This document shows positions 1-64,000 of a stretch of DNA of 64,000 nt, piece by piece (positions within the stretch are counted from its first letter, which is position 1; every line of letters starts with the position of its first letter). Under the pieces are notes generated by a model. It ran no database searches, had not been told where the DNA came from, and saw only the letters and a list, made by a program, of their open reading frames with translations. The stretch is from a virus (taxonomy: Duplodnaviria > Caudoviricetes), in IMG/VR virus record IMGVR_UViG_3300025316_001101. The stretch is one strand, 5' to 3'. The position numbers and the translations under genes were made by a program.

Positions 1-4
1 TTTT

Positions 5-550
5 GTGCATCCTCTCGAATATTGTCAATTTCAAGACCACATGTTTCAACCTATTACAAAAGAGCAGCTATTCTCTAGATCCAATGATATTTGTTTCATA
101 GGAGCATCTAGTCCTTGGCGTGCCAATCTTGTATGCAGTTTACTCCAAGACAAAAGATTAAAAGTAGACTGTTTTTGGCCATTCGTAAGAATCTCGCATG
201 ATGAATGGCTCAATCGCCATCGCCAAGCCAAAATGTTTATCGAAGCAGATGGTGGAGGATTTGGTAGTGAACGACCATACCAACTCATCACTATCGCTCC
301 CATGTTGCGACAACGCAATGACGAAAAGATGGCCTACCCCTGGACTGGAAATGTTAATTGTGTTGAAGTAGGTGACGTTTGGGGAGAAGTCACTACATCG
401 GAAATTGAAAACATCATATCGATTATCAGTGATTCAGATCGCCTTTACGAAATTTACATGAATGGCATCCAACACATGAATGCTAATTATTCAAAAACAG
501 CCCGCACCACGTACATCTTAAATACAATGAAAGCCAATACGATATTGTAG
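5..550 (+). CDS. Glycosyltransferase-like protein, GT-B/CgeB-type C-terminal part (probably begins upstream of the window)
   Basis: ORF track. The pattern 'FIEADGGGFGSERPYQ...APMLRQ...YPWTGNVNCV...LYEIYMNG' parallels the C-terminus of the 3560-4528 protein. Confidence 0.5.
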   Translation: MHPLEYCQFQDHMFQPITKEQLFSRSNDICFIGASSPWRANLVCSLLQDKRLKVDCFWPFVRISHDEWLNRHRQAKMFIEADGGGFGSERPYQLITIAPMLRQRNDEKMAYPWTGNVNCVEVGDVWGEVTTSEIENIISIISDSDRLYEIYMNGIQHMNANYSKTARTTYILNTMKANTIL

Positions 551-556
551 AATCAT

Positions 557-1267
557 CTATATCTTCCTAATTGCTCCCACAAATAAAGGCAAATCCACAC
601 CTACAGCGTGCCAAGTATTATTGCCATTTTCCCCACCTATAGAACTCACAAATGCACGAATTTCACTAGCTGGCACCGCCACCTCCTGCCACTCACCGGT
701 TGCTAATAATTCATTGTACACTTGTTGAGGTCCAACATACTGATTTCTAAAATCATGAAAAGCAATGATACCACCTACCGCCATTCTATTTCTAATTAAT
801 TCACATTCTGCTTTTACTAATTCATATTGATGTTGGTCGCTATCTAAAAAAGCATATGCTATGTTATCTTGTATTAAAGGGATGGCGTGCAATGAATAAT
901 CTCCCATAAGATGCGGACTTACATTTCCGTTACTTGCCTGCAAAACTCTATTACATACTTTGTCGCAGAAATCCACATCGTTCACATAAGCCCACGGCAT
1001 ATTTTCCGGCGATTCTTGGCACGCATGTTTCCACGCCTCTCGATTACTCAAATCGTAACAAGGATCAATTAAATGATGAGTTCTTCGCCCATTAAAACCA
1101 CAACTTGCCGCAATAGAAGACTTGCCAGCATGACTTCCGGTTTCAAATGTTGAGCCTTGCGGAGCCTGTGAGGCAATGTTATAAATTGCTACCATTTCAC
1201 AAACAGAAATAGCTCCTGGCGTGGCTTTGAATAATTCAATAATGTCTATTTTTGGTAAATTCATCAT
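557..1267 (-). CDS. Class I SAM-dependent methyltransferase (Methyltransf_24-like)
   Basis: Motifs 'FETGSHAGKSS', 'AYAFLDSDQHQYE' and 'GGIIAFHDF'. Confidence 0.75.
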   Translation of the reverse strand: MMNLPKIDIIELFKATPGAISVCEMVAIYNIASQAPQGSTFETGSHAGKSSIAASCGFNGRRTHHLIDPCYDLSNREAWKHACQESPENMPWAYVNDVDFCDKVCNRVLQASNGNVSPHLMGDYSLHAIPLIQDNIAYAFLDSDQHQYELVKAECELIRNRMAVGGIIAFHDFRNQYVGPQQVYNELLATGEWQEVAVPASEIRAFVSSIGGENGNNTWHAVGVDLPLFVGAIRKI

Positions 1268-2073
1268 GTTCCTTTTACGTCTGCTGGGTAGTGTATTCCT
1301 CCAGCTAATTTTACAAAATTCAATATTGCCTCGTATGGCAATACATTCAAATGGCCCAACACTCCGACCCTATATGTGTCCCAACAGAAAATCATATATT
1401 TTTCTATTTCTATTGGAGGATAAAATACATTAGATCCACAAGTAATTCCCAATACATGTTCCATCCATGATAATCTTCGCCTTTTGTCGCCATACTTAGA
1501 CCACATATAATCTGGATTTACTAAACATTTTTCAATTTCCGTAAAATCTAAAGTTGAATGATGGCATGCAAAAAATCTAGTAGAGGCCCACATGTGATCA
1601 AATTGCGGATCATTGACAGCATGAGGACTCCACGCACTAGGATACGATACAAATTTATAATTGTCTAATAAAGAAATAAGCCATTGAATATGCTGTGGAC
1701 CGCTGGTAAATGCAGCACAGTCAGCATCAAAATGAAAAATATAATCACCTCTCGCCATCATAAACGCATGAAGATAATTAATATCATTGAATTTATCGAA
1801 AATTCCTCCGTGATAATATTTTGTATGCTTTCTCAACACTACTACATCTGCCACCTCTCGTAATGTTGCCAAAACATCTGGTGGCACGTTATTGTGCTCA
1901 TCCACAAAAACAATTACTTCTATATCGAACCCATCTAAAAAAATTTTCTTGTTCTTAACTCCATCTGTTAAGAAATCTACAGATCGACACCCTTCATTCA
2001 TTTTTGTAAATGCGGTCTCTTGTTGCTCAAATCCACTTCTGGTATCGCAGTTTATAATACATGATATCTTCAT
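1264..2073 (-). CDS. GT-A fold glycosyltransferase-like protein
   Basis: N-terminal 'KISCIINCDT' strand, 'ARGDYIFHFDADC' with a DxD motif, and cluster context. Confidence 0.65.
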   Translation of the reverse strand: MKISCIINCDTRSGFEQQETAFTKMNEGCRSVDFLTDGVKNKKIFLDGFDIEVIVFVDEHNNVPPDVLATLREVADVVVLRKHTKYYHGGIFDKFNDINYLHAFMMARGDYIFHFDADCAAFTSGPQHIQWLISLLDNYKFVSYPSAWSPHAVNDPQFDHMWASTRFFACHHSTLDFTEIEKCLVNPDYMWSKYGDKRRRLSWMEHVLGITCGSNVFYPPIEIEKYMIFCWDTYRVGVLGHLNVLPYEAILNFVKLAGGIHYPADVKGT

Positions 2074-2076
2074 ATA

Positions 2077-2859
2077 CTATTTCCTTTTCAGAACCACTCT
2101 TTCAAAATTATATACATTCGCCATAACTCCACTAGACGACGTAATGATATAATCATGCTCAACAATAAATTTTTCTATATCTGCTAAACTATCTCCTTCT
2201 TTCTCCAAATGCAATGGATGCAATTCCAAAAAAATAATGGGATGGTTTTGTTCAATTACACTCGCAAGACCTTGAAGAACTTTTAGTTCGTGCCCTTCAA
2301 CGTCTATCTTTATAACATCTGGCATAAAACTCTCTCGACCGCACAGAGAATCACCAGTTGTTTTTTGCACCACAATCGCTCTGGTATCAGCCGTGTTCAA
2401 AGCCTGTTTCACAACAGCATGATCCCACTCAAAACCCATGTCTAAAGTACCAAAAGCATTTGATAAAGCTACATTCTCTGCACGAATCTTCAAATGACAA
2501 TTAGCTTGTATATTAATAGCTAATTTCGGATGTGCCTCTGGTGAGGGCTCAACAGCTACAGCTTGTTTGTTCTGTCCACTAGCTGCAAACGCAAGCGAAA
2601 ACACCCCATGATACGCCCCAACATCTAATAAAGCATGTCGATCTCTTGTCATAGACAAGAACCCGTCCATCTCTTCAACCATTGGTGGTGAACGGAAGCA
2701 AAAAAATTCAAATGGAAATCTTGATTCTGCACATATCTTGAACTTTATTCCGTCTCTTAAATAAAATTCATCTAAGGCCACGTTTTTATTCAAAGCTTCG
2801 TGCGATAATCTATATCTTTCCAACACTTCATCCATTATCATGGGTTTGCCTCTCTCCAA
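2077..2859 (-). CDS. FkbM-family methyltransferase
   Basis: Motifs 'LDVGAYHGVFS', 'VAVEPSP', 'NVALSN' and 'DVIKIDVEGHELKVLQG'. Confidence 0.85.
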   Translation of the reverse strand: MERGKPMIMDEVLERYRLSHEALNKNVALDEFYLRDGIKFKICAESRFPFEFFCFRSPPMVEEMDGFLSMTRDRHALLDVGAYHGVFSLAFAASGQNKQAVAVEPSPEAHPKLAINIQANCHLKIRAENVALSNAFGTLDMGFEWDHAVVKQALNTADTRAIVVQKTTGDSLCGRESFMPDVIKIDVEGHELKVLQGLASVIEQNHPIIFLELHPLHLEKEGDSLADIEKFIVEHDYIITSSSGVMANVYNFERVVLKRK

Positions 2860-3560
2860 AGTCTAATAAACACCGGCATCACTTGTCCCGTCTTACCACC
2901 GCCGTTAGCATGCACGACCATAGGTTCCGTTCCTGTTATTTTGTTCTTAATGCCGGTATTGCTTACCTCGTAATTTTCGAGCAACTCATCGTGCAAGGTT
3001 TGTGCTATTTCACACCTAACGTCTAATTTCATTGGCACCGGCTGCTGTGTGAACGCCTCCAAAAAATTATCTTGATCATTGGAATGGAACATTGACCCAT
3101 CTGGTTTTCTATAATCGTCCGGTTGTAATTCAAGTCTCAAGTGTTTCAACAACGCTATAATCGCCTCCGTCTCTCCTATAAAAAATCCAGAATTCAAATG
3201 TTTGAAAGGAGTGCCAACGTCTGGATACCTATCCGCCAGATCCGTTCTGGGGAATAAATTTCTTTCTGCATTAAAAACAATAGATGTATTAAATGGTAGA
3301 TATCTATTCAGAAGTTCTTCTGGATTTCTAGTGATCACCACGTCCCAACAATCCGAAAACACCATGTATTTATCTTTTACATTTCCGGCTAATAAGTATT
3401 CCAAAAGAAGCTTGGGTTTAGAGATCAATCCATTAAATCCTCCATGTTCCCCCAATACAATTGGATTGTTTCCATACTTCTTACACGACTTAAAAAAATC
3501 ATCATAGCAATAATATGGCTCTACCGGCTTTCTATTAGACACAGTAATTATTTTTATCAT
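2838..3560 (-). CDS. PLOD/LH3-type (procollagen glycosyltransferase-like) GT domain
   Basis: Motifs 'KPKLLLEYL', 'MVFSDCWDVV', 'IVFNAERNLFP', 'HLNSGFFIG', 'NDQ' and 'VVHANGGGK' match the N-terminal GT domain of PLOD proteins. Confidence 0.75.
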   Translation of the reverse strand: MIKIITVSNRKPVEPYYCYDDFFKSCKKYGNNPIVLGEHGGFNGLISKPKLLLEYLLAGNVKDKYMVFSDCWDVVITRNPEELLNRYLPFNTSIVFNAERNLFPRTDLADRYPDVGTPFKHLNSGFFIGETEAIIALLKHLRLELQPDDYRKPDGSMFHSNDQDNFLEAFTQQPVPMKLDVRCEIAQTLHDELLENYEVSNTGIKNKITGTEPMVVHANGGGKTGQVMPVFIRLWREANP

Positions 3561-4528
3561 TATAATACACTCCTAATGGATGGAATAAAATATTCGTCCA
3601 CATATCTTCTTGGGCGATACTTATCTGCTGTTTCTTGAGACCTTAAATATATTTCATATAAATCACTTCTTCGTGTTGCCTCTAGTAAATCGTCATGCAT
3701 GCAATCCCTACGAATGACTATACAGTTTACTCCGTGCTCAAAAGGATAAGACCACGCCAATTTATCATCTGTTAAAGCCATAATAGCCCCCACATTGGCT
3801 TCACTATGCCTAAAGCATTTCATACCACATCCCGGCAAACTCACACTAATTTTAGATCTACTTTGTGCCCTGATAATTTCACCGTAATGCACACGTGAGA
3901 AATGGGGTGTGAATATGCTAACCCACACCTTTCTTTCAGATGCGTTGTGATGGAAATATGTGTCTAGATGATCCCATTGTGAAATAATCCCGTAATTCTT
4001 TTTGGTAAAAATTTCACCATGCAATCTCGGACGAAGCGGATTTGACTCTCCCCAATTGTAAAACACATCTATTGACCTAGCATCGAATTCGTCCCTATTC
4101 TGAATTGGCTGAGCGTCCATATGGCAAAGATACTCTATTGGCTTCAATCGATTATTTGCATCTTTGGATAATAACTCTCTCTTAAAATACATAATGGGAG
4201 GACGGTTTCTAATAAATTCGTCAAACAGCATCCATTGATCAAAATTACTTTCCCACCTCTTTCGGAACTCACTTGTATTTTTGCCAAAAACATGCGTATC
4301 CACTGGCTGCCAATCCCAACAGTATTCGACAAAATCCACCAATACCCAAGGTTTGTTAATCCCTCTCAACGCCTCATTAAATCTATAATCATGAAAATAA
4401 GACACTCCCACAATTACAATATCGGCTTCATTTATATTAGAAACCACATTAAGATGACTGTATAGATGTGAAATTACTACCGACTCCATCCTATTATAGG
4501 AATCTGCATTTAGAATGAATACCCTCAT
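3560..4528 (-). CDS. GT-B fold glycosyltransferase-like protein (start trimmed from 4657 to the ATG of MRVFILN)
   Basis: Motifs 'YFKRELL', 'IDVFYNWG', 'SKISVSLPGCGMKCFRHSEA' and 'YPFEHGVNCI'. Confidence 0.65.
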   Translation of the reverse strand: MRVFILNADSYNRMESVVISHLYSHLNVVSNINEADIVIVGVSYFHDYRFNEALRGINKPWVLVDFVEYCWDWQPVDTHVFGKNTSEFRKRWESNFDQWMLFDEFIRNRPPIMYFKRELLSKDANNRLKPIEYLCHMDAQPIQNRDEFDARSIDVFYNWGESNPLRPRLHGEIFTKKNYGIISQWDHLDTYFHHNASERKVWVSIFTPHFSRVHYGEIIRAQSRSKISVSLPGCGMKCFRHSEANVGAIMALTDDKLAWSYPFEHGVNCIVIRRDCMHDDLLEATRRSDLYEIYLRSQETADKYRPRRYVDEYFIPSIRSVL

Positions 4529-4785
4529 TACTCTGTACCTTTCAACGTTTGTAAAAGCTAAATGTGAAATGTTGTGTGGCGTTCTATGTGCGTACTTTGG
4601 GAATATCGTTGGCTGTCTATGATTTGCGTTTATCTTTCCGTTTCTCTTTCCGTTCATGCGGCCACTCCCGTCTCACTGGTTCACCAAACACGGGTCTGGC
4701 AAACACGGCTACGCAATTCGTGCCTGTTCCCTCTTCCCTTAATTTAAGCCACTCTTGAAATGTAGTGTGTTTCATTTTTATTTCC

Positions 4786-5250
4786 TTACATCATTCCACC
4801 CAATGCACCCGGAGGCCCTGCCGCAGCACCACCCATTGGGCCACCACCGGGCAATCCTCCTCCACCAGCACCCGACAAACCCTGGGTGACCATTTGGTTG
4901 AATTGTTGAATAGGTATCGTGTATACCCTTGTATCTGATTTATCGTCTGGAATTTTGGCGTACTGATCTCCGAACTTCTTGTACACTTTCCTGGTCTTGA
5001 TTGCCGGATCATTGTTTAGCTGGACCTTTACGGCTGTAATCTTGTTATCACCATCCCGCATAATATCTACCACTGTATAACCACTCAAATTATACGTGTT
5101 TCCGCCCAAAGTGAAATTGCTTAAAACTTGCGGACTTTTCTTCAATAGGTCTGGATCAATACCCAATTCGTCCTGTATTTGAGAGAAATAGTCCGCAGGT
5201 TTTGGGGCCTGCAATTCCATGAAATTCTTAAACGACAGATTGTTCATCAT
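4786..5250 (-). CDS. Hypothetical protein with CTS-like N-terminus (MMNNLSFKNFME) and Gly/Pro-rich tail
   Basis: ORF track with trimmed start; TATATA lies just upstream. Confidence 0.6.
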   Translation of the reverse strand: MMNNLSFKNFMELQAPKPADYFSQIQDELGIDPDLLKKSPQVLSNFTLGGNTYNLSGYTVVDIMRDGDNKITAVKVQLNNDPAIKTRKVYKKFGDQYAKIPDDKSDTRVYTIPIQQFNQMVTQGLSGAGGGGLPGGGPMGGAAAGPPGALGGMM

Positions 5251-5282
5251 GAAATATATATCACTGAAAGCTAGATAATAAC

Positions 5283-5726
5283 ATGGATACATTGTCATTC
5301 AAACTCTTCATGAAAGAGGCTGTAGAAAAGGACCGCATCAAAGATATGATCGAAGGTAACAACTTCGTTCTTTTCTTTCGTAAAGCAGGAGAGATTTACG
5401 GTGCTCCAGAAGAAAGCCGATTAGTCTTCGCTAGGATGAAGAATCCTGATAATGACCTACCATCCGGCTGGGTAAAAGAAGCCAATTTTGTAGCCGTCAA
5501 CTTCGACAAGGCACTCAAAGGAGAAAAGGTTCGCAACATCTTCACCCATAAAGATTTGAAATCCATCGAAATACTCGATAAAGATGAAGCTTGCAAGGCC
5601 CTCTGCGCAAAGGCCGACAAACTTCCCGATGACAAGAAACAGATCAAAAAAGATCTCAAAGAACCAAAAGATTCCGATGAGTCGCCCGCCAAAGCAGCCA
5701 ATATGGACAAGCTAGGAGAAAGATGA
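5283..5726 (+). CDS. Hypothetical protein with CTS-like N-terminus (MDTLSFKLFMKEA)
   Basis: ORF track; TAGATA at 5272-5277. Confidence 0.6.
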   Translation: MDTLSFKLFMKEAVEKDRIKDMIEGNNFVLFFRKAGEIYGAPEESRLVFARMKNPDNDLPSGWVKEANFVAVNFDKALKGEKVRNIFTHKDLKSIEILDKDEACKALCAKADKLPDDKKQIKKDLKEPKDSDESPAKAANMDKLGER

Positions 5727-6391
5727 GCCTCCCATTCGAGCCAGAAAAAAACAAACGCAAATACCAGTGTTTTGTTTGTGGCGTTCAATTCGATGATTTT
5801 TTCGAATACAAAACCCACATTCCCGAAAAACACGAAGAGGGCCGGGAATATGTTCTTTGCCCACTAGACAGGTGTAAAGCCCCAGTGCGAGATGTTAAAC
5901 TGCATTTTAAGGTAGCCCACCCTAAAGAATCATTGCCCAAAGGCTGTATGATGAAAGCCATGATTTGGAAGGATTTCTCCTCAAAAGGTAAAGGTAAAAC
6001 CAAGAAGCCCAACTACAGAGAAGGAGATTACGCTTCAGTTAAAATGAACATGATGTTCCATTATCGATCCGGCTACGAAGAACAGGTGTATAATTGTCTG
6101 GACATTCTAACAGAAGTCCACGCCTTTGCCGCCGAGCCGTTCAAAATCCCCTATATATTCAATGGAGAGACACATCACTATACGCCAGACATATTAGTCT
6201 CATTTACTAATGGCAATAAAGAAGTCTGGGAGATTAAACCAGCCAACCAAACTAATCTTCCAGTCAATAAGGCTAAATGGGCCGCAGCAGAAGTGGCTTG
6301 TAAACTACGTGGATGGAACTTCAAAGTTATTACCGAGCAAGAAATACAAAAGCTCAAAAAACAAGTAAATGAACAACATGTAGAGATGTGA
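5723..6391 (+). CDS. C2H2 zinc-finger plus TnsA-like/T4 gp4-like (head completion) endonuclease
   Basis: N-terminal 'CFVC...H...H' and 'CPLDRC...H...H'; nuclease motifs 'YRSGYE', 'EPFKIPY', 'YTPDILV' and 'EIKP'. Confidence 0.75.
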   Translation: MSLPFEPEKNKRKYQCFVCGVQFDDFFEYKTHIPEKHEEGREYVLCPLDRCKAPVRDVKLHFKVAHPKESLPKGCMMKAMIWKDFSSKGKGKTKKPNYREGDYASVKMNMMFHYRSGYEEQVYNCLDILTEVHAFAAEPFKIPYIFNGETHHYTPDILVSFTNGNKEVWEIKPANQTNLPVNKAKWAAAEVACKLRGWNFKVITEQEIQKLKKQVNEQHVEM

Positions 6392-6405
6392 TAGTCTGGC
6401 CAATC

Positions 6406-6951
6406 TTACAACATAGGCACTCCTTTACGACGAATAATTACCAAGTCGTCATGCCTTGATTTTACATTTCGTAAATCGTATAAATCACAATTCGCAAAGG
6501 AGCTTTTAAGCAACAAAGCTTCATCAATAGAAGCAACATCTTCTATGATAATTTTACCGTTTGATTTTAATAATTTATGGTAATGATTCAATGTAAATTT
6601 TTGGGTTTCAAAAGAATGAGGCCCATCATCTATGATAATATCAAATTTACCAAATTGTTCCACAGTCGCTATCTGGTAAGCGTCCCCTATTACAATGGAA
6701 TAGTTACTACCCACTTGCGGAATCAATAAATCACTAGCATTAGAATCTATTCCTGTAATTCTTCCATTTGGAAAAAACTTAGACCAAAGTAGAACACTAT
6801 GCCCTTTACCGACTCCAATTTCTAACAAATCGATTTTATCGTATTGGGATAAAATCTTATCATAAACCATAGAAATGTAACAGTGACGGGTTTCTTTATC
6901 GGTTGTTGGGAAAAGACTTGTGTTTTCTAAATAGAACTGTAATAATCTCAT
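6406..6951 (-). CDS. Class I SAM-dependent methyltransferase (start trimmed from 7158)
   Basis: Motifs 'LLEIGVGKGHS', 'ITGIDS', 'FDIIIDDGPH' and 'GKIIIEDV'. Confidence 0.8.
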   Translation of the reverse strand: MRLLQFYLENTSLFPTTDKETRHCYISMVYDKILSQYDKIDLLEIGVGKGHSVLLWSKFFPNGRITGIDSNASDLLIPQVGSNYSIVIGDAYQIATVEQFGKFDIIIDDGPHSFETQKFTLNHYHKLLKSNGKIIIEDVASIDEALLLKSSFANCDLYDLRNVKSRHDDLVIIRRKGVPML

Positions 6952-7031
6952 CGCTCCACCATAACGTAATAGCAACATCCTGCTACAATAAGTATGATGT
7001 CGTTTGTCAGTAATATATCGCAATGTAAACG

Positions 7032-7060
7032 AAAACGCCCGGCCATAGGCCGGGCGTTTT
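7032..7060. terminator. GC-rich hairpin terminator
   Basis: aaaacgcccggcc-ata-ggccgggcgtttt. Confidence 0.7.
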
Positions 7061-7066
7061 CTTGCA

Positions 7067-7399
7067 TTAACGCATGCAATGCTTGCGATGATGTTTGTGG
7101 TGATGTCTATGGTGTCCGTGATGCTTGTGGCCTTTATGGGCCTTGCCTTGACAACCATGATGGCGATGATGCTTTCCAGCCTTCTTCACTACATCCTTCT
7201 TGGCTACGTCCTTCTTGGCTACGTCCTTCTTGGCTACGTCCTTCTTGGCTACGTCCTTCTTGGCTACGTCCTTGTGACCATCCTTATGCTTTGCCACAAC
7301 GGGCTTAGATTTGGGATCGGCCTTGGTGGGTTGATGCGGAGCACCAAATCCAACAACAGACATACATGCAAACAAAATCAATGCTAATACGTATTTCAT
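7067..7399 (-). CDS. Small secreted Lys/His-rich protein with KKDVA repeats
   Basis: Signal-peptide-like N-terminus, KKDVA tandem repeats and a His-rich C-terminus. Confidence 0.65.
   Translation of the reverse strand: MKYVLALILFACMSVVGFGAPHQPTKADPKSKPVVAKHKDGHKDVAKKDVAKKDVAKKDVAKKDVAKKDVVKKAGKHHRHHGCQGKAHKGHKHHGHHRHHHKHHRKHCMR
7195..7269. repeat. 15-nt tandem repeat x5 (ccttcttggctacgt)
   Basis: Five perfect units read directly from the sequence; they encode KKDVA on the minus strand. Confidence 0.95.
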
Positions 7400-7463
7400 A
7401 CGTTTCTCCTAAAAAAGGTTGATATTAGTATTAAACCCCGGATATGTAATAAAGTTTCGAAAA

Positions 7464-7928
7464 TTATGTGTCTCTACTAACATTTCCCTTACATTGACAC
7501 CCGCTACCGCACTTTTGGACCACTTTATTAACTTCTTCAGTCTCCGCCGCTCGATCATGAAGGTGACGAATAGCCTTTTCCGACTCCTTACGACGTTCTC
7601 CGAAACGTCGCATTAACGTTTCGGATCTTTCCATATCGAACTTCTGATACACATCAATGTCGCCATTAACATCAATAGCATCAGTTTCATATGGTCCAGC
7701 CACACGGCGTTCGTATTCTGCTTTAACCGCCGTAAGCACACCGAGAGTCCTATTGATGGCATAATATCTCCAACCGCCTTCTGGTTTCATTACCCTATTA
7801 GTAATTGTGGTTAGCACATAATTTAGCACACCCTCAATTTCGTCTTCAGAAAAACTCTCTAAATCATTAACAATTTCTCTGATAGAATCTTTAAGTTGTT
7901 TGCGGTATTTTTTCTTTATATAAGGCAT
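7464..7928 (-). CDS. Conserved phage hypothetical protein
   Basis: The pattern 'MPYIKK...GVLNYVLT...YYAINRTLGVL...EYERRVAGPYE...NGDID' is familiar from phage nucleotide-metabolism regions. Confidence 0.6.
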   Translation of the reverse strand: MPYIKKKYRKQLKDSIREIVNDLESFSEDEIEGVLNYVLTTITNRVMKPEGGWRYYAINRTLGVLTAVKAEYERRVAGPYETDAIDVNGDIDVYQKFDMERSETLMRRFGERRKESEKAIRHLHDRAAETEEVNKVVQKCGSGCQCKGNVSRDT

Positions 7929-7936
7929 GATTTCTC

Positions 7937-8329
7937 CTATCGACTTATTACTTGGTACATTGGTTCAACATACACTGGTTTTGGCGTATCTTTAACGGTA
8001 AAGTCATTGTTGTTCAATGCCTTTTGTGCTTCTATCCACTCTTTTTGAGCCACATCCAATCGGTCATAACTCCCACAACTTTCTGTTCCATCCTGTATAT
8101 TCACATATACATGATACTTCCCATCCTTGTGAATGATTGCGTCTCCGCTAGCACATCCCAAAAATGATTTCCCTTCATTCACATATAAAGGCACAATCGG
8201 AGCTACTTTGCTTTTTAGCTCCTTGGTGGCAAAATTGACAAATGCCAATATGCCAGATTCTTGTTCTACAGTAAATCCATCGCCCTCTTCAGACAAAAAT
8301 TTGTACATCAATTTTTTAAGTTCGTTCAT
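7937..8329 (-). CDS. Hypothetical protein
   Basis: ORF track; tight packing within the operon. Confidence 0.55.
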   Translation of the reverse strand: MNELKKLMYKFLSEEGDGFTVEQESGILAFVNFATKELKSKVAPIVPLYVNEGKSFLGCASGDAIIHKDGKYHVYVNIQDGTESCGSYDRLDVAQKEWIEAQKALNNNDFTVKDTPKPVYVEPMYQVISR

Positions 8330-9118
8330 TTAATCACCTTTCGTTACCCTAATTGAATCACTATCCAAATGCTGAGTAGAAGTTTCTAAAAGTATAGAAT
8401 CTTCCTCAGCAAACATCTGATGTCGCATTCCTGGCGGAACATGGAATGTCGTCTCTGGCACCAAAATAATTGTTGCAGCTTGGGTAATATCATCCACATT
8501 ACCGTAAGTCAATCGCAACCTTCCCGACTGTAAGAAAAACGTCTCATCTTTTCTTACATGATAATGCCAAGAACATTGCTTGTGCTTATTGAATTTTAGT
8601 ATTTTACCACAGTATAAATGGTTGTTTGTCATCCATGTTTCTGATCCCCATCCTTTGGGAACATATGTCATTCCTCTCGACAGACTATCTTCATCTGTAA
8701 TTAGCACATCACTTTCTGGCAACTCGGTACTTGCATCCTCATTTACAACCGACGCAGGCAAATTATCTAATTCCTTCGGCAACAACCCGATCCGTATCAT
8801 CTCCTGTGTTTCCAAAAGGCAGGCAGAGTTCCACATAATTGCACTCAAATGATCTTCATCTTTCATTCCGGCCATAAATTTGAATGCATGTCGCATCATG
8901 GAATCTAAGTATCGACGCAATGGAATGCCTTTACGCCAATTGTCATCTCCATACTTTTGGCTGCCGTTTTCAAAATGCTGTGCTAAACGAGTAATAGCAT
9001 AGTATGGCAGCAAATCAAAGCGACCTTTCCCCTCCTGGGTATCTCGAACAGCACCGGTGCCAAATTCCTGTCGCTTACCAGAGTCTACAACTTTATTAAA
9101 TTGTTGCATAAGTCTCAC
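8330..9118 (-). CDS. dATP/dGTP diphosphohydrolase (DUF5664-type) fused to a cupin domain
   Basis: N-terminal 'GAVRD...GKGRFDLLP...GSQKYGDDNWRKGIP...DHLSAIMWN'; C-terminal 'PKGWGSE...CSWHYHVRKDETF...PPGMRHQM...ETST'. Confidence 0.8.
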   Translation of the reverse strand: MRLMQQFNKVVDSGKRQEFGTGAVRDTQEGKGRFDLLPYYAITRLAQHFENGSQKYGDDNWRKGIPLRRYLDSMMRHAFKFMAGMKDEDHLSAIMWNSACLLETQEMIRIGLLPKELDNLPASVVNEDASTELPESDVLITDEDSLSRGMTYVPKGWGSETWMTNNHLYCGKILKFNKHKQCSWHYHVRKDETFFLQSGRLRLTYGNVDDITQAATIILVPETTFHVPPGMRHQMFAEEDSILLETSTQHLDSDSIRVTKGD

Positions 9119-9191
9119 CTACATAAAAATGTATATTCGGAATGGATAATCGTTAATTGTATGCTATGATAGAAGAAAGGTCAAGACTAAC

Positions 9192-9503
9192 ATGAAACAA
9201 CCAATTTGTAAAAATTGTAAACTATTCGACGCCAAGCAAAAACGCTGCGCAGTCATTGTCATCTACGAAGGCGAAAAGTACAACTTACCAGTTGAAGCCA
9301 ATGATTCATGTTTTTACGAAAATGAATTCCTAGCGTTGAATGAAGAAAACCAAATTGAAACCTTCAAACCAAACATCCAAGAAGTGAAGTTCTGGGTTGA
9401 AGATCCGATAACCGGCGAAAAGACGGATAAACCGGGCAAAGTTCGCATTGAATATCCCGTTGGATTCTTTGGAGACGAAAAACAGATTATTGATCTACCA
9501 TAG
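9192..9503 (+). CDS. Hypothetical protein with N-terminal Cys motif
   Basis: ORF track; 'CKNC...C...C'. Confidence 0.55.
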   Translation: MKQPICKNCKLFDAKQKRCAVIVIYEGEKYNLPVEANDSCFYENEFLALNEENQIETFKPNIQEVKFWVEDPITGEKTDKPGKVRIEYPVGFFGDEKQIIDLP

Positions 9504-11613
9504 AGGTCATTTTTGCATAAGCTACCATCTCCTCGATAGTTTCCTGTTTCATTTTCAGTAAACCCTTCAAATAACCAACATCACTAGCTCCTACCTCGTC
9601 CAAACTCTTGATGCCAGCCTTAAAGAGCTTCTCTGCCCGCACTTTACCAATATTGGGAATCGTACATAGATCTACTAATTCTTCACGTACTCCATAAGTC
9701 ATGCGAAGTCCTAATCGTTTTAACCAATCTTGTTCTCCCCACTTACAAGCCATACCATCCAACGCTTTCAATACCGCATTCGCTCTAGGAAAATCAAACT
9801 GTAGATTTCTAGCCAGCCCCGACACTGCACCAGGGTCCATCCCACGCAACAAAGTAAAGTAAGCATACGCCCCTTTTACAGAGGGCTCCTTTGGAGAATT
9901 GGCTCCGAACATTTCACTGATTTTAGCAGCAAAGGTTGCCATATCATCACGCTCAGCCCTGCTCACAATTCCCTGTCGCAGGGTATCTACATTTCCCAAC
10001 GCAACCGACACAATGATGTCATTATTTTGATAACCGTTCTTGAATAAAATATCAAAATTTCTCTTGAGATCCGCAACATCAAATGGCGAATAATAAAACA
10101 TGCTGGATATAACACCAGTCATTGTTGCTTTGTATACATCATCTTCCTTGAAAATGGCTCCACACTTGATAAGCAATTCTAGCGTCTTTTCCACAATTTG
10201 ATCATCCAAGTCCTGTGCTTGAAAATGAGCAAAACTTTTCTCGTACCATGCATACACATCTTCCTTGGTCTTGATATTATTGTGATGAATCTCACTCACT
10301 AAATGAAACGCCAGCGTCTTATAATGCGGCTCTTCTTCAGTGCCAACATAATCCAAAAGTTTGGATACTATATTTTCTGGCTTACTCAATCGCACTTTAT
10401 GACGTTTTTCTTCTGACCGAGGAAGCAGCACATAAACATCGCCCCGTGGATCAAGACCAACTCGTCCTGCTCTACCCGCCATCTGTTGAATATTATAACT
10501 TTCCACTTCATCTAATCCACGATGTACACCCGTAATAATCACCCTGCGAGCGGGCATATTTAATCCCCACGCTAAGGTACTAGTGGCAATAACGATTCTA
10601 AAATCGGGATCGGTTCTGAATGATTTTTCCAAAGCATGTCTTTTGTCTTTCTCTAAATCAGCATTGTGAAAATCACAATTGATACCTAGCTTCTTTAGCG
10701 ATGACTTCATTAACTCCCCAGTTCGCTTAGTATGAACAAATACTAAAAATTTATCATTGGGATGATCTTCTAAAATAGACAAAGCAGCATTAACTTTACT
10801 CTCTTCCTTTTCATCATAACGACCAACATCATAATAGCTTTCGTAATGAATTGCCAAAGGACATGGACGATATTGAGAAGCAAGCAAGTAAGTATCTTTG
10901 CCTGTTAAATCATAACTGACCCACTTGGCAATCTCATCTACATTCGGCATAGTGGCCGACAACAATACAATACGAGCATTGGGTGCGAGTTGGGAAAATT
11001 TCATCAATCCCACTTCTAAATGGTCACCACGTCCGGGGACTGTAAGCAAATGGCTTTCATCAACCACTAAAGTACCCACTTCTTTTAACCATTCATTATG
11101 TTCGGCCTTGAAATTGCGACAGCGGGAATTAAGCATTTCACTGGTCATCAAGATAAGATTGGACTCTGCCAATTCTTTCTTGCGAGAAGCTGTCAATTGA
11201 TAGTCGCCAGTACAGATGCTCAACTTTAGATCTGAGAAATGATGTTTCTTCTCACCTTCGGCTGTAGTCCAATCATCAATCTTTTCTTTTGCTAGGGCTT
11301 TAAGAGGAGCCAGATACATAGCTTTACCGCCACGAACCCTTGCTTCATGAGCCATTAACATCTCTGCACAAACGGTTTTTCCAGCACTTGTAGCAGCCGC
11401 AATTACAAGATTGGCATCCTTATCATGAATTTCCACCACTCGGCTTTGTACCGGATTAAAAGTGGCAAATGGGAACTTTGCATACTTTGGAAAATCTTTG
11501 CACGCAATACAGTTGTTTTGATCATCAATTTTAATGACAGGTGGCATAAAACGCTCTCCCATAAAGCGAAACAGCGTGCGGAAATATAAATAATGATCCA
11601 CACGCTGCTTCAA
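9487..11613 (-). CDS. Ski2-like/Hel308-type SF2 helicase with C-terminal HhH
   Basis: Motifs 'AATSAGKT', 'DESH', 'LSAT', 'ATSTLAWGLNMPA', 'QMAGRAGR' and 'IPNIGKVRA'. Confidence 0.9.
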   Translation of the reverse strand: MKQRVDHYLYFRTLFRFMGERFMPPVIKIDDQNNCIACKDFPKYAKFPFATFNPVQSRVVEIHDKDANLVIAAATSAGKTVCAEMLMAHEARVRGGKAMYLAPLKALAKEKIDDWTTAEGEKKHHFSDLKLSICTGDYQLTASRKKELAESNLILMTSEMLNSRCRNFKAEHNEWLKEVGTLVVDESHLLTVPGRGDHLEVGLMKFSQLAPNARIVLLSATMPNVDEIAKWVSYDLTGKDTYLLASQYRPCPLAIHYESYYDVGRYDEKEESKVNAALSILEDHPNDKFLVFVHTKRTGELMKSSLKKLGINCDFHNADLEKDKRHALEKSFRTDPDFRIVIATSTLAWGLNMPARRVIITGVHRGLDEVESYNIQQMAGRAGRVGLDPRGDVYVLLPRSEEKRHKVRLSKPENIVSKLLDYVGTEEEPHYKTLAFHLVSEIHHNNIKTKEDVYAWYEKSFAHFQAQDLDDQIVEKTLELLIKCGAIFKEDDVYKATMTGVISSMFYYSPFDVADLKRNFDILFKNGYQNNDIIVSVALGNVDTLRQGIVSRAERDDMATFAAKISEMFGANSPKEPSVKGAYAYFTLLRGMDPGAVSGLARNLQFDFPRANAVLKALDGMACKWGEQDWLKRLGLRMTYGVREELVDLCTIPNIGKVRAEKLFKAGIKSLDEVGASDVGYLKGLLKMKQETIEEMVAYAKMTSMVDQ

Positions 11614-11625
11614 TAATGTTGACAG

Positions 11626-11895
11626 TTACGCTACTTCGGCTTCGGTATCCATACCGGCTCTATGACCGTATTCCTCTTTTACATATCGGCCGACCTCATC
11701 AAACATTTCAAACCATTCGGCGGCACCAGACGCTCCTGAAAGGAGCTTATCTACACTTTGATCACGCTGTATCAAGAGCGTGATTGCGGCTACATCGCCG
11801 CTTAAATTCTGTTTGAATCTCGACCCCAAGAAATACAAATCCTCATCGGAAAGCTTTCTCACATACTCACTTAAAATTACATTACTCTTTTTCAT
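11626..11895 (-). CDS. Hypothetical protein
   Basis: ORF track. Confidence 0.5.
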   Translation of the reverse strand: MKKSNVILSEYVRKLSDEDLYFLGSRFKQNLSGDVAAITLLIQRDQSVDKLLSGASGAAEWFEMFDEVGRYVKEEYGHRAGMDTEAEVA

Positions 11896-12208
11896 TGTAA
11901 TACCTCACATTATGCATGGACTTCTTGATATTAAAACACTCGAACATACCATGATTACGAATTGGACTCATTTCCTCGATATGCGCAAACTAATGGCGTT
12001 TGCCAAGAATGCAGTGGTTGAACACCACTATATCGAAGCCACTTGTACAATTCAACAACTCACCATCTCCCGATTTGAATTCAAATCCGTAGGATTCATC
12101 CTTTGGATAGAAGTCAATATACAGAATATGGACAAAAAGGTCAAGGCGACTATTGAAGCTTTCTTATCCGATAGTGAATTAGTTTACATTACCAGCACTA
12201 CGGACTAA
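11780..12208 (+). CDS. Hypothetical protein (true start probably near 11912)
   Basis: ORF track; fills the gap between minus-strand genes. Confidence 0.45.
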   Translation: MIAATSPLKFCLNLDPKKYKSSSESFLTYSLKITLLFFIVIPHIMHGLLDIKTLEHTMITNWTHFLDMRKLMAFAKNAVVEHHYIEATCTIQQLTISRFEFKSVGFILWIEVNIQNMDKKVKATIEAFLSDSELVYITSTTD

Positions 12209-12585
12209 ACAACGGCCAATCGGCTCCTTTCTTCTTCGTCATGATCCACAAAAATTATGTTGTCATGATCTGGATACCTTAGCGATAAATTATAAGTGTC
12301 TATAAATGCTGTACGGTCATCTTGACAGGTGTTAACCCAGCAATATCCTGGATCTTTAACCTTTTGACCATCCTTGCCTTCTTTTGTTATTCCTACCTGA
12401 AGTGTAATCCCATCCGGTAATTGTACCTCAATTTGGCCGTCCTTCAAGAGCGAAGTGATGATGAGATGTTGAAGTTTATCTTTTTTAGTCATGATAGGTA
12501 TCCTCCAAAAAATACTACCATATCTACTCGTAATAAGCCCTAGATTGCCAAGGTCTAAAATATTAAAGCAATCATTTCCCCACAA
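12205..12585 (-). CDS. Hypothetical protein
   Basis: ORF track. Confidence 0.5.
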   Translation of the reverse strand: MWGNDCFNILDLGNLGLITSRYGSIFWRIPIMTKKDKLQHLIITSLLKDGQIEVQLPDGITLQVGITKEGKDGQKVKDPGYCWVNTCQDDRTAFIDTYNLSLRYPDHDNIIFVDHDEEERSRLAVV

Positions 12586-12592
12586 AATTCTA

Positions 12593-13066
12593 TTAAATTA
12601 GATTGACTTGATCCGGTTGCATGTGGCTATATTTGAATCCCTCATAATCACACATTTCCACCTTGCCATCATAAGGAGAGTTAATCGGCCGACCCCTCGT
12701 ATCTAAACAAACCGTCCAACAATAGATTTTACGATTCATGCCAGGAAGTTCCACTAAAGATAGATTATGCCCACCTAAAAACTTCTTCGCAATCTTTGTT
12801 ACTAAAGAAAATGGCAAAAAAGGAATAGTTTTACCAAATATCTGTACGGTTTCTAAGAAATGTGTTTTATAATCTGCACGACTGAAATACAACACCACAT
12901 CATACCCATCCACTACAGTTTCTACTATTTTTAATAAATGGATATCGTCCTCTAAACGTGGGTCATTAAGAGGATAATTATAAGGAACTAATGCATCCCC
13001 AACGTTTTTTATCTGCTCAATGATGTCATCTAAAGTTTTGTGTTGCATAGAGTTATTCCCCACCAT
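12593..13066 (-). CDS. Hypothetical protein
   Basis: ORF track. Confidence 0.55.
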   Translation of the reverse strand: MVGNNSMQHKTLDDIIEQIKNVGDALVPYNYPLNDPRLEDDIHLLKIVETVVDGYDVVLYFSRADYKTHFLETVQIFGKTIPFLPFSLVTKIAKKFLGGHNLSLVELPGMNRKIYCWTVCLDTRGRPINSPYDGKVEMCDYEGFKYSHMQPDQVNLI

Positions 13067-13084
13067 ATATATTCACGCAAATGG

Positions 13085-14170
13085 CTAAAATTCGTATTCA
13101 CTACCATATACTGCATTGGCGTGATCGATGGGGTTAAGATATTCCTGTAATTTGTTGCAATCCAAATGCAATTGAGAAATAATTTCCTCCACTTGTCTTA
13201 TCGCTAATCGTCTCGCTATATGCGACCAAATTCCATTACCATCTGTCATTATTAAGTTTTTCCATATTCTAGCTATAAACCAATTTCTAACCTGCTTCAT
13301 ACCTTGTGATAGTTTACACTCTTCAAGAAACTCCAGCAATCCCAGTACGTCTTTTGGCTCCAACCATAACAAAGAAGACCAACGATCACCCTCAGCATAT
13401 GGCCTAAGAATTGGCTTGTTTTTCACCACCTCTACAAAATGCAATAATAATCTAATCCAATTTTTTAACAAATATGAATCCACACATCCATCATTGCCCA
13501 CAATGCGAAATTCTACAGTTTCTCGATTCCTCTTCTGTACCTTCTGATATGTGTTTATGGTGTAATATTTGTGTTCGCTCAACTTCTCTATAAGCTTGTC
13601 AGGCACGATTAAATCATTGTGTTGAAACTCCTGACACGCTCCTATGCATTGACAAAACCTGTTAACCTTTCTATGAGCTTGAACCGAATCCATAAACACC
13701 GCTTCACATTTAATCCAGTACGATAATATAGATGCCAATTGATAATCATCACAATCCCTTACCTCTACATGTACATGTGCTGCACATCTGCCATCCGCTT
13801 TTATGTTCGAGTCTTCATTTAATACATCTACCGCTTTACAGATTTGAGACAAAGCATGACAGCCACGACTTACCGGCGAACAAATTTCTATACCACAACT
13901 AGCGTCTGGCTTCAAAACCCAACAATTATTGTTATCCGTATGGCCCCATTTTCGCACCTCAACTTTTTCTCTAAAAATTTCTGAAAGCAATGCTGCTATA
14001 TAATGTATCCCTTCAGGAAGCTCTCCTCTGTCCAGAGGAGCAGCCCTAAAATCTCTGTCATCGAATGCATTTAACTCTATTTCTACGCCGAAACGTCGAT
14101 GTGAATTAAATGTTATGAGATTCAGCGAGTCCATATATGTTATCCTATCAATAAAAAACCCAAAAAACAA
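13085..14170 (-). CDS. Amidoligase (COOH-NH2 ligase type 2) family protein
   Basis: Motifs 'RRFGVEIEL', 'WVLKPDASCGIEICSPV', 'CAAHVHV', 'KYYTIN' and 'TVEFR'. Confidence 0.8.
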   Translation of the reverse strand: MFFGFFIDRITYMDSLNLITFNSHRRFGVEIELNAFDDRDFRAAPLDRGELPEGIHYIAALLSEIFREKVEVRKWGHTDNNNCWVLKPDASCGIEICSPVSRGCHALSQICKAVDVLNEDSNIKADGRCAAHVHVEVRDCDDYQLASILSYWIKCEAVFMDSVQAHRKVNRFCQCIGACQEFQHNDLIVPDKLIEKLSEHKYYTINTYQKVQKRNRETVEFRIVGNDGCVDSYLLKNWIRLLLHFVEVVKNKPILRPYAEGDRWSSLLWLEPKDVLGLLEFLEECKLSQGMKQVRNWFIARIWKNLIMTDGNGIWSHIARRLAIRQVEEIISQLHLDCNKLQEYLNPIDHANAVYGSEYEF

Positions 14171-14720
14171 ACCAATTCAATCGCAGTGTATTGACTTGGA
14201 CGTTTTTACATACTATAAAAGTATTAGGAGAATTGTTATGCCCACATACAAACCACATAAATGCTTAATGGTAAAAACTAAAGACAATCGTAGTTTTTTC
14301 ACCCACAGCAAGTATTATCCACAACTTACTGAATTTTCTAAGACTTTCGGAGCAGAAATCTCAGTTGTGAAAATCAAAGAAGGTGAAGTCCTAGACCTAA
14401 TTCAACTGGCTCCCGCCATTTGTAATTCGGACTATACCGCCAAACCAGAATTTGAAATTCTAGAAACAAAGATACCCATCAAGAAACGATGCCGTTCTAA
14501 ACTTCTAAAGAACTCACAAAAGATCCGAAATTATATCGAATCCCAGTTCCGTAATGGAACCACCGTTTCTCTAAAGATCCTAATGAATCGCTACAAAAGA
14601 TTGCGAATCACCTCGGCCTGCCTTTGTAACCACATAAAAGTAGTCCGAGAAAAACTAGAAAAAGAAGGTATGAAAATCATAAAGGTGGGTGGCGGAAAAT
14701 ATCAGATGAACACACAATAA
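14115..14720 (+). CDS. Hypothetical basic protein (true start probably MPTYKP near 14238)
   Basis: ORF track; possible winged-helix C-terminus. Confidence 0.5.
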   Translation: MRFSESIYVILSIKNPKNKPIQSQCIDLDVFTYYKSIRRIVMPTYKPHKCLMVKTKDNRSFFTHSKYYPQLTEFSKTFGAEISVVKIKEGEVLDLIQLAPAICNSDYTAKPEFEILETKIPIKKRCRSKLLKNSQKIRNYIESQFRNGTTVSLKILMNRYKRLRITSACLCNHIKVVREKLEKEGMKIIKVGGGKYQMNTQ

Positions 14721-14724
14721 TCTT

Positions 14725-15324
14725 CTATGTTTTAATACAACTAATTCTTTTCGTTATTTTCTGAATAAGCTGTTCACAAAAGATCATATAGTTTTTATTG
14801 AGATTGTCTATCCATGACTGGCGATCCCCTTCGTACTTACCAATAGGATTATTGGCATTTTTTATCTGCAATTGACCCGTACCTAAGTTCGCTATACATA
14901 AATCTTTCCAATCCATAAACTCGATTGGCACCACCTCGACCTGTTGAATGTCAACTGTCGTTTCTTTATGCTGATAATACACAAATACATATAATAAGTA
15001 TTTGTTTGCATCTGCATAAAGCTTAGTAAGCCTGCCAATCGAGATTAAGTTTGGCATAGAAAACGCCGCCCCTATATGCTTAGATTTGACATCCACAAAA
15101 AATTTCATGCCATCTTTAGCTACCAACACATCCTCAATGGAACGTTTAGATTTGGCCTTTTTTGCGGTGTAATCAAAAGACTCAATATTGTCAATAACAT
15201 ACTGCGTCATCATCCCTTCAATGGAATCTGCTACTGACCTCTGCATGGCAAATTGATCTACCTTAAATCGTGTGCCGATCAATTGGCTGCAAATCGTATG
15301 TAATAATCCTTTTGTATTTTGCAT
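14725..15324 (-). CDS. PD-(D/E)xK restriction-endonuclease-like protein (start trimmed from 15525)
   Basis: 'IEDVLV...FFVDVKSKH' fits D-x(n)-D/E-x-K. Confidence 0.55.
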   Translation of the reverse strand: MQNTKGLLHTICSQLIGTRFKVDQFAMQRSVADSIEGMMTQYVIDNIESFDYTAKKAKSKRSIEDVLVAKDGMKFFVDVKSKHIGAAFSMPNLISIGRLTKLYADANKYLLYVFVYYQHKETTVDIQQVEVVPIEFMDWKDLCIANLGTGQLQIKNANNPIGKYEGDRQSWIDNLNKNYMIFCEQLIQKITKRISCIKT

Positions 15325-15332
15325 AATGAAAA

Positions 15333-15359
15333 AGCCCACCCGGCAAAGCCGGGTGGGCT
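15333..15359 (-). terminator. Terminator downstream of uvsX/recA
   Basis: agcccacccggc-aaa-gccgggtgggct followed by a T-run on the minus strand. Confidence 0.75.
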
Positions 15360-15367
15360 CGATTCGT

Positions 15368-16627
15368 TCATTCGTCCTCATCACCCTTTCCAAGAGCTTC
15401 CAAATCCACATCCATGTCTTCATTGGTAATCTCTTTTTCCTCAGTGGTATCACTGACGGACAAGTTAAGAGCAGCACCGTAAATTTCAAGATAATCACGA
15501 ACTTGTTGTTCGGAGTCAGCATCAATGACAGCAGGGCACTTTAGAATTGCATCTGCTGGCACATCATTGCGAGCTTCTGTGCTTTGGAATTTAATTTCCT
15601 CGCCACCAGCCCACGGCTCCAAAATCTTGTAATAACCCTTGCCACTCTTTTCGATACGACCAGCCGCCAATAGTGCGCCAAGCAATCCGCCCAATGGCGA
15701 AATTCCATGCTTGAAATATAGCTGCACTTCGTTGACAGCTACGAATGGAGTGAAGCTACGATTCTTTTTGTTTTGGAACGTTAAATTAACGCCCAAAGGC
15801 ATTTCAGAATTTTTCTTCTTCTTTTTCTTGCCATCGTCTTCCTTGTCCTTATCCTTATCGGACTTCCCGTAAATAAGGGCATGAGCCGATGTACGAATAC
15901 GACAACTGGCATAGAATGGCAATGCATTTCCGCCACCGGCCGTAACTTCCGGCGATCCATACAATACGCCAATGGCTTGACGAGTTTGATTAATCACAAA
16001 CAACGTTGCATTGTTTTCACTCAAAAACGGATTAATCTTTCGTAGAAAATCACCACAAGCCTTAGCACGCTCGCCCGGCTGCGTGTTTCCACCCACGATC
16101 CGCTTAAATTCCTCTTTAGAGAATTTCTCAGGTAAATTTGTTTCTCTAAATTCACGTTCGGTCGGCGTTACACCAATAGAGTCCCATACAAACAAAATGG
16201 GAATATCTTTACCTTTGTATTGACGGATCTTTTTAGTGGCAGCAACAATCTTTCGCTCCACCTCTTGTATACTAATGGGTTCATAAGTCACCAATTTCTT
16301 GGTATTGACATGACCCGCCGATTCCGCAAACATCGGATTGGCTGCACGCTCGCAGTCCAAAAGAATGGCAATGCCGCCCATACGCTGCACACTGCCTAAA
16401 ACGGTATACCCCAGCAAAGATTTCGCTGAAGCCGGTGGCCCATAAACTTCAATAATCTTCCCACCGGGAAGACCACCAGTTATAAACTTGCCACTCGAAG
16501 CGAAGTTGAGACCTAAATTTCCGGTATCTAAATGATAGTCACTTTTACTGGCTTCACTTAGCGTCTCCCCACCGGTACTACTTGCCAACTCTGAAAAGAA
16601 TTCATCCTCTTTGTTTTTCTTGGCCAT
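15368..16627 (-). CDS. recA: RecA/UvsX recombinase
   Basis: Motifs 'GGLPGGKIIEVYGPPASAKS', 'FVWDSIG', 'INQTR' and 'GGGNALPFYASCRI'. Confidence 0.9.
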   Translation of the reverse strand: MAKKNKEDEFFSELASSTGGETLSEASKSDYHLDTGNLGLNFASSGKFITGGLPGGKIIEVYGPPASAKSLLGYTVLGSVQRMGGIAILLDCERAANPMFAESAGHVNTKKLVTYEPISIQEVERKIVAATKKIRQYKGKDIPILFVWDSIGVTPTEREFRETNLPEKFSKEEFKRIVGGNTQPGERAKACGDFLRKINPFLSENNATLFVINQTRQAIGVLYGSPEVTAGGGNALPFYASCRIRTSAHALIYGKSDKDKDKEDDGKKKKKKNSEMPLGVNLTFQNKKNRSFTPFVAVNEVQLYFKHGISPLGGLLGALLAAGRIEKSGKGYYKILEPWAGGEEIKFQSTEARNDVPADAILKCPAVIDADSEQQVRDYLEIYGAALNLSVSDTTEEKEITNEDMDVDLEALGKGDEDE

Positions 16628-16682
16628 ATTAAATTGTCCTTATGGTTTCATATGATTACTTTCTTTTATTGATTTATGAAAT

Positions 16683-16714
16683 GACCCTCCACGGCCGAAC
16701 GGCCGTGGAGGGTC
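16683..16714. terminator. Hairpin terminator after the SSB gene
   Basis: gaccctccacggcc-gaac-ggccgtggagggtc. Confidence 0.7.
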
Positions 16715-16733
16715 GTAAAATTGAACCTAGATG

Positions 16734-17720
16734 TTATTCGAGTTCAATATTCTTAATCTGATTCATAAAGTCATCTTCATCCAACGACTTACTGGGTTCA
16801 GATTCAACGACCGGAGCTTTGGCAGTAGTTGTAGACGCACCTGCACCAACAATACTGTCAATGTCGGCTTCGTCCGAAACTACCGTAGCCTTAGAACCAC
16901 TGGAATGATTCCCGCCAGCCTGATATTGAGTGGGATCAAAATCACCCGTCTCGTCTTTTTCAATACCAAGATGGACCTTCAACTGGTGATCAAGAGCCTC
17001 ATACTCAAGAATACCACGCTCACGAATTGCAACAAGATCATGCAAATTCGTCAGCCATTCCTTAACCTGATCCGGCTCACCCAAAGGCGACTGGGCCAGG
17101 AATTTGGAATCGTTGTAAGTCGGGAAGGAATCCTTACCGGACTGCTTCATGACCTTAATCAACTTAAAGTCACGACCGGTCTTAGGATCGGTCACATCAC
17201 CCAACGATGCGATGTCCATAGTCTTATCGCCCAAAATAAATTTGAGGATAATACCATGAAGGGTCTTTCCAACCGCCCAAATCTTCGGACCAACATTCGT
17301 TTCGACTTCTTGAGTCTTACTGTTGACCTGTTGGCGAACAATTACGTTGTAGTAATAGCGATCAATAGGCTTAATCGCTCTCGCCTTGTTTTGGGTCTGG
17401 GTGGCAACGTCGGGGGACTGTCTTTCCGACTCTTTCCACAGCCAATTGTAATATCGGCAAACCGGACAATCGCCCTGCCACTTCTTATCGACCAAGACCT
17501 TGAGACAGTGGTAGTATCGGTTATTCAGTCTGTGGACACGGGAAGGTGCATAGAACGGGTTCTTGGGCCGTCCAAACATCTCTTTAGCAGCGGGTGGAAG
17601 CAACCGCATTGCAAAATGGCAATTCCCATCGGGAATCAGGACGTAATTGTCCAAATAGCTGTTACCTTGCGTATTCAGCCGTTGATTTTCTTCCATCAAT
17701 TCATTCAAGTCTAAACTCAT
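16734..17720 (-). CDS. T4 gp32-like single-stranded DNA-binding protein
   Basis: Motifs 'MRLLPP', 'CPVC', 'RYYYNVIVR', 'GPKIW', 'GRDFKLIK' and 'YNDSKF'; acidic C-terminal tail; next to recA. Confidence 0.8.
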   Translation of the reverse strand: MSLDLNELMEENQRLNTQGNSYLDNYVLIPDGNCHFAMRLLPPAAKEMFGRPKNPFYAPSRVHRLNNRYYHCLKVLVDKKWQGDCPVCRYYNWLWKESERQSPDVATQTQNKARAIKPIDRYYYNVIVRQQVNSKTQEVETNVGPKIWAVGKTLHGIILKFILGDKTMDIASLGDVTDPKTGRDFKLIKVMKQSGKDSFPTYNDSKFLAQSPLGEPDQVKEWLTNLHDLVAIRERGILEYEALDHQLKVHLGIEKDETGDFDPTQYQAGGNHSSGSKATVVSDEADIDSIVGAGASTTTAKAPVVESEPSKSLDEDDFMNQIKNIELE

Positions 17721-17793
17721 AAATCGTTCTCCTAGTAAATAAAGTTACAATCGTGATGTAGGATTAATCGGCAACAGACCGAAAATTCCAAAA

Positions 17794-18084
17794 TTATTCT
17801 TCACTTTCAAAAACTCTATCATATTCCGCAATGATATCTTCCGCAATTTTTACCATCTTAATCCTGGTATAGTCCTGTCCATAATCGCTATTTGTACGAC
17901 TTACATAAGAAGCCATTAATTGAGCAATCAGAAATTCCCGGATGGTCATTTCTACTGCTGGTACATTCGCACGTGTTATTCGTTCTTCCATATAAATCTT
18001 GCATACATGCCTTACATTCTTAGAGCTTATCCGAATTGTAAAATAATTGCAAGGGCTGTTTTCAGAAAAACAAAAGGCCGTCAA
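17794..18084 (-). CDS. Hypothetical protein
   Basis: ORF track. Confidence 0.4.
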   Translation of the reverse strand: MTAFCFSENSPCNYFTIRISSKNVRHVCKIYMEERITRANVPAVEMTIREFLIAQLMASYVSRTNSDYGQDYTRIKMVKIAEDIIAEYDRVFESEE

Positions 18085-18127
18085 GAAATCTTCTTGACGG
18101 CCTTCGTTTCAACTGGAGGTATCGCTA

Positions 18128-18583
18128 CTAAAGGGGATTATCGTGTGCCTCCTCAACCTCACCTTCTTCTGGTTCGGTCCCCGGTTGTCGAATTTCCGGG
18201 TGCTTCTCTACCCACTTCTTTGTTTTAATTTCAAGAGCATCCATTTTCTCTTTCAATGTCATATGTCCATCAGCTTCAAGCTCAGCGTTAGTCTGCTCTC
18301 TTGCAGCCTGTTCCTTGAGATATTCTTCTTCAAGAGCTTCTAGTATCTTCAAATTATTTTCTAGTTGTTCCAAAGCACTTTCCTCCTTATGCTGATCAAA
18401 TTCGATCTGTTTTTCAGTACGTACAAAAGGTGGAATTCGCTGCCTTGTGTTTCGCTCAGCCTTTGCTATTTCCCGATCCTTTTTACTTTGTTCTCGTATT
18501 TTGGTACGCTTCCTCAATACGGATTCCTTGGATTTAGCTTCTCTTTGCTTCTTTTTCTTTTCTTCCAGTTTTTTACTAGCCAT
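18128..18583 (-). CDS. Charged coiled-coil hypothetical protein
   Basis: ORF track; rich in K, E and R. Confidence 0.55.
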   Translation of the reverse strand: MASKKLEEKKKKQREAKSKESVLRKRTKIREQSKKDREIAKAERNTRQRIPPFVRTEKQIEFDQHKEESALEQLENNLKILEALEEEYLKEQAAREQTNAELEADGHMTLKEKMDALEIKTKKWVEKHPEIRQPGTEPEEGEVEEAHDNPL

Positions 18584-19346
18584 TGAATGTTACCTTTTCA
18601 ATTCTTGTGTCACCTTGTCTAACTGGCATCCATACAGATTCCCAATCTTCCGGCAATCGCTCGGTCATCTTACTGAGTTTATCTTTCATACGATCTATCA
18701 TAGACTCAGCATCACCAAGAGACAGTTGACCAACATTTATATAAAAAATCAAGATGCCTTTGAGTTTTGTATTCTCTTCATAATAACCATTATGTCGTCG
18801 ATTGCCAATAGAAGAAACATAGCCCTCCATACAACTTTTCAAAAAATCATCCCATTTATCATTTGCTTGATCAGCACCTTCTGCTAACTGTGGATGACCT
18901 AACTCTGCTGAATTTGCATCTTCCTCCTGGATTCTGGCTAACTCAGCCAACTCTTCTTCCTCAGTTCTCTTCTTTAATGTGTAGGTTTCCGGCCCTTTCA
19001 TTGGTGGAATTGGTCGATCCCAATATCCTTGATACCCCACTTCTTTAGTCTGCGTCTCTACTTCTGGAGCTTTGTCACAATACGAACAATTACATCCCTT
19101 AGGATGAATTTCTTCTTCTGTATGGCAACGGCCATCGGTAATCTCCGCTGTTCTATGGAGATTGGGCAATCCCTTTGTACAGCCCTTCCACTTCTCAACA
19201 AGTTCTTTACTGACTACTACGTCATTGACCTTGTTAGAAAATTCTATTACTGCTTTAGCTTGGTCTCTTTTCTTAAACGACCTTTTTTTAGGCTCCTGCA
19301 TTTTTGGATCTAATTTTCCCATATCTTCTTCATCATAACTGTTCAT
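18576..19346 (-). CDS. Hypothetical protein with a C-terminal domain resembling the T4 gp20 portal clip region
   Basis: 'ILIFYINVGQLSLGDAESMIDRMKDK...WMPVRQGDTRIEKV' compared with the remembered gp20-family pattern 'R(I/V)(F/W)Y(I/V)D(V/T)GN(L/M)P..KAE......M...WL.RR.G...TE(I/V).TL'. Confidence 0.5.
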   Translation of the reverse strand: MNSYDEEDMGKLDPKMQEPKKRSFKKRDQAKAVIEFSNKVNDVVVSKELVEKWKGCTKGLPNLHRTAEITDGRCHTEEEIHPKGCNCSYCDKAPEVETQTKEVGYQGYWDRPIPPMKGPETYTLKKRTEEEELAELARIQEEDANSAELGHPQLAEGADQANDKWDDFLKSCMEGYVSSIGNRRHNGYYEENTKLKGILIFYINVGQLSLGDAESMIDRMKDKLSKMTERLPEDWESVWMPVRQGDTRIEKVTFNG

Positions 19347-19354
19347 ATGTCTCC

Positions 19355-20155
19355 TTATCCTCTTAAATTTACCATTTTTGAATCTGCGACCATCATGGCC
19401 TCTTGCATAGGCTGCTCCACCACGCCATCCCACATGAGTTTAGGAGCCCCCACATCATGCCGAGCATCCATAAACTCGGCGTCTAAATTAGGAGCAGGCA
19501 CAAAATGCTTGTCGCTAATTGCTTGTTTTTCACCATTATCATTTACTGTTGTGTAAAGCATTCCGGCTGCGAAATTTGGGGCTGGTCTTTCTTGATAGAT
19601 GGGGTATTTCTTCTTAGGAGTAAACGCAAGATTGCGTTTTTTAGCCTCTGCCAGAAGCCAAGGTTCTGGATCGTAGACCTCCTCCCGCAAAGGTCTTCCG
19701 ACTCCTGGCAAAAACTGTTTTGGAGGATGTTTTTCCGGGACTGTGTTACCTCCTCCTTTTAATGCTGCGGCCAACCCTGGATTGGCTTGCAACAATGCAG
19801 CCAACACACTCTGCGGATCTTGTGGCTGGGGTTGCTCCTCAGGTACGTCCTGTACTTGAAGATTAGCTCCATCATCAAAACTAAATTTCTTATGTTTGAT
19901 CAAGATGCCGTCGTCTGTTTCCTTGTAGCTCAACTTCTTCTTGGTAAACTCATAGATCTCTACATCTACCACCAAGATGTTTCGACGAGCTAATTGAGCC
20001 ATGATTTTACCAGCCGCCACTTCTAATGGCGTATCATCATAAGGAGAGCCAATTTTAACCGTCTTGGTTTCAATCTTACTCTCATCATATTTACCCTTTT
20101 CAAGTTCAGGGTGATATTTGAATATTATCTCGTATCCCATTAGATTAACCCCCAA
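19355..20155 (-). CDS. Hypothetical protein
   Basis: ORF track. Confidence 0.55.
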   Translation of the reverse strand: MGVNLMGYEIIFKYHPELEKGKYDESKIETKTVKIGSPYDDTPLEVAAGKIMAQLARRNILVVDVEIYEFTKKKLSYKETDDGILIKHKKFSFDDGANLQVQDVPEEQPQPQDPQSVLAALLQANPGLAAALKGGGNTVPEKHPPKQFLPGVGRPLREEVYDPEPWLLAEAKKRNLAFTPKKKYPIYQERPAPNFAAGMLYTTVNDNGEKQAISDKHFVPAPNLDAEFMDARHDVGAPKLMWDGVVEQPMQEAMMVADSKMVNLRG

Positions 20156-20712
20156 CTTCTAAAGTCACCAAATTCTCCATCGTATTCAAAACTATGATAG
20201 TCGTGTTTGGCCATCATGCCCTTACACAAATTATCTCTAGCGTCCACGAATTTTTTAGTAAATCTCAACATACGCATGAAGTTCTTCAATTCCTTTTTCT
20301 GTAAAGAAATTCCCATATGTTCCATAATTTCATCATCAGTGATTTTAGGAAGGACAGGATCAATCATTGCAGACCGTTTATCATCATCGGCAAACATCAT
20401 CTTATGACGATGGTGGAAAAGCTGTTTAAGCATACCATCAATAACATCTTCACCATAAAACCCTATAGTTATGCCCCGACTGGATCGATCTACAACCTCT
20501 TTACAATAACGATCCTCTGGGTCTAGGTGTTGATCACCCATCTCAGCTTCCCATATCTTTTCAAAAGCTTCCTTCGCTTCCTTTTCTTCATAGGCATCTG
20601 CCTTCTTTTCCCAATAACTAGCCATTATTACCCTCCAATTCTTCCTGACTAGAAGAGTAATCCTCCAACTCAATTTTTCCATAAAACATTTGATCGGGCA
20701 TTGCCTTACCAT
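20140..20712 (-). CDS. Hypothetical protein (start probably near 20625)
   Basis: ORF track. Confidence 0.5.
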   Translation of the reverse strand: MVRQCPIKCFMEKLSWRITLLVRKNWRVIMASYWEKKADAYEEKEAKEAFEKIWEAEMGDQHLDPEDRYCKEVVDRSSRGITIGFYGEDVIDGMLKQLFHHRHKMMFADDDKRSAMIDPVLPKITDDEIMEHMGISLQKKELKNFMRMLRFTKKFVDARDNLCKGMMAKHDYHSFEYDGEFGDFRSWGLI

Positions 20713-21598
20713 ATCGAGTCATAATACGATAATCCCAATGACTATCTGTAGCTCCACCGGGATTAAAAAATACGGGCGTATATGGACAATAGAAATACCC
20801 AGATGTATATGCGTCACCTTTGAACCCTATTAGAATTCTATCATCTGGCCACATGGGGTTGTCATACACATCCCATTTATTTGCTAATTTTCCAGCATAT
20901 GTTGGCAATGGCCTGACACTCTCGGTAACTTCCGGCTTTTTCTTCTCTACTAATGAATAGGCAATATCTGTAGAAGTGACTATCCAATTCGGGGAGAACC
21001 CACATCTATTATTAACTCTAGCTGCGGCTATGCGAATATAATCTTCCAGATGCTCCCTAGAGCGATAGGTATGCTCAAACTTACTTCCGGCATTGGCCCA
21101 CAAATCACCCGTTATTTCCCTGTTCATTTCCCACATTAACTCATTGGCACATAGGGCGACTAATTTTGCCTCATTATCAAGAGTGAATAGTTCTCCGCCC
21201 TGTAATGGCGGTATGGGAACCGCAGTTGATCGAGTCTTAGCTCTCACTGCACTAGCTTTAAGATTCCCATATTTATCTCTGTAATAGAATGAGTGCTCTG
21301 GTGCCATCATAGTCTGCACAGACACTAACTTAAATCCCAAGAATGTCTTTGGATTATACATCCTTCTGACTAACGGGATACTGATTCGTCTAAATTGAGG
21401 ATAATAACCAGTTATATTCTTATCCTCTGGATTATCCCTCGCCTCTACCTCTAGTTCATTGTCTATTCTTTGATTCTCAAGAACTAATGCCATTTGTTCT
21501 TGTTCAAATTCATTTTCTATACCGGCCAATAAGCCAGTTGTTTTCCAGTTTTTTACAATCTCCTTCTTTCGATTGAGAAACTTTTGTAATTCATCCAT
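20618..21598 (-). CDS. Shortened T4 gp23/gp24-family capsid-fold protein
   Basis: Motifs 'WKTTGLL', 'MALVLENQ', 'IPLVRRMY', 'LVSVQTMMAP', 'GYFYCPY' and 'MTRYG' match gp23-family landmarks; only 326 aa. Confidence 0.75.
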   Translation of the reverse strand: MDELQKFLNRKKEIVKNWKTTGLLAGIENEFEQEQMALVLENQRIDNELEVEARDNPEDKNITGYYPQFRRISIPLVRRMYNPKTFLGFKLVSVQTMMAPEHSFYYRDKYGNLKASAVRAKTRSTAVPIPPLQGGELFTLDNEAKLVALCANELMWEMNREITGDLWANAGSKFEHTYRSREHLEDYIRIAAARVNNRCGFSPNWIVTSTDIAYSLVEKKKPEVTESVRPLPTYAGKLANKWDVYDNPMWPDDRILIGFKGDAYTSGYFYCPYTPVFFNPGGATDSHWDYRIMTRYGKAMPDQMFYGKIELEDYSSSQEELEGNNG

Positions 21599-21607
21599 AT
21601 GTCCTTC

Positions 21608-22228
21608 CTATTTTTCTATAAGTCCCACCCCATATCGGCTTTTAACTTTTACAGGCTCACACTTATGAACCTTGCAAAAATCATAAAAAATTTCACGGGC
21701 GGGCTGGTGCTTATCAATATAGTCCATAACCACCAATCCACCTAAACTTATATGAGGCCAAATTAAATCTAAAAGCAAACGATGTTCTTCATAAGACACT
21801 TCTTCATTAATGACGGCCAAGTCCCATGTATTTGCCCGAAGTAATCCCAAGAAAGAATCATCTGTCACATTACCCACGTATACATGAATCTTTTTATGAA
21901 AATGATCCATGACATTCTTAGTTCCTAAGCGTGGGGAATAAAACTCTTCGTCCTTGTGTTGGAAGGCTAGAAAATTATCTACTGTATGGCAACCTCTGAA
22001 AAAACAGCTAGAAAATAGACCCAACCGAAAACCAAAATCCAGCATAGTCTTTGGCTGTATATGTTTGCCTAAATAGTAATAGAACGGAATATAGCGATGA
22101 TCTACATACGGCGCAGATTTGCGAGAATCTTCATCAATTACTCTGCATGTTGAAAGTAACGTAGATGCGCTAATGGTCTGACGGTCAAGCTCTTTGTCGA
22201 GCGTGGCCCCTAATGTTTTTACGTCCAA
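21608..22228 (-). CDS. Degenerate class I methyltransferase-like protein
   Basis: Motifs 'MLDFGFRLGLFS', 'WDLAVIN' and 'GGLVVMD'. Confidence 0.6.
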   Translation of the reverse strand: MDVKTLGATLDKELDRQTISASTLLSTCRVIDEDSRKSAPYVDHRYIPFYYYLGKHIQPKTMLDFGFRLGLFSSCFFRGCHTVDNFLAFQHKDEEFYSPRLGTKNVMDHFHKKIHVYVGNVTDDSFLGLLRANTWDLAVINEEVSYEEHRLLLDLIWPHISLGGLVVMDYIDKHQPAREIFYDFCKVHKCEPVKVKSRYGVGLIEK

Positions 22229-22353
22229 TTTACTAACCCTTCTAAAATAAAAGTCTCGCCCCTAACGCCCATTTGTTGACGGAAGAGGACTTGAGGCGAG
22301 AGTATTCAACCAGTTTCCTGGGTAATACACACCTGTTTATAGTCCAGTGTTAT

Positions 22354-22659
22354 CTATGCAAGATTATTAATTTTTTCGCATTCTGGCTTGAGAGGACGCC
22401 ATGTACAACGATTTTCCCAGGCACTTCCTTGAGATGCTGTTAATCGCATGGTTATAGTTGTTTCATTTGTACGATGATAAGTGCGACCGTCTGAACCGAT
22501 TCTTTCCCGAGGGATTGGCTTTCCATCGCCTGCATAAAAAAATTCAATGATCGGTGGCACGCTGGTATCAATACAGTCCTCGTATTCACGGCCATCTTTG
22601 CCTTTGCACATTAGGTGTTTACAACCATCTTTATCTACGTATGCTTTAGTTTCTTGCAT
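22354..22659 (-). CDS. Hypothetical protein
   Basis: ORF track. Confidence 0.45.
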   Translation of the reverse strand: MQETKAYVDKDGCKHLMCKGKDGREYEDCIDTSVPPIIEFFYAGDGKPIPRERIGSDGRTYHRTNETTITMRLTASQGSAWENRCTWRPLKPECEKINNLA

Positions 22660-23176
22660 TTACCCACTCCTTAATCTGACATGCCAAATCTGCCAGGGAG
22701 TACACCACTTTAAGGCCCGGACGCTCTAAAGATAATTGAATTTCAACGTCCAGTCGCCGGGGATAATTGGCGTCCACGCCAACAAATATTGGCTTTGGCT
22801 CTACGTCAATTTTCAAAGAATCATTAGCAAACGGCTTAATGGCCGGTTTGTGCGGAGTAGACCATCTTCCAAGTTCAAAAAGTGTAATTGGTTGAATAGT
22901 ATCTTTAGTAAACCAAAAACTTATAGCATCCGCCAATTTCAAGTGTTTCCACTCCCATCCAATTTGATCCACTGCTGCACTGGGATCGTTAATTGGAAAA
23001 TCGGCACGACGAGGATTAAACAATATCAAATTGATAACGTCTTCTAACTTAGATCGCATTTCTGCTTGCCAATCTTCACATCCATTAATACCTCCAGCTA
23101 AAAATAACCACTTTTCATGAGGGCTCTTACTCAACCGGGTATCTAACGCTTCTACATATTGCATGTCATTCTCCAA
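22646..23176 (-). CDS. Nucleoside 2-deoxyribosyltransferase-like protein
   Basis: Motifs 'LFLAGGI...DWQ', 'FNPRR', 'QIGWE', 'AISFWF' and 'PITLFELG'. Confidence 0.8.
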   Translation of the reverse strand: MENDMQYVEALDTRLSKSPHEKWLFLAGGINGCEDWQAEMRSKLEDVINLILFNPRRADFPINDPSAAVDQIGWEWKHLKLADAISFWFTKDTIQPITLFELGRWSTPHKPAIKPFANDSLKIDVEPKPIFVGVDANYPRRLDVEIQLSLERPGLKVVYSLADLACQIKEWVNARN

Positions 23177-23425
23177 TTTTTATATAAAAAAAGAGGTATC
23201 TATAAAAACAATTTATAGCACCTCTTTGCAGGTATTCGGGATTTTATCCCTATCGGATTTCCGCTCAAGTTGTGACACTAAGTATCATTCAACTTCCATG
23301 CAAGCGTCTTTCCTATTGCAAGGGGCTAATGGCTCATCCGCATGGGCAGTACCATTTTAGCCTAATCTTACAATTTGAAGATTGAACCTTACCTGCTACT
23401 GTATTTACTCCTTTAATTTCAAAAA

Positions 23426-23920
23426 TTACGAAAGATCTGCCGCCTTCACAATTTGATCTATAGCTTCGCCCATTTCCATGTCCGCAGCCTGCTTAATTCT
23501 GAAATTGGTTTTATCCATTTCCTTACGAAGCATATAGCCAAAATTAATAGCGGACTCATGGGCTTTGTCCATAGCTCGAATAAACTGCTTGAGTTTGCCA
23601 ACTGTTCGCTTAGCCTTAATGCTGGCATTTTTTGCATTCTCAACCTCCGTGTCTGTTTTCGACTTAGACTCTGCTAGTTTCTCCGTACAGCCGCTCTCTT
23701 TGTGAAAAGCAAACTTCTTGGAATACTCCTGGTCGTACTTCGTCTCAAACCATTGCAAATAACTTTCGGCATCTGCAAGCTTTTGACCATAATAGTTATA
23801 CCAACTAGCCGCTTCCATTAAGAACTTGTTCAAAGTAGCATCATCAAATTTCAAATGGTCTGGATTTAGAACAACCTTATCTTTCCCGACCGCTACAGAA
23901 TCTTCTAATAGTTCAGACAT
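23426..23920 (-). CDS. UvsY-like recombination mediator
   Basis: Helical ~160-aa protein directly downstream of the helicase; the pattern 'YNYYGQKLA...' fits the UvsY family. Confidence 0.55.
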   Translation of the reverse strand: MSELLEDSVAVGKDKVVLNPDHLKFDDATLNKFLMEAASWYNYYGQKLADAESYLQWFETKYDQEYSKKFAFHKESGCTEKLAESKSKTDTEVENAKNASIKAKRTVGKLKQFIRAMDKAHESAINFGYMLRKEMDKTNFRIKQAADMEMGEAIDQIVKAADLS

Positions 23921-23951
23921 AAATTACCTCCACTGATTTTAATTATAACAC

Positions 23952-25595
23952 TTATTCAACTGGTTTCACAATATTATCCACCTCTGACGAGTAATCGCTA
24001 GCGGCCAATGATGCCAACGGATTCTTCGAACCTTTTTTCTTTTCGCCATAAGCCTTAGACCGTGCATACATTTGTTTGGCTTCCAATTCCTGTCGAGTCT
24101 TGTCAGCACTCGTCACTTCCTTCTTCTGTTCGGCCGCTCTTCTCCGTTGCTCATACACAGCTTTACTAATTTCAGTAATTGCCAATGTTTCTTGATTAAT
24201 CTCAACATACACCATAAATCGACTCTTGCCATGTCGATGTTTAATTACCCACACTCGACCAATACCAGCATCCTTTTCAATCTGCATCTGATTAATAGAC
24301 CAAAAAGCGTCCAACGGCTTTTGCTGACCATAAGCATCACCAAGGTTTTCATCATCAATAACTTCGCCCAACTTAATGACTTCCTTGGCGGTTTTGTTAG
24401 GTTGCATGGCAACCATCATACAAATACTTTCTTCTACTGCAAATCTTCTCAAATCACGAACAATACGATATCTGGAATCCCACGTGGGTATATTGGGGTA
24501 ATCTTTCATTTCACCAATATAATCCACAATTACCAAATCCGGTTTGAACCCTCTTAAAACAATTTGCGAGAAATATGCTCTGAAATCACTTACGCCCATC
24601 TCTCCTGGCGGAAACTGCTTAATGATCAATCGCATCTTATCGTCATAATCTTCTACATACTCCCGCAACGATTGAATAACAACATCCTTCTTCCCCAACA
24701 AATTATTGATGGAAACCCCAAACTCCTTCCCTGGATCGGCCAACTGGGCGTCAAATCGCTCTGCTACTGCATCCTGGTCAATTTCCAATGAAACATAAAG
24801 CACTTTCTTGCCTTTGTTCATATTGGCTACCGCAGCACGTACTAAAGCAAGCGATTTGCCAGCACCAGATAGCCCAATCCACGAAGCCATCTCCCCACGC
24901 TTTAGACCACCACACATCAAAGCGGTATCTATCGTGTGTAACCCACAAGTAAAGAATTCCCCCTTCTCCAACTCTTCAGCCATACGAGCGTATCGTTCTT
25001 CAGCCGAAGCAAAATAGTCCAACCCCATTCCAAAGTCACGATCCAAAGTCATAGCATCTCGTAACGTGCTATACACAAAATCCCAAGTGGATTCCTCTTC
25101 AGGGGCAGAATTGAGCTTTTCCCGACAACGATAAAATGCTGTTTTAACAGCTTGCTTTTTAGCAAAATTTGTAATCTTGTCGGTAAGATAATCCCTAGAA
25201 TCGAGACCAGGATGAAAATGATCATATACAACATTCAACTCCGAACGATAATGATATTTCACTTCGGCCTTCTTATTAGCTATCTCCTCTTCCATTTCCT
25301 GCGCAATATGAATTTTTTGAGGCAGGATCTTATATTTTGAAAAATGTTTGAACAAAATTCGTGCTATCAGTTGGTGAACCTCATTTGTAAAATAATACGG
25401 TTGCACCATATCACAGCTTTGGATGAGGAAGTGACGATCCTTCAGCAACATTGCCAAAATCTCTCGCTGTAACTCCTCATCCCACTTAAATTGATCACTT
25501 GTGCCCGCATCCGGGTCTTCAAACTTACTCAGTTGTTCTCGCTCTTCCGCTGTCATTTCTTGTGTCATACTCTTTTCCTCCATTGGACTCTCCAT
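23952..25595 (-). CDS. Replicative helicase, DnaB/T4 gp41-like
   Basis: Motifs 'GLSGAGKS', 'VLYVSLE', 'LVIVDY', 'MQPN' and 'IKHRHG'. Confidence 0.9.
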   Translation of the reverse strand: MESPMEEKSMTQEMTAEEREQLSKFEDPDAGTSDQFKWDEELQREILAMLLKDRHFLIQSCDMVQPYYFTNEVHQLIARILFKHFSKYKILPQKIHIAQEMEEEIANKKAEVKYHYRSELNVVYDHFHPGLDSRDYLTDKITNFAKKQAVKTAFYRCREKLNSAPEEESTWDFVYSTLRDAMTLDRDFGMGLDYFASAEERYARMAEELEKGEFFTCGLHTIDTALMCGGLKRGEMASWIGLSGAGKSLALVRAAVANMNKGKKVLYVSLEIDQDAVAERFDAQLADPGKEFGVSINNLLGKKDVVIQSLREYVEDYDDKMRLIIKQFPPGEMGVSDFRAYFSQIVLRGFKPDLVIVDYIGEMKDYPNIPTWDSRYRIVRDLRRFAVEESICMMVAMQPNKTAKEVIKLGEVIDDENLGDAYGQQKPLDAFWSINQMQIEKDAGIGRVWVIKHRHGKSRFMVYVEINQETLAITEISKAVYEQRRRAAEQKKEVTSADKTRQELEAKQMYARSKAYGEKKKGSKNPLASLAASDYSSEVDNIVKPVE

Positions 25596-25675
25596 ACCTA
25601 CTCATATGAATTTAATTTTTTTGCATCTTGCTCGATATTAACCAAAAGCGCCATATTAGTCAAGATGTAAATGAA

Positions 25676-25710
25676 AAGATCTCCCGGCGTTACAAACGCC
25701 GGGAGATCTT
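25676..25710. terminator. Hairpin terminator
   Basis: aagatctcccggcgtt-aca-aacgccgggagatctt. Confidence 0.7.
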
Positions 25711-25735
25711 CAGAGAAAACAGAACTAGATAGATT

Positions 25736-26296
25736 CTAGTTTATGTTAGCTAAGTAATCAAATTCTGATAATGAGACCTGTCCTGTAGTAATCGACTTAC
25801 TTCTGGTAATTTTCTTACCCAAAGCTTTCGTATTATTCCACGTAATAGCCTTGCAATAGGTCTTAAACTTCGTATCCATTTGCAATGGAGCTTGCTTGGA
25901 TGGTCTGTGTCGGCTAGGAACAATTGCCTTTAATAACTTGGATAATAACTGTTCTTGATATGGACCAAACTTCTGTTTATTAGCCCCATGTCGTGTTTTA
26001 TTTTTCCATAAATCACAAAGGCCGTCCACCATATATTTTAAGAATTTGTCAGAAACATACTTTCTGCACAACCTAAGACAAGATTCAACATAGACCTGTC
26101 TCTTGTAATACGATCCTGCCGTTAACAAAGATATGCGTATATCCTGAGCAAAATCTTCTTGGCTGTTGATATGGTTGTTTCTAGAATTCTTTTTAATCAA
26201 CTGCCAACTTTGATACTGACATAGAGAGCCGAATTGTTTATCTAATGTTAGATATTCTTCTTCCGTAATCGGAAATGACGCAAAGATACTTTCCAT
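25736..26296 (-). CDS. Hypothetical protein with weak sigma-factor region-2 resemblance
   Basis: 'QEDFAQDIRISLL' loosely resembles sigma region 2.1-2.2. Confidence 0.35.
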   Translation of the reverse strand: MESIFASFPITEEEYLTLDKQFGSLCQYQSWQLIKKNSRNNHINSQEDFAQDIRISLLTAGSYYKRQVYVESCLRLCRKYVSDKFLKYMVDGLCDLWKNKTRHGANKQKFGPYQEQLLSKLLKAIVPSRHRPSKQAPLQMDTKFKTYCKAITWNNTKALGKKITRSKSITTGQVSLSEFDYLANIN

Positions 26297-26303
26297 AATC
26301 CTC

Positions 26304-27608
26304 CTAAATTGAGTTTAATGTGCCAAGAGCTTCGCCACGACTGCCGGAAACTTTCAATTTCAAGCCGGAATATAAAGATTCATTTGCTTCTAAAGTTTGA
26401 ATGGCCATTTCTGCAACTTTGGTGTTACTCTTATGAGTTACTATACCATATCCGTCGTGAACATGAAAAACTATTTCCGCATGACCTTGAAGTGTGTCGT
26501 GTAATCTAATGAGTTTGTGCAAACAAATAATTGAGGCTGGAGCCTGCACCACAAAATTTCTGATCTTATATTGTTGCTCATTAAATCTTCGTCGTCGTCC
26601 AAAATAATCCGTTGCAAAGTTGTTTGCATCAAATGTATCTTGTTGTTCTTGAATCCAAGACATGGCTACAGGGAAATTATTGTATATTCCCCGTACCAAC
26701 CGTTCCCCGGCTGATTCGCTTATCCCTAATCTTTCGGCTACTGATTTTGATCCTTGACCGTATATGACCGGTAAGAACACAGCCTTGCACACCGCACGCT
26801 TCTTGGCGTCGTCGCATTGTATAGTAGTGATCTTGTCTAAAATATTTTTATAAACATCCCCCTCAGAATATAAAATCTCACGTAAAGCCGGATCTTTAGA
26901 AAGCCATTGAAGCACCGAAACTTCCATATGTTTATAATCAAACAACAGAAAAACCTTGTCGTAGCCAACCGGCCGCAGGTGGGATTTAGCTACCTCATCC
27001 AAACTATGTGGATTGAAAGAGTGGCTAAACGCCTTCAAACACTTCATACGACCATTAACTTGACCCTCAAGCTCATAGCATGGATAGACAGGATATCTTG
27101 CTTCAGTATCATTAAATCCAAGAGTTTCAATCTCTGGAACCACTCTTGTGAGTAGAGGAATGTAAATTTCTTGATATATCTTACCTATTCTGTCCCACAT
27201 GGCTGATTTAGTAATCGTGCTAAATCGAGCGGCTGCCTCCTTGTAACTTTTTGGACATTCTGTTTGTTCCCCTGAAAATGCTTCAATAATCTTCAAATCG
27301 ATCAAGGGTCCATTTGTCTCCCAATTAGTATTGGTCCTAAATCGTACATAACTTAAAAACCCTTTGATGTTCCAAGCAAGTGTAACAATCCTTTTTTGAT
27401 AAATTTCAGCTTTCAATCCTGCGATCAGTTCAATGCATTCTTTTTTGTCTTCTGGTAATGGGAATTCAAACTTCAATCCCTTTACCATCAAAATCAACTT
27501 TCCAGGTCGTCTAGGATCAGTAAAGTCCAAAATGTCTGGTTCTGTGGTAATGAAGATATTTTGTCCAACTACCTTGTCCAAAGCTTCTATTACTTCCGTA
27601 CTAATCAT
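26304..27608 (-). CDS. polA: Short family A DNA polymerase-like protein
   Basis: Motif A 'LFDYKHMEV', motif B 'KAVFLPVIYG', 'NFVVQAPA' and motif C 'HVHDG'. Confidence 0.8.
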   Translation of the reverse strand: MISTEVIEALDKVVGQNIFITTEPDILDFTDPRRPGKLILMVKGLKFEFPLPEDKKECIELIAGLKAEIYQKRIVTLAWNIKGFLSYVRFRTNTNWETNGPLIDLKIIEAFSGEQTECPKSYKEAAARFSTITKSAMWDRIGKIYQEIYIPLLTRVVPEIETLGFNDTEARYPVYPCYELEGQVNGRMKCLKAFSHSFNPHSLDEVAKSHLRPVGYDKVFLLFDYKHMEVSVLQWLSKDPALREILYSEGDVYKNILDKITTIQCDDAKKRAVCKAVFLPVIYGQGSKSVAERLGISESAGERLVRGIYNNFPVAMSWIQEQQDTFDANNFATDYFGRRRRFNEQQYKIRNFVVQAPASIICLHKLIRLHDTLQGHAEIVFHVHDGYGIVTHKSNTKVAEMAIQTLEANESLYSGLKLKVSGSRGEALGTLNSI

Positions 27609-27630
27609 TCTGACATTCCAATCGTACTGT

Positions 27631-28033
27631 AATTGCGCACCGGTTTCCCTTAACTCTGGGGATATACTTATGAATTAAGTCTTATTCCAGGTCTATAATG
27701 CAAGCCGCATATATCTTATACTCACTTTTTACTTTCGCATCCCATCGTTTGGGGACCACGACGTAACCGTTTCACGAAGGATAGATTTTTATAAAGGAAC
27801 ATACCTTACCTTCACCGTTGCGTGGAAACTACTGATTGCAGGCTCCCCTGGGAACCAGTAGAAGTGATTTCGACTATTGCCAGGATTCCCCTCTGGTGAG
27901 GAATCCCTGATGACTGTGCTTTTGGTAAGTAGATCGCATTAAGCATCACTCCTGCAATCCAGCCCGTTGACTTTCGTTTGCTCCACACGGAGACTGGTAA
28001 GTTGTTTTTCGTGTAATTCGTTCTGCGCAATTT
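27631..28033. ncRNA. Candidate structured non-coding element
   Basis: Non-coding ~400 nt with several long complementary pairs (see findings); no family recognised. Confidence 0.3.
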
Positions 28034-28042
28034 TAGTGCCAA

Positions 28043-28837
28043 TTGACATCCAAATCAATAGATATTTCCAAAGATTTCCATTTCTGCTATGATAGCGTTG
28101 TTAAGAACGAATTTCTTTCAAGGAAAATTTTCATGTGGGATCTCGAAGACATCCTTCATTATAGCATGAATGAAGATGAAGCGAAAAGCTACAAAATTTC
28201 CTTGCTATGGATGGAGTTGGCTCATCATGAATTTCCAGATTATGAGCATACCAAGTTAAGAAAAAAGGGCGACCCTCGTAAGTCTATTTTATTCAAATAT
28301 TGCTATAAATTAGTGCAAGAAACAAGAGGAATTATAGCAGATCATGAATATAGACTGTATATTCTGGCACAACTTCAAATTCTTAAATATCTTGCTGTCA
28401 CTAAAGAGCATGCGTTGATCGATCCTATTATTCTCATTGGAGATAAGGCGTGGAAACGATGGCAAGTATGGAGATCCAAGTACGCTAAGAGGAAGCGTGA
28501 AACGGTCACTCTGGTAGAGCCAGTAACGGTTACCGCTCCTAACACTACAGTTGTTAAAGACTTGCGACACACAAAAGATCATTTTATAAAAAAATTCGGC
28601 GGCTGTCCAAATTTTTCGCAGGTTGAGCAAGCTCTCAAAGATCATACAATGGTTCGCTGGGTTACTATGGATCGTGTGTCCCCATATTATATTCTATTGT
28701 CGCCTTGGGTAGCAAGATGTATGGACGGTCGAACATTTGTAGAAGTTTTTATGTTCGATTTGGTTGTTTATGAAAATTCAATCACTCAACCGGTGCGTGA
28801 ATTCTTTAAGCAAGAATTTGCTTATGAGTATGTTTAA
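28043..28837 (+). CDS. Hypothetical protein (true start probably 28133, MWDLED)
   Basis: ORF track. Confidence 0.55.
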   Translation: MTSKSIDISKDFHFCYDSVVKNEFLSRKIFMWDLEDILHYSMNEDEAKSYKISLLWMELAHHEFPDYEHTKLRKKGDPRKSILFKYCYKLVQETRGIIADHEYRLYILAQLQILKYLAVTKEHALIDPIILIGDKAWKRWQVWRSKYAKRKRETVTLVEPVTVTAPNTTVVKDLRHTKDHFIKKFGGCPNFSQVEQALKDHTMVRWVTMDRVSPYYILLSPWVARCMDGRTFVEVFMFDLVVYENSITQPVREFFKQEFAYEYV

Positions 28838-28949
28838 CGGCAGCAGCACTTTCCACAGCATTTTGTAGTTTTGCTTTTATCAACAATGTGGCTGTTGTCT
28901 TTCTTTGGCTTCTTGAATTGCTGAACGTATTTTTTGACATTAGAATCAC

Positions 28950-30500
28950 TCATCTTCTGCCTCTCTTCCTTCTTGGAGGCGGAAGATCTTCCATCCCTGG
29001 TAATCCTGGAACACGTGCCATAATTTTCTTTTCTCGTTCCACTCGATCTCTTTCCTCTGCGCCTTTTCTACCACCAGTCTCTAATCTTCTTCTGTTTACA
29101 TAACGAACGAAATCTGGATCTATCTCACGTTCTCCACTATCTTTACCAAAGTAATGTACGTTTCCTGGCTTGTCGGCTAATCCAATGCTCTTTTCCAATG
29201 GCTCTCTTGTTCCGTCTGGCTTTACAAGAGTTGCAAAAGGAATTGAAGAAGCCGCATATCCTCCAGGCTCTCCATGTTTGTACATTCCCACATGCTGCTT
29301 GAACATGGTATCGGGGTCTAACTGTAGATGCGTTGCGCTTCCAGCTTCACCCCTACCTGTCATCAATGGTATTAAAATTTTTCTAGCGTCCTCGTTATCT
29401 CCAGTATCCATTCTACCTGCTGGAAGAATTTTAGGGATTTGTATGGTTGATAATTTTTTGTATAAAGGATCGCTCATATCGGCGGCGGCACCCATCGGTG
29501 TATACGCTCCTCTGCCATGCTCTGATATGTATCGATAGAAGTTTTCTACGAAATCAACCCATACATTCCATAATTGTTCAGTGCCTACGCCTCTTCCTTT
29601 TAGCTTCTCAAGCGTGCTAACATAAGCATCAACACCCCGAGGAACTTCTGGTTTTTCTAATTGAGCTTTAGTTACTTGCCATTTCTTATTTGCTTTTTCT
29701 TTTTCTAAAGTGTCTGTAGAAAACCCTAATTCACCGGCCATGTCTGGGAAAACCGTGCTGTATATGTCAATGTTATGTGTATCAATGCAACCGGCACGAC
29801 CGAATAGAAGTTGCGCAATAAATCCAGCCTTAACAGGTTGTACTCCAGTGAATTTACAAAGTCTAGCTATAATGTCTCTGTCTGTGCCACGTGCGGCCAA
29901 AGCCATTAACTCTTGGAATAGGTTTTCTTTATTACTCCAAATTTCAGCAATGGTTCTTAGTTTCCATCCACTAATAGTGTGTCCAAGAGAATGATATTTA
30001 TCATCATATACCCGTACCAAATCTTTTAACTGTGCTTCTGTTACATCATGTGGATGTACATGTTTTAATAACAACATCAACACGTAGAAGTTATCCCAGT
30101 GTTTAGGAAACGGAGTATTAGCAGACAATGGAGAAAACATCATTGTTTGAGCAAAGTTTTCTGGACTGCTATGTGCAAATTTTTGAATTTTCTTAATGTG
30201 TTTAGCGTAGCTGCTTAATGGCGTTATTTCACAAGAGTCTTTATCGTCATCGTCATCAAATGGTGCCATACCCTTAGCCGCATCTGGATCAAATTTTGGA
30301 ACTTCAATCCTACCGTTTGCTTTTCTCTCATCTGGAGGAGGTAGAGATTTTAATTCTGGAGATAGATTCATCAACATACGCTGCCAATCTTGTTTCTTTA
30401 CTTTTTTTGCTTCGTTCAAATGACACATTCCAAGCACAAGATCGGCCAATAAATAACCGTCACACCCTTCTTCAGTTATAATCCAGTTCTTAAATTCCAT
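28950..30500 (-). CDS. HhH-GPD glycosylase-fold protein with CTS-like N-terminus
   Basis: Begins 'MEFKNWIITEE'; contains 'LCKFTGVQPVKAGFIAQLLFGRAGCIDTHN' (HhH plus conserved Asp). Confidence 0.55.
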   Translation of the reverse strand: MEFKNWIITEEGCDGYLLADLVLGMCHLNEAKKVKKQDWQRMLMNLSPELKSLPPPDERKANGRIEVPKFDPDAAKGMAPFDDDDDKDSCEITPLSSYAKHIKKIQKFAHSSPENFAQTMMFSPLSANTPFPKHWDNFYVLMLLLKHVHPHDVTEAQLKDLVRVYDDKYHSLGHTISGWKLRTIAEIWSNKENLFQELMALAARGTDRDIIARLCKFTGVQPVKAGFIAQLLFGRAGCIDTHNIDIYSTVFPDMAGELGFSTDTLEKEKANKKWQVTKAQLEKPEVPRGVDAYVSTLEKLKGRGVGTEQLWNVWVDFVENFYRYISEHGRGAYTPMGAAADMSDPLYKKLSTIQIPKILPAGRMDTGDNEDARKILIPLMTGRGEAGSATHLQLDPDTMFKQHVGMYKHGEPGGYAASSIPFATLVKPDGTREPLEKSIGLADKPGNVHYFGKDSGEREIDPDFVRYVNRRRLETGGRKGAEERDRVEREKKIMARVPGLPGMEDLPPPRRKRGRR

Positions 30501-30507
30501 AATGTAT

Positions 30508-32046
30508 CTATTGCTTTTCCCTAGTTAAATTACTAACTTTTACAGATACGCTATCTCTTTTAGGCTCAAAGATAATGCTTGTTCCGGCCGAGCTACCGCC
30601 AGAAACTTTGTAGGTTAATTTAACATATGTCGAATTACTTGTGACGCTTACACTTGCTTCATCTTTTGGTGAAATGCTTAATCCACGTATGTTAAAATCA
30701 CGTCTTAGACTTGGTGACCAATCTGCCCCGCCTGACGCACTGCTGGCATAATGTCTGACTGCTAGAGCCACGGGATGGCTTTCACCTTTCTTACCAGCTA
30801 TTAGCCAACTAAGAATTTCTGTAAATTTACGTGGATTGTTTGTTAATTTATCTTCTGCCACTTTGGCTAACATCGGTATAATGGCTTGTCGATAATCTGT
30901 AGCTGCGGTTGCATCATTAGAATCGGCCATAATTGCAGAGAGTTCATCTGTAAACTTTCGAACGTTTGCTCCGCCCAATAATTTATAAGCTTTAGCAGAT
31001 TGCAAGTCGGCCATTACCACACGGCCTTCGCTTGTTAACTTAATGTTCCATCCTAATTCACCTTGTTCTCCATCAATTGCACCACTGCACATTAATACGA
31101 GATCAGATGGTGTCTGTCGTCCTCCGGTTGAACTCCAATCACCTTCTCCGCCTGTAAACAACATGTGATCTGGAGTGCATTTTAATAATTGCTTACTTCT
31201 TACAAAGATTCTATCCGCTATGTCTTTTGCATGACTTTGAATCATTAAAAATATCTGATCGGCCTGCTTTTCAGATCCAAGATTTTCCTTGATCTGCGTC
31301 ATGAACTTATCTCTGTTTTCATCTATTTGAGTTCCATTATTGGCCTGTCCCATTTCCTCATCATCTCTGTTTTTAACACCATGTTGATGTTCTAGACACA
31401 AATAGATTTCTATCTCAAATAAGAAACCCATTAAACGGGCTATTTTCCTTACCTTGCTCTTAATGATTCGTTCAAACGCATTCCATTGAGATTGTTTCCA
31501 ATCTGGCGCACCGACTTGTTTTAAGGCTTTACTGGCACCGCTCCATTTAGAAGTTCCTAATCCGGCATATGGTAATAGTTTTTGAACCTGCTCATCTTCA
31601 GAAATCATTGAGCCATCATGCTTAGTATGTGCAGCCAATGCCATTTGCGGTTTTTGCTGTGTAATATCTTGCGGCCTTTGCATTGATATGGACTGTACGA
31701 TAAACGATTGATAGTCTGTAGGGAAGTGAAAGTTTATTCTTCCTTGTTCTACACGCATATTTGCAAAAATATATCGTTGTATCTTTCCAAAGAAATCTTC
31801 TGGATTAAAGTCTTCTTCTTGATCGATCCATTCTTTGAATGTAATTCTTTGGAACATGTTGAGTGGACGATATGGATCTTGTACTAATTTTTCAATTTCT
31901 CGTTTGGTATCTGGTTCCAAAATCTTTTTCCAAGCATCGCCACGGGCATGGCGTGTGTATCCCTTAAAGACATCTCTCAGGGCTTTGGCTATATCAACTA
32001 CTGCTTGTTTTTTACTACTATCTTGCCTTGGCATATTTAGAACCAA
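30508..32046 (-). CDS. Hypothetical protein with internal CTS-like motif (ITFKEWIDQEE)
   Basis: ORF track. Confidence 0.55.
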   Translation of the reverse strand: MVLNMPRQDSSKKQAVVDIAKALRDVFKGYTRHARGDAWKKILEPDTKREIEKLVQDPYRPLNMFQRITFKEWIDQEEDFNPEDFFGKIQRYIFANMRVEQGRINFHFPTDYQSFIVQSISMQRPQDITQQKPQMALAAHTKHDGSMISEDEQVQKLLPYAGLGTSKWSGASKALKQVGAPDWKQSQWNAFERIIKSKVRKIARLMGFLFEIEIYLCLEHQHGVKNRDDEEMGQANNGTQIDENRDKFMTQIKENLGSEKQADQIFLMIQSHAKDIADRIFVRSKQLLKCTPDHMLFTGGEGDWSSTGGRQTPSDLVLMCSGAIDGEQGELGWNIKLTSEGRVVMADLQSAKAYKLLGGANVRKFTDELSAIMADSNDATAATDYRQAIIPMLAKVAEDKLTNNPRKFTEILSWLIAGKKGESHPVALAVRHYASSASGGADWSPSLRRDFNIRGLSISPKDEASVSVTSNSTYVKLTYKVSGGSSAGTSIIFEPKRDSVSVKVSNLTREKQ

Positions 32047-32822
32047 TGTAACGTTGTGGCGATTGCTTCAGACATTTCTTCTTTAGTCTGTGTTGGACAG
32101 AAATATACATCTATTTCTGATGGACGGATTACCCAGTTCCTTCCTTCTCTTTGATTGGCAACATCGTAGTTCATAACCCTTAACAATCCCTTTTTAGTAT
32201 CAAACACAATATGTGTTTGATTTTCTTTCACTACCCATCCGTCTCTTGATAGTTGACCGTGACCTCTAAGGGTAAACCTAATGACATAATCATTTTCATC
32301 TATCTTTCTTACGCCTTCATATACAAATATATCTTTTGCCGTCCGTCGCAGCTTTCCAGCCATGTTAGCTACAAGACTTTCGATTTCTGGATAATCCCGT
32401 TTCGCTGAATCGGTTGGCTGTTCATCAATGACTTTTATTTCATCAAACAGTTCTTGAACAATTGTTTCTTCTTTGTCACCTATTCCAGATTGATCTACTT
32501 GATATATTTTTTTAGTAATCCACTGGGGATTGCCTTCTAGGTCTAATGTCTGACGATCAATGAAAAAATTAAGTCCTGTGCCAACTCTTAGCCTAATGGC
32601 ACCCTGGTCATCTCCCCATTGTGCTTCATTTACGAAATTAGCCGTACCCTGCCTTGTGGGTAGGTGATACTCCGCTAACGTATTAATAATGCTTTCAACA
32701 TTCAGTTGATGTATTGGCCATTCAGAGTTTTTGTCCTTTTTTTGTGGACGTACATCTCTATCAAATCCGAACACATCTCGGAATTCACGGAACAACCAGT
32801 CTTGAAATTTTAAGTATGCCAT
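32037..32822 (-). CDS. Hypothetical protein with CTS-like N-terminus (MAYLKFQDWLFRE)
   Basis: ORF track; TAAATA about 10 nt upstream. Confidence 0.6.
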   Translation of the reverse strand: MAYLKFQDWLFREFRDVFGFDRDVRPQKKDKNSEWPIHQLNVESIINTLAEYHLPTRQGTANFVNEAQWGDDQGAIRLRVGTGLNFFIDRQTLDLEGNPQWITKKIYQVDQSGIGDKEETIVQELFDEIKVIDEQPTDSAKRDYPEIESLVANMAGKLRRTAKDIFVYEGVRKIDENDYVIRFTLRGHGQLSRDGWVVKENQTHIVFDTKKGLLRVMNYDVANQREGRNWVIRPSEIDVYFCPTQTKEEMSEAIATTLHWF

Positions 32823-32884
32823 ATCTCTTGTATTTAGGCATCAGATCGTTTATAATTGCAGACAACAATTAACCAGGAGACCCC

Positions 32885-33784
32885 ATGATAAAAACACTCC
32901 CATTCAGACATGTCATTTGTGCGAGTCAATTCACAAGGGAGATTATTGACGACATTTTGTTACGGGCTAAAACTTTTCAAAATAATTCAAGTTCTGGGTT
33001 TTTATCAAAACGGCAAAAAGGCATGGTTATGGCCACATATTTTGCCGAACCATCCACCCGCACTAGGCTGTCTTTTGAATCAGCTATGCAGCGGTTAGGA
33101 GGTAAAATCATCTCTATCGAGAACGGATCTCTTTCTTCTTCCGAAGTAAAAGGGGAGCTTCTTGAGGATACCGTAAAAACCATTTCACAGTATGCTGATG
33201 TAATTGTTATTCGCCATCCACGTGATGGTGCTGCCCAAATTGCATCTGAATCATCCGATGTTCCAATTATTAATGCTGGCGATGGCGATGGAGAACATCC
33301 AACGCAAGCTCTTTTGGACTTGTACACAATTCAACGAGAACGTGGTACAATAGATGGGGCCAACATTATATTTTTTGGCGACACCACTAAAGCACGCACC
33401 GTAAAATCGCTTACAGCCATGCTGAAGAATTTTAAGGACGTGATTGTGGATATTATCGATCCATATGCTGGTACAATTAATAATTGGGAGCATTTGCTTA
33501 ATGAAAAATTGCCAGCGGCCGACGTAGTGTACATTACAAGATTACAACGAGAGCGATGGACACCAGGGTTCGTAAATTTACAAAAAGTGTGTTTTGGTCA
33601 AGAACAATTGAATCTTATGAAACAAAACGCTATGGTTTTACATCCTTTGCCAAGAACCAATGAATTAGATCACAGAATTGATTCTGATCCAAGAGCAGCC
33701 TATTGGAAGCAGGTAAAGAATGGCATGTTTTTGCGAATGGCTCTTATTAGTATGATGCAATTTGATACACCTAGCGATATATAA
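32885..33784 (+). CDS. pyrB: Aspartate carbamoyltransferase catalytic subunit
   Basis: Motifs 'FAEPSTRTRLSFE', 'NAGDG...HPTQALLD', 'YITRLQRER' and 'HPLPR'. Confidence 0.95.
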   Translation: MIKTLPFRHVICASQFTREIIDDILLRAKTFQNNSSSGFLSKRQKGMVMATYFAEPSTRTRLSFESAMQRLGGKIISIENGSLSSSEVKGELLEDTVKTISQYADVIVIRHPRDGAAQIASESSDVPIINAGDGDGEHPTQALLDLYTIQRERGTIDGANIIFFGDTTKARTVKSLTAMLKNFKDVIVDIIDPYAGTINNWEHLLNEKLPAADVVYITRLQRERWTPGFVNLQKVCFGQEQLNLMKQNAMVLHPLPRTNELDHRIDSDPRAAYWKQVKNGMFLRMALISMMQFDTPSDI

Positions 33785-33802
33785 TGACATCGAAGGAGTA
33801 TC

Positions 33803-34162
33803 ATGAAACATTTTATAATTTGGTTAGAAGATAGACAAGCAAATGAAATTCGGGACGCCGTAATATCGAAGTTGCGATCCGACATGGGAATCGATGACGA
33901 TGATGAAATTACTCAAATGAAAACGGCTGATTTGAGTAGTGATGCTCAAGAAGAAATCTTGAAGATCGGATCGGTGATGGATAAGATAGATCCAACACAA
34001 GCCGATGCTATTAAAGACTTTATGAGTAAATCAGACACAACAGTAGGCACTTTAATTGATAGGATAAACAGTTCTAAACCAAATGCTCCAATGGCCGAAC
34101 CTCCCGATAGTAATCCGGCCATTCAACCTCAACAATCACAGAACTTAGGTCAGGGAATATAG
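33803..34162 (+). CDS. Hypothetical acidic protein with CTS-like N-terminus (MKHFIIWLED)
   Basis: ORF track. Confidence 0.55.
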   Translation: MKHFIIWLEDRQANEIRDAVISKLRSDMGIDDDDEITQMKTADLSSDAQEEILKIGSVMDKIDPTQADAIKDFMSKSDTTVGTLIDRINSSKPNAPMAEPPDSNPAIQPQQSQNLGQGI

Positions 34163-34215
34163 AAATTGATAACTCAAACACTATAATACTTATATGGTTT
34201 TATAGGAGGGTTATC

Positions 34216-35283
34216 GTGGCTATAAAAGTAATAATAAAAATTACCAAGGATTGGCTGGAGAGCGAGTACATTACTAAAGACAGAAGTATGCAAGATATCG
34301 CATTGGAAGTAGGTTGTGCTTATTCTTCTATTAATAGATATGTCAAATTATTTGGCATACATCCAAAAACTAATGGACAGCATAAAAAGGTAGCTGTACA
34401 GGGTATTCCATTTGGCAATTGGACGCCAATTAAAGAAGTTGCTCCTGCAAAATCCGGCCATACCAAATGGTTATGTGAATGCAAATGCGGTCAGCAATTA
34501 GAAATAGAACACAACGCATTGGCAAGTGGTAAAAGGATACAATGTATAGCGTGCGGTGGCAAAGCAAGACGTGTTAAGGATAGATTGTCAAATGTCTTTT
34601 GGAAGCAAATCAGAAGTGGCGCAGCCAATAGGGGATGGGAGTTCGACATAATACCAAAGCAGGCTTATGATTTATTGTTAAAGCAAGAATTCAAATGTGC
34701 CTTAACAGGAATTTCTATATGCATTGCAGATACCGTGACTGAACACAATCATGGGAAAACCACTGCGTCATTAGACCGCATTCAATCTAATGTAGGTTAC
34801 TGTGTTGAAAACATACAGTGGGTACACAAGCACGTAAATCGGATTAAATATACATGGTCTAATGATGAATTCATTGGCTTTTGTACTTTGATAGCGGATT
34901 ATCATCCGTCGCATCATGATATTGCAGAGGAAACAAATGTAATCAAAACCGCAAATTGGAATTTGATTAGGATGACAGCAAGGCAAAGAGGGTGGGAATA
35001 TGACTTAGACATGGATTGGGCATGGCAGTTATATTTATCACAAGGCAAAAGATGTGCCCTTTCAGGATTGGAATTATCATTTCCTAAAAGTGTATACTCC
35101 TATCAAAAGACAAGAGATGGCAACGCTTCGCTGGATAGAATAGATAGTTCTAAGGGATACGTAAAAGGAAATGTGCAATGGGTCACAAGATTGATCAATA
35201 AAATGAAATCATGTTTCTCAGATGATGAGTTCAAGAGGATTTGTACATTAGTTATGGATTATAATCATGATAAAAAAATTTAG
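34216..35283 (+). CDS. Free-standing homing-endonuclease-like protein with HTH and two tandem HNH-like domains
   Basis: Duplicated 'C..(T/S)G...ASLDRI.S..GY...N(I/V)QWV...N..K' units; N-terminal HTH and Cys motif. Confidence 0.7.
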   Translation: MAIKVIIKITKDWLESEYITKDRSMQDIALEVGCAYSSINRYVKLFGIHPKTNGQHKKVAVQGIPFGNWTPIKEVAPAKSGHTKWLCECKCGQQLEIEHNALASGKRIQCIACGGKARRVKDRLSNVFWKQIRSGAANRGWEFDIIPKQAYDLLLKQEFKCALTGISICIADTVTEHNHGKTTASLDRIQSNVGYCVENIQWVHKHVNRIKYTWSNDEFIGFCTLIADYHPSHHDIAEETNVIKTANWNLIRMTARQRGWEYDLDMDWAWQLYLSQGKRCALSGLELSFPKSVYSYQKTRDGNASLDRIDSSKGYVKGNVQWVTRLINKMKSCFSDDEFKRICTLVMDYNHDKKI

Positions 35284-35881
35284 TCAGTGGGTAGAAAACA
35301 AACAACAAGAAAAGATATTCATTATACTTCGTGGGCCTCCGGGGTCTGGAAAATCAACGAAGATCAATGCATTGCTTGCTCAATACGGAGGAGATTACGA
35401 TCATGTATTTTCGACCGATAATTATTTTATCCCTGTATCACAACAAAAGAAGCGACGTGGTGAGCAGATTTCTACTAGTGATGAATATCAAGAGTATCGA
35501 TCAAACTGGAAGGCAGAGAAATTAGGTGCTGCTCACGCACATAATTTTCAAGAGTTTCAATATGCCGTAGATCTTGGTGTTACGCCATTAGTATTAGATA
35601 ATACCTGTATTGTTTCCAGAGATTTTCGTCACTACGTCGAGTATGCTGATAAAGCAGGTTATACGGTTAAAATTGAAGAACCTGATTCTCCTTGGTGGAA
35701 TGAATATCGCCCATATTTAGCTGATAAAAAGCTTGATCCAAAAAAGCTAGAAGAATTTGCTAAAATACTCGCCAAACGTAACACGCATGGCGTTCCGTTG
35801 GACACTATTCAGAAAATGATCACACGTTGGCAGGATAAGATTGATGTGGATGAACTTTTAGGAAAAAAGCCTAAACAATAA
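35267..35881 (+). CDS. AAA_33/N4BP2-like P-loop polynucleotide kinase
   Basis: Motifs 'LRGPPGSGKST', 'STDNYF', 'VLDNT' and 'KRNTHGVP...I..M'. Confidence 0.8.
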   Translation: MIKKFSQWVENKQQEKIFIILRGPPGSGKSTKINALLAQYGGDYDHVFSTDNYFIPVSQQKKRRGEQISTSDEYQEYRSNWKAEKLGAAHAHNFQEFQYAVDLGVTPLVLDNTCIVSRDFRHYVEYADKAGYTVKIEEPDSPWWNEYRPYLADKKLDPKKLEEFAKILAKRNTHGVPLDTIQKMITRWQDKIDVDELLGKKPKQ

Positions 35882-36064
35882 AACTACATCGCCAATCAAT
35901 AGTGCTATCATTATTAAGAACCAAGGTATAGCAACCACCAATGGTTTGTATCCAGCTTTTGGACTGTCCCACATCATTGCCAACATTGGTGTTACCGACA
36001 CCATGATGAATAATACGGATGTGATCATTAATATAATCCCTAATACCCCAAAGATAGTCATCAT
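35858..36064 (-). CDS. Small two-TM membrane protein
   Basis: Two hydrophobic stretches. Confidence 0.5.
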   Translation of the reverse strand: MMTIFGVLGIILMITSVLFIMVSVTPMLAMMWDSPKAGYKPLVVAIPWFLIMIALLIGDVVLLFRLFS

Positions 36065-36068
36065 TTAA

Positions 36069-36485
36069 TTATCCTCCAAAATTCACACACCAATAAACTG
36101 TACCATCAGCAGCAACGGCAATTCCAAATCCAACATGAGTGAAATTTCTATTCAATATATTTGCTCGGTGACCACTAGAATTTATCCAACTTCGTAGAAC
36201 CTCGGCTTCGGTACGTTGGCCACAGGCAATATTTTCACCACCCGTTCTCCACGTTCTCATTATTTTGTTTAGAGATTGATGGGTTAGGTTTCTGTTGGCA
36301 ACCATCCAATTCGCATGAGCTTGGGCTATTGCGTCTAAGTTCCGGTCCCCGACCAGTTTTTGTATTCTTTGCTGTTCTCTTGGGGTATTGTGGGCAATCA
36401 GGATCGTGGCCTCTACATCCTGAGCGAGAGCGTGGGTGACCTGTGCCACCAATATGGCAATTGCAAGTATTATGGTTTTCATCAA
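36069..36485 (-). CDS. Secreted CAP/SCP (PR-1-like) domain protein
   Basis: Signal peptide; motifs 'AQAHANWM', 'GENIACG', 'WINSSGHRANIL' and 'YWCVNFG'. Confidence 0.9.
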   Translation of the reverse strand: MMKTIILAIAILVAQVTHALAQDVEATILIAHNTPREQQRIQKLVGDRNLDAIAQAHANWMVANRNLTHQSLNKIMRTWRTGGENIACGQRTEAEVLRSWINSSGHRANILNRNFTHVGFGIAVAADGTVYWCVNFGG

Positions 36486-37924
36486 AAGTCGATCTCATCC
36501 TTTACTATGACTTCATGCCCTTCCTGCGTGAGTATCTTAACACGTTTCTTGGAGTGCTCAAGCAGATAATCGTTGATCTTAAATATAAAGTCATAATAAT
36601 GAAGAATTTCTTTGTCGTCGGCTGTTCTTAATCCTCTACCCATCCTTTGAATGATCTGGTGATCGGCCTGCCCACCTGCCGCATTCAATAAATTATGACA
36701 GTAGACGTTAATGCCAGCGTTAAATATGCCATGTGTAGCAATTGCGATCAGATTCTTTTTAGACTTTTGTAATTCGCCAATAATATATTTGCGGGTTTGT
36801 AGATTATCTTTTCCTTGCACCCACAACGATCCAGGTATCATGTTGGCCAATGTGTCACCGTGAGCTAATCGCTCTACGAGGATTAATGTACGTCCTTTTA
36901 GTCCTTTCACCAATCGTGTTACCAATTGATGAAACTCAAAGTTTTCAGCTATACCGTGTGTAACGGCATCTATGTAGATGTCATATGGTAGCTGCGGAGT
37001 ATTGATTGGATAGAAGATACACTGAGACGCCGAGAGGATGTTTCTATCCTGTAGTTTCTTGGTGGTTAATACACCTGTGTCACCGGCCGACTTTGCTTTT
37101 ACAATTGGGCCAAAGTATCCTTTGACTGCATACTTTTGTGTCTTGTGTGTACCGCCAAATTTGAAGGGGGTAGCACTTACGGCGATTCTAACCGAACATG
37201 ACTTCATTTTTCCATAAAATTTTCTCGGCACTTTGCTCATCATATCATGGATTTCATCCACAATAACACATCGAATACTTGGCAAAAGCTTTTCAATTTT
37301 GTGTAATGACTGAACCGTAGCACATGTAAACATGTTCGGTTCTTTGTATTTGTCATACAATCTACCAACGTTCTTAAATCCCCACTTCATCATTTCATCA
37401 TAATTTTGCTCGACAAGGCTCTTCTTGTTGGCTAGAATGAGTGTGGGGGTGTTTTCTGGAAGGCACTTTAGGATGCCTATCATAATGTTGGTCTTGCCAG
37501 CCGATGTTGGAGCCTGAATTACTCCACGCTTGTTTTGAATGGCATGATTTATTAACTCTACTTGATAGTCATATAAAGTTACTTTCTTCTGCCCTTTTGG
37601 AGTCCATTGGTCAAAAAAGTGTTCATCAACAGACTCGAATCGAAACTTTAGAGGATCACGATTATCCTCAATGGTGTACTCAACCTTCCAAAGATTGAGA
37701 GCCATTTCGATTTCTGGAAGGAGTCCGGTCAAGAATTTGCCGGAATCTTTTTTGAAGAAGTCAATATAACCATCCCACAACTTTTGCTTGTAGAGGCGAC
37801 TGTGAAAGTATCCACGTTCACGAAATCGCAAAGCCCGCCAAAGTTGCAGGAGAAGATTTTCATTTCCAGTTAATAATTGACCAAAGCAATTATCAACCCG
37901 TATATGCGCAAGTTTATCACCCAT
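36482..37924 (-). CDS. uvsW: UvsW-like SF2 helicase
   Basis: Motifs 'YDYQ', 'APTSAGKT', 'DEIH', 'SAT', 'GIFNAGIN' and 'QRMGRGLR'. Confidence 0.85.
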   Translation of the reverse strand: MGDKLAHIRVDNCFGQLLTGNENLLLQLWRALRFRERGYFHSRLYKQKLWDGYIDFFKKDSGKFLTGLLPEIEMALNLWKVEYTIEDNRDPLKFRFESVDEHFFDQWTPKGQKKVTLYDYQVELINHAIQNKRGVIQAPTSAGKTNIMIGILKCLPENTPTLILANKKSLVEQNYDEMMKWGFKNVGRLYDKYKEPNMFTCATVQSLHKIEKLLPSIRCVIVDEIHDMMSKVPRKFYGKMKSCSVRIAVSATPFKFGGTHKTQKYAVKGYFGPIVKAKSAGDTGVLTTKKLQDRNILSASQCIFYPINTPQLPYDIYIDAVTHGIAENFEFHQLVTRLVKGLKGRTLILVERLAHGDTLANMIPGSLWVQGKDNLQTRKYIIGELQKSKKNLIAIATHGIFNAGINVYCHNLLNAAGGQADHQIIQRMGRGLRTADDKEILHYYDFIFKINDYLLEHSKKRVKILTQEGHEVIVKDEIDF

Positions 37925-37980
37925 GTTATAACACCAACCTTATATCGGCATTATAACTTATTTTTAGCTAGAAGTCCACA

Positions 37981-38460
37981 TCATTTGACGGGTTTGGGGT
38001 GTTCTTCTGGGTTATCTTTTTCAAAAGTATAGGTCATTAATGGGGTGACTAGACTTAATCGGTTTTGTTCAAACTTGTTTAGCAAAAATTCGGCTAAAGC
38101 ATGTATGTAGACAAAGATTTCCTGGTTCGTTTTGGGAAATCGTGGATAGTTGATAGAAGCTATTTCGAAGCCATCTTCCACATAATCCCTAACCACATAG
38201 GTGGTATTTGTAACTGTTACCGACACTAGCTCGGCTGCATCCAATATGCGTTCTACTTCATGTCTCTTTTGGAATTCGCCAATGGCCGCTATCACGTCAT
38301 GATCAAAGAATTTGCTGCCATTGTAGCCACGGACGGAACCAATGTATATCTTTGCCCAATAAGTTTGTACCGTGAATTCTTTCATATATTTTCTCCTAAC
38401 AGATATAATAACAAGTAACAGTTTCTTAGTCAAGACCGCTAAATAAAGTATGAATTTCAA
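37981..38460 (-). CDS. Hypothetical protein (start probably near 38385)
   Basis: ORF track. Confidence 0.5.
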   Translation of the reverse strand: MKFILYLAVLTKKLLLVIISVRRKYMKEFTVQTYWAKIYIGSVRGYNGSKFFDHDVIAAIGEFQKRHEVERILDAAELVSVTVTNTTYVVRDYVEDGFEIASINYPRFPKTNQEIFVYIHALAEFLLNKFEQNRLSLVTPLMTYTFEKDNPEEHPKPVK

Positions 38461-38818
38461 AGAATGGTTAGCATTGGATTACTTGGTCGAAGCTTTCGGA
38501 CAAGAAGAAATAGACTCCCACAAGGTCTTAGATGGGAAGTGGGAGCCCCCACTCAACCAAATTGCTAATGAGCATAATTTCTATTTTAACTCTGAACCCG
38601 ACCCTCAAAAAGAATGTAATGGTCGTCAATGCTATAAATTACATGTTAGTTGCAATTATCATGGCGGAGAAGGAGATGTGGCAAACATTAGTTTCAGACA
38701 TGCTTACTCTGGTTATGGTGATAGATTTAAGTACGGTGCCTCTACGGAAGAAAAGGTTTTGCAAGAAAAGATTGGTAAGGATGTAGTCAATTACCCCTAC
38801 CCTAAAGAGGTTCAATAG
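38450..38818 (+). CDS. CTS-like protein (MNFKEWL), paralog of 41134-41442; C-terminus altered by IS insertion
   Basis: The last ~10 codons lie inside the IS right end. Confidence 0.55.
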   Translation: MNFKEWLALDYLVEAFGQEEIDSHKVLDGKWEPPLNQIANEHNFYFNSEPDPQKECNGRQCYKLHVSCNYHGGEGDVANISFRHAYSGYGDRFKYGASTEEKVLQEKIGKDVVNYPYPKEVQ

Positions 38819-40362
38819 TGGTTTTCATTCGCTTACGCTCACTCGCTCCACTATTGAACTTTCCTTCGGAAAGTAGGGGCTTGGATTGATTAAAAATGTT
38901 TTCAACCAACCTCTTACAAGAGAAAGAATGGATTTTATCCAACCTAATTCTTGAAGGCGTATTGACAACGCCTCTACTGAGTTGAGTCCGAAGACCCTTC
39001 CCGCTACCTGATTTCAGCATAATTCCCAATGCACCGTGCATATCAGCATTGATAATAATACCTGTACTTGACTTGAACAAACCACGCTTTATTCTTCGTC
39101 CTAAATACTCTTCGTGATGACACATTGGTTCATTTGCTAAATGGTCGCACTTTGAAGTATATGCTTCGTTGATGGATTTATATTCAATTCCATATAACTC
39201 ACACTTACTTCGCAATTTCCAAGCAAACTTACCAAACGGAAGCATTACAAAGTTTTGGTTGTTTTTGTCTCCAATGTGACTTCCATCTTGAGCGTGCCAA
39301 CCTTCACCAATTACCACTTTGCCAATTTGATGTTTAATACAAGTTTGAACAATCAAATTGACATATTGATTGAGATGTTCGTTCAATCTACGATTTCTTT
39401 TATCCTCCATTGTTCGCATACGCTTACTTGATTTTTGTCCTTGTGTTTCCAGTATTGATTGTAGTCTTGCTCTCTCCTTATTATACCATTGATTTATGGA
39501 TTTCATTCTACGCCCGTCTAAGATAAACGAGTGTCCAGTTTTACTGTCAAGGCAAGTGGCGAAATTACTTACGCCAGGATCAATACTCAATACACGACTT
39601 TTTTCAAGTTTTGGATGTTCTTGTTCAACTTCATACACAAACTCAATCTCAAAATGCTCTGCTTTACTCTTTGGAAGAATGCGAACCTCTTTTATCCGAT
39701 TGCCTTTGACATTCGGAGGGATTTGATACACAAACTTCTTGAACTTATACTTACTTCGTAAATCTTTTGGCACTGCTACACTAAAATGTTCAACACAATT
39801 TCGCTGTGGAAATATACAGAGGAAATGTCCATCTTTGGGAAGAAAATGAGGTTTTTTGACTGGCTTGTTGTAATTGCCATGTTGTTTCTTTTTCAAAAGT
39901 CCAAAGAAAGAACGAAAACAGCGTTCTACTATTTTCATTGTTTGTTGAGAGGCATCAGTTCCAAGTGCCTTATATTCAGGTCTTACTTTCATTACATGGT
40001 ACGCACTGTTGTAGGTCAAAAATTCTCCGCATTGACCAAAGTGATTGTTAGTTTCCCACAATGTAGAATTGAAAAGATTTTTGCTACGGCGACACATATC
40101 ACGCCAAAACCTAAATTGGCTTCTATCCAACTTCATCTTATTCTTTTGGACTTTGAACATCTCATACTTATATAGTATGATTGCTCATAATTTTTTTATG
40201 AATTCTAAATTATTTTGAAATTATTTTTATTATGGCGGCTTACATCCCACTACCCTAAAGAGGTTCGCTCTGTTCGTTCGGTCGTTCGCCTACGGCTAAC
40301 TTACTCACTCACAGAACAAACATTCCTTTGGAATGTAGGGGTTTCACGCCGCCCCCAGATGA
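38786..40362 (-). mobile_element. TnpB-only (IS1341-like) IS200/IS605-family element
   Basis: tnpB flanked by related subterminal hairpins at 38786-38882 (right end, finishing TAATTGAC) and 40234-40362 (left end). Confidence 0.8.
38802..40160 (-). CDS. tnpB: TnpB RNA-guided nuclease
   Basis: Motifs 'LSIDPG', 'VVIGEGW...Q', 'EAYTSKC' and 'INAD..GA..I'. Confidence 0.9.
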   Translation of the reverse strand: MFKVQKNKMKLDRSQFRFWRDMCRRSKNLFNSTLWETNNHFGQCGEFLTYNSAYHVMKVRPEYKALGTDASQQTMKIVERCFRSFFGLLKKKQHGNYNKPVKKPHFLPKDGHFLCIFPQRNCVEHFSVAVPKDLRSKYKFKKFVYQIPPNVKGNRIKEVRILPKSKAEHFEIEFVYEVEQEHPKLEKSRVLSIDPGVSNFATCLDSKTGHSFILDGRRMKSINQWYNKERARLQSILETQGQKSSKRMRTMEDKRNRRLNEHLNQYVNLIVQTCIKHQIGKVVIGEGWHAQDGSHIGDKNNQNFVMLPFGKFAWKLRSKCELYGIEYKSINEAYTSKCDHLANEPMCHHEEYLGRRIKRGLFKSSTGIIINADMHGALGIMLKSGSGKGLRTQLSRGVVNTPSRIRLDKIHSFSCKRLVENIFNQSKPLLSEGKFNSGASERKRMKTTIEPL

Positions 40363-40374
40363 ATTTCTAGGCAG

Positions 40375-40404
40375 CAAACCGCCCGGCCTTGGCCGGGCGG
40401 TTTG
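40375..40404. terminator. Hairpin terminator between convergent genes
   Basis: caaaccgcccggcc-tt-ggccgggcggtttg. Confidence 0.7.
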
Positions 40405-40406
40405 TC

Positions 40407-41042
40407 TTAAATCGATTGAGACTCTTTGCCCCATGCTTCCATTGGCAAATCCTTCAATTCATAATTAGATGCAATGGTTGTTCGGATTTCTCCGCACTTA
40501 CTGCATACTCGTTCGCACACGTAGGTTTTTTTGAAAAACCACGGTGAATGAACAATTTTATCTTCTGGAATCTCTTTCTTGGAAAACGATCCTGGTTTGC
40601 ATGGACTATTAGCTGCCAATTGTTCATAAGCAGAGCTAATTGATGCCGCTTTCTTTTCTTCCCAACTGTGACGACATTCGCTTTTAGGTTCTGGCGGGAA
40701 TACCGGCTTAGGGGGAGGCGGTGGAGGAGTAAATTCAATGTCTTCTATGGTTTTGTCAATACTACCACAGGATCGGCATTGGAGAATGGTAACCATTTTC
40801 TGCCGTTGATCATTTTTCAGAATCTCATCTTTAATCACTTCCCATTGATGTGAGCAAGCGGTCGCTGCCAATCCTGGCGGCAATGTGGTGGTGCCTTCGA
40901 AAGGTTTAACTGGTTCTGGACAATATTTTGTAGTCTTTTTGAAGGCACTAATGCCGTCTGCAAGCTTATTTGCTATCATTAGGAGCACAAAAATAATAAT
41001 CGTACCCACAATTCCTATTGTGATTTCCATTCCGCTCAACAT
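40407..41042 (-). CDS. Membrane-anchored protein with two Cys/His zinc-ribbon-like repeats
   Basis: N-terminal TM; 'CSHQWE...CRSCG' and 'CRHSWE...CSKCG'. Confidence 0.6.
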   Translation of the reverse strand: MLSGMEITIGIVGTIIIFVLLMIANKLADGISAFKKTTKYCPEPVKPFEGTTTLPPGLAATACSHQWEVIKDEILKNDQRQKMVTILQCRSCGSIDKTIEDIEFTPPPPPPKPVFPPEPKSECRHSWEEKKAASISSAYEQLAANSPCKPGSFSKKEIPEDKIVHSPWFFKKTYVCERVCSKCGEIRTTIASNYELKDLPMEAWGKESQSI

Positions 41043-41133
41043 GGTTCTCTCCTGTTAGAATTGTCTCTAAAGCCAGTTTGTTATTATACCCTCAAAAGTC
41101 TTTCACGTAAAGACTAGATAAAAGAGTAGAAAA

Positions 41134-41442
41134 ATGAGGGGTGTAATGCAATTCAAAGATTGGTTTCAAGAACAACTTTATCTAGAAATCTTCGAACCGG
41201 AAGAAATTGATGCTTTTGAGCCGGAAGATGGCCGATGGGATCAATCTCCCGAAGAGGACTCGTCTTCGCACACCTTCAGATTTAACGTAAAATCCGATCC
41301 AGATAAGAATTGTGGCTATTCTGATCAGTCAACTCCATGTTATCACGTTTCCATAAGCAGGGATGGATATATTGATTTTGGTCATTCAAGAACGGGAACG
41401 GCCGATAGGTTTGGGCAACGAAGTGGGGAAAGGCGTAAATAG
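41134..41442 (+). CDS. CTS-like protein (MQFKDWFQEQ), paralog of 38450-38818
   Basis: Shared 'F..EEID...DG.W...F.FN...DP.K.C...CY...S...I.F.H...G..DRF'. Confidence 0.55.
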   Translation: MRGVMQFKDWFQEQLYLEIFEPEEIDAFEPEDGRWDQSPEEDSSSHTFRFNVKSDPDKNCGYSDQSTPCYHVSISRDGYIDFGHSRTGTADRFGQRSGERRK

Positions 41443-41551
41443 TAAAAATACGAAGTGGCACGCTGTCACAACGGCCAGTGCAATCGCATAATGCAAGAAA
41501 GAAATTCTCAAACAAAAGACTAAATAACATAGATTTATAAGAAGGAGTATC

Positions 41552-41851
41552 ATGGCTGCAATACCGTTAGACACCCCAGAAGTCGTACCAGCAGTACCAG
41601 AAAAGACATATGATCTTTTGTGGTTATCACAAGTTGTTATCATGGCAAATGATCCTAATCGAACCGTTCGAGTGCAAGGCAAAATAGACAAAGGAAGAAT
41701 CCTAGAAGATGGAAAAACTTGGGAACTAAAACCCGGTGGTTCTACCGATGTCGTTATTAACGATTTCTTTGCCGAAGCAGAAAAAGATCCTGAACTTGCT
41801 ACAATCATGGGCATGATCCTATCGCAATTCAAAACTAGATCTGGCCTGTAA
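41552..41851 (+). CDS. Putative tail-fibre assembly/chaperone protein, copy 1
   Basis: Clear paralog of 52010-52309; flanks the fibre genes. Confidence 0.5.
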   Translation: MAAIPLDTPEVVPAVPEKTYDLLWLSQVVIMANDPNRTVRVQGKIDKGRILEDGKTWELKPGGSTDVVINDFFAEAEKDPELATIMGMILSQFKTRSGL

Positions 41852-41880
41852 TTAATAAGTCACATCAAGAATTCTATCTA

Positions 41881-41916
41881 AGCTCAATGTCGGCATCCGC
41901 CGACATTGAGCTTTTT
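41881..41916 (+). terminator. Terminator of the CAATGTCGGC-N4-GCCGACATTG family
   Basis: Perfect stem plus T-run. Confidence 0.8.
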
Positions 41917-42031
41917 CAATAGTTGTTTGAAAATAACATCTTGCGATGTTAAATAACTAATGTAATTATCAACAACTTTCATATATAATCATAGTTAAGC
42001 AACTATACTGCCCTAGTATTTGGAGCAAAAA

Positions 42032-45000
42032 ATGGCACATTGTTTTATAGATTATAATAGCGGACAAATTAAACGAATCGATCCAGCCATTACAGATTTT
42101 AGTTTACCGGTAGCAAATATAGACATGAGTTTGAGGTGTTTATCTGACTGTAAAGCGGATAAACACTGTGTTGGCGGTGTTCGTGCTGTGGCTACCGTAG
42201 GTACAACTGCAAATACCTGTGATTTAGACAATAGTTGTTGTGGTGGATGTTGTTTCCTGACAGCGGCTTGTGGTGTAACTACCGTCAATGGTGCAAGCGG
42301 CATGATTACTTTAGCTGCTATATCTGGTCAAGGATTGGCTTGTCAGGCTATTAATTGCAACTATTTTTGCAATGTTCTTGCTGGCGGAACCACAGGTCAA
42401 ATTCAATATAATTGTAACAATGGATTTTGTGGAGCAGCAGGACTTTGTTTTAATGCTTCTAACAATAGTGTGGCTATGGGGGCTTCGTCGGCTAGTGGTA
42501 ATTGTTCTCATGCCGAAGGGTCAAGTTGTACTTATGGCTGTTTTTCGCATGCCGAAGGGTTGGATTCTTGTGCGGTTGGTCATTATTCTCACGCTGAAGG
42601 CGGGTGTGGCAAAGCAATAAACATGGTTTCTCATGTTGAAGGTTTTTGTAATTGGGCCTGCGGCAGCGGCACTCCAGGTATTCATGTCGAAGGATTTTGT
42701 ACACGTGCTGATTGTATAGGAGCCCATGCTGAAGGATTTTGTACTGTCGCTTGTGGCATAGGAGCCCACTCTGAAGGATCTGCTTGTGGAGTGACATATA
42801 ATTGGGCCGATGGTTGTGGCGCTCATGTCGAAGGATTTTGTACATGTGCTTATTGTACAGGAGCCCACGCAGAAGGATTTTACGCCTGTGTTTGTGCTTG
42901 TGCAGCCCACGCAGAAGGATTTTGTACATGTGCTTGTTGTGCAGGATCTCACGCTGAAAACTGGTGTAGCAAGGCACTTGGAATCGCATCTCATGCTGAA
43001 GGAACTACTTGTGCTACTAATCTTGGTGCTCATGCTGAAGGTGGAGTGAATTTAGCAAGCCAAATCATCTTTTCATGTGCTTGTTTTGAAGCGTCACATG
43101 TTGAAGGATTTTGTAATTGTGCATGTAATTGTGCAACCCACATTGAAGGGGTTGCTAATTGTGCAATAGGTTTAGCAGCACACATGGAAGGCATGGGGTG
43201 TACCAGTTCATGTGTGCAAATTGCACATGGAGACTATTCTCATGTCGAAGGATATACCAATCGAAACATTTTTGGTTTGGCAGGGCACACAGAAGGATGT
43301 TGTCAGTGTATATGTAATGATGCTGTTTGTTTTAGTCATGTTGAAGGATTTCAAAACTTGTTATCGAGTTGTAGTTCTAACACTAGATGTTGTAGCTGTT
43401 GCTCTGTTGGTACAAAAACGGGTACTGGTTATTGGTGGGATTTCGGTGCAAACTGGGGGGTTATAAAACTTGCTAATCCTTCAACCATTACTGGATGTTT
43501 ATCGTGTAATTGCGGAGGGACATATTGTACAGCACAAACTCTTGCATTTCATCCTAATGGATTTTGCGTTTGTGCTTCTGGCACAAATAACACCTGCATT
43601 ATAGGCTCAACTACTTCAAGTACATTGGTGCCGGTTTATTTTCACCAATGCTCATCCACATTTTCCAGTGGTGGTGGTTGTGTATTTTTACCAATTGCAT
43701 GCACTGATGGGTGTAACGTAAGACTTACTATTAATTTTCAAATGCCAAGTCAAGCTCATGCCGTCCACGTAGAAGGATGTTGGCAGGGTAATTATGGTGC
43801 TGGTAATCCCGCTGATAAAAATATGAATGCTCTACACATGGAAGGATGTTGTCAACATATAAACATGGGCTGTGCTGGTCATCCAATGATGGCTACACAT
43901 ATGGAAGGATTTTGTAATGGTACTTGTGCATCTATTGGTTTTCACATAGAAGGTACTTGTCATTGTGTGGGTACGTGTGGTCACTTTTCTCACCTAGAAG
44001 GGGCTGGCCCTGGCTACACTCCAATTAATTGTCTACAATATGCTCATGTAGAAGGATATAAAAACTGTAGTCTAGGCGGCACCGCTGTATACACTTGCGG
44101 ACTACACCTTGAAGGGTTTTGCTCGGCTATTTGTGCTAACAATGCTACTTGTATTGTTTGTGGAGCCCACACAGAAGGAGGACTGTCTTGTGTTGGTGGT
44201 ATTGCCGCCCATGCAGAAGGATATGGTAGTAAGGCTCTTGGATTTGCTTCTCATGCGGAAGGATGTTGTACCTCTGCTTGTAATAATTACTCACATTCAG
44301 AAGGAAAGTCAACAATTGCCGGAAACGCTACCGCTAGCATAAATGTTCAACATGCAGAAGGATCTCTAACTGCTGCGTGTGGATTTGCTTCACATGCAGA
44401 AGGAAATCTAACTACTGCGTTTGGAATGGCTTCACATGCAGAAGGAGCTTCTACCGTTTCTGGAAGTGGCGATTTCCAAGGACCAGCTTCACACGCTGAA
44501 GGGCTTTGTACCACTACTTGTACTTTGTGGTACGCTCATGCAGAAGGATGTTGCTCATGTATTTGTAGTCTTGGTCACGCTGGACACGCTGAAGGGTGTT
44601 GTACGCAGGTTTGTTCTTGTGCAGGACATGCTGAAGGGGCTTGGTCAAAATCATTGAATACTGCTGCTCATGCAGAAGGTAAAGGAACTTTTGCATGCCA
44701 AGATTCATCGCACGCAGAAGGGTTCTGTTCTTGTGCTAAGTGTCAAAGCTCGCACGCAGAAGGGTGCTGTTCTTTGGCAGATGCTTGTCATTCACATGCT
44801 GAAGGAAGATTAACTTTTACTTGTAGTCCAAGTAGTCACACTGAAGGAGTTTGCTCATTTATTTTAGCAAATTCTTGCGGTGGACACGTTGAAGGATTTT
44901 GCACTGGTTTAACTACCACTGGAGCAAAAGCTGGACACGCTGAAGGATGCTGTTCTCTCGCTAGGACGGCAGGACAACATGCTGCCGCCAATTGCGGGTT

Positions 45001-45412
45001 TTCCACTCTGGGCGATGCTCAATATAGTCGATATGTATTTAAGGCACAAACTATTAATGCGGCTCCTGTAACTCTTGCAACAGATAGTGTTACTGGATAT
45101 GGGATGATAATGCCTGGATCTAAAGCAACAATTATGTTTACCATAAGAGTGGCTGCTCATCATTGTACTGGCAACACTGCCGCTGGTTGGTATTTTAGAG
45201 GAACACTGGTCAATACCGATGGAACACTTAGATTCATCAACAACTCAGACGTAGCAGTAAATTCATGGAATAATTTGGGTGTAGGAAGTACCGTAACATT
45301 AAGCACATCGTCTTTTAATCCTGTTATGTTTAATATTGCAGCAACAGGAGTTGAGGCCAATACTATAAATTGGGTGGCTGTAATGGAAACTTCAGAAGTT
45401 AGTGTGGCATAA
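42032..45412 (+). CDS. Cys-rich tail fibre/adhesin-like protein 1 with H-x-E-G beta-helical repeats
   Basis: Many ~14-aa 'SHAEG..T.A.G' (YadA-head/Hep_Hag-like) repeats; C-terminal 'GDAQYSR...' beta-sandwich. Start moved to the ATG after a GGAG. Confidence 0.75.
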   Translation: MAHCFIDYNSGQIKRIDPAITDFSLPVANIDMSLRCLSDCKADKHCVGGVRAVATVGTTANTCDLDNSCCGGCCFLTAACGVTTVNGASGMITLAAISGQGLACQAINCNYFCNVLAGGTTGQIQYNCNNGFCGAAGLCFNASNNSVAMGASSASGNCSHAEGSSCTYGCFSHAEGLDSCAVGHYSHAEGGCGKAINMVSHVEGFCNWACGSGTPGIHVEGFCTRADCIGAHAEGFCTVACGIGAHSEGSACGVTYNWADGCGAHVEGFCTCAYCTGAHAEGFYACVCACAAHAEGFCTCACCAGSHAENWCSKALGIASHAEGTTCATNLGAHAEGGVNLASQIIFSCACFEASHVEGFCNCACNCATHIEGVANCAIGLAAHMEGMGCTSSCVQIAHGDYSHVEGYTNRNIFGLAGHTEGCCQCICNDAVCFSHVEGFQNLLSSCSSNTRCCSCCSVGTKTGTGYWWDFGANWGVIKLANPSTITGCLSCNCGGTYCTAQTLAFHPNGFCVCASGTNNTCIIGSTTSSTLVPVYFHQCSSTFSSGGGCVFLPIACTDGCNVRLTINFQMPSQAHAVHVEGCWQGNYGAGNPADKNMNALHMEGCCQHINMGCAGHPMMATHMEGFCNGTCASIGFHIEGTCHCVGTCGHFSHLEGAGPGYTPINCLQYAHVEGYKNCSLGGTAVYTCGLHLEGFCSAICANNATCIVCGAHTEGGLSCVGGIAAHAEGYGSKALGFASHAEGCCTSACNNYSHSEGKSTIAGNATASINVQHAEGSLTAACGFASHAEGNLTTAFGMASHAEGASTVSGSGDFQGPASHAEGLCTTTCTLWYAHAEGCCSCICSLGHAGHAEGCCTQVCSCAGHAEGAWSKSLNTAAHAEGKGTFACQDSSHAEGFCSCAKCQSSHAEGCCSLADACHSHAEGRLTFTCSPSSHTEGVCSFILANSCGGHVEGFCTGLTTTGAKAGHAEGCCSLARTAGQHAAANCGFSTLGDAQYSRYVFKAQTINAAPVTLATDSVTGYGMIMPGSKATIMFTIRVAAHHCTGNTAAGWYFRGTLVNTDGTLRFINNSDVAVNSWNNLGVGSTVTLSTSSFNPVMFNIAATGVEANTINWVAVMETSEVSVA

Positions 45413-45434
45413 AAAATAATTGGAGTAATATAAA

Positions 45435-48400
45435 ATGTCAATATATTGTTTTTGTGATTATTGTTCCGGGCAGGTAAAATGCATATCCCCTGAACCAACG
45501 AATCAGACTACACCTTCTTGGGCTATAGACGTGAGCTTAAAGAATCTATCTGATCAAAAGCAAAATAGTAGTGATTTATGCTTATTTGCCACTACTGGTA
45601 AAACTAGCGATCTGACCAATGGAGCAGGATTTTTAACTAGTGTTACTGGCGTAAGTTGTATTTTTAATGGAAGTTATTTATGTGGAGATGTTACTTTGGC
45701 CACAATAGCAGTTAGTGGAAAAAGTAGTGACTTAGTGAATACTCCTGTTACATTCTTCACCCCTAGCAGTATTATTGAAGGAGTATCTGGGAATGGCAAA
45801 GTTCAATATAATAATACTATTGGAACAGCAAAAGCTATTGCAGGATCATCAATAAAATTTTCTGGGGATGATTCAAGAAATGTTACAGAATCCTGCGGTA
45901 CAGTAGATATAAATGGATTTTGTAATCACACAGAAGGATTTGGATATGCAGACGGACGTTGGAATCACGCAGAAGGATCTGGATACACCGGCACAGAAGC
46001 GAATCCAGGTTGTTCAAATCATGCAGAAGGATTTTGCACTTGCGTTGCACATTGCGCAAATCATGTTGAAGGATTTTGTACCTGTATCGGTTATAATGTT
46101 GCAGCAGATGGTTACGGTGCTCACGCTGAAGGATTTTGTACTTGTGCTTGCGCTAATTACGGTGCTCATGCCGAAGGATTTTGCACTTGTGCCATTGGTC
46201 GAGGTGCCCATGCAGAGGGAGCAGCAATAGGATATGGCACCGCTGCTGTTTATAGATACCCAACTGCTGCATCCGCTGGATCGCATGCTGAAGGTGTCGG
46301 CACTTGTGCTGCTGGCATTGGATCGCATGCTGAAGGTGTAGCATCTCCCAATACAGATCTTGCCAATCCAGTCATTAGCGGTGGATGTGCGTGCGGTGTC
46401 GGATCGCATGTTGAAGGCGTTGGCTCCTGTGCGATGGGAGATGCTTCGCATGCCGAAGGATGTTGTACACGTGCTGATGGAGTTGCCTCTCACTCCGAAG
46501 GGTTCTGTACATGTGCTTCTGGTATTGGAGCACATGCCGAAGGAACGTTTAGATGTGTGACAGGAACTTGCTCTACAGCTATAGTATTTAATAATGCTGC
46601 TGGTGATGGTTCCCATGCCGAAGGCATGGGAACCTGTGCTACAGGATTTGCATCACATGCTGAAGGTATAGCGGTTTCTAATGGCGATCTTGCCAATCCA
46701 GTTCTTTATCCTGTTTGTGCTGGTGGTTGTGGTTCTCATGCCGAAGGTGGAGGAACCTGTGCTCTGTCAACCGCAGATCATGCTGAAGGATATCGCACAT
46801 GTGTTTGTGGGTGTATGTCACATGCTGAAGGATTTTGCAACGTAATTTACGATAGCCAAGTCAATGGGTATCGGCCTTGTGCTTCACATGTAGAAGGATT
46901 TTGCAATATAGTCATACATTGTGTTTCTCATGCTGAAGGTTGTTGTAATATTGTAGGAAGTCAGATATCGCATGCTGAAGGCATTTGTAATCGCATCTCT
47001 GGATTTTGTGATAGTGAGGGTGTAGCCAATCACATTGAAGGTTGTTGTAATTATATAGGATTTTGTAACTGTGCTACACATGTTGAAGGATTTTGTAATG
47101 CTGCTGGATCTTGTGGTAGATTTAATCACATAGAAGGATTTTGTGGCAAAATAGCAGACACCATTGGATTCTGCGGCGTCCACATAGAAGGCATGGGTGG
47201 ACTGGGATTTTGTAATGCAGTACACGTGGAAGGCATGTGTTTTTGCTCTAATACAAGTGTTTTTGCTGAACTTTCTTGTACTTTAGTAGCTACAAGCGGA
47301 ACGGTTAGTGGATTTTGCATGGCACGTTATGCTCCAGTTGTTACATTATCTCCATTCTGTAACCCTACACATTACGGTGCAATGATTGGATGTGTGATGT
47401 GCGGTGCTTCTAATCCACCTACCACAGTTGTCCAATGCTTTGTTGTTGATTCTGTTGGAACGTTGTGTATTGTATGTAATTGTGGAACTCCTTCCACTTG
47501 TATTTGTCAAGCTTGTGTGCCTACAGCTATTAATTTAACCACTGGAGCGTGGGGAAATATTCCCATGTGTGGATCAACTGGTAATGTGGCATTAAAATAT
47601 TCTTATTATTGTGTACCAACCTTTATTTATAATAGAGCAAGTGATTGTGCTGCCCACGCTGAAGGCGTGGGCACATGCGCAATGGGTTACGCATCACATG
47701 CTGAAGGCATGGCTGCTCCTTTACAATCACATACTTACGATTCTGCGATGTGTTGTGAGGTTCTTAGTGTTCCAAATCCTGTTTGTGCTAGTTGTCGTGG
47801 TTCTCATGCCGAAGGAGGAGGAACTTGTGCTTTGGCTGTAGGTTCACACGCTGAAGGATACAGAACATATACCGATCAATGCGGGTCTCACGTAGAGGGC
47901 TATAGAAATATTATTCAATCTTCTATTGGTTGTGGCTCACATGCTGAGGGATTTTGCAATGTGTTAGGTGAGGGAGGAGCTAGTAATCTTGTCGCTGGTC
48001 ACGTTGAAGGCATGTATAACGTTTATTGTTGTGCATGTTATTCTCACGTAGAAGGTTGTTGTAATGTTTTATGCACAGGCGCTAATTATACACACATGGA
48101 AGGTTATGGAAATAGAGCTACACCAATAGCTATAGCTTCCCACGTTCAAGGCTTTTGTAATTGTATTGATGCTGCTTTTTCCCACGCTGAAGGTTGTTAT
48201 ACTTATGCCGGTGGAGCCGCCTCTCATGCAGAAGGCACCTGCACCCGTGCGGGTGCAGGTGCTTCCCATGCCGAAGGGTGTGGATCATGTGCTTGCGGGA
48301 TTGCTTCCCACGCCGAAGGATGTTGTACACGTGCTGATGGGGTCGCCTCTCACGCTGAAGGGTTTTGTACATGTGCTGGTGGTGATGCCTCTCACGCTGA

Positions 48401-48965
48401 AGGCTATTATACTTATGCTAGTTGTATAGGGTCTCACGCAGAGGGTATTAAAACGTGCGCATACGCACTAGCATCGCATGCAGAAGGATGTCTTTCTTGT
48501 GCTTGTAAATTAGGTCAACACGCATCAGCGAGTGGTGTAATTGGCACAGAAACCCCTGGTAAGGTTGGAAGTGCGCAATATAGCAGATTCCATTTGATGG
48601 CAAAAACGACTTTGAGTGAAACAGTTGAATTAACGATTGGCAATCAAGGTGGCGTCATTACTTTACCGCCGAGTACAACATGGATGTATACTGTAAAAAT
48701 AGTAGCTAGTAAAGCTGGGTCTGTTAGTGGAGGAGCTTGGTTTATACAAGGAGTTATAAATAAATATCTAACTCTAGATTCAGTTGCATTAATAGCACCT
48801 ACCGTTACAGAGTATGAATGGAACACTATGGGAGGTGGATCTATAGCTATAGATGCGGCTTATGATGGTTCTATTAGTTGGTTAAGAATTCAAGCAACCG
48901 GTACAGGAGCCGCTACTCGTTGGAGTGCGATTGTAGAATGTGCAGAAGTTATTATTAAAGCATAA
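45435..48965 (+). CDS. Cys-rich tail fibre/adhesin-like protein 2
   Basis: Same repeat architecture; C-terminal 'GSAQYSR...'. Confidence 0.75.
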   Translation: MSIYCFCDYCSGQVKCISPEPTNQTTPSWAIDVSLKNLSDQKQNSSDLCLFATTGKTSDLTNGAGFLTSVTGVSCIFNGSYLCGDVTLATIAVSGKSSDLVNTPVTFFTPSSIIEGVSGNGKVQYNNTIGTAKAIAGSSIKFSGDDSRNVTESCGTVDINGFCNHTEGFGYADGRWNHAEGSGYTGTEANPGCSNHAEGFCTCVAHCANHVEGFCTCIGYNVAADGYGAHAEGFCTCACANYGAHAEGFCTCAIGRGAHAEGAAIGYGTAAVYRYPTAASAGSHAEGVGTCAAGIGSHAEGVASPNTDLANPVISGGCACGVGSHVEGVGSCAMGDASHAEGCCTRADGVASHSEGFCTCASGIGAHAEGTFRCVTGTCSTAIVFNNAAGDGSHAEGMGTCATGFASHAEGIAVSNGDLANPVLYPVCAGGCGSHAEGGGTCALSTADHAEGYRTCVCGCMSHAEGFCNVIYDSQVNGYRPCASHVEGFCNIVIHCVSHAEGCCNIVGSQISHAEGICNRISGFCDSEGVANHIEGCCNYIGFCNCATHVEGFCNAAGSCGRFNHIEGFCGKIADTIGFCGVHIEGMGGLGFCNAVHVEGMCFCSNTSVFAELSCTLVATSGTVSGFCMARYAPVVTLSPFCNPTHYGAMIGCVMCGASNPPTTVVQCFVVDSVGTLCIVCNCGTPSTCICQACVPTAINLTTGAWGNIPMCGSTGNVALKYSYYCVPTFIYNRASDCAAHAEGVGTCAMGYASHAEGMAAPLQSHTYDSAMCCEVLSVPNPVCASCRGSHAEGGGTCALAVGSHAEGYRTYTDQCGSHVEGYRNIIQSSIGCGSHAEGFCNVLGEGGASNLVAGHVEGMYNVYCCACYSHVEGCCNVLCTGANYTHMEGYGNRATPIAIASHVQGFCNCIDAAFSHAEGCYTYAGGAASHAEGTCTRAGAGASHAEGCGSCACGIASHAEGCCTRADGVASHAEGFCTCAGGDASHAEGYYTYASCIGSHAEGIKTCAYALASHAEGCLSCACKLGQHASASGVIGTETPGKVGSAQYSRFHLMAKTTLSETVELTIGNQGGVITLPPSTTWMYTVKIVASKAGSVSGGAWFIQGVINKYLTLDSVALIAPTVTEYEWNTMGGGSIAIDAAYDGSISWLRIQATGTGAATRWSAIVECAEVIIKA

Positions 48966-48980
48966 ATTGGAGTATGTAAA

Positions 48981-51962
48981 ATGTCAACACATTGTTTTGT
49001 TAGTTGCTATAATGGCCAAGTGCAATTGCTAAATTGTACAGGGGACTTATCCCCCGATAGTCCAGCATTAAATGTGGATAATAGTTTGCGAAATTTAGCT
49101 GTACAAAAGCAAAATTATAGTGAATTATCAGCCGCAGCAAAAAGTGGAAAATCGTGTGATGTAGTTAATGACTGTGGCTTCTTAACATGCGTCACTGGAG
49201 TACAATCGGTAAACACTTGTCACGGAGCCATTACTTTACACACAGTTGCAACCAGTGCAAGAACTTGCGACATGGTTAATGACGCTGGTTACATCACTTG
49301 TTTTAGTTGTACTCCCGCAGGTATGGCAGATCAAATACAATACAATTGTGGCGGTGTTCTTTGCGGTTCAGAGGGATATAAATACATACTGGCCGACTGC
49401 ACTGTGGTGGAAAGTGGCGGAATAGTAATTGGCGGCGCTAAATGCTCACACGTTGATGGTGCATGTTATACTGTAGTTTGCTGTAGTTGTTCGCACGGCG
49501 AAGGATTTTGCAATAGAGTTCGTGGCTGTGTTGGTCACGTAGAAGGATGTAACAACAGTACGTGTGAGTCTTTTTCACATTCCGAAGGATGTGGAAATAT
49601 GTCAACATGTAGTTCGAATTATTCTCATGCTGAGGGTCATACCAATACTCTTTGTTGTAGTTGCTTTGGTCACGTAGAAGGGTATGGCAATTGTGCAAGA
49701 GGTACATTTATTCACGCTGAAGGATTTTGCGGCTGTTTTGGTGCAGGCAACGTTACCAGTAGTGCTGGTCACATGGAGGGCGTAACTCCAATAGGTTCAA
49801 CAACGAGTTCATTTCATGCTGAAGGTTTTTGTACACAATCTAGCGGCACAATAAGTCATGCTGAAGGCATGTATACCAAAGCTTTATCGATTGCCGCTCA
49901 TGCTGAAGGTTTTTGCGCATGCGCTTGCAGTGGTGCATATCTTGGCGCTCATGCTGAAGGCTTCTGCACATATGCTACTAATAGCAACACTCATGCCGAA
50001 GGTTTTATCCGATATAGCGCAACGGCCACTCCAAACGTAATCTACAATTGCGCATGTGATCTAAGCAGTCATGTGGAAGGTGCTGGAAATTGTGCTCTTG
50101 CGGCAGCGGCTCATGTTGAAGGAGCAGCATACGGGTCTGGAGCCACACATATCATTAATTGTGCGGTTTGTTTTGCCGCCCACGTTGAAGGCGTTGGAAA
50201 TTGTGGCTGTGGTGGTCAGTTTAGTCATATTGAAGGAGGATGTCATTATATTTGTTGCACTGGGTCATCCTATGGCTGTGCCACTCACATGGAAGGATTT
50301 TGTAACGTCGTGTACTCGAACCAGACTCAAATAGCTCATCACATAGAAGGGTATGGGAATATTGGGTTCTGCGGCAGCAGTTACATGCACATAGAAGGAT
50401 TGTGTAATATGGGCTATGCTTCACCGGGAAGTAAACCTCTTCATGTAGAAGGATGCCAAACATTTGCTTGCGGTGGTCAGATACATGTAGAGGGTGTATG
50501 TACCTGTGCAAGCGGTGGTGGTAACAACATACACATGGAAGGATGCAGAAATAGAGCGGTATCTGATAATGCACATGTTGAAGGATTTTGTAATTTTATA
50601 CCGTGTACTGGCACGCAAGGGCACATAGAAGGGTTTTGCAATTTGATTACCACCGTAACGAACACACAGCACGTGGAAGGATTTTGTAATTTTGTATGTG
50701 CTGGCATCGCAGATCATGTTCATGGCGCTTATAATAAGGTTATAGCTTGTAATTCATCTTGTAATATGGGTAATCACACTCAAGGACTTTGCAGTGTTTT
50801 ATGTACCTCCTGTGCTGTGGGTTCTCACGTTGAAGGATTTTGCAATTATATCGCTTACTCACCAGTGTATATTTGCGGTAATCATATGGAAGGATTTTGC
50901 AATTATCAAGTGTGTGGAGATGCTTCACACATGGAAGGATCGTGCAATAGAGCATGTTGCTACGGCGCTCATATTGAAGGTATATGCAATTGTATAAGTG
51001 CGCAGTGTATACATGCAGAAGGTGGCTGTCATTGCATTGGCATAGGAGCTACTCCTAGTAATATGCATATTGAAGGATTTGGTGCGTGTTTGGGAAATTC
51101 ATCTCAATGTAATTCTCATCTAGAAGGATATAAACCATTCGCTACATGCATTGGTTCTTGTACCAATTACGACATGCACATCGAAGGATGTTGTAATATT
51201 GGTGCTGGTGATGCGGTTCATGCCCAAGGATTTTGTACATGTGCATGCTGTTGTATGGCTCATACCGAAGGGTGTTGTACCTGTGTTGGATTTTGTTATG
51301 GTCATGCCGAAGGGTGTTGTACAGGTGTTGGTGGAAACGCTGGTGGCCATGCCCAAGGATTTTGTACCAAAGCTTGTGGTCTTGCTTCGCACGCAGAGGG
51401 ATTTTGCTCTTCAAATTCGGTTACTGCTCCTTATTCTCATGCAGAAGGATTTTGTACCGCAACATGTTGTTGTGCATCTCATGCCGAAGGATTTTGTACA
51501 TCTGCTTGTGGTCAGGCCGCTCATGCAGAAGGATATGCTTCTAGTGCTAATTTAACCGCTCAACACACTACATCTAGTGGAATATTCGCAGTTGGATCAT
51601 GTCAGCCCGATAATAAACACTTTAGATATTATAGCCAAGTATGCACTGTAAATGCTTCGACATTGCCCATTGCAAACTTCGCATTAAGTGGAACCACTGC
51701 ATACAATATGCACATATCAGCTTACAATAAATCTTGCGATCTTGGTGCTGGATTTTATGTATGGGGCCTAGCCAATCCATCAGGTGGTATATGTTGCTGT
51801 TGTTGTGGTTATAATGAAGTTGGTCCCGGTGCAGTAAATGCTGTTACTGGTATTACAGTGGGATTCTCCACTAACTGCATAGTTGCTTGCGCAACAGGAT
51901 GTGCGGCTCAAAATATATTATGGCACATGGTTGTTACGGCAGTAGACATATCAACTTTTTAA
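48981..51962 (+). CDS. Cys-rich tail fibre/adhesin-like protein 3
   Basis: Same repeat architecture. Confidence 0.75.
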   Translation: MSTHCFVSCYNGQVQLLNCTGDLSPDSPALNVDNSLRNLAVQKQNYSELSAAAKSGKSCDVVNDCGFLTCVTGVQSVNTCHGAITLHTVATSARTCDMVNDAGYITCFSCTPAGMADQIQYNCGGVLCGSEGYKYILADCTVVESGGIVIGGAKCSHVDGACYTVVCCSCSHGEGFCNRVRGCVGHVEGCNNSTCESFSHSEGCGNMSTCSSNYSHAEGHTNTLCCSCFGHVEGYGNCARGTFIHAEGFCGCFGAGNVTSSAGHMEGVTPIGSTTSSFHAEGFCTQSSGTISHAEGMYTKALSIAAHAEGFCACACSGAYLGAHAEGFCTYATNSNTHAEGFIRYSATATPNVIYNCACDLSSHVEGAGNCALAAAAHVEGAAYGSGATHIINCAVCFAAHVEGVGNCGCGGQFSHIEGGCHYICCTGSSYGCATHMEGFCNVVYSNQTQIAHHIEGYGNIGFCGSSYMHIEGLCNMGYASPGSKPLHVEGCQTFACGGQIHVEGVCTCASGGGNNIHMEGCRNRAVSDNAHVEGFCNFIPCTGTQGHIEGFCNLITTVTNTQHVEGFCNFVCAGIADHVHGAYNKVIACNSSCNMGNHTQGLCSVLCTSCAVGSHVEGFCNYIAYSPVYICGNHMEGFCNYQVCGDASHMEGSCNRACCYGAHIEGICNCISAQCIHAEGGCHCIGIGATPSNMHIEGFGACLGNSSQCNSHLEGYKPFATCIGSCTNYDMHIEGCCNIGAGDAVHAQGFCTCACCCMAHTEGCCTCVGFCYGHAEGCCTGVGGNAGGHAQGFCTKACGLASHAEGFCSSNSVTAPYSHAEGFCTATCCCASHAEGFCTSACGQAAHAEGYASSANLTAQHTTSSGIFAVGSCQPDNKHFRYYSQVCTVNASTLPIANFALSGTTAYNMHISAYNKSCDLGAGFYVWGLANPSGGICCCCCGYNEVGPGAVNAVTGITVGFSTNCIVACATGCAAQNILWHMVVTAVDISTF

Positions 51963-52009
51963 CATGTGTAGCATAAATAGGATATGTGCTTAAATTAAAG
52001 GAGAAAAAT

Positions 52010-52309
52010 ATGGCTGCTATAGAACTCAATACCCCAGAAATAACACCAGCTACACCAGAAAAAGTATATAATCTTTTGTGGCTGTCGCAACTTAATATTA
52101 TGGCCGATAATCCTAATCAAAAAGTTGCAGTAAGTGCCAGACTTGATAAAGGAAGAATTCTTGAAGATGGCGTAACATGGGAGCTAAAAAAAGATGGTAG
52201 TTCTTATGTAAATATAGATGATTTCTTTGCCGAAGCAGAAGCTAATCCTGCCTTGCTTCAAATCATGGGAGGCATACTTACAGAACTTAAAACAAGAGCC
52301 GCACTGTAA
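52010..52309 (+). CDS. Putative tail-fibre assembly/chaperone protein, copy 2
   Basis: 'MAAI.L.TPE..PA.PEK.Y.LLWLSQ...DKGRILEDG.TWELK...DFFAEAE..P.L..IMG.IL...KTR..L' shared with copy 1. Confidence 0.5.
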   Translation: MAAIELNTPEITPATPEKVYNLLWLSQLNIMADNPNQKVAVSARLDKGRILEDGVTWELKKDGSSYVNIDDFFAEAEANPALLQIMGGILTELKTRAAL

Positions 52310-52320
52310 TTAATAATATA

Positions 52321-52354
52321 GATCTCAATGTCGGCGTAAGCCGACATTGAGATC
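52321..52354. terminator. Terminator of the CAATGTCGGC-N4-GCCGACATTG family
   Basis: gatctcaatgtcggc-gtaa-gccgacattgagatc. Confidence 0.75.
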
Positions 52355-52458
52355 ATTTGGTATCAGCACCTAAAAGCCTTTCTAAAATGTTTGTAAAAAA
52401 ATATAAATTTCACTCTAATAATCTTACAAACACCACTTTTAGGACTTGGAGATAGATA

Positions 52459-53187
52459 ATGTGGGATAAAATCCAATGTGTAATTCAAACTTATAATCAG
52501 CCTGCCACCAAAGAACTACAACAATGGATCGCTTGGACCAAAGTTGATTGGCGATACAGTGAAGGCGGATATGAAATTGATGTGGCCAAGAATCGTTCGG
52601 TTATGAAGTTCCTTGCCGAAGACGTTCCCAGAGGAAAGGAATATTTATTAATGATTGCCAATGATATGGTTCCGATGCCAACGACTTTCAATATTTTGAC
52701 AGAACCAGGAGATTTGATTTATTGTCAATCAATGGGAAATGAAGGTCGATTAGACCATCATGGCGACAAGAATTTTTCTGCCGCCTGTTGGAGAGGACAT
52801 GCTAAGGTTTTACAATCATTTGGCCCACCGTGGTTCCGTATGGGCCATACTGGGGATCGCACTTCTCAAACATATTGTGATTGTGGATATTTCAAAGATC
52901 GAGCACAAGAACAAGGATACGATGGTCGGCAAGTGGGAATTATTGGACATGAACAGAGATGTATTCTTACCCCTCATGGAGAAGATATACAAAAATGGAG
53001 CATGATTTGGCCTAGTGGTTGGCCATTAGGGGATGTATTTGCATCCACACAACCAAAAACAACCGCTGCTCAGTCCCTTGCGACTCCTGTAACCCCTTGC
53101 CCATGTCCGTGTCCGAAACCGGCTGTTACAGCAGCAACTCCAGTTGTCGCTCAACCACAAGCGATTTCTGCGATGCCTGCATGCTAA
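52459..53187 (+). CDS. GT-A-like glycosyltransferase with Pro/Thr/Ala-rich tail
   Basis: 'DVAKNR.V..FL...YLLMIANDMVP' resembles phage GT2-like proteins, with a degenerate DxD. Confidence 0.5.
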   Translation: MWDKIQCVIQTYNQPATKELQQWIAWTKVDWRYSEGGYEIDVAKNRSVMKFLAEDVPRGKEYLLMIANDMVPMPTTFNILTEPGDLIYCQSMGNEGRLDHHGDKNFSAACWRGHAKVLQSFGPPWFRMGHTGDRTSQTYCDCGYFKDRAQEQGYDGRQVGIIGHEQRCILTPHGEDIQKWSMIWPSGWPLGDVFASTQPKTTAAQSLATPVTPCPCPCPKPAVTAATPVVAQPQAISAMPAC

Positions 53188-53195
53188 TTTAATTG

Positions 53196-53234
53196 AAAAA
53201 CCCAATGTCGGCCTACGCCGACATTGGGTTTTTT
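53196..53234. terminator. Bidirectional terminator of the CAATGTCGGC family, also downstream of the tRNA
   Basis: aaaaacccaatgtcggc-ctac-gccgacattgggttttt. Confidence 0.85.
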
Positions 53235-53236
53235 AG

Positions 53237-53344
53237 TAGCCGAAGCGGGACTTGCACCCGCACGGAGGTTACCCTCCACAAGATTTTAATTCATAGCGAT
53301 GACTGTCGCTTGTCTTGTGTGTCTGCTAATTTCACCATTCGGCC
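53237..53344 (-). tRNA. tRNA-Leu(UAA), type II, with a 22-nt insertion between positions 32 and 33
   Basis: Acceptor GGCCGAA/TTCGGCT, D-stem GTG/CAC, anticodon stem CAAGA/TCTTG with loop C|T-TAA-AA, variable arm GGAGG-GTAA-CCTCC, T-stem GCGGG/CCCGC; no encoded CCA. Confidence 0.85.
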
Positions 53345-53345
53345 A

Positions 53346-54254
53346 TCAACTATTTAGCAACTTCCCCATTCTATCTATAGCGTTTTGTCTTCGCAAATGA
53401 GTTTTGGCATATTCTTGACCAGCTTTACCTATCATTTCTGCCTTTTCGGGATTCTCCACAGTCCAATTAACTGCTTGCAACATCCCTTCCGCCGTTTCGG
53501 CGGAAGGGATGTAGTGTACCCAAGGCTGAAAACTGCCATCGAACCAGAACCATTGTTCATATTTACGATCTGTAGCAATTATTGGCCTTCCTGTAGCTAG
53601 CAACAGCGGAAGCCGTCCACTATGCCCATTTGCCGTCAAATCAATTAGAATTCTATATTTACAATGCTCTACGAGGGTAATATAATCGCTGGTGTGCTGG
53701 TAAAGGTTGGTTTTATCCCGTCGATTCCATTCCATCATGCGAATATCCATAAGATCTGGATATTGAGCCGCCAAATCATTGGCTACCACTCTAGTTGGGT
53801 GGGTATTGGCACCGATCCAAAATGCCCGTGAATTGACTGGCAACACCTCTCCTGCCCGCACCAATTCTTGAAAGGTTGTTTCATAGTCCAAAATTCCTAC
53901 TTCGGGCCATGCATCAAACACAAAGTTGGGCATGCATTTATCTAATAGGTCTTTTGAAGTAATGGAAAACGAAAAGTCGGCAGCATGATTAAAAATGTCA
54001 CCAGTATCAATGTGAATCATTTTTTCTGGTCTAGACTGGTCACTTTTTACACATTGATCCCAAGCTGCCTTGAGCAAACGTATTAAAGATGGGTGTCTAG
54101 TTTCATGACATCCATAGTCATTAAATTCTATTTTGGCATGATCATAGATCATGTCTAATTTTTCTTTACCGTAGTGTATACGGTTAGTCGTCTCTCGGGT
54201 CGGCAACGTCAATTTTGTAATCAGCTTCTTCATCAAATTTCTCGAACATTTCAT
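53346..54254 (-). CDS. Glycosyltransferase family 90 (CAP10-domain) protein
   Basis: 'HCKYRILID...GHSGRL..LL..G..I...WF...FQPWVHYIP...V.W...NPEKAE.IG..G.EYA'. Confidence 0.8.
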   Translation of the reverse strand: MKCSRNLMKKLITKLTLPTRETTNRIHYGKEKLDMIYDHAKIEFNDYGCHETRHPSLIRLLKAAWDQCVKSDQSRPEKMIHIDTGDIFNHAADFSFSITSKDLLDKCMPNFVFDAWPEVGILDYETTFQELVRAGEVLPVNSRAFWIGANTHPTRVVANDLAAQYPDLMDIRMMEWNRRDKTNLYQHTSDYITLVEHCKYRILIDLTANGHSGRLPLLLATGRPIIATDRKYEQWFWFDGSFQPWVHYIPSAETAEGMLQAVNWTVENPEKAEMIGKAGQEYAKTHLRRQNAIDRMGKLLNS

Positions 54255-55599
54255 CTACGGATGTATATCGGTTGGGTTCCACTTCTTTTTCATAGGATGT
54301 CTCTTTTTCAATGTCTTCCTTGGCTTCTTCCCAAGGAATCGTTTTCTCAACACCAGATTTTACATCTTCAACTCGTTGTTTCAAATCTTCGCACATTTCC
54401 TGTGCTTGTTCTGGTCCACCATAGAAAGATACTTCCCAATAAACAGTATCAAGAATTTCCAATAAAGTGAAATGCTGTTTGCCGATTGAAATTTTATTCT
54501 CAAAATGTTCGTACACGTCTAAAGTATCATCAGCTACAATTGAAAGATCAGCCAATTCACACATCGGGGTGAAACCAATGCCGTAGTGTTGGGTTTCTGG
54601 CGAAGGCACGGGATTACCATCTTTATCCTTGACGCCATACTTTACCCACTCTGCCTTTTCTTCTTCGCTCAATGGCCCGTAACCATGAATATCGCAACCC
54701 ATACCGATGTCACGATCTTCTTTGTATACATGTACTTCACCACGTCTTGTCAATTTCAAAAAATACAAAGTGGTAGGAGTTGCAGGCAACTTAGCAGCAG
54801 CATGGAATTCATCAATGGAACGGCACCAAGAGTATTGAGCAATCAGGCATTTGAGTGCTTCATTTGAATCTACAAAATTGAACAAATCTCGCAGACTGAA
54901 ATTTTCCGCAATCGAACAAGGGCTCATCAAATATTGTAGGGGATCAAGTTTCTCTCCTATTGCATTGAAAACCCCATCTTTTTTCAAATAAATTTCTTCG
55001 ACATCATCAGGATGACGACCGAATAGACTTTCCAACATTTCAAGAAGCGTGAAACAATAAGTACCTTGCAAGACTACTTTGCCATCATCGTATATCTTGA
55101 ATTCCTCATCCAGTTTTAGAGGTACATCCCAATCAGCGTGAGGGATGGTAAAACTATTGTTGGATACAATGGTCAACATTCCATCCAAGCCGACTAATCC
55201 TTCACGACTAATGATGAGTGGGCCATTGGTTGTAGATTCAGGCTCTTCCTTTTGACGTTGATAGTCAAACAGCGGCAGCATCGCCAGGGCCAACAGTTCG
55301 AGTTCTTCAGTATTTTTAATAAAATCCATCAAATCTCTTAGGGTAAAACCCTCTTCGATTTGAATTCGATCTCGCAAAGAAGTGAAGACGTTATTGACCG
55401 GGCCGATGTCATAGAAAAAATCATCGGCATCTTCCGGTGTGTTGGCTGTAAAAACGATTTCACCGCTTTCACGGTTTACAATGACACATTTGCCATCTTT
55501 TTTACGACGTTTGTGTTCACCGCAACGATCACCATTCCATTCGCACTTAATCAAACCCTGTTTCGTTAGTGTCAAGCCAGCATCCATATCGTTCTCCAA
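54184..55599 (-). CDS. Hypothetical acidic protein with internal duplication
   Basis: ORF track; repeated 'F(T/S)LRDL..F' and 'FTLLE.L' segments. Confidence 0.55.
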   Translation of the reverse strand: MENDMDAGLTLTKQGLIKCEWNGDRCGEHKRRKKDGKCVIVNRESGEIVFTANTPEDADDFFYDIGPVNNVFTSLRDRIQIEEGFTLRDLMDFIKNTEELELLALAMLPLFDYQRQKEEPESTTNGPLIISREGLVGLDGMLTIVSNNSFTIPHADWDVPLKLDEEFKIYDDGKVVLQGTYCFTLLEMLESLFGRHPDDVEEIYLKKDGVFNAIGEKLDPLQYLMSPCSIAENFSLRDLFNFVDSNEALKCLIAQYSWCRSIDEFHAAAKLPATPTTLYFLKLTRRGEVHVYKEDRDIGMGCDIHGYGPLSEEEKAEWVKYGVKDKDGNPVPSPETQHYGIGFTPMCELADLSIVADDTLDVYEHFENKISIGKQHFTLLEILDTVYWEVSFYGGPEQAQEMCEDLKQRVEDVKSGVEKTIPWEEAKEDIEKETSYEKEVEPNRYTSVDEMFEKFDEEADYKIDVADPRDD

Positions 55600-55615
55600 T
55601 GCAAATGTACAAAAA

Positions 55616-55820
55616 AAATTGCCCCGTACCCACGCTTCTGTTCTATGTAGTCATTTCTCTATTGGCCGCTACCCGTCCTCGTCGAGCCGTTCATCCTCTC
55701 AGACTGTTTGCGTTACAACCTCGGAAGTGCAAGCGACTTACGTCTCCTTCCTTAAACGGTGTTGGCGTGAGGTTCCTCACATCCCAGTTACCTGGGGTAG
55801 TGCGACTACTCGGGCAATTT
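55616..55820 (-). ncRNA. rnpB: Minimal RNase P RNA (catalytic domain with reduced S-domain)
   Basis: CR-I GAGGAACCUCACGC, CR-IV AGAGAAAU and CR-V ACAGAAGCGUGGGUA. P2 GUAGUC/GACUAC; P4 ACC-U-CACGC/GCGUG-GGU with bulged U; P5 CAAC/GUUG; P6 CCGUU/AACGG; P15 CGC/GCG with L15 GGGUA; P16 and P17 present. Confidence 0.88.
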
Positions 55821-55824
55821 CCTT

Positions 55825-55853
55825 ATTATAGCGTAGATTGCTTGGTTTGTAAA
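55825..55853 (-). promoter_or_regulatory. Sigma70-type promoter for the RNase P RNA
   Basis: TTTACA (55853-55848), a 17-nt spacer, then TATAAT (55830-55825); predicted start near 55818-55820. Confidence 0.8.
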
Positions 55854-55972
55854 CCATAGCTTGGAAGTAACGACTTGATCGTTTGCGCAACTGCTGATCT
55901 ATCCACAACATAGAGGCTGGGAATAATATTGAGAGCCATGCATACCAATGTTCTTGTCTTCCCACCAGTGAA

Positions 55973-57187
55973 TTACCCCGCCGCTAAAGACGGCGGGGCT
56001 TCCAGTCCAGACAGCAGCCCACTCAAAGCAGGTCTTACGCCATGACAACTGGCTATCTCCGTAATTCCTACGGTTCTATTTTCTAAATTTATTCCTTGTC
56101 TCAATATGTTGGTCGCAGCGTTCCTATCTCGGTCAAGTTTTGTCTCACAACGAGGACAAATCCATTCTCGGTCAGCAAGTGTTAGTTCATCGTTGATGTA
56201 GCCGCAATGATTACAAGTTTTACTGGATGGAAACCATCGGCTCACTTGTATCAACTGACGACCATACCACTTTGCTTTGTAGGTTATCTGCCGAACCAAC
56301 TCATACAAAGAACAATCCCAAATACTTTTAGACAACCTACGATTTTTCATCATACCAGAAATGCACAAATCCTCCAACACGATAGTTTGGTTTTCACTAA
56401 CGATTTGATGGCTGACCTTGTGTAGATGGTCTTGACGAATGTTGTGGATGTAATTGTCTAACTTTGCGAGGCGTAATCGTGCTTTCTGTCTCCCTTTGCT
56501 ATCTTTTTCAGTTCTGGATAGTGCTTTGGCTAATACTCGCCTACGCTTCTCCAAACTGCGATAAGGACGAATATTTGGATAGGTTTTCCCATCCGAACAA
56601 GTCGCAAGTGCTTTCACGCCTAAATCAATCCCAACCGCCTTTTCCACAACAGGCAGTTTAGGAATATGTCGCTGAACACCAATACAGGCAAAATACTGAC
56701 CCGCTTTATTTTTGCTGATAGTAGCGTTTCGGATTTCGCCTTCAATGGGTCGGTGTAATGTAATTTCAATACCCTCTCGGAACTTCACAATATGGAGTTT
56801 GTTGATACGAACCTCAACATGTTGAGGAACACGGAAGGATTGCTTGTGATTTCTTTTCTTAAATCTCGGAAATTTAGCCAAGTTCTTATAGAACCTGTTG
56901 AAACCAGAGTCCAGATGTTTGAGGGCGTGCTGTAATGATTGACTATTCACTTCATTCAACCAGTCCAATTCATCCTTGACTTTTGTTAGTTCTTTGGCAT
57001 CATCGTTGTAGTTCAAAGACTTCTTTTCCAAGTCCTTTTCTTTGGCTTCAAGATAGAACTTTACACGGCGGTCAAGGAAACGATTATACACAAAGCGGAC
57101 GCAGCCGAAGTGCTTGGAGAGTTTAATTTCCTGCTCTTTTGTTGGGTAAATCCTGAACTTGTATGTATAATCCGTGTGTTGTTCCAT
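55973..57187 (-). CDS. tnpB: TnpB RNA-guided nuclease with intact-looking RuvC
   Basis: HTH 'YKFRIYPT'; RuvC motifs 'GIDLG', 'IVLEDL' and 'DRDRNAA'; zinc finger CNHC/CPRC. Confidence 0.95.
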   Translation of the reverse strand: MEQHTDYTYKFRIYPTKEQEIKLSKHFGCVRFVYNRFLDRRVKFYLEAKEKDLEKKSLNYNDDAKELTKVKDELDWLNEVNSQSLQHALKHLDSGFNRFYKNLAKFPRFKKRNHKQSFRVPQHVEVRINKLHIVKFREGIEITLHRPIEGEIRNATISKNKAGQYFACIGVQRHIPKLPVVEKAVGIDLGVKALATCSDGKTYPNIRPYRSLEKRRRVLAKALSRTEKDSKGRQKARLRLAKLDNYIHNIRQDHLHKVSHQIVSENQTIVLEDLCISGMMKNRRLSKSIWDCSLYELVRQITYKAKWYGRQLIQVSRWFPSSKTCNHCGYINDELTLADREWICPRCETKLDRDRNAATNILRQGINLENRTVGITEIASCHGVRPALSGLLSGLEAPPSLAAG

Positions 57188-57243
57188 TGCTTCCTATACT
57201 GATTTCTGATATAGTATAGTATGCAACTCGGAGAAAATTTTTC

Positions 57244-57669
57244 ATGGCAAAAAAGAAAAAATTTAAGAAATACAAAAGTTCGTCTCACGCCAAGTTTCTT
57301 CTGAAAGCCCATGTCATTTTCGTGACCAAATATCGGAAGAAAATTCTGGTGAATGCTATCAACGATGCGATGAAGCAGATACTTTTTGATATTGCTAATG
57401 AGTCGGACTTCACGATTGAAACAATGGAGAGTGAGAATGGCGACCATATTCACATGCTCATTGATTATCCGCCACAAATCTCTATTAGCAGTATTGTCAA
57501 TCGGCTGAAAAGTATGTCCACCAATCGTATCTGGCAAGGTGGTTGGGCTACATTCTTGAAGCAAAGGTTTTGGGCAGAACATACTTTTTGGTCGGATGGT
57601 TATTTTGCTGCCTCCACTGGTGATGTAAGCACAGAGGCAATTCAGCGATATATTGAAGAACAAGGATAG
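57244..57669 (+). CDS. tnpA: IS200/IS605 Y1 HUH transposase
   Basis: Motifs 'HVIFVTKYRKK', 'DHIHML', 'FWSDGYF' and 'IQRYIEEQ'. Confidence 0.95.
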   Translation: MAKKKKFKKYKSSSHAKFLLKAHVIFVTKYRKKILVNAINDAMKQILFDIANESDFTIETMESENGDHIHMLIDYPPQISISSIVNRLKSMSTNRIWQGGWATFLKQRFWAEHTFWSDGYFAASTGDVSTEAIQRYIEEQG

Positions 57670-57994
57670 CCAGTTTTAATGGCTCTTATGCTGTTTTAGA
57701 TGGGAAGAGATTGACCACAATTTAATCAGTTTCAATTTGTGGTAGTTTTGACTAATTTCCATTATGACGCCTTACATCCTCTACCCTAAAGAGGTTTGCC
57801 CTGTTCATTCGGTCGCTCGCTAACGCTCGCTTCCTCACTCACAGAGCAAACTTTCCTTTGGAAAGTAGAGGTTTTACGGCGTCCCAGATAAAGTCATTTC
57901 CCGCAAGCATCTTTTGGGCAAGATCTTTCATATCTCTTGTCTGACCTTCATTTGTGGTTTCATTGGATATTTTATAAATAAACACCAATGAAAA

Positions 57995-58023
57995 AGCCCA
58001 CCGGCCAAAGGCCGGTGGGCTTG
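57995..58023. terminator. Hairpin terminator
   Basis: aagcccaccggcc-aaa-ggccggtgggctt. Confidence 0.7.
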
Positions 58024-58190
58024 TGATTTTCTAGAAGCCAGTTTTCATTTCCCCGTTATTGTGCAGGCGGGACAACCCTCCTGGCTTCTCTCCCCATTGT
58101 TTACATTTGTCTAAGACAAAAAATCGAGGACATTTATGTTTCGGGCATGTATAGCCTGCACGGGTCTCATAAATATCTATGTTTAATACC

Positions 58191-58514
58191 CTAAAATCCA
58201 AAGTAAAACCACCAACGGCGGGGTGGAGCTACGTAATATGGATCTGGCGTATAGTACGGTGCCGGTGCGTAGTATGGTGCTGGTGTGTAATAAGGTGCTG
58301 GTACATTGTTGTAGTAATAATTGTACGGCACATATACCGGTGGATACACATAGCGTTGTCGATAATAATCATGGTGTTCATATGGCTTATTATGGTTATA
58401 TGCACCATTATTCTGCGACGGATTTTGTGGACGGTTGTGGGGCTGTTCGGCCACAGCGTTCACAGTCCATGCAAACAATACAAAAACAGCTAAGATCATT
58501 AAAACTTTCTTCAT
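58191..58514 (-). CDS. Small secreted Tyr/Pro-rich protein
   Basis: Signal peptide and 'YY(T/A)PAP' repeats. Confidence 0.65.
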   Translation of the reverse strand: MKKVLMILAVFVLFAWTVNAVAEQPHNRPQNPSQNNGAYNHNKPYEHHDYYRQRYVYPPVYVPYNYYYNNVPAPYYTPAPYYAPAPYYTPDPYYVAPPRRWWFYFGF

Positions 58515-58517
58515 AAT

Positions 58518-59681
58518 TTGTTTCCTCCTTCTATTATATTTATGCTTATGGCTGATAAAAAAGTATTAGTTTCTGGTTGTTTCGATCTGCTTCACTGTGG
58601 CCACATCTGCTTCTTGGAAATAGCTGCTAACTACGGGGATTTATACGTGTCTATAGGATCAGATTCTACCATAGCCAATCTCAAGAATAGAAGACCCATT
58701 TATTCTGAACAAGAAAGGTTATGTATAATTAAGTCCATTCGGCATGTTAAACATGCATTTATAGCCTCTGGCAATGGGCAATTAGACTTTATTCAAGAAT
58801 TCAAAGAGATAAAGCCGGATGTATTTATAGTAAACCAGGATGGGCATCATAATGATAAGATGGAACTGTGTAAACAACACGGTGTAAAATACATAGTCTT
58901 GGATCGCACACCAGAAAAGCTAATGCCAGCAAGATCTACCACAGAAACCATTAAAAACTTGGACATGCCATATCGTATAGATATAGCGGGCGGTTGGTTG
59001 GACCAGCCTTGGGTTTCTTCTTTCTATCCCGGCCCTGTAATTACAGTTTCCATTCAACCAACCTACCCATTCCCAGATCGCACAGGAATGGCCACTTCTA
59101 CTCGTAACCGGGCAATTAAATTATGGGGTAACGATGTACCATTCGGTAATTCCGAAGAGTTGAGCAAGATACTGTTTTGCTATGACAATTGCCCTGGATC
59201 GCAGTATGTCTCTGGATCTCAAGACGCAATTGGAATAGTATATCCAGGTATCAATAAACTCAATTATGATGGCAAGTATTGGCCAACCAATATTGAATCC
59301 ATTGTCGATACAAGCGTCTTTGATTGGCTAGAGGAAAATTGTAGGCTTATTCCTTTGTCACCCAAATCTAGAGATCTTTATGTGTTGCAAGATTTGAATT
59401 TACAAAGATCGATTATTACCAATTTTGCTAAAATGTCTGAAAAATGTTGGGATGCTTTGCAAGAAAAGAATGTCAAAAAATTCGGCCGATGCGTATCTCA
59501 AGCTTTCTTAAATCAAGTGGAAATTGTTCCTCATAGTTTGACTCCTGCACTACAAGAAGCAATGAGATATTTTTCTAAACTCGCTTATGGTATGAAATCC
59601 ACCGGTAGCGGTGGATTTCTGTTTGTCGTAACACCAGATCATTTAGAGAATGAAATACGAATTAAAGTGAGGCGTTTTTAG
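58518..59681 (+). CDS. Cytidylyltransferase-family domain fused to a GHMP sugar kinase
   Basis: N-terminal 'SGCFDLLHCGH...VSIGSD' and 'SEQER'; C-terminal 'RIDIAGGWLD', 'SGSQDAIG' and 'GMKSTGSGG'. Confidence 0.8.
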   Translation: MFPPSIIFMLMADKKVLVSGCFDLLHCGHICFLEIAANYGDLYVSIGSDSTIANLKNRRPIYSEQERLCIIKSIRHVKHAFIASGNGQLDFIQEFKEIKPDVFIVNQDGHHNDKMELCKQHGVKYIVLDRTPEKLMPARSTTETIKNLDMPYRIDIAGGWLDQPWVSSFYPGPVITVSIQPTYPFPDRTGMATSTRNRAIKLWGNDVPFGNSEELSKILFCYDNCPGSQYVSGSQDAIGIVYPGINKLNYDGKYWPTNIESIVDTSVFDWLEENCRLIPLSPKSRDLYVLQDLNLQRSIITNFAKMSEKCWDALQEKNVKKFGRCVSQAFLNQVEIVPHSLTPALQEAMRYFSKLAYGMKSTGSGGFLFVVTPDHLENEIRIKVRRF

Positions 59682-59982
59682 CTTTTTTAGCCTTCTCTTC
59701 TAACATTTTAATGATCTCTTCTGTTCGATCTATATCATCTACAGATACAGTAATGTTTTTACCCATTCGCATATCACTTGCTGGCAGACCAATAGAAGCT
59801 TTTTCACTTGACTTTCCAAAGTAATCCACTTCAATCCAACATTCTTTAGTTTCTAGATTATGACTGATAATATTGCCAGTCAATCTTATGCTAAAAGTAT
59901 CTCCGTCAATGGCTTTACCCTCTACTATGAGAGCTTCGCCCTCTTTCCCCACAACTCTACACTTTAGTCTTGCTTTGTCCAT
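59662..59982 (-). CDS. Hypothetical protein
   Basis: ORF track. Confidence 0.5.
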   Translation of the reverse strand: MDKARLKCRVVGKEGEALIVEGKAIDGDTFSIRLTGNIISHNLETKECWIEVDYFGKSSEKASIGLPASDMRMGKNITVSVDDIDRTEEIIKMLEEKAKKAKNASL

Positions 59983-60012
59983 ATTTAACTCCTTGAGATC
60001 CTATAATATAGC

Positions 60013-60645
60013 ATGTGGACAAAATTAAAAATAATAGCCGCATTGAATCAATGTATTATTATATCTTTACTAATCATGCAGCACGTTCCACCACACCCAC
60101 AAGCGTTCTGTATACAAGGTTTTCCACTCATTGCCCAGCCAGATGACATATCTTGCGGACCTACCAGTTGTACTATGTTGCTTCATTACCTGGATAAGCC
60201 GATAGATGTACCACAAGCTAAAAAAATAGCCAATACTGTTTGGCTTACATATCATGGAAAAGAAATAGGAATGACCCTTCCAAAAGGTATTGCTGCTATC
60301 CTACAATCCACAGGCGTGCCAGCCCAAGTCAAACATGGCAATATCGAGCTTCTAAAATACCATATTAGTAAAAACAAACCACCCATTGTTCTAATTCGCA
60401 GTGGATATAAGACTTGGCATTACGTAGTGGCTATTGGTTACACAAAAGACAGTATCATTGTTGCTGATCCAGGTGGGGGTATAATAGAAACCATGCCCCA
60501 ACAAAGGTTTGTTGGGGCATGGAAATTCACACATGATATGTCAGGAGAAAAGATGCCTGACATCGATCCGTATTTTGAAATTGTTAGACTGGCTGATGTC
60601 TATGGTGGAACATTTATTGTGCCAAATCATATAAGCTTTTTATAG
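60013..60645 (+). CDS. C39-like cysteine peptidase, probably exported
   Basis: Motifs 'Q...SCGPTS..M', 'PPIVLI', 'HYVVAIGY' and 'ADPG'. Confidence 0.85.
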   Translation: MWTKLKIIAALNQCIIISLLIMQHVPPHPQAFCIQGFPLIAQPDDISCGPTSCTMLLHYLDKPIDVPQAKKIANTVWLTYHGKEIGMTLPKGIAAILQSTGVPAQVKHGNIELLKYHISKNKPPIVLIRSGYKTWHYVVAIGYTKDSIIVADPGGGIIETMPQQRFVGAWKFTHDMSGEKMPDIDPYFEIVRLADVYGGTFIVPNHISFL

Positions 60646-61137
60646 CTTGCCACTGAATCGTCCTTGCCAATTGCTAATGCGACGATTGAATTCAGTTGTT
60701 ACCCCTTCGAAAAACGTCATCAATATCGTCTTTTGTTCGTCGTTCAATAGACCCTCATACAAGTCCAGTCGTTGCTGCTCTAGCTCAGACTCCTGTACCA
60801 GAATATCACTTCCACGTGACCCCAAACAGATCTGAACAATTCTCTGATTATTTGGATCACGTTGACGACGTACTAATGCTTCTTTCTCCATCTTCTTGAG
60901 ATCTTCGCCAATAGTCGTCTCTCCCGCACGCAAGCGTTGTAAAGATAGATTATTATAGGCAGCAACTACGTCTGCTAACGGCATCCACTCTTTTCCCGTT
61001 TGTTTCAATCCACGCTCAATTACTTTTAACAATAGCCGCTTGCGAGGATGAATGTCAATCCCCGACATAATTCGCTGTAGCTCTTTGTATTGCTCCAATG
61101 ACGACATGCATGCTCGAAACATCTCAGTAAATTTCAT
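60640..61137 (-). CDS. MarR-family winged-helix regulator
   Basis: 'LKKMEKEALVRRQRDPNNQRIVQICL...G'. Confidence 0.75.
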   Translation of the reverse strand: MKFTEMFRACMSSLEQYKELQRIMSGIDIHPRKRLLLKVIERGLKQTGKEWMPLADVVAAYNNLSLQRLRAGETTIGEDLKKMEKEALVRRQRDPNNQRIVQICLGSRGSDILVQESELEQQRLDLYEGLLNDEQKTILMTFFEGVTTEFNRRISNWQGRFSGKL

Positions 61138-61159
61138 ATTTTTTCTCCTGGTTGAAAAG

Positions 61160-61189
61160 AATCGCCCTCCGCAGTAGCGGAGGGCGATT
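61160..61189. terminator. Hairpin terminator
   Basis: aatcgccctccgc-agta-gcggagggcgatt. Confidence 0.65.
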
Positions 61190-61215
61190 AAAGAACGGTT
61201 AGTACAAACATTTTG

Positions 61216-62142
61216 TTACCTAGCAGATCGCCAACCGTCATTAGCAACTTGTTGTTGCGGAACAGCCCAGACTTGTCCATTTTGATCAGTCCAAGTCCTT
61301 TGCGGGATTGGTTGAACTGCTGGCCGGTAAGTTTGAGGTGCAGGCTGAGATGGTCTTGTTTGATAGTTTTGACCATAAGCCATTTGTGGCCTTGTTTCAG
61401 GCTGTGATTCAATAACCGGAGCCATCCGATCAGTGGGTTCAACAACTCGTTGGTTGCTATTGCTACCTTCAATTTGAGCAACAGCATTTTTGGTCTGATC
61501 AGCCAGAGCATCGAAGATTCCGATAATCTGATTGATTTGTTCAGCCATTTGGGTCAATTTATCTAATTGATCCACACGATTAAGAACAGTAGCCAATTGG
61601 CTAACATTCTTAGCACCACGATCAAGTCTTGCAAGCATAGGATCAAGTCGCTTAAAATAAGCGGTTTGATTTCTCATGCGATCCAAGGCTTTGCCATAGA
61701 CATCCTTGACACCAACTGTCACAGTTGCCCAATTCCGCCATGTAATACTTTCTTGTGCGGCGGATTTAGCCAAAGGTTCAGGAAGTCCGGTTTCTGTGCC
61801 AGCCTCCTCAGCAAGGCGATTAAATTCAGCCTGGATTTCGGCCAATTGACGGTCGAATTCAGCTTGATCAATCATAGCTGTTTGACCCTTCACTTGGATT
61901 TCTTGGATCGTGCGGCGAATTTCCGCAATACGTTCCTCGATATCCTTAACACCCTGTTGGATGCTGGCCCAACGGTTCGGTTCCACCTTCTTCACCTTGA
62001 AGGTATCGCCCAAATCATGTAACTTGGCGACCACTGCTTTTTTCACAGTTGCCAATTTACCTTCCGGCTCTACGGATTCTGCGGCTACAATCGGAGTAGC
62101 TACCAGAAGCAACACTGCCATCAGACACATACGGCGAAACAT
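61216..62142 (-). CDS. Secreted coiled-coil protein with Gln/Pro-rich tail
   Basis: Signal peptide and heptad-like segments. Confidence 0.65.
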   Translation of the reverse strand: MFRRMCLMAVLLLVATPIVAAESVEPEGKLATVKKAVVAKLHDLGDTFKVKKVEPNRWASIQQGVKDIEERIAEIRRTIQEIQVKGQTAMIDQAEFDRQLAEIQAEFNRLAEEAGTETGLPEPLAKSAAQESITWRNWATVTVGVKDVYGKALDRMRNQTAYFKRLDPMLARLDRGAKNVSQLATVLNRVDQLDKLTQMAEQINQIIGIFDALADQTKNAVAQIEGSNSNQRVVEPTDRMAPVIESQPETRPQMAYGQNYQTRPSQPAPQTYRPAVQPIPQRTWTDQNGQVWAVPQQQVANDGWRSAR

Positions 62143-62150
62143 GAAAAAAT

Positions 62151-62204
62151 CTCCATCGCCTCAAGGGGAGGTGTGATTGATAAGCGAGGCAACCATATCA
62201 ATCG
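62151..62204 (-). promoter_or_regulatory. Pseudoknot-like 5' leader, copy A
   Basis: Homologous to 62461-62518; abuts the GGAG ribosome-binding site. Confidence 0.5.
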
Positions 62205-62244
62205 ACGCCCCCCTCCCGAAAGGGCGGGGGGCGTAATTAAACTC

Positions 62245-62451
62245 TTACTTCCAAGGAATCGTTGGAGGCATTAGCGGCAGGTGATCCAGCTTTTGCACCA
62301 TATCTCGGGTGGGGTGCGGCGTGACCAACTGAAAGTCGCTGTGAAAGTTCGTCCCTGCCTGATTCCAGTGCGGCGGGGATTCCCGAAAATACGTTTGCAC
62401 GGTCCCATCGGGAAAAGGACCGAATTCCGGCGTACCAAAGGTACTCTTCAT
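62245..62451 (-). CDS. Small hypothetical protein (68 aa)
   Basis: GGAG RBS, promoter and leader upstream. Confidence 0.5.
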   Translation of the reverse strand: MKSTFGTPEFGPFPDGTVQTYFRESPPHWNQAGTNFHSDFQLVTPHPTRDMVQKLDHLPLMPPTIPWK

Positions 62452-62460
62452 TGGGATTCA

Positions 62461-62518
62461 CTCCAATATCTGCCTCAGGGAAGGGTGCGATTGACGAGTG
62501 AGGCAATCTTATCAACCG
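62461..62518 (-). promoter_or_regulatory. Pseudoknot-like 5' leader, copy B
   Basis: Homologous to 62151-62204. Confidence 0.5.
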
Positions 62519-62537
62519 CTGTTTTGTACTCATCAGT

Positions 62538-62566
62538 ATTCTACGCACGGGCAGTCAAGAAGTCAA
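62538..62566 (-). promoter_or_regulatory. Sigma70-type promoter
   Basis: TTGACT, a 17-nt spacer, then TAGAAT. Confidence 0.75.
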
Positions 62567-62659
62567 CACCTTGGAAGGTCGTTAGACAGTTTTATGACTA
62601 TCCGAAACCTGTTACGTGTTGAAAAATAAAGACTTACGACTTGAAGAATTTTTTCAAGT

Positions 62660-63289
62660 TCATTGGAGGGGTATTTTTCTGCCTACTGCCTGCAAAAGAC
62701 GAGGCTTGAGATTAGGGTGTTTTGAGTACACCCGCCAAATGAGGAGATCCATATCGGCCGATGTGCGGCCCATACGGTCGGCAACTTCTAAGAAGATTTT
62801 TTCAGTTGCTTGGTATTGCTTCTTGGAGCCGGGCGTTGCCTTGGGAACATTATGTCCTAGATCAGCAAGAAATTTCAATAAATGAGTATCCAATCCAGCA
62901 CATCTGGCATTTGCTCGACTGTGCATCACAAAGCAACTAGCTGTTTTTAATCCAATACCAGGAATGGCATCTAATTCTTCTACTGAACATTTTTTTAGAT
63001 CAATATCACTGATGGCTATGGCATACATTCCTTTAGCTTTCAAATTATAGCAACCTATACCACGATTTTTCAACCAAGCACGAAGGTTTTCTTCCCCTAG
63101 TTTGCGAATCACTTCAAATGGTCTATAGTGACTCATTCCAAACCCCACATGTAAGCTTTTCAAGATCCCATCTAATCTTGGAGCTATCGAAGCGGCTGTC
63201 TTGCCAGCTACACAAATCCAAAACAAAATGGTCTCTTCGAGATGATAACGGCTGAGTTTGTAATTGGTGATTTTATTGGGGTTGACCAT
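62660..63289 (-). CDS. HhH-GPD DNA glycosylase (Ogg/N-glycosylase-lyase-like)
   Basis: 'ELDAIPGIGLKTASCF...AGLDTHLLKFL'. Confidence 0.8.
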   Translation of the reverse strand: MVNPNKITNYKLSRYHLEETILFWICVAGKTAASIAPRLDGILKSLHVGFGMSHYRPFEVIRKLGEENLRAWLKNRGIGCYNLKAKGMYAIAISDIDLKKCSVEELDAIPGIGLKTASCFVMHSRANARCAGLDTHLLKFLADLGHNVPKATPGSKKQYQATEKIFLEVADRMGRTSADMDLLIWRVYSKHPNLKPRLLQAVGRKIPLQ

Positions 63290-63313
63290 ATAAATACATT
63301 GGAGGACACATAT

Positions 63314-63475
63314 ATGTCTAAATTATTGTTACTTGTTATAGGGTTCATTCTACCACCATTAGCCGTTTTGTTTCAAGAGGGACTTAGTGTGCAGTTATTG
63401 CTTAACATCGTTTTGACATGCTTTGGCTGGGTTCCAGGCTGGTTGCATGCGTGGTATCTGATTTTGCGAAAGTAA
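63314..63475 (+). CDS. YqaE/Pmp3-family membrane proteolipid
   Basis: 'ILPPLAVLF..G...LLLNIVLT.FGWVPG.LHA.Y.I'. Confidence 0.85.
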   Translation: MSKLLLLVIGFILPPLAVLFQEGLSVQLLLNIVLTCFGWVPGWLHAWYLILRK

Positions 63476-63500
63476 ACTCTATTAGTCTCGGAGGACTAAT

Positions 63501-63776
63501 ATGAACACTATATTATTTGCATTGCTTTTTGCAGTGGTGCTGCCTGACCCCGTAAATCCAGTGGCACCAACACAACCGATTGTCGAAGAAGAACAATCGG
63601 ATTGTCCGAATGTGTTGATCGAAGATCCCTGTCCGTGGCTTAGACCGGATTACATTGAACCGTATAAGTTCGATCTCGATCTAGGCTTGCCAGAACCAGA
63701 GCCTAAGAAGTATTACAAGAAACTTCCGTGGAAACCGTGGTTGATACCAGATCCAAGTTCTCGTTGGATCGTTTAA
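63501..63776 (+). CDS. Small exported Pro-rich protein
   Basis: Hydrophobic N-terminus; Pro-rich. Confidence 0.5.
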   Translation: MNTILFALLFAVVLPDPVNPVAPTQPIVEEEQSDCPNVLIEDPCPWLRPDYIEPYKFDLDLGLPEPEPKKYYKKLPWKPWLIPDPSSRWIV

Positions 63777-63795
63777 GACAATTTGGTTAACATTT

Positions 63796-64000
63796 TTTAT
63801 CTGGGACGCCGTAAAACCCCTACATTCCGAAGGAATGTTTGCTCTGTGAGTGAGGAAGCGAAGGCGTAGCCGAGCGACCGAATGAACAGGGCAAACCTCT
63901 TTAGGGTAGCGGGATGTAAGGCGTCATAATGTAATTTAGTTAGACCTACACTGAATAATTCTGGTTTAATGTCTTCCCCTCTAAAACGGCTAAAAACCAT
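63796..64000 (+). mobile_element. Left end of a further IS605-type element running off the window
   Basis: Near-identical, in inverted orientation, to the left end at 57761-57892; homology continues towards the tnpA-proximal segment. Confidence 0.7.

Follow-up and report, generated by a model that had tools for sequence, protein, structure and literature searches.

The stretch of DNA that was analysed here as a whole, 64,000 nucleotides with a G+C content of 41% and referred to below as the window, belongs to a large freshwater phage that is T4-like. Its genes, as assigned with Pfam and PHROGs, include those for a gp23-like capsid protein, a gp32-like protein, a RecA/UvsX-like protein, a DnaB-like helicase, and a family A polymerase, and it also codes for many glycosyl- and methyltransferases, two TnpB proteins and an HNH protein. 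The best match among GenBank phages was a 595-kb uncultured phage, with 36% identity in the polymerase. The two TnpB genes (OrfB_IS605 / Cas12f-like TNB) are located at 55973-57187 and 38802-40160, both on the minus strand. In the region 34216-35881 of the plus strand, two genes share 17 nt: one is HNH/endonuclease VII-like (phrog_3322, E = 1e-44), and the other, at 35267-35881, codes for a P-loop kinase that matches polynucleotide kinase weakly (phrog_505, E = 1e-7; Pfam AAA_33) and may be an RNA end-healing enzyme.

A class II tRNA-Leu(UAA) gene of 108 nt was read directly from the minus strand at 53344-53237. It lies immediately downstream of a glycosyltransferase family 90 (GT90) gene (53346-54254, minus strand; PF05686, E = 2.7e-27), the TGA stop codon of which (53348-53346) is separated by a single T from G1 of the tRNA at 53344; the first-pass annotation had reported this one-nucleotide spacing and the absence of an encoded CCA, and both were confirmed. 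Because the GT90 gene ends 1 nt before the tRNA, the two are probably co-transcribed. A candidate promoter within the 3' end of the GT90 gene (53396-53368), with 9 of 12 matches, was rejected, as such sites are no commoner in the window than in shuffled sequence. Starting 3 nt past A73, an A-run, a hairpin and a T-run (53196-53234, no strand assigned) were recognized by direct reading, and we read this element as a two-way intrinsic terminator common to the tRNA and the convergent gene at 52459-53187. The element was not listed by a consensus terminator scan, probably because its T-run pairs with its A-run.

All of the class II arms (acceptor, D, variable and T) and A73 were found by direct reading, by ARAGORN and in the minimum-free-energy (MFE) fold. 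The acceptor stem, GGCCGAA/TTCGGCT, has seven pairs including a G1-U72 wobble and is followed by the discriminator A73; the 3-bp D-stem, GTG/CAC, closes an 11-nt loop, AAATTAGCAGA, that carries A18 and G19; the anticodon stem is CAAGA/TCTTG; the variable arm is long, GGAGG-GTAA-CCTCC; and the T-arm, GCGGG-TGCAAGT-CCCGC, consists of a 5-bp stem and a 7-nt loop, with T54, G55, C56, A58 and C61. The invariant positions U8, A14, G19, G53, T54, C56, A58, C61 and A73 are all in place. The one irregular part of the cloverleaf is the anticodon "loop", which as encoded is 29 nt long and reads C, then AAGCGACAGTCATCGCTATGAA (53311-53290), then TTAAAA. The gene as it stands does not encode an anticodon loop of 7 nt in which U33 precedes an anticodon at 34-36; removing 22 nt restores one. 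The gene can accordingly be divided into a 5' exon (53312-53344, minus strand; direct reading and ARAGORN -i), which comprises the 5' strand of the acceptor, the D-arm with A18 and G19, the 5' strand of the anticodon stem, and C32; the 22-nt insert (53290-53311, minus strand; i(34,22) in ARAGORN), which consists of the hairpin AGCGA-CAGTCA-TCGCT and the tail ATGAA; and a 3' exon (53237-53289, minus strand), which begins with U33-UAA-A37-A38 and continues with the 3' strand of the anticodon stem, the variable arm, the T-arm with G55, the 3' strand of the acceptor, and A73. An otherwise well-paired cloverleaf with a 22-nt insert at 32/33 that contains AGCGA/TCGCT is what had been described initially, and direct reading and ARAGORN bear this description out.

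At its default settings, ARAGORN detected no tRNA in the 64-kb window, and the tRNA-Leu gene had no match in Rfam. When introns were allowed, exactly one call, tRNA-Leu(taa) i(34,22), was made in the 64 kb, and none was made in 1.28 Mb of shuffled window sequence. Running the program after removal of the insert had been proposed in the first-pass annotation as a check; with the insert deleted, ARAGORN at default settings called a clean 86-nt tRNA-Leu(taa). Since standard tRNA finders overlook genes that bear such inserts, the tRNA sets of phages are under-counted. Excision of 22 nt after position 31, 32 or 33 yields the anticodon UAA in all three cases, and the loops left are AUUAAAA, CUUAAAA and CAUAAAA, respectively, only the first two of which keep U33; the excision site is therefore ambiguous by one base. 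Within the 27 open reading frames of the window, UUA and UUG account for 29% and 33% of the leucine codons, together about 61%. A working tRNA is plausible because these two codons make up so large a share of the leucine codons and because the sequences bordering the insert join into a perfect anticodon loop.

The MFE fold of the 108-nt RNA retains all four arms of the cloverleaf (z = -3.2), and none of 200 shuffled sequences folded as well. In this fold the insert hairpin is stacked on the anticodon stem through the pairs C33-G53 and A34-U52, which are followed by AGCGA/UCGCU and a 6-nt loop, so that a stable, continuous helix of 5 + 2 + 5 pairs is predicted, and the anticodon lies in an 8-nt 3' bulge, AAUUAAAA. 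A bulge-helix-bulge motif, defined as two 3-nt bulges with a 4-bp helix between them, was not found in the MFE fold or in the 15 best suboptimal folds within 3 kcal/mol, in which the arm forms one continuous helix, interrupted only by the 8-nt bulge on the 3' side and by a bulge of 1 nt. As judged from these predicted folds, the insert is not a bulge-helix-bulge substrate. A group I core is impossible because the insert is only 22 nt long, and no match to Intron_gpI was obtained in Rfam even at E <= 10; nor did the insert match any ribozyme in Rfam. These searches uphold the earlier view, which had argued against both a group I intron and a bulge-helix-bulge intron. Genes for an EndA/TSEN-type endonuclease, an RNA ligase or RtcB were not found in the window with Pfam and PHROGs, and the insert occurs only once within the window, which gives no indication of a repeated element. 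On the plus strand, a consensus scan flagged the insert hairpin followed by TGTCTTGTGT (53295-53310) as terminator-like, which is probably due to chance. To our knowledge, no tRNA splicing takes place in Bacteria or their viruses other than that of self-splicing group I introns, and we know of no EndA-type splicing in Bacteria, the domain of the host in the present case. The insert is a hairpin of 22 nt that cannot self-splice and lacks the archaeal recognition motif, and yet, as argued below, the interrupted gene appears to be kept by selection.

The predicted fold raises the question of whether the RNA functions as it is, without splicing, as a tRNA-shaped molecule whose anticodon arm is extended and whose original anticodon is displayed in the 8-nt bulge. 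Such an RNA might still be leucylated, and could serve either to draw off tRNA-targeting nucleases, as a decoy or sponge, or to donate aminoacyl groups outside the ribosome. The identity of tRNA-Leu for leucyl-tRNA synthetase (LeuRS) lies in A73 and the tertiary core and not in the anticodon, and the fact that the bacterial enzyme does not read the anticodon is in agreement with this explanation, as is the stability of the continuous helix of 5 + 2 + 5 pairs. The purifying selection described below would be accounted for as well as it would be by splicing. What speaks against an unspliced RNA is that the bases on either side of the insert add up to the perfect canonical loop C/U32-U33-UAA-A37-A38, for which an RNA without a decoding role would have no use, and we consider this explanation unlikely.

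Whether an insert-bearing gene of this kind is functional can be judged from its conservation. The GT90 neighbour has a homologue of 96% identity on the ENA contig L119, which represents a diverged sister strain, and this contig carries the tRNA-Leu gene as well, with 107 of 108 nucleotides identical. The search for the same insert in related phages, suggested in the first-pass annotation, thus found it in L119, where it is identical at 22 of 22 positions. The sole difference is the C-to-T substitution at 53312, which changes C32 to U and leaves the 3' exon untouched; position 32 varies freely in tRNAs. Third codon positions of two upstream genes differ between the window and L119 by 8.8% and 11.5%, and the nearest differences in the flanks are found 18-20 nt before the tRNA (53362 and 53364) and 21 nt after it. 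The stems of the terminator are identical in L119, and two of its four loop bases differ. When a divergence of 10%, taken from the neighbouring third codon positions, was used as the yardstick for a Poisson test against this one diverged strain, the exons had 1 change in 86 nt where about 8.6 were expected (P of at most one change = 0.0018), and the insert had 0 changes in 22 nt where about 2.2 were expected, which is not significant (P = 0.11). That the exons are nearly unchanged amid a divergence of about 10% argues that the gene has been kept by selection with the insert in place. The insert would already have been present in the common ancestor of the window strain and L119, and the gene would have been kept since then. 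A short recombination tract beside a homing endonuclease gene (see below) could mimic such conservation.

The apparent purifying selection on the insert-bearing gene argues against a drifting pseudogene. A dead or dying gene could have arisen by a chance 22-bp insertion into a redundant tRNA gene too recently for decay to have set in, and two observations would fit this origin: splicing machinery was not found in the window, and searches of IMG/VR and the JGI metagenomes did not detect the insert outside a closely related group of strains. Against it stands not only the deficit of exon changes, but also the retention of the gene in strains from at least four studies even though both of its flanks have been remodelled. 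DNA sequencing runs of five studies on freshwater or lakes contain the stretch, and contigs from three further studies span the gene without a gap. Between strains, the 5' flank has been altered by an HNH gene and the region beyond the terminator by a gene of 99 amino acids, and the tRNA has stayed in place; it thus appears to sit between two variable cassettes. The 99-amino-acid gene lies in the sister strains between the terminator and a gene of 242 amino acids (L119:3343-3700, compared with 53115-53196 of the window). The window has an open reading frame of 107 amino acids elsewhere (51986-52309), and the C-terminus of its 242-amino-acid gene differs from that of the sister strains. An unexpressed RNA together with an insert unique to this phage and decaying stems in relatives had been named at the outset as the mark of a pseudogene; the sequence pattern observed was the opposite, with the insert in L119 and a single exon change in 86 nt, and we regard a dead gene as very unlikely.

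An insert-free allele of this tRNA-Leu gene was not found in IMG/VR, the JGI metagenomes, the ENA/Logan contigs or four sequencing runs, and more distant copies were not found in IMG/VR, the JGI metagenomes or GenBank phages. The GT90 neighbour used as a query retrieved nothing from IMG/VR, there was no DNA match among GenBank phages, and GT90 homologues of about 45% identity had no adjoining tRNA. Searches with parts of the tRNA gave similar results: the 17-mer of the T-arm was found at 115 loci and the 16-mer of the D-loop at 23, none of them homologous; the insert motif with a free loop had 12 chance matches, none in a tRNA; and the anticodon stem with a gap of 0-30 nt retrieved from the JGI metagenomes and IMG/VR solely unrelated, insert-free tRNA-Leu genes. 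An initiator-tRNA pattern with an insert of 19-24 nt at 34/35 gave only chance matches in IMG/VR. ARAGORN -i did report inserts in other phage tRNAs: tRNA-Leu(tag) and tRNA-Ser(gct) at L094:7636-7757 and 7834-7961 (minus strand), with 39 and 40 nt, respectively, after position 37, and tRNA-Phe(gaa) at L049:6478-6586, with 35 nt near 31/32.

The 5' flank of the tRNA in the sister strain suggested another possible role for the insert. In L119 and in a contig of run X8, 554 extra nucleotides are present between the GT90 stop codon and tRNA-Leu. This block is bounded by a repeat of the first 10 nt of the tRNA and encodes an HNH endonuclease (phrog_2255, E = 2e-24), the reading frame of which enters the tRNA and stops inside the insert. 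Homologues adjoin the 5' end of a tRNA in every examined contig with enough flank; the HNH genes at L119:2700-3248, L164:5880-6314, L169:389-1087 and L171:742-1089 run up to the 5' end of a tRNA gene or into it. The neighbours are an insert-free canonical tRNA-Leu(UAA) in L164, tRNA-Glu in L169 and L170, and tRNA-Ile in L171, and the HNH gene is preceded by truncated remnants of 5' tRNA sequence in L119, L164 and L171. Homing endonucleases are known in the tRNA regions of phages, as exemplified by T4 SegB (PMC13096335), and phrog_2255 looks like a comparable homing endonuclease family specialised on tRNA genes.

With such enzymes in the vicinity, the insert could be kept for a reason at the DNA level, namely that it interrupts the sequence in the tRNA gene that a homing endonuclease recognises, as introns do in collaborative homing, any effect on the RNA being secondary. 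The HNH gene placed directly between the GT90 stop and tRNA-Leu in L119, with the 10-nt repeat at the junction, the 5' tRNA ends that its homologues adjoin, the remnants in three contigs and the precedent of SegB are all in agreement with this idea. However, the insert is present in the window without that endonuclease, and in L164 the enzyme gene adjoins a tRNA-Leu(UAA) that has no insert; for this reason we rate protection of the DNA as a very unlikely explanation for the retention of the insert. Furthermore, the junctions place the insertion site of the endonuclease near tRNA positions 1-26, at least 7 nt from the insert.

A second RNA was detected 2.3 kb upstream of the tRNA on the same strand. 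The sequence at 55616-55820 (minus strand) matches the Rfam model RF02357 (RNaseP-T), an RNase P RNA without the S-domain, over the full model (positions 1-208) with a score of 37.1 bits, which is under the gathering threshold of 60, and E = 2.2e-6 in a 601-nt search. Of the 53 predicted pairs, 10 have substitutions in both partners relative to L119 and none is broken, and a promoter, TTTACA-17-TATAAT, and a T-run are conserved. We regard 55616-55820 as a genuine structured RNA, a candidate for an RNase P RNA encoded by the phage, and a possible processing enzyme for tRNA-Leu. Its identification as a TnpB omega-RNA was rejected, as L119 keeps the RNA and its promoter beside different upstream DNA; the TnpB gene at 55973-57187 is missing at the corresponding place in L119. 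A role as a guide, through a perfect 8-nt complement to the insert, was likewise rejected, since 162 of 300 shuffles reached the same duplex energy and the complement is not conserved in L119, so that the complementarity check provided no evidence for an action of the RNase P-like RNA on the insert. We found no paper on a phage-encoded RNase P RNA in the literature. Within 2.6 kb, the locus thus combines a tRNA gene with an interruption and a candidate for a minimal RNase P RNA, to which the sister strain adds a putative homing endonuclease of tRNA genes, and it offers a compact test bed.

The elbow of the tRNA had been described in the first-pass annotation as co-altered. G19 and C56 are present, and both partners of the 18-55 contact are indeed changed, to A18 and G55, but the change is not an adaptation to the insert. 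Among 280 unique tRNAs parsed from viral loci that had been fetched for other purposes, G55 was combined with an AG (no GG) D-loop in 71 of 74 cases, and T55 with GG in 192 of 201 (Fisher P = 4e-55; the sample was drawn on the G55 T-arm, and the tRNAs of one phage are not independent, more than 25 loci contributing). Whole clusters of phage tRNAs use A18/G55, the variant being frequent, for example, among L024, L079, L094 and L151, and an unrelated phage tRNA-Leu(CAA), found via the D-loop 16-mer, has the identical D-loop together with A18/G55. Within this survey, A18/G55 is a common alternative elbow of phage tRNAs that is unlinked to the insert, and it looks like a working alternative to the G18-U55 contact. 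The elbow therefore lends no support to a non-decoding role and, if anything, marks a normal phage tRNA body. G55 is not convertible to pseudouridine and A18 is not the G that is modified by Gm18 methylation; the variant may relate to host modification or defence. A description of an A18/G55 elbow in phages was not found in the literature.

Taken together, the reading that we favour, at a confidence that comes near to even without reaching it, is that the gene encodes a working phage tRNA-Leu(UAA) with a 22-nt hairpin mini-intron that is removed with the assistance of a protein or a ribozyme. As read from the sequence, transcription would proceed from behind the GT90 gene and stop at the terminator hairpin. 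RNase P would free the 5' end, and CCA would be added by the host enzyme, a reaction that is established for tRNA genes without CCA. Cuts on both sides of the stacked hairpin, assisted by a protein or a ribozyme, would release the 22 nt between 32/33 (or 31/32), and an RNA ligase would then seal the tRNA halves. The product would have the canonical loop C/U-U-UAA-A-A and would decode UUA and UUG. The insert may be a selfish mobile element, or it may be tolerated as protection of the gene or of the precursor. Three readings had been put forward initially: a novel protein-spliced mini-intron, a shield against anticodon nucleases, and a tRNA-like RNA with a non-decoding role. The mini-intron is the best supported of the three, indirectly, by the purifying selection on the exons with the insert present, but "novel" is too strong, because small non-self-splicing tRNA inserts have been reported for the Lak megaphages (PMC6784885).

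A more general proposal, which we find doubtful in the form given here, is that large bacterial phages run their own tRNA splicing without bulge-helix-bulge recognition. Its substrates in several tRNAs would be hairpins of 21-22 nt that stack on the anticodon stem, and a nuclease or even the RNase P-like RNA lacking the S-domain would measure and excise them; the ends would be directly joinable by an ATP-dependent ligase, and the halves would be sealed by a phage RNA ligase, with the insert shielding the DNA from tRNA-gene homing endonucleases. Splicing of the tRNA would mean that phages possess a route for cutting and rejoining RNA that follows a new substrate rule, and that their RNA ligases have a housekeeping job beyond the repair of nuclease damage; if the tRNA is not spliced, the locus encodes a conserved tRNA-shaped RNA with a new function.

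The insert can be compared with several known systems. The group I intron of cyanobacterial and plastid tRNA-Leu(UAA) is self-splicing, is longer than 200 nt, and lies between U34 and A35. It interrupts the anticodon loop of the same tRNA species as the insert described here, which differs in being 22 nt long, in its location after position 32, and in having no match to an Rfam intron. Archaeal and eukaryal introns, which are processed by EndA/TSEN together with RtcB or Trl1 and include archaeal introns at non-canonical positions, resemble the insert in being short, in having no ribozyme core, and in lying in or near the anticodon loop; in contrast, no bulge-helix-bulge was found here in the predicted folds, the 5' boundary falls inside a continuous predicted helix, and the host domain is bacterial. 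The position of the endonuclease gene directly against the tRNA gene in L119 recalls SegB of T4, which is of the GIY-YIG type, whereas the L119 enzyme is of the HNH type. The "enigmatic" introns of the Lak type, described by Devoto et al. (2019, PMC6784885), are the closest published case: the tRNA genes of the Lak megaphages contain small non-self-splicing introns, the sequences of which are conserved across strains, and one of which may itself encode a tRNA. They share with the present insert the location in the anticodon loop of a phage tRNA, the need for intron-tolerant finders, the lack of an Rfam class, and sequence conservation between strains. The Lak tRNA-Tyr(GTA) intron, listed in Table S6 of that report, is 93 nt long and follows position 37, unlike the insert described here, which comprises no more than a 22-nt hairpin and follows position 32 (or 31). 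What the present locus adds to the Lak case is a smaller hairpin at 32/33, a test for selection, a neighbouring endonuclease that appears to target tRNA genes, and a candidate RNase P RNA.

Follow-up and report, generated by a model that had tools for sequence, protein, structure and literature searches.

The stretch of DNA analysed here, referred to below as the window, comprises 64,000 nt of a huge, uncultured phage of the class Caudoviricetes with a genome of 374 kb (IMG/VR record IMGVR_UViG_3300025316_001101). It contains an operon of which all elements lie on the minus strand, in the order: promoter, a putative ribozyme, an ORF of 467 aa, an ORF resembling glycosyltransferase family 90 (GT90), a tRNA-Leu(UAA) gene and a probable terminator (Table 1). 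The two RNAs had been described in the initial annotation as lying on the same strand, and we found them at a distance of 2.27 kb, both on the minus strand.

Table 1. Features of the operon, with positions counted along the window
Feature	Position	Strand	Basis
sigma-70-type promoter, TTTACA-17-TATAAT	55825..55853	-	11/12 consensus matches
mini RNase P RNA (predicted), catalytic domain only, 205 nt	55616..55820	-	RF02357 match and own covariance model R1
U-run extension after the 3ʹ strand of P1	55611..55615	-	read from sequence; 8 U in all, 55618-55611
467-aa ORF (P0001, fam0)	54184..55587	-	conserved phage protein
302-aa ORF, glycosyltransferase family 90-like	53346..54254	-	PF05686, E=2.7e-27
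tRNA-Leu(UAA) gene, long variable arm	53237..53344	-	ARAGORN with introns, orthology to relatives
22-nt insert forming a hairpin (stem AGCGA/UCGCU), located between positions 32 and 33 of the tRNA	53290..53311	-	comparison with relatives
GC-rich hairpin flanked by A and U runs	53195..53233	either	read from sequence

The -10 box of the promoter ends about 5 nt ahead of the first base of helix P1 of the putative ribozyme. An equivalent promoter was found upstream of the RNA in two related loci, L118 and L122 (TTAACA-17-TACAAT in L122), and a near-consensus promoter is retained in three lineages. Behind the RNA, the U run has a counterpart of six U residues in the same place in L118; as read from the sequence, it may be a partial terminator or a processing site ahead of the ORF. 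The start codon of the 467-aa ORF, an ATG, is preceded by GGAG 7 nt to its 5ʹ side. The hairpin at the far end of the operon, which is also located 3ʹ of a plus-strand ORF ending at 53187, is likely a bidirectional intrinsic terminator that closes the operon.

The UGA stop codon of the GT90-like ORF is found 1 nt before position +1 of the tRNA. In L118 the GT90-like ORF is missing and the stop codon of the fam0 ORF directly adjoins the tRNA, giving a distance of 0-1 nt in both cases. Thus, maturation of the tRNA requires its excision from an mRNA, as had been claimed in the initial annotation, and cleavage by RNase P sets both the 3ʹ end of the mRNA and the 5ʹ end of the tRNA. This arrangement resembles the tRNA punctuation of mitochondrial mRNAs and of the phage T4 tRNA cluster, where coding regions are immediately followed by a tRNA; unlike in those systems, the transcript described here also bears a ribozyme gene at its 5ʹ end.

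At the Rfam gathering thresholds no match was obtained in the window and the RNase P RNA was missed. A permissive Rfam scan of the window gave one significant match, to RNaseP-T (RF02357), which covered the full model (1-208 of 208) with 37.1 bits and E=2.5e-5, short of the gathering score of 60 bits. By reading the sequence by eye and comparing it with relatives, we recognised helices P1, P2, P3, the P4 pseudoknot, P5 and P15. P4 consists of 8 bp with a bulged U, and all of its pairs are kept through compensated changes: the 5ʹ strand is GGAACCUC, where the bacterial consensus is GGAAAGUC, and the 3ʹ strand compensates. Differences from the relatives in P1, P2 and P3 are likewise compensatory. 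P15 is capped by a CGGGUA loop, and ACAGAA precedes the 3ʹ strand of P4. The specificity domain (S-domain, P7-P14), with its binding site for the T-loop, is absent from the window RNA; the segment enclosed by P5 has 41 nt, and the position of the S-domain is taken by a GNRA-capped stub hairpin of approximately 40 nt. Judging from these sequence features, the phage encodes an RNase P RNA of which only the catalytic domain is left and which is predicted to be active, and the earlier description of a ribozyme without the domain that reads the tRNA elbow proved correct. Another ncRNA of the window, at 23186-23407, was considered as a separately encoded S-domain and rejected, as it had no RNase P match.

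A blastn search of GenBank phages with the 2.9-kb region gave no match, and with the RNA alone it gave LR756502.1 only (69% identity). A search of viral contigs for the exact 14-mer GAGGAACCTCACGC returned chance matches only. Our covariance model R1, which scored 255 bits on the window RNA, found 25 further distinct homologues, so that the family has 26 distinct members in phages, with lengths of 165-292 nt. Over these sequences 91.4% of the cells expected to pair did so, compared with 64% for shuffled and 34-45% for slid alignments, and 40 of the 52 pairs showed changes on both sides. The P4 helix was 94.7% paired, with at least three pair types at most positions, and its bulged U was present in 24 of the 26 members; P5 was 87.5% paired. 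Since the segment enclosed by P5 is only 9-111 nt long across the family, every one of the 26 members lacks the S-domain. These RNAs form a mini RNase P family that is conserved in large and huge phages; we found no publications describing it.

In their catalytic-domain architecture the phage RNAs agree with bacterial class A RNase P RNA (RF00010; E. coli M1 RNA, rnpB). The common blocks are GAGGAA(A/G)(G/U)UC, ACAGAA, P4 with the bulged U, the CGGGU loop of P15 and the J18/2 sequence AGAUAAAUG. Relatives aligned end to end to the class A model; the homologues from L122 and L123 did so over model positions 1-367 with 68.9 bits (E=2.6e-19), and approximately 140 positions of the S-domain were passed over in the alignment. 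Four viral records scored 47-72 bits, and every member of the family scores below the gathering score of 100 bits. The phage RNAs differ from class A in lacking the whole of P7-P14 as well as P18, in their length of 165-292 nt, in being encoded by phages and in having no rnpA in the records of five relatives.

A natural RNase P RNA without the specificity domain is the type T of Thermoproteaceae (PMC3579882). The window RNA has about the same length as type T (RF02357) and the same GGAACCUC variant of the P4 5ʹ strand. However, type T is found in archaea and has archaeal subunits as its protein partners, whereas the family members, found in a phage context, are fitted better by RF00010 than by RNaseP-T and are nearer to bacterial class A. 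From the sequences, we interpret the likeness to type T as convergent reduction and not as membership. According to the abstract of PMC5839562 and to PMC11143913, bacterial catalytic domains without the S-domain cut pre-tRNA with or without protein, with weaker substrate binding. Those engineered RNAs have the same parts list as the phage RNAs, but they are artificial and less efficient, whereas the phage RNAs are natural and conserved (PMC5839562; PMC11143913). The GNRA-capped stub hairpin and the variable P15-P17 extensions of the phage RNAs may compensate.

The genomic setting of the family links it to tRNA genes. The RNA adjoins tRNAs of the same strand in four loci (L198, L167, L220 and L234, the last with an array of 28 tRNAs) and is located 5-320 nt from tRNAs in L232, L180 and L204, while a tRNA-Leu gene is found near the module in L122, L128, L133 and L136. 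Records with the mini RNase P RNA have 10-59 tRNAs each, and no full-length RNase P RNA was found in them; in relatives, genes for ThrRS and a class II aminoacyl-tRNA synthetase belong to the same cluster. The copy in the window is outside any tRNA array and is placed like a 5ʹ UTR ahead of a protein gene. In its clade, the ribozyme heads an operon with a conserved protein of approximately 470 aa. The proposed link between ribozyme and tRNA was thus borne out, by tRNA-Leu(UAA) in the clade of the window and by tRNA arrays in other phages.

Starting from what was observed directly (homology, conservation of the fold, absence of the S-domain, operon anatomy and linkage to tRNAs), we consider it somewhat better than an even chance that a catalytic-domain RNase P ribozyme leads the transcript of the tRNA-Leu operon and trims pre-tRNAs of the phage. 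The ribozyme would be the first element of a single transcript that ends in the intron-bearing tRNA-Leu(UAA). Most likely it would pair with the RnpA of the host, or act alone or with a phage factor, and remove the 5ʹ leaders of the phage's own pre-tRNAs. It would recognise the acceptor stem, the 3ʹ end and positions -1/+1 instead of the D/T-loop elbow, and would also release the tRNA-Leu from the mRNA to whose 3ʹ end it is joined. Points that speak against this reading are the departure of the window P4 from the bacterial consensus, the position of the window copy away from tRNA arrays and a P4 deletion in the closest relative, described below.

The ribozyme of the window adjoins an insertion of the IS605 family, and the RNA starts 150 nt beyond the stop codon of tnpB. 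We rejected its identity as an omega RNA of TnpB on the grounds of this distance and of L118, in which the RNA persists without the IS element. Because L118 retains both the promoter and the RNA and lacks the insertion of about 2.1 kb, the mini RNase P RNA is independent of the neighbouring TnpB. For the second TnpB of the window, similarity was limited to a 24-nt match located at its stop codon. The ribozyme of L118, the closest relative, has a deletion of 6 nt that removed most of the 5ʹ strand of P4, with the rest well conserved. This deletion was read in three assemblies covering the site (L118-L120), suggesting that catalysis may be dispensable or decaying in that sub-lineage.

Such a deletion in a sister lineage, together with the location of the window copy outside tRNA arrays and beside a mobile element, could mean that the operon copy is a displaced, non-functional relic of an array-type phage RNase P gene. 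We regard this as highly improbable: in the window all eight pairs of P4 and the bulge are kept through compensated changes, the differences in P1-P3 are compensatory and the promoter stays near consensus in three lineages.

The same deletion would also fit a role that does not need catalysis. No rnpA gene (RnpA, PF00825) was found in the records of five relatives, one of them rated 100% complete, which agrees with the initial annotation, where no rnpA had been seen in the window. The best conserved blocks of the family are the regions flanking the catalytic core, CR-I and J18/2-P2-J2/4. These observations are compatible with a decoy or retargeting RNA that binds the RnpA of the host and either starves host RNase P or forms a relaxed hybrid enzyme that cuts host mRNAs and phage polycistronic transcripts. 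Retargeting of this kind had been put forward in the initial annotation, together with a possible backup role should host RNase P be blocked. However, nearly all members retain P4 and the bulged U, with strong covariation, indicating selection on the catalytic core, and the position within tRNA arrays suits tRNA processing better. In addition, a poxvirus RNase P-like RNA acting as a decoy lowered the RNase P activity of the host by only 20% (PMC3001073). We therefore find the decoy explanation quite unlikely. The RNase P-like RNA of camelpox (Orthopoxvirus) is likewise virus-encoded and has been proposed to resemble RNase P RNA, but the resemblance is limited to a loose similarity of secondary structure, with no cleavage of pre-tRNA (cited in PMC3001073); unlike it, the phage family has retained the conserved sequence blocks of the core, and its P4 covaries.

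At the 3ʹ end of the operon, the tRNA-Leu was not called in the window by ARAGORN with default settings. With introns allowed, it was reported as tRNA-Leu(taa) i(34,22), with an intron of 22 nt, and after removal of the insert ARAGORN gave a normal class II cloverleaf of 87 nt. The 7-bp acceptor stem, the long variable arm and the Leu anticodon are all present; pair 1:72 is G-U and CCA is not encoded. The gene is orthologous to those of L118, L122 and L128, with a compensated change at pair 7:66. In L118 the insert is found at the same position, with a conserved stem and a changed loop; the genes of L122 and L128 are without it. The window tRNA departs from the canonical elbow (G18 G19; U54 U55 C56): its D-loop has AG instead of GG (G18 to A), and its T-loop has UGCAAGU instead of UUCAAGU (U55 to G).

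The G18-U55 contact of the elbow thus has both of its partners changed, to A18 and G55, and the initial annotation had coupled this to the ribozyme. The elbow-reading domain would have been lost because the ribozyme serves tRNAs with an altered elbow, the two forming a co-adapted, self-contained module of enzyme and substrate. The A18/G55 combination does recur at loci that have the ribozyme: in L234 in tRNA-Gly(UCC) and tRNA-Gln(CUG), and in L198 in tRNA-Ile(GAU). Of the four variant tRNAs, two (the window Leu and the L198 Ile) come first downstream of the ribozyme. Counted over loci bearing the ribozyme, the combination was present in 3 of 87 tRNAs, compared with none of 72 at control viral loci, a difference that is based on too few cases and is not significant. 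However, of the 87 tRNAs neighbouring mini RNase P genes, 82 have a canonical elbow (GG and TTCRA). Moreover, L122 and L128 combine the same ribozyme and protein with a tRNA-Leu(UAA) of canonical elbow, and L118 combines the insert and a canonical elbow with a ribozyme whose P4 is broken. Since none of the family members has the S-domain, its loss long predates the change in the elbow of the window tRNA. The coupling was not upheld by these comparisons, and we judge it very unlikely; the A18/G55 elbow and the 22-nt insert are separate lineage-specific features and not the reason for the missing S-domain.

No family was assigned to the 467-aa protein in Pfam, NCBIfam, PHROGs or PADLOC, although 1702 clusters at 50% identity match it with E<=1e-3. 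An AlphaFold model of the whole protein had a pLDDT of 91.3, and the C-domain reached 95.8. No match to the PDB was found (Foldseek E>=0.18); with VIA, the best Z for the whole protein was 4.0, over 51 residues, and that for the C-domain was 2.0. Matches in AFDB were to unnamed proteins only and the ESM Atlas was uninformative. As modelled, it appears to be a conserved phage protein with no recognised fold. Back-translation scans of viral contigs, done singly with this protein and with a DnaB-like helicase, found nothing. The gene that follows the RNA in distant relatives (fam2) was considered as a split N-terminal half of the 467-aa protein and rejected for lack of BLASTP support.

The RNA was found on the same strand, 0.03-2.9 kb upstream, in 13 of the 20 distinct loci that were located through the protein, and the protein was downstream in 7 of the 15 loci located through the RNA, including the 546-kb contig L292. 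This adjacency persists down to 36% protein identity, though the other neighbours differ, and may indicate that the RNA is a ribonucleoprotein partner or a 5ʹ UTR translation regulator of the protein, with an activity other than standard trimming of tRNA 5ʹ ends. On the other hand, many copies of the ribozyme are located in tRNA arrays with no such protein nearby, a record that is 77% complete has the RNA without the protein, and one that is 96% complete has the protein and no detectable RNA. The synteny may also in part be simply inherited. We think such a role distinctly improbable.

A further reading goes beyond the trimming of ordinary pre-tRNAs that we prefer. A viral RNase P with a specificity of its own, no longer bound to reading the elbow, could mature tRNA-like transcripts that are poor substrates for the RNase P of the host. 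It would perhaps use the 467-aa protein as a new cofactor, or act in cis on the tRNA that comes next downstream. We rate this as unlikely. Candidate substrates would be tRNAs that are embedded in mRNAs, bear introns, are permuted or have the A18/G55 elbow; if this were true, phage tRNAs could drift away from the processing rules of the host.

RNase P RNA is regarded as a housekeeping ribozyme of cells, and the earlier natural routes to a minimal RNase P are type T of Thermoproteaceae and the protein-only enzymes. A natural, conserved and virus-encoded version with the catalytic domain only would be a third such route, and would give an evolution-tested answer to how much RNA is needed at minimum for processing of tRNA 5ʹ ends. 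With the ribozyme, the 467-aa protein and the substrate tRNA on one transcript, the operon is open to direct tests, for which the sister lineage with the broken P4 provides a natural control, and the recurrent A18/G55 combination could be used to find out which enzymes put constraints on the elbow of tRNAs. For huge phages, the family would show that they carry tRNA maturation in addition to tRNAs and aminoacyl-tRNA synthetases.

A permissive Rfam scan of the 51-58 kb region gave a single significant match, to the RNase P RNA model RNaseP-T (RF02357), which extended end to end over model positions 1-208 with a score of 37.1 bits (E=2.5e-5) against a gathering score of 60; at gathering thresholds, no Rfam family was matched in the window. 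Direct reading of the RNA revealed the helices of a catalytic domain: P1 (AAAUUGCCC paired with GGGCAAUUU), P2 (GUAGUC paired with GACUAC), the P3 hairpin, P5, P15 with the loop CGGGUA, and the P4 pseudoknot, in which ACC-U-CACGC pairs with GCGUGGGU, leaving the U bulged, and the 3ʹ strand is preceded by ACAGAA. The bacterial specificity domain (S-domain) spans about 150-200 nt; its position was occupied here only by a GNRA-capped hairpin of approximately 40 nt. The unusual P4 strand of the window, GGAACCUC, was matched by a compensating change on the 3ʹ strand, and its resemblance to the Thermoproteaceae type T consensus accounts for the Rfam assignment to type T. The minimum free energy folding was unremarkable (z = -2.0), therefore the case for the ribozyme stands on comparative evidence.

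Homologues of the neighbouring 467-aa protein (64%, 57%, 44%, 36% and 33% identity) led to related RNAs. In the loci L122 and L123, where the protein is 36% identical, the protein gene is closely preceded by a 210-nt RNA that matched the bacterial class A model RF00010 over model positions 1-367 (68.9 bits, E=2.6e-19); the alignment skipped the S-domain positions. A canonical tRNA-Leu(UAA) lay 1.1 kb 3ʹ of the protein gene. Among 20 distinct loci drawn from IMG/VR and from JGI metagenomes, a covariance model built on three sequences detected full-length RNA homologues in 13, upstream of the protein gene, on the same strand and 0.03-2.9 kb away. For 26 distinct family sequences, 91.4% of the model-structure cells were paired, versus 64% after shuffling and 34-45% when the partners were slid, and both-sided change was seen at 40 of 52 pairs. 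The two weakly supported helices in the model arose because RNAalifold had mispaired the strands of P5 and P4. In a separate count, P4 was 94.7% paired, with at least three pair types at most positions and the bulged U kept in 24 of the 26 sequences, and P5 was 87.5% paired. The segment enclosed by P5 varied from 9 to 111 nt (40-44 nt in about half of the sequences), and a specificity domain was present in none of the 26.

The main caution on the catalytic reading comes from the closest relative, L118. Its ribozyme (L118:1760-1956; also in L119 and L120, so that three assemblies cover the site) carries a 6-nt deletion that takes most of the 5ʹ strand of P4; the remainder of the RNA and the promoter are conserved. 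This deletion keeps alive two alternatives to a catalytic RNA, namely a non-catalytic role as an RnpA decoy or scaffold, and decay of the ribozyme. The start of the L120 contig coincides exactly with the deletion, which may be a sign that the population is heterogeneous at this position.

Features of the minus-strand operon and the tnpB genes in the window
Feature	Coordinates	Strand	Remarks
sigma-70 promoter TTTACA-17-TATAAT	55853-55825	minus	11/12 positions match; ends ~5 nt ahead of P1
Ribozyme	55616-55820	minus	RF02357 match; after promoter, followed by U run
467-aa ORF (P0001)	55587-54184	minus	no known family; after U run
GT90-like glycosyltransferase ORF	54254-53346	minus	PF05686
tRNA-Leu(UAA)	53237-53344	minus	ARAGORN with introns allowed; followed by terminator
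22-nt hairpin insert of tRNA-Leu	53290-53311		tRNA positions 32/33
IS605-family tnpB ORF	55973-57187	minus	upstream of ribozyme
Insertion with respect to L118	about 55860-57950		~2.1 kb
Second tnpB	38802-40160	minus

The features are ordered on the minus strand as promoter, ribozyme, U run, 467-aa ORF, glycosyltransferase, tRNA-Leu(UAA) and terminator, the last being a GC-rich hairpin with a U run 3ʹ of the tRNA. A gap of 1 nt separates the UGA stop of the preceding ORF and tRNA position +1 (53345-53348), and the corresponding distance in L118 is 0 nt (L118:3400-3403); RNase P cleavage would thus set the 3ʹ end of the mRNA in the style of tRNA punctuation. The ribozyme, the tRNA-Leu and their layout were as the initial annotation had described them. 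With genes for a DnaB-like helicase, a DNA polymerase, a UvsX-like recombinase and further helicases, the window seems to belong to a large phage, and the contig recorded for the 467-aa protein measures 373,808 bp.

The comparison with L118 indicated that a segment separating an upstream terminator from the promoter of the ribozyme is an insertion, since this junction is uninterrupted in L118. The reading of the RNA as an omega RNA of TnpB was ruled out, because L118 retains the promoter and the RNA without the tnpB insertion. GTTTA occurs at both junctions of the IS605-family element, and the two TnpB proteins of the window show only distant kinship. Elsewhere in the window, an ncRNA region (23186-23407) showed no similarity to the RNase P S-domain; it contains a weak match to the CRISPR direct-repeat model RF01373 (23240-23276, plus strand, 26.7 bits, E=0.014).

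Default ARAGORN reported no tRNA in the window; with introns allowed, it returned tRNA-Leu(taa) with a 22-nt intron. Without the insert, the tRNA is a normal class II cloverleaf of 87 nt, with AG for the expected GG in the D-loop (G18 to A) and UGCAAGU for UUCAAGU in the T-loop (U55 to G). Compensated changes at the acceptor-stem pair 7:66 indicate that it is under selection. The position and stem of the insert are conserved in L118 (L118:3403-3512), the insert is missing in two other lineages (L122 and L128), and no splicing mechanism was evident. In the orthologue alignment, the A18/G55 elbow of the window accompanies an intact P4; the elbow is canonical in L118, and also in L122 and L128, in both of which P4 is intact. 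At ribozyme-bearing loci, 82 of 87 distinct tRNAs had the canonical GG and TTCRA elbow. The double change occurred in three further tRNAs at ribozyme loci (Gly and Gln of L234, 1521-1594 and 2389-2461; Ile of L198, 2179-2252; all with T-loop UGCRA) versus 0 of 72 at control viral loci, and two of the four independent A18/G55 tRNAs were the first tRNA 3ʹ of the ribozyme, counts too small to carry weight. This suggests that A18/G55 is a recurrent, tolerated alternative elbow pair and not decay. The loss of the S-domain is family-wide and old, and the A18/G55 change in tRNA-Leu is private to the window lineage. The initial annotation had proposed a tRNA-processing module in which the elbow-blind ribozyme serves the elbow-variant tRNA. 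This proposal was supported in part: given the canonical elbows of the relatives, a mutual adaptation of ribozyme and variant elbow is not supported; the ribozyme itself and its link to tRNAs are upheld, the latter by the operon and by the tRNA arrays of other phages.

These arrays emerged from an RNA-first search, in which a pattern of the conserved 3ʹ block was used and candidates were screened with the covariance model. Positives were obtained for 19 of 100 viral loci versus 2 of 100 loci of prokaryotic genomes with the same pattern, and the RNA was also present in the published phage genomes LR756502 and LR756501/3 (642 kb and 735 kb). In many of these phages it lies within same-strand tRNA arrays: between tRNA-Cys and tRNA-Leu(UAA) of a 28-tRNA array in L234, between tRNA-Asn and tRNA-Ile in L198, and immediately 5ʹ of tRNA-Arg in L167 and of tRNA-Gln in L220. 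The link to tRNA-Leu(UAA) recurs across phages; the window operon itself stands outside any tRNA array. One prokaryotic positive was a 546-kb contig in a MAG (CALFYV010000090.1, 546,147 bp, labelled uncultured Bacteriovoracaceae), where the RNA is directly 5ʹ of a full-length 467-aa homologue; the contig is probably the genome of a huge phage that was assigned to a bacterial MAG during binning; otherwise it may point to the host. Five viral records with 10-59 tRNAs each, one of which (532 kb) is rated 100% complete, contained neither a full-length RNase P RNA nor rnpA (PF00825), and four of the five had exactly one sub-threshold RF00010 match.

The linkage of RNA and protein is real, yet not obligate. 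The protein lay downstream of the RNA in 7 of 15 RNA-first loci; one 77%-complete record had the RNA without the protein, and one 96%-complete record had the protein without detectable RNA. In distant relatives the order is RecD-like helicase, RNA, unknown gene, ThrRS, 467-aa-type protein and class II aaRS, and clustering with threonyl-tRNA synthetase, a class II (Asp/Asn/Lys-type) synthetase and a RecD-like helicase was noticed at L125:4408-5631 and 7784-9175 and L127:4389-5612. The protein matched no family in Pfam, NCBIfam, PHROG or PADLOC. Its own family comprises 1702 clusters at 50% identity (E<=1e-3) in two forms, two-domain (~400-475 aa) and C-domain-only (~220-260 aa). The predicted structure (pLDDT 91.3 for the whole, 95.8 for the C-domain) had no convincing PDB match and only unnamed proteins as AlphaFold DB matches. 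Conserved motifs among P0001 and its homologues (P0002-P0153) are YSWC..IDEFH and LLE.LDA.YWEISF.GGP.

Bacterial class A RNase P RNA shares the core of the phage RNA, but unlike it has an S-domain and P18. The Thermoproteaceae type T RNA is a natural minimal form of archaeal origin, and the likeness is convergent. Laboratory C-domain constructs are among the closest known things, as is the inactive poxvirus RNase P-like RNA (PMC3001073). An RNase P RNA encoded by a phage was not described in the literature searched, and the terms RNase P and ribozyme are absent from the huge-phage paper behind LR756501-3.

In published work, bacterial C-domains without the S-domain cut pre-tRNA with or without protein, with weaker substrate binding (PMC5839562; PMC11143913). 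The protein partner of the phage RNA is probably host RnpA, because no rnpA was seen in the phage records. A dedicated promoter would drive expression of the ribozyme as the first element of an mRNA that ends in a tRNA, and weak binding would be offset by a high local substrate concentration or by co-transcription with the substrates. The best-supported reading is that the phage RNase P ribozyme would trim the phage's own pre-tRNAs.

Follow-up and report, generated by a model that had tools for sequence, protein, structure and literature searches.

The DNA analysed here (the window, i.e. the whole stretch of 64 kb) is phage-like and encodes a UvsX-like recombinase, a DnaB-like helicase, helicases and a fragment of DNA polymerase A. 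Its minus strand harbors a gene for a small RNA with the conserved elements of RNase P RNA. RNase P is the RNA enzyme which trims new tRNAs, and its RNA is treated as a universal housekeeping ribozyme of cells. The mini RNase P RNA is read from 55820 to 55616, and the features of the locus are as follows:

55825-55853, minus strand: sigma-70-type promoter, with TTTACA (55853-55848), a 17-nt spacer and TATAAT (55830-55825)
55616-55820, minus strand: mini RNase P RNA gene, ~205 nt, about half the normal length
55820-55812 / 55624-55616, minus strand: P1, 9 bp, 5' strand AAAUUGCCC, read from the sequence
55809-55804 (GUAGUC) / 55652-55647 (GACUAC), minus strand: P2, 6 bp
55802-55778, minus strand: P3, with an outer CAC/GUG helix, a UA/AU internal loop and CCCAG-GUAA-CUGGG
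55765-55778, minus strand: CR-I and the P4 5' strand, GAGGAACCUCACGC
55773-55765 / 55635-55628, minus strand: P4, 8 bp, bulged U at 55770
55764-55761 / 55719-55716, minus strand: P5, 4 bp
55759-55755 / 55691-55687, minus strand: P6, 5-bp pseudoknot into the P17 loop
55723-55751, minus strand: S-domain stub, 29 nt between the P5 strands
55751-55747 / 55727-55723, minus strand: stub helix, P7-like, GGAAG/CUUCC
55744-55735, minus strand: hairpin inside the stub helix, GAC-GUAA-GUC
55667-55712, minus strand: P15-P16-P17 module, including the L15 loop
55712-55710 / 55669-55667, minus strand: P15
55704-55702 / 55677-55675, minus strand: P16
55701-55698 / 55686-55683, minus strand: P17
55674-55670, minus strand: L15 loop, GGGUA
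55628-55661, minus strand: CR-IV, P2 3' strand, CR-V and P4 3' strand, consecutive
55661-55653, minus strand: CR-IV, UAGAGAAAU
55641-55636, minus strand: CR-V, ACAGAA, then the P4 3' strand GCGUGGGU
55618-55611, minus strand: U8 run, into which the P1 3' strand (55624-55616) extends
54184-55587, minus strand: ORF of 467 aa and unknown function; its start lies 24 nt beyond the U-run
55973-57669: complete IS605-family element just upstream of the promoter, with tnpB at 57187-55973 (minus strand) and tnpA at 57244-57669 (plus strand)

The individual elements were checked against the sequence. All helices listed in the first-pass annotation (P1-P5, P6 and P15-P17) were found where it had placed them, as were CR-IV, ACAGAA and GGGUA, and CR-I was present too. 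The reduction of the S-domain to a stub made of the GGAAG/CUUCC helix and the enclosed hairpin was borne out, and so was the absence of P18, as only 5 nt (GCCAA) lie between the 3' strand of P15 and CR-IV. The pseudoknotted order P2, P4, P2', P4' is present, and CR-IV is followed by the 3' strand of P2 and the ACAGAA junction. With the bulged U of P4, J5/15, the L15 GGU, P15-P17 and P6 all in place, the proposed bacterial type A catalytic core stood. The P1 pairing was recovered by both the minimum-free-energy and the centroid fold. The single-sequence fold beats shuffled sequences only modestly (z = -2.2), as expected of a pseudoknotted RNA. That the gene is real we regard as close to certain.

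The TTTACA-N17-TATAAT promoter directly upstream and the U-run after the gene, both claimed beforehand, were likewise found. The promoter matches the consensus at 11/12 positions, and no other promoter-like site turned up in the scanned 700 nt (55400-56100). Transcription from it would begin at most a few bases away from the start of P1; use of the promoter is inferred, as is ribozyme activity of the RNA. No canonical hairpin-plus-U terminator was called on the minus strand here. The U8 run is a possible terminator, and termination at this point is inferred.

Genomic setting of the window copy

Only distant phage relatives of the window were detected. Metagenomes from several freshwater and lake studies contain the same DNA, and in them the RNA gene and the IS junction are identical; in these DNA runs neither variants in the RNA gene nor an IS-free form was seen. 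The window copy is atypical: it is a solitary gene with a promoter of its own, and the 64 kb contain no tRNA gene. Two mini RNAs in other phages (LR756502.1 and LR756511.1, see below) are likewise without a tRNA gene within 3 kb.

Among the runs listed, none from RNA contained the window gene. A freshwater-sediment RNA library (run X16) yielded a 193-nt contig which matches only 36 nt of the window, at 55697-55732 in the P15-P16 region. The flanks of this contig read as the family consensus, and it represents the RNA of a relative or DNA carry-over, not expression of the window gene.

The 467-aa ORF downstream may be read through from the promoter of the RNA. It could be assigned to neither a Pfam nor a PHROG family, phages and IMG/VR yielded no relatives, and there was no usable Atlas match; neither this ORF nor the three other neighbouring genes tested had a relative in any fetched locus of the RNA family. 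Since the neighbours are not syntenic in the relatives, the RNA was taken to be an independent gene and not a leader element of the 467-aa ORF. Farther downstream, between convergent genes at 53197-53232, a perfect 16-bp hairpin is flanked by A and U runs and resembles a two-way terminator. An atypical tRNA considered at ~53237-53346 was discarded, as neither ARAGORN nor the tRNA model of Rfam (E up to 10) detected it. At 42020-51962 there are three ORFs in tandem (1,130, 1,176 and 993 aa), all belonging to PHROG 25468; the middle one, which was the one tested by BLAST, resembles tail fibre/spike proteins of Verrucomicrobia and Flavobacterium phages.

Upstream, the end of tnpB is 120 nt from the promoter and on the same strand, with 152 nt between the tnpB stop and the start of the RNA. 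A second, divergent tnpB is located at 38802-40160, 16 kb from the first element. Metagenome contigs from these lakes contain further copies of the 3' end of the first element's tnpB, and these copies vary at 56004-56011.

Relatives, family models and covariation

At gathering thresholds Rfam gave no match anywhere in the window, as had been thought possible. The suggested cause was the divergent P4 sequence; we attribute the miss mainly to the missing S-domain, and the two causes were not separated. In a permissive scan, RNaseP-T (RF02357) matched end to end over the full model and at exactly 55616-55820 (37.1 bits, E 2.5e-6, ~2e-4 when scaled to the 64-kb window). This alignment includes CR-I, CR-IV and CR-V. 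As the gathering score is 60, the match does not reach the curated threshold.

IMG/VR was searched with a CR-IV/CR-V pattern, TAGANNAATG-N7-15-ACAGAANCNNGNNTA. At least 120 loci matched, and nearly all that were listed have the full CR-IV/P2/CR-V/P4 module. Among the matches listed, 65 distinct sequences carry CR-I 116-212 nt upstream. The spacing in the window is 117 nt; ~30 sequences among the matches listed fall into a class of 116-131 nt, and ~20 among them have the full-length bacterial spacing of 231-281 nt. An insert at the P18 position (P15 to CR-IV) is carried by some larger family members. An exact-core pattern, AGAACAGAAGCGNGGGTA, hit 3 loci in IMG/VR, which were dismissed as chance matches without RNase P signal.

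BLAST of the whole locus against GenBank phages at the default threshold returned nothing. GenBank relatives surfaced only when the RNA alone was used as query at a loose threshold, and they were then confirmed with R1, a covariance model built from 29 relatives with the window left out and spanning CR-I to the 3' strand of P4. The nearest GenBank relative of the window RNA is that of LR756502.1, a 642-kb uncultured phage (positions 3022-3178 of the fetched locus L125; R1 121 bits), which lies outside the pattern. Further members were found in LR756511.1, a 595-kb uncultured phage (2881-3047 of L127; 114 bits), and in the cultured Stenotrophomonas phage DLP6 (KU682439.2; 2842-3035 of L126; 81 bits), both of which came from a BLAST search separate from the pattern scan. 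In the GenBank records of all three phages the mini RNA is unannotated. That of DLP6, at ~105.8-106.0 kb, lies between a hypothetical CDS and tRNA-Arg (directly 5' of the latter), within an annotated tRNA cluster. The unusual P3 design of the window RNA is common to LR756502.1 and the family locus L118.

Applied to the window, R1 matched 55780-55627 over its full length with 140 bits (E 3e-32) and flagged no non-canonical pair; this was the only strong match in the 64 kb. The seeds of R1 were chosen by a pattern which the window also fits, so that part of the 140 bits arises by construction. A weak match at 19256-19333 on the minus strand (16 bits, E 0.018), in which most of the model is skipped, is probably spurious.

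The absence of covariation among homologs had been named in the first-pass annotation as one of three outcomes which together would refute an RNase P RNA. Covariation was found. In an alignment of the window with 29 short-class sequences (A1, 30 in total), RNAalifold predicted de novo P4, P5, the stub helix with its hairpin, P15, P16 and P17, and 22 of the 29 RNAalifold pairs had changed on both sides. Helix columns were also counted in Python, with 500 shuffles and slid helices as controls. P4, P5, P6, the stub helix, P15 and P16 each scored above all 500 shuffles and all slid controls, with the following shares of canonical cells:

P4: 99.6% canonical cells in 30 sequences, 5/8 pairs changed on both sides
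P5: 100% canonical cells
P6: 87% canonical cells
Stub helix: 95% canonical cells, covarying
P15: 90% canonical cells
P16: 91% canonical cells

For P2, the hexamer after CR-IV has a perfect 6-bp partner in 60 of the 65 sequences from the matches listed; with hexamers swapped between sequences, this was the case in 14.3 on average and in 21 at most. The P2 hexamer of the window is unique within this set of 65. Regarding single residues, the bulged U of P4 (55770), A118 of J5/15, G158 of L15 and ACAGAA are invariant in A1, and the second J5/15 adenine as well as G159 and U160 of L15 are conserved in at least 90% of its sequences. Judged by sequence, the window RNA is a member of a large and well-conserved mini RNase P family in big, tRNA-rich phages.

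Unpaired bases of the stub (55723-55751; A1 columns 125-176), among them G, A, G and A, are invariant as well, with G-GAG before the hairpin and A-C after it, and the hairpin loop varies within the family (GNRA, UUCG and others). The conserved stub junction may have a role of its own, e.g. in stacking on the substrate or on P5.

tRNA genes and the protein partner

tRNA genes were present in the loci of 27/33 relatives, often 10-24 of them, and several abut the mini RNA. Altogether, the 64 family loci contain 686 tRNA genes in 606 kb, and in 61% of these a CCA is encoded at, or directly behind, the predicted 3' end, which fits the retention of the CCA-binding L15 loop. In four loci (L064, L038, L095 and L016) every tRNA gene close to the mini RNA carries the anticodon CUA. 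These were called tRNA-Pyl by ARAGORN and were read as amber suppressors, which hints at a reassignment of TAG in some of the phages with a mini RNA.

An RnpA homologue is encoded by LR756502.1 at ~525.1-525.5 kb (L128:1408-1803). It matches PF00825 with 52 bits (E 3.4e-14) and has a basic RNR-type motif, KRAVDRNRVKR; this phage may thus make a complete RNase P holoenzyme. RnpA was absent from four of the five relatives' records. In the window, none of 10 small ORFs matched Ribonuclease_P, and tblastn with the RnpA of LR756502.1 gave nothing significant. Because these four records and the window show none, RnpA of the host is the likelier partner in most cases.

Known RNase P RNAs and the proposed function

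A usual type A RNase P RNA is roughly 380-400 nt long. The catalytic domain of type A (RF00010; M1 RNA of E. coli, encoded by rnpB) is matched by the phage RNA element by element, with P1-P5 including a 6-bp P2, CR-I in the GAGGAA-NN-U-C register with its bulged U, the J5/15 adenines, CR-IV, ACAGAA, P15-P16-P17, the P6 pseudoknot and the L15 GGU, which pairs with the 3'-CCA of the tRNA. Unlike type A, the phage RNA has a 29-nt stub in place of the S-domain (P7-P14, CR-II and CR-III), lacks P18, is phage-encoded, is only ~205 nt long and scores below the Rfam gathering score. In its architecture it is a bacterial type A catalytic domain, but it falls outside RF00010 as that family is defined.

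The comparison with archaeal type T drawn in the first-pass annotation held for the overall architecture only. Type T (RNaseP-T) is of similar size (208 positions in the Rfam model), lacks most of the S-domain, is the best Rfam match and has a P4 sequence close to that of the window. However, the RNA fails the defining features of type T itself. Type T has an archaeal-type core with a 3-bp P2, and its true members score 117-169 bits (PMC3579882), whereas the phage RNA has a 6-bp P2 and bacterial P16, P17 and P6, scores 37 bits, and is found in a phage behind a bacterial promoter. The resemblance is one of convergent reduction, and the phage RNA does not belong to type T.

Engineered C-domain RNAs (Eco CP RPR and the Pfu C-domain) cleave substrates without an S-domain, with or without the C5 protein (PMC5839562). 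P6-type pairing matters in them and P18 is dispensable, in agreement with what the phage RNA has and lacks. These RNAs are laboratory deletions of reduced efficiency, whereas the phage RNA is a natural, conserved gene with a small conserved stub. The only viral precedent found in the literature is the RNase P-like RNA of camelpox virus, which has merely some similarity in secondary structure and did not process pre-tRNA in vitro (PMC3001073). In contrast to this RNA of a eukaryotic virus, the phage RNA keeps all universal core motifs and shows covariation. No description of a phage-encoded RNase P RNA was found by full-text searches of the literature or in the 2020 paper on huge phages.

We propose that the gene encodes a trans-acting RNase P RNA which has been cut down to the catalytic domain. 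Its own sigma-70 promoter probably yields an RNA of ~205 nt, which would build the P1-P4 core including P4, the active-site helix with the bulged U. The L15 GGU loop would hold the 3'-CCA end of a pre-tRNA and the J5/15 adenines the base preceding the cleavage site, and the RNA would then remove the 5' leader. The partner is most likely a bacterial RnpA, either of the host or encoded elsewhere in the phage, and in infected cells the RNA would serve to mature the tRNA arrays of the phage itself. Isolated C-domains of the E. coli and P. furiosus RNAs cleave substrates without an S-domain, and P6 matters for this while P18 does not (PMC5839562), which matches the set of elements that the phage RNA has kept (P6) and dropped (P18). 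In vitro, RNAs consisting of the C-domain only are much less efficient (PMC5839562).

Overall, we judge it likely, with a good deal of room for doubt, that this is a trans-acting catalytic-domain RNase P RNA which matures phage tRNAs, probably together with RnpA. That it acts as a catalyst in maturing phage tRNAs is probable: sequence, fold, covariation, family membership and the relatives' link to tRNA clusters were observed, and transcription, partner, substrates and cleavage are inferred. For the fuller proposal, that large phages have a minimal RNase P of their own, a natural C-domain-only ribozyme which with RnpA from either host or phage makes the maturation of phage tRNA arrays independent of the host's rnpB RNA, we see only slightly better than even chances.

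The reduced form of the RNA also leaves room for a decoy or regulator, which would retain the face of RNase P RNA that binds the protein and would soak up the RnpA of the host or compete for pre-tRNA, thereby reshaping host tRNA maturation. The RNA has lost its S-domain and C-domains on their own catalyse only weakly (PMC5839562), rnpA is missing from the window and from four of the five relatives' records, and the inactive camelpox virus RNA has been discussed as a possible decoy (PMC3001073). However, the L15 GGU, the J5/15 adenines, the P4 bulged U and P6, all of which are conserved or covarying, would not be needed to trap a protein, and genes inside the phage's own tRNA operons fit processing better than sabotage. 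We therefore hold a decoy to be unlikely, though not negligible.

An active ribozyme might instead be specialised for substrates without a normal tRNA elbow, such as unusual tRNA-like RNAs of the phage or mRNA leaders, and not for tRNA maturation in general. This would agree with the loss of the domain that reads the T/D-loop elbow and with the position of the window copy, which has an ORF immediately after it and no tRNA genes nearby. Most relatives, though, lie among ordinary tRNA genes that ARAGORN recognises, and 2.3 kb downstream of the window copy no atypical tRNA was detected (ARAGORN; Rfam tRNA model, E up to 10). Such a specialisation appears rather improbable to us.

A length of half the normal and a score below every Rfam gathering threshold could also point to a functionless, decaying fragment of a captured host rnpB. 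This is very hard to reconcile with the compensatory changes which all helices show among dozens of divergent phages and which indicate selection on the fold, or with an intact promoter and an identical sequence in lake metagenomes from several studies. Finally, an RNA of the IS605 element (TnpB omega RNA or another transposon-end RNA), suggested by the tnpB that ends so close upstream on the same strand, was rejected and has next to no support left, as contigs common to other IS copies begin at ~55971-55975 and the shared sequence stops there, no TnpB relative occurs in the 64 family loci (606 kb), and the RNA has a separate promoter, neither overlaps nor abuts the 3' end of tnpB, and matches RNase P models and not omega-RNA-like families.

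To our knowledge, natural loss of the S-domain is known only from one archaeal family. If the reading as a trans-acting catalytic-domain RNase P RNA is true, the phage RNA would be the smallest natural bacterial-type RNase P RNA, for use in structural and mechanistic work, and natural minimal ribozymes of ~155-250 nt could test how substrates are recognised without the domain that reads the T-loop. The family also marks an annotation gap, in that its genes fall under the Rfam thresholds and are unannotated even in published genomes such as that of DLP6, a phage which offers a cultured test system for the mini RNase P. The occurrence of both rnpA and a mini RNA in LR756502.1 hints at complete phage-encoded holoenzymes. 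Part of tRNA biogenesis would, if the proposal holds, be a phage-controlled step, with 5' maturation joining the translation functions that phages bring along.
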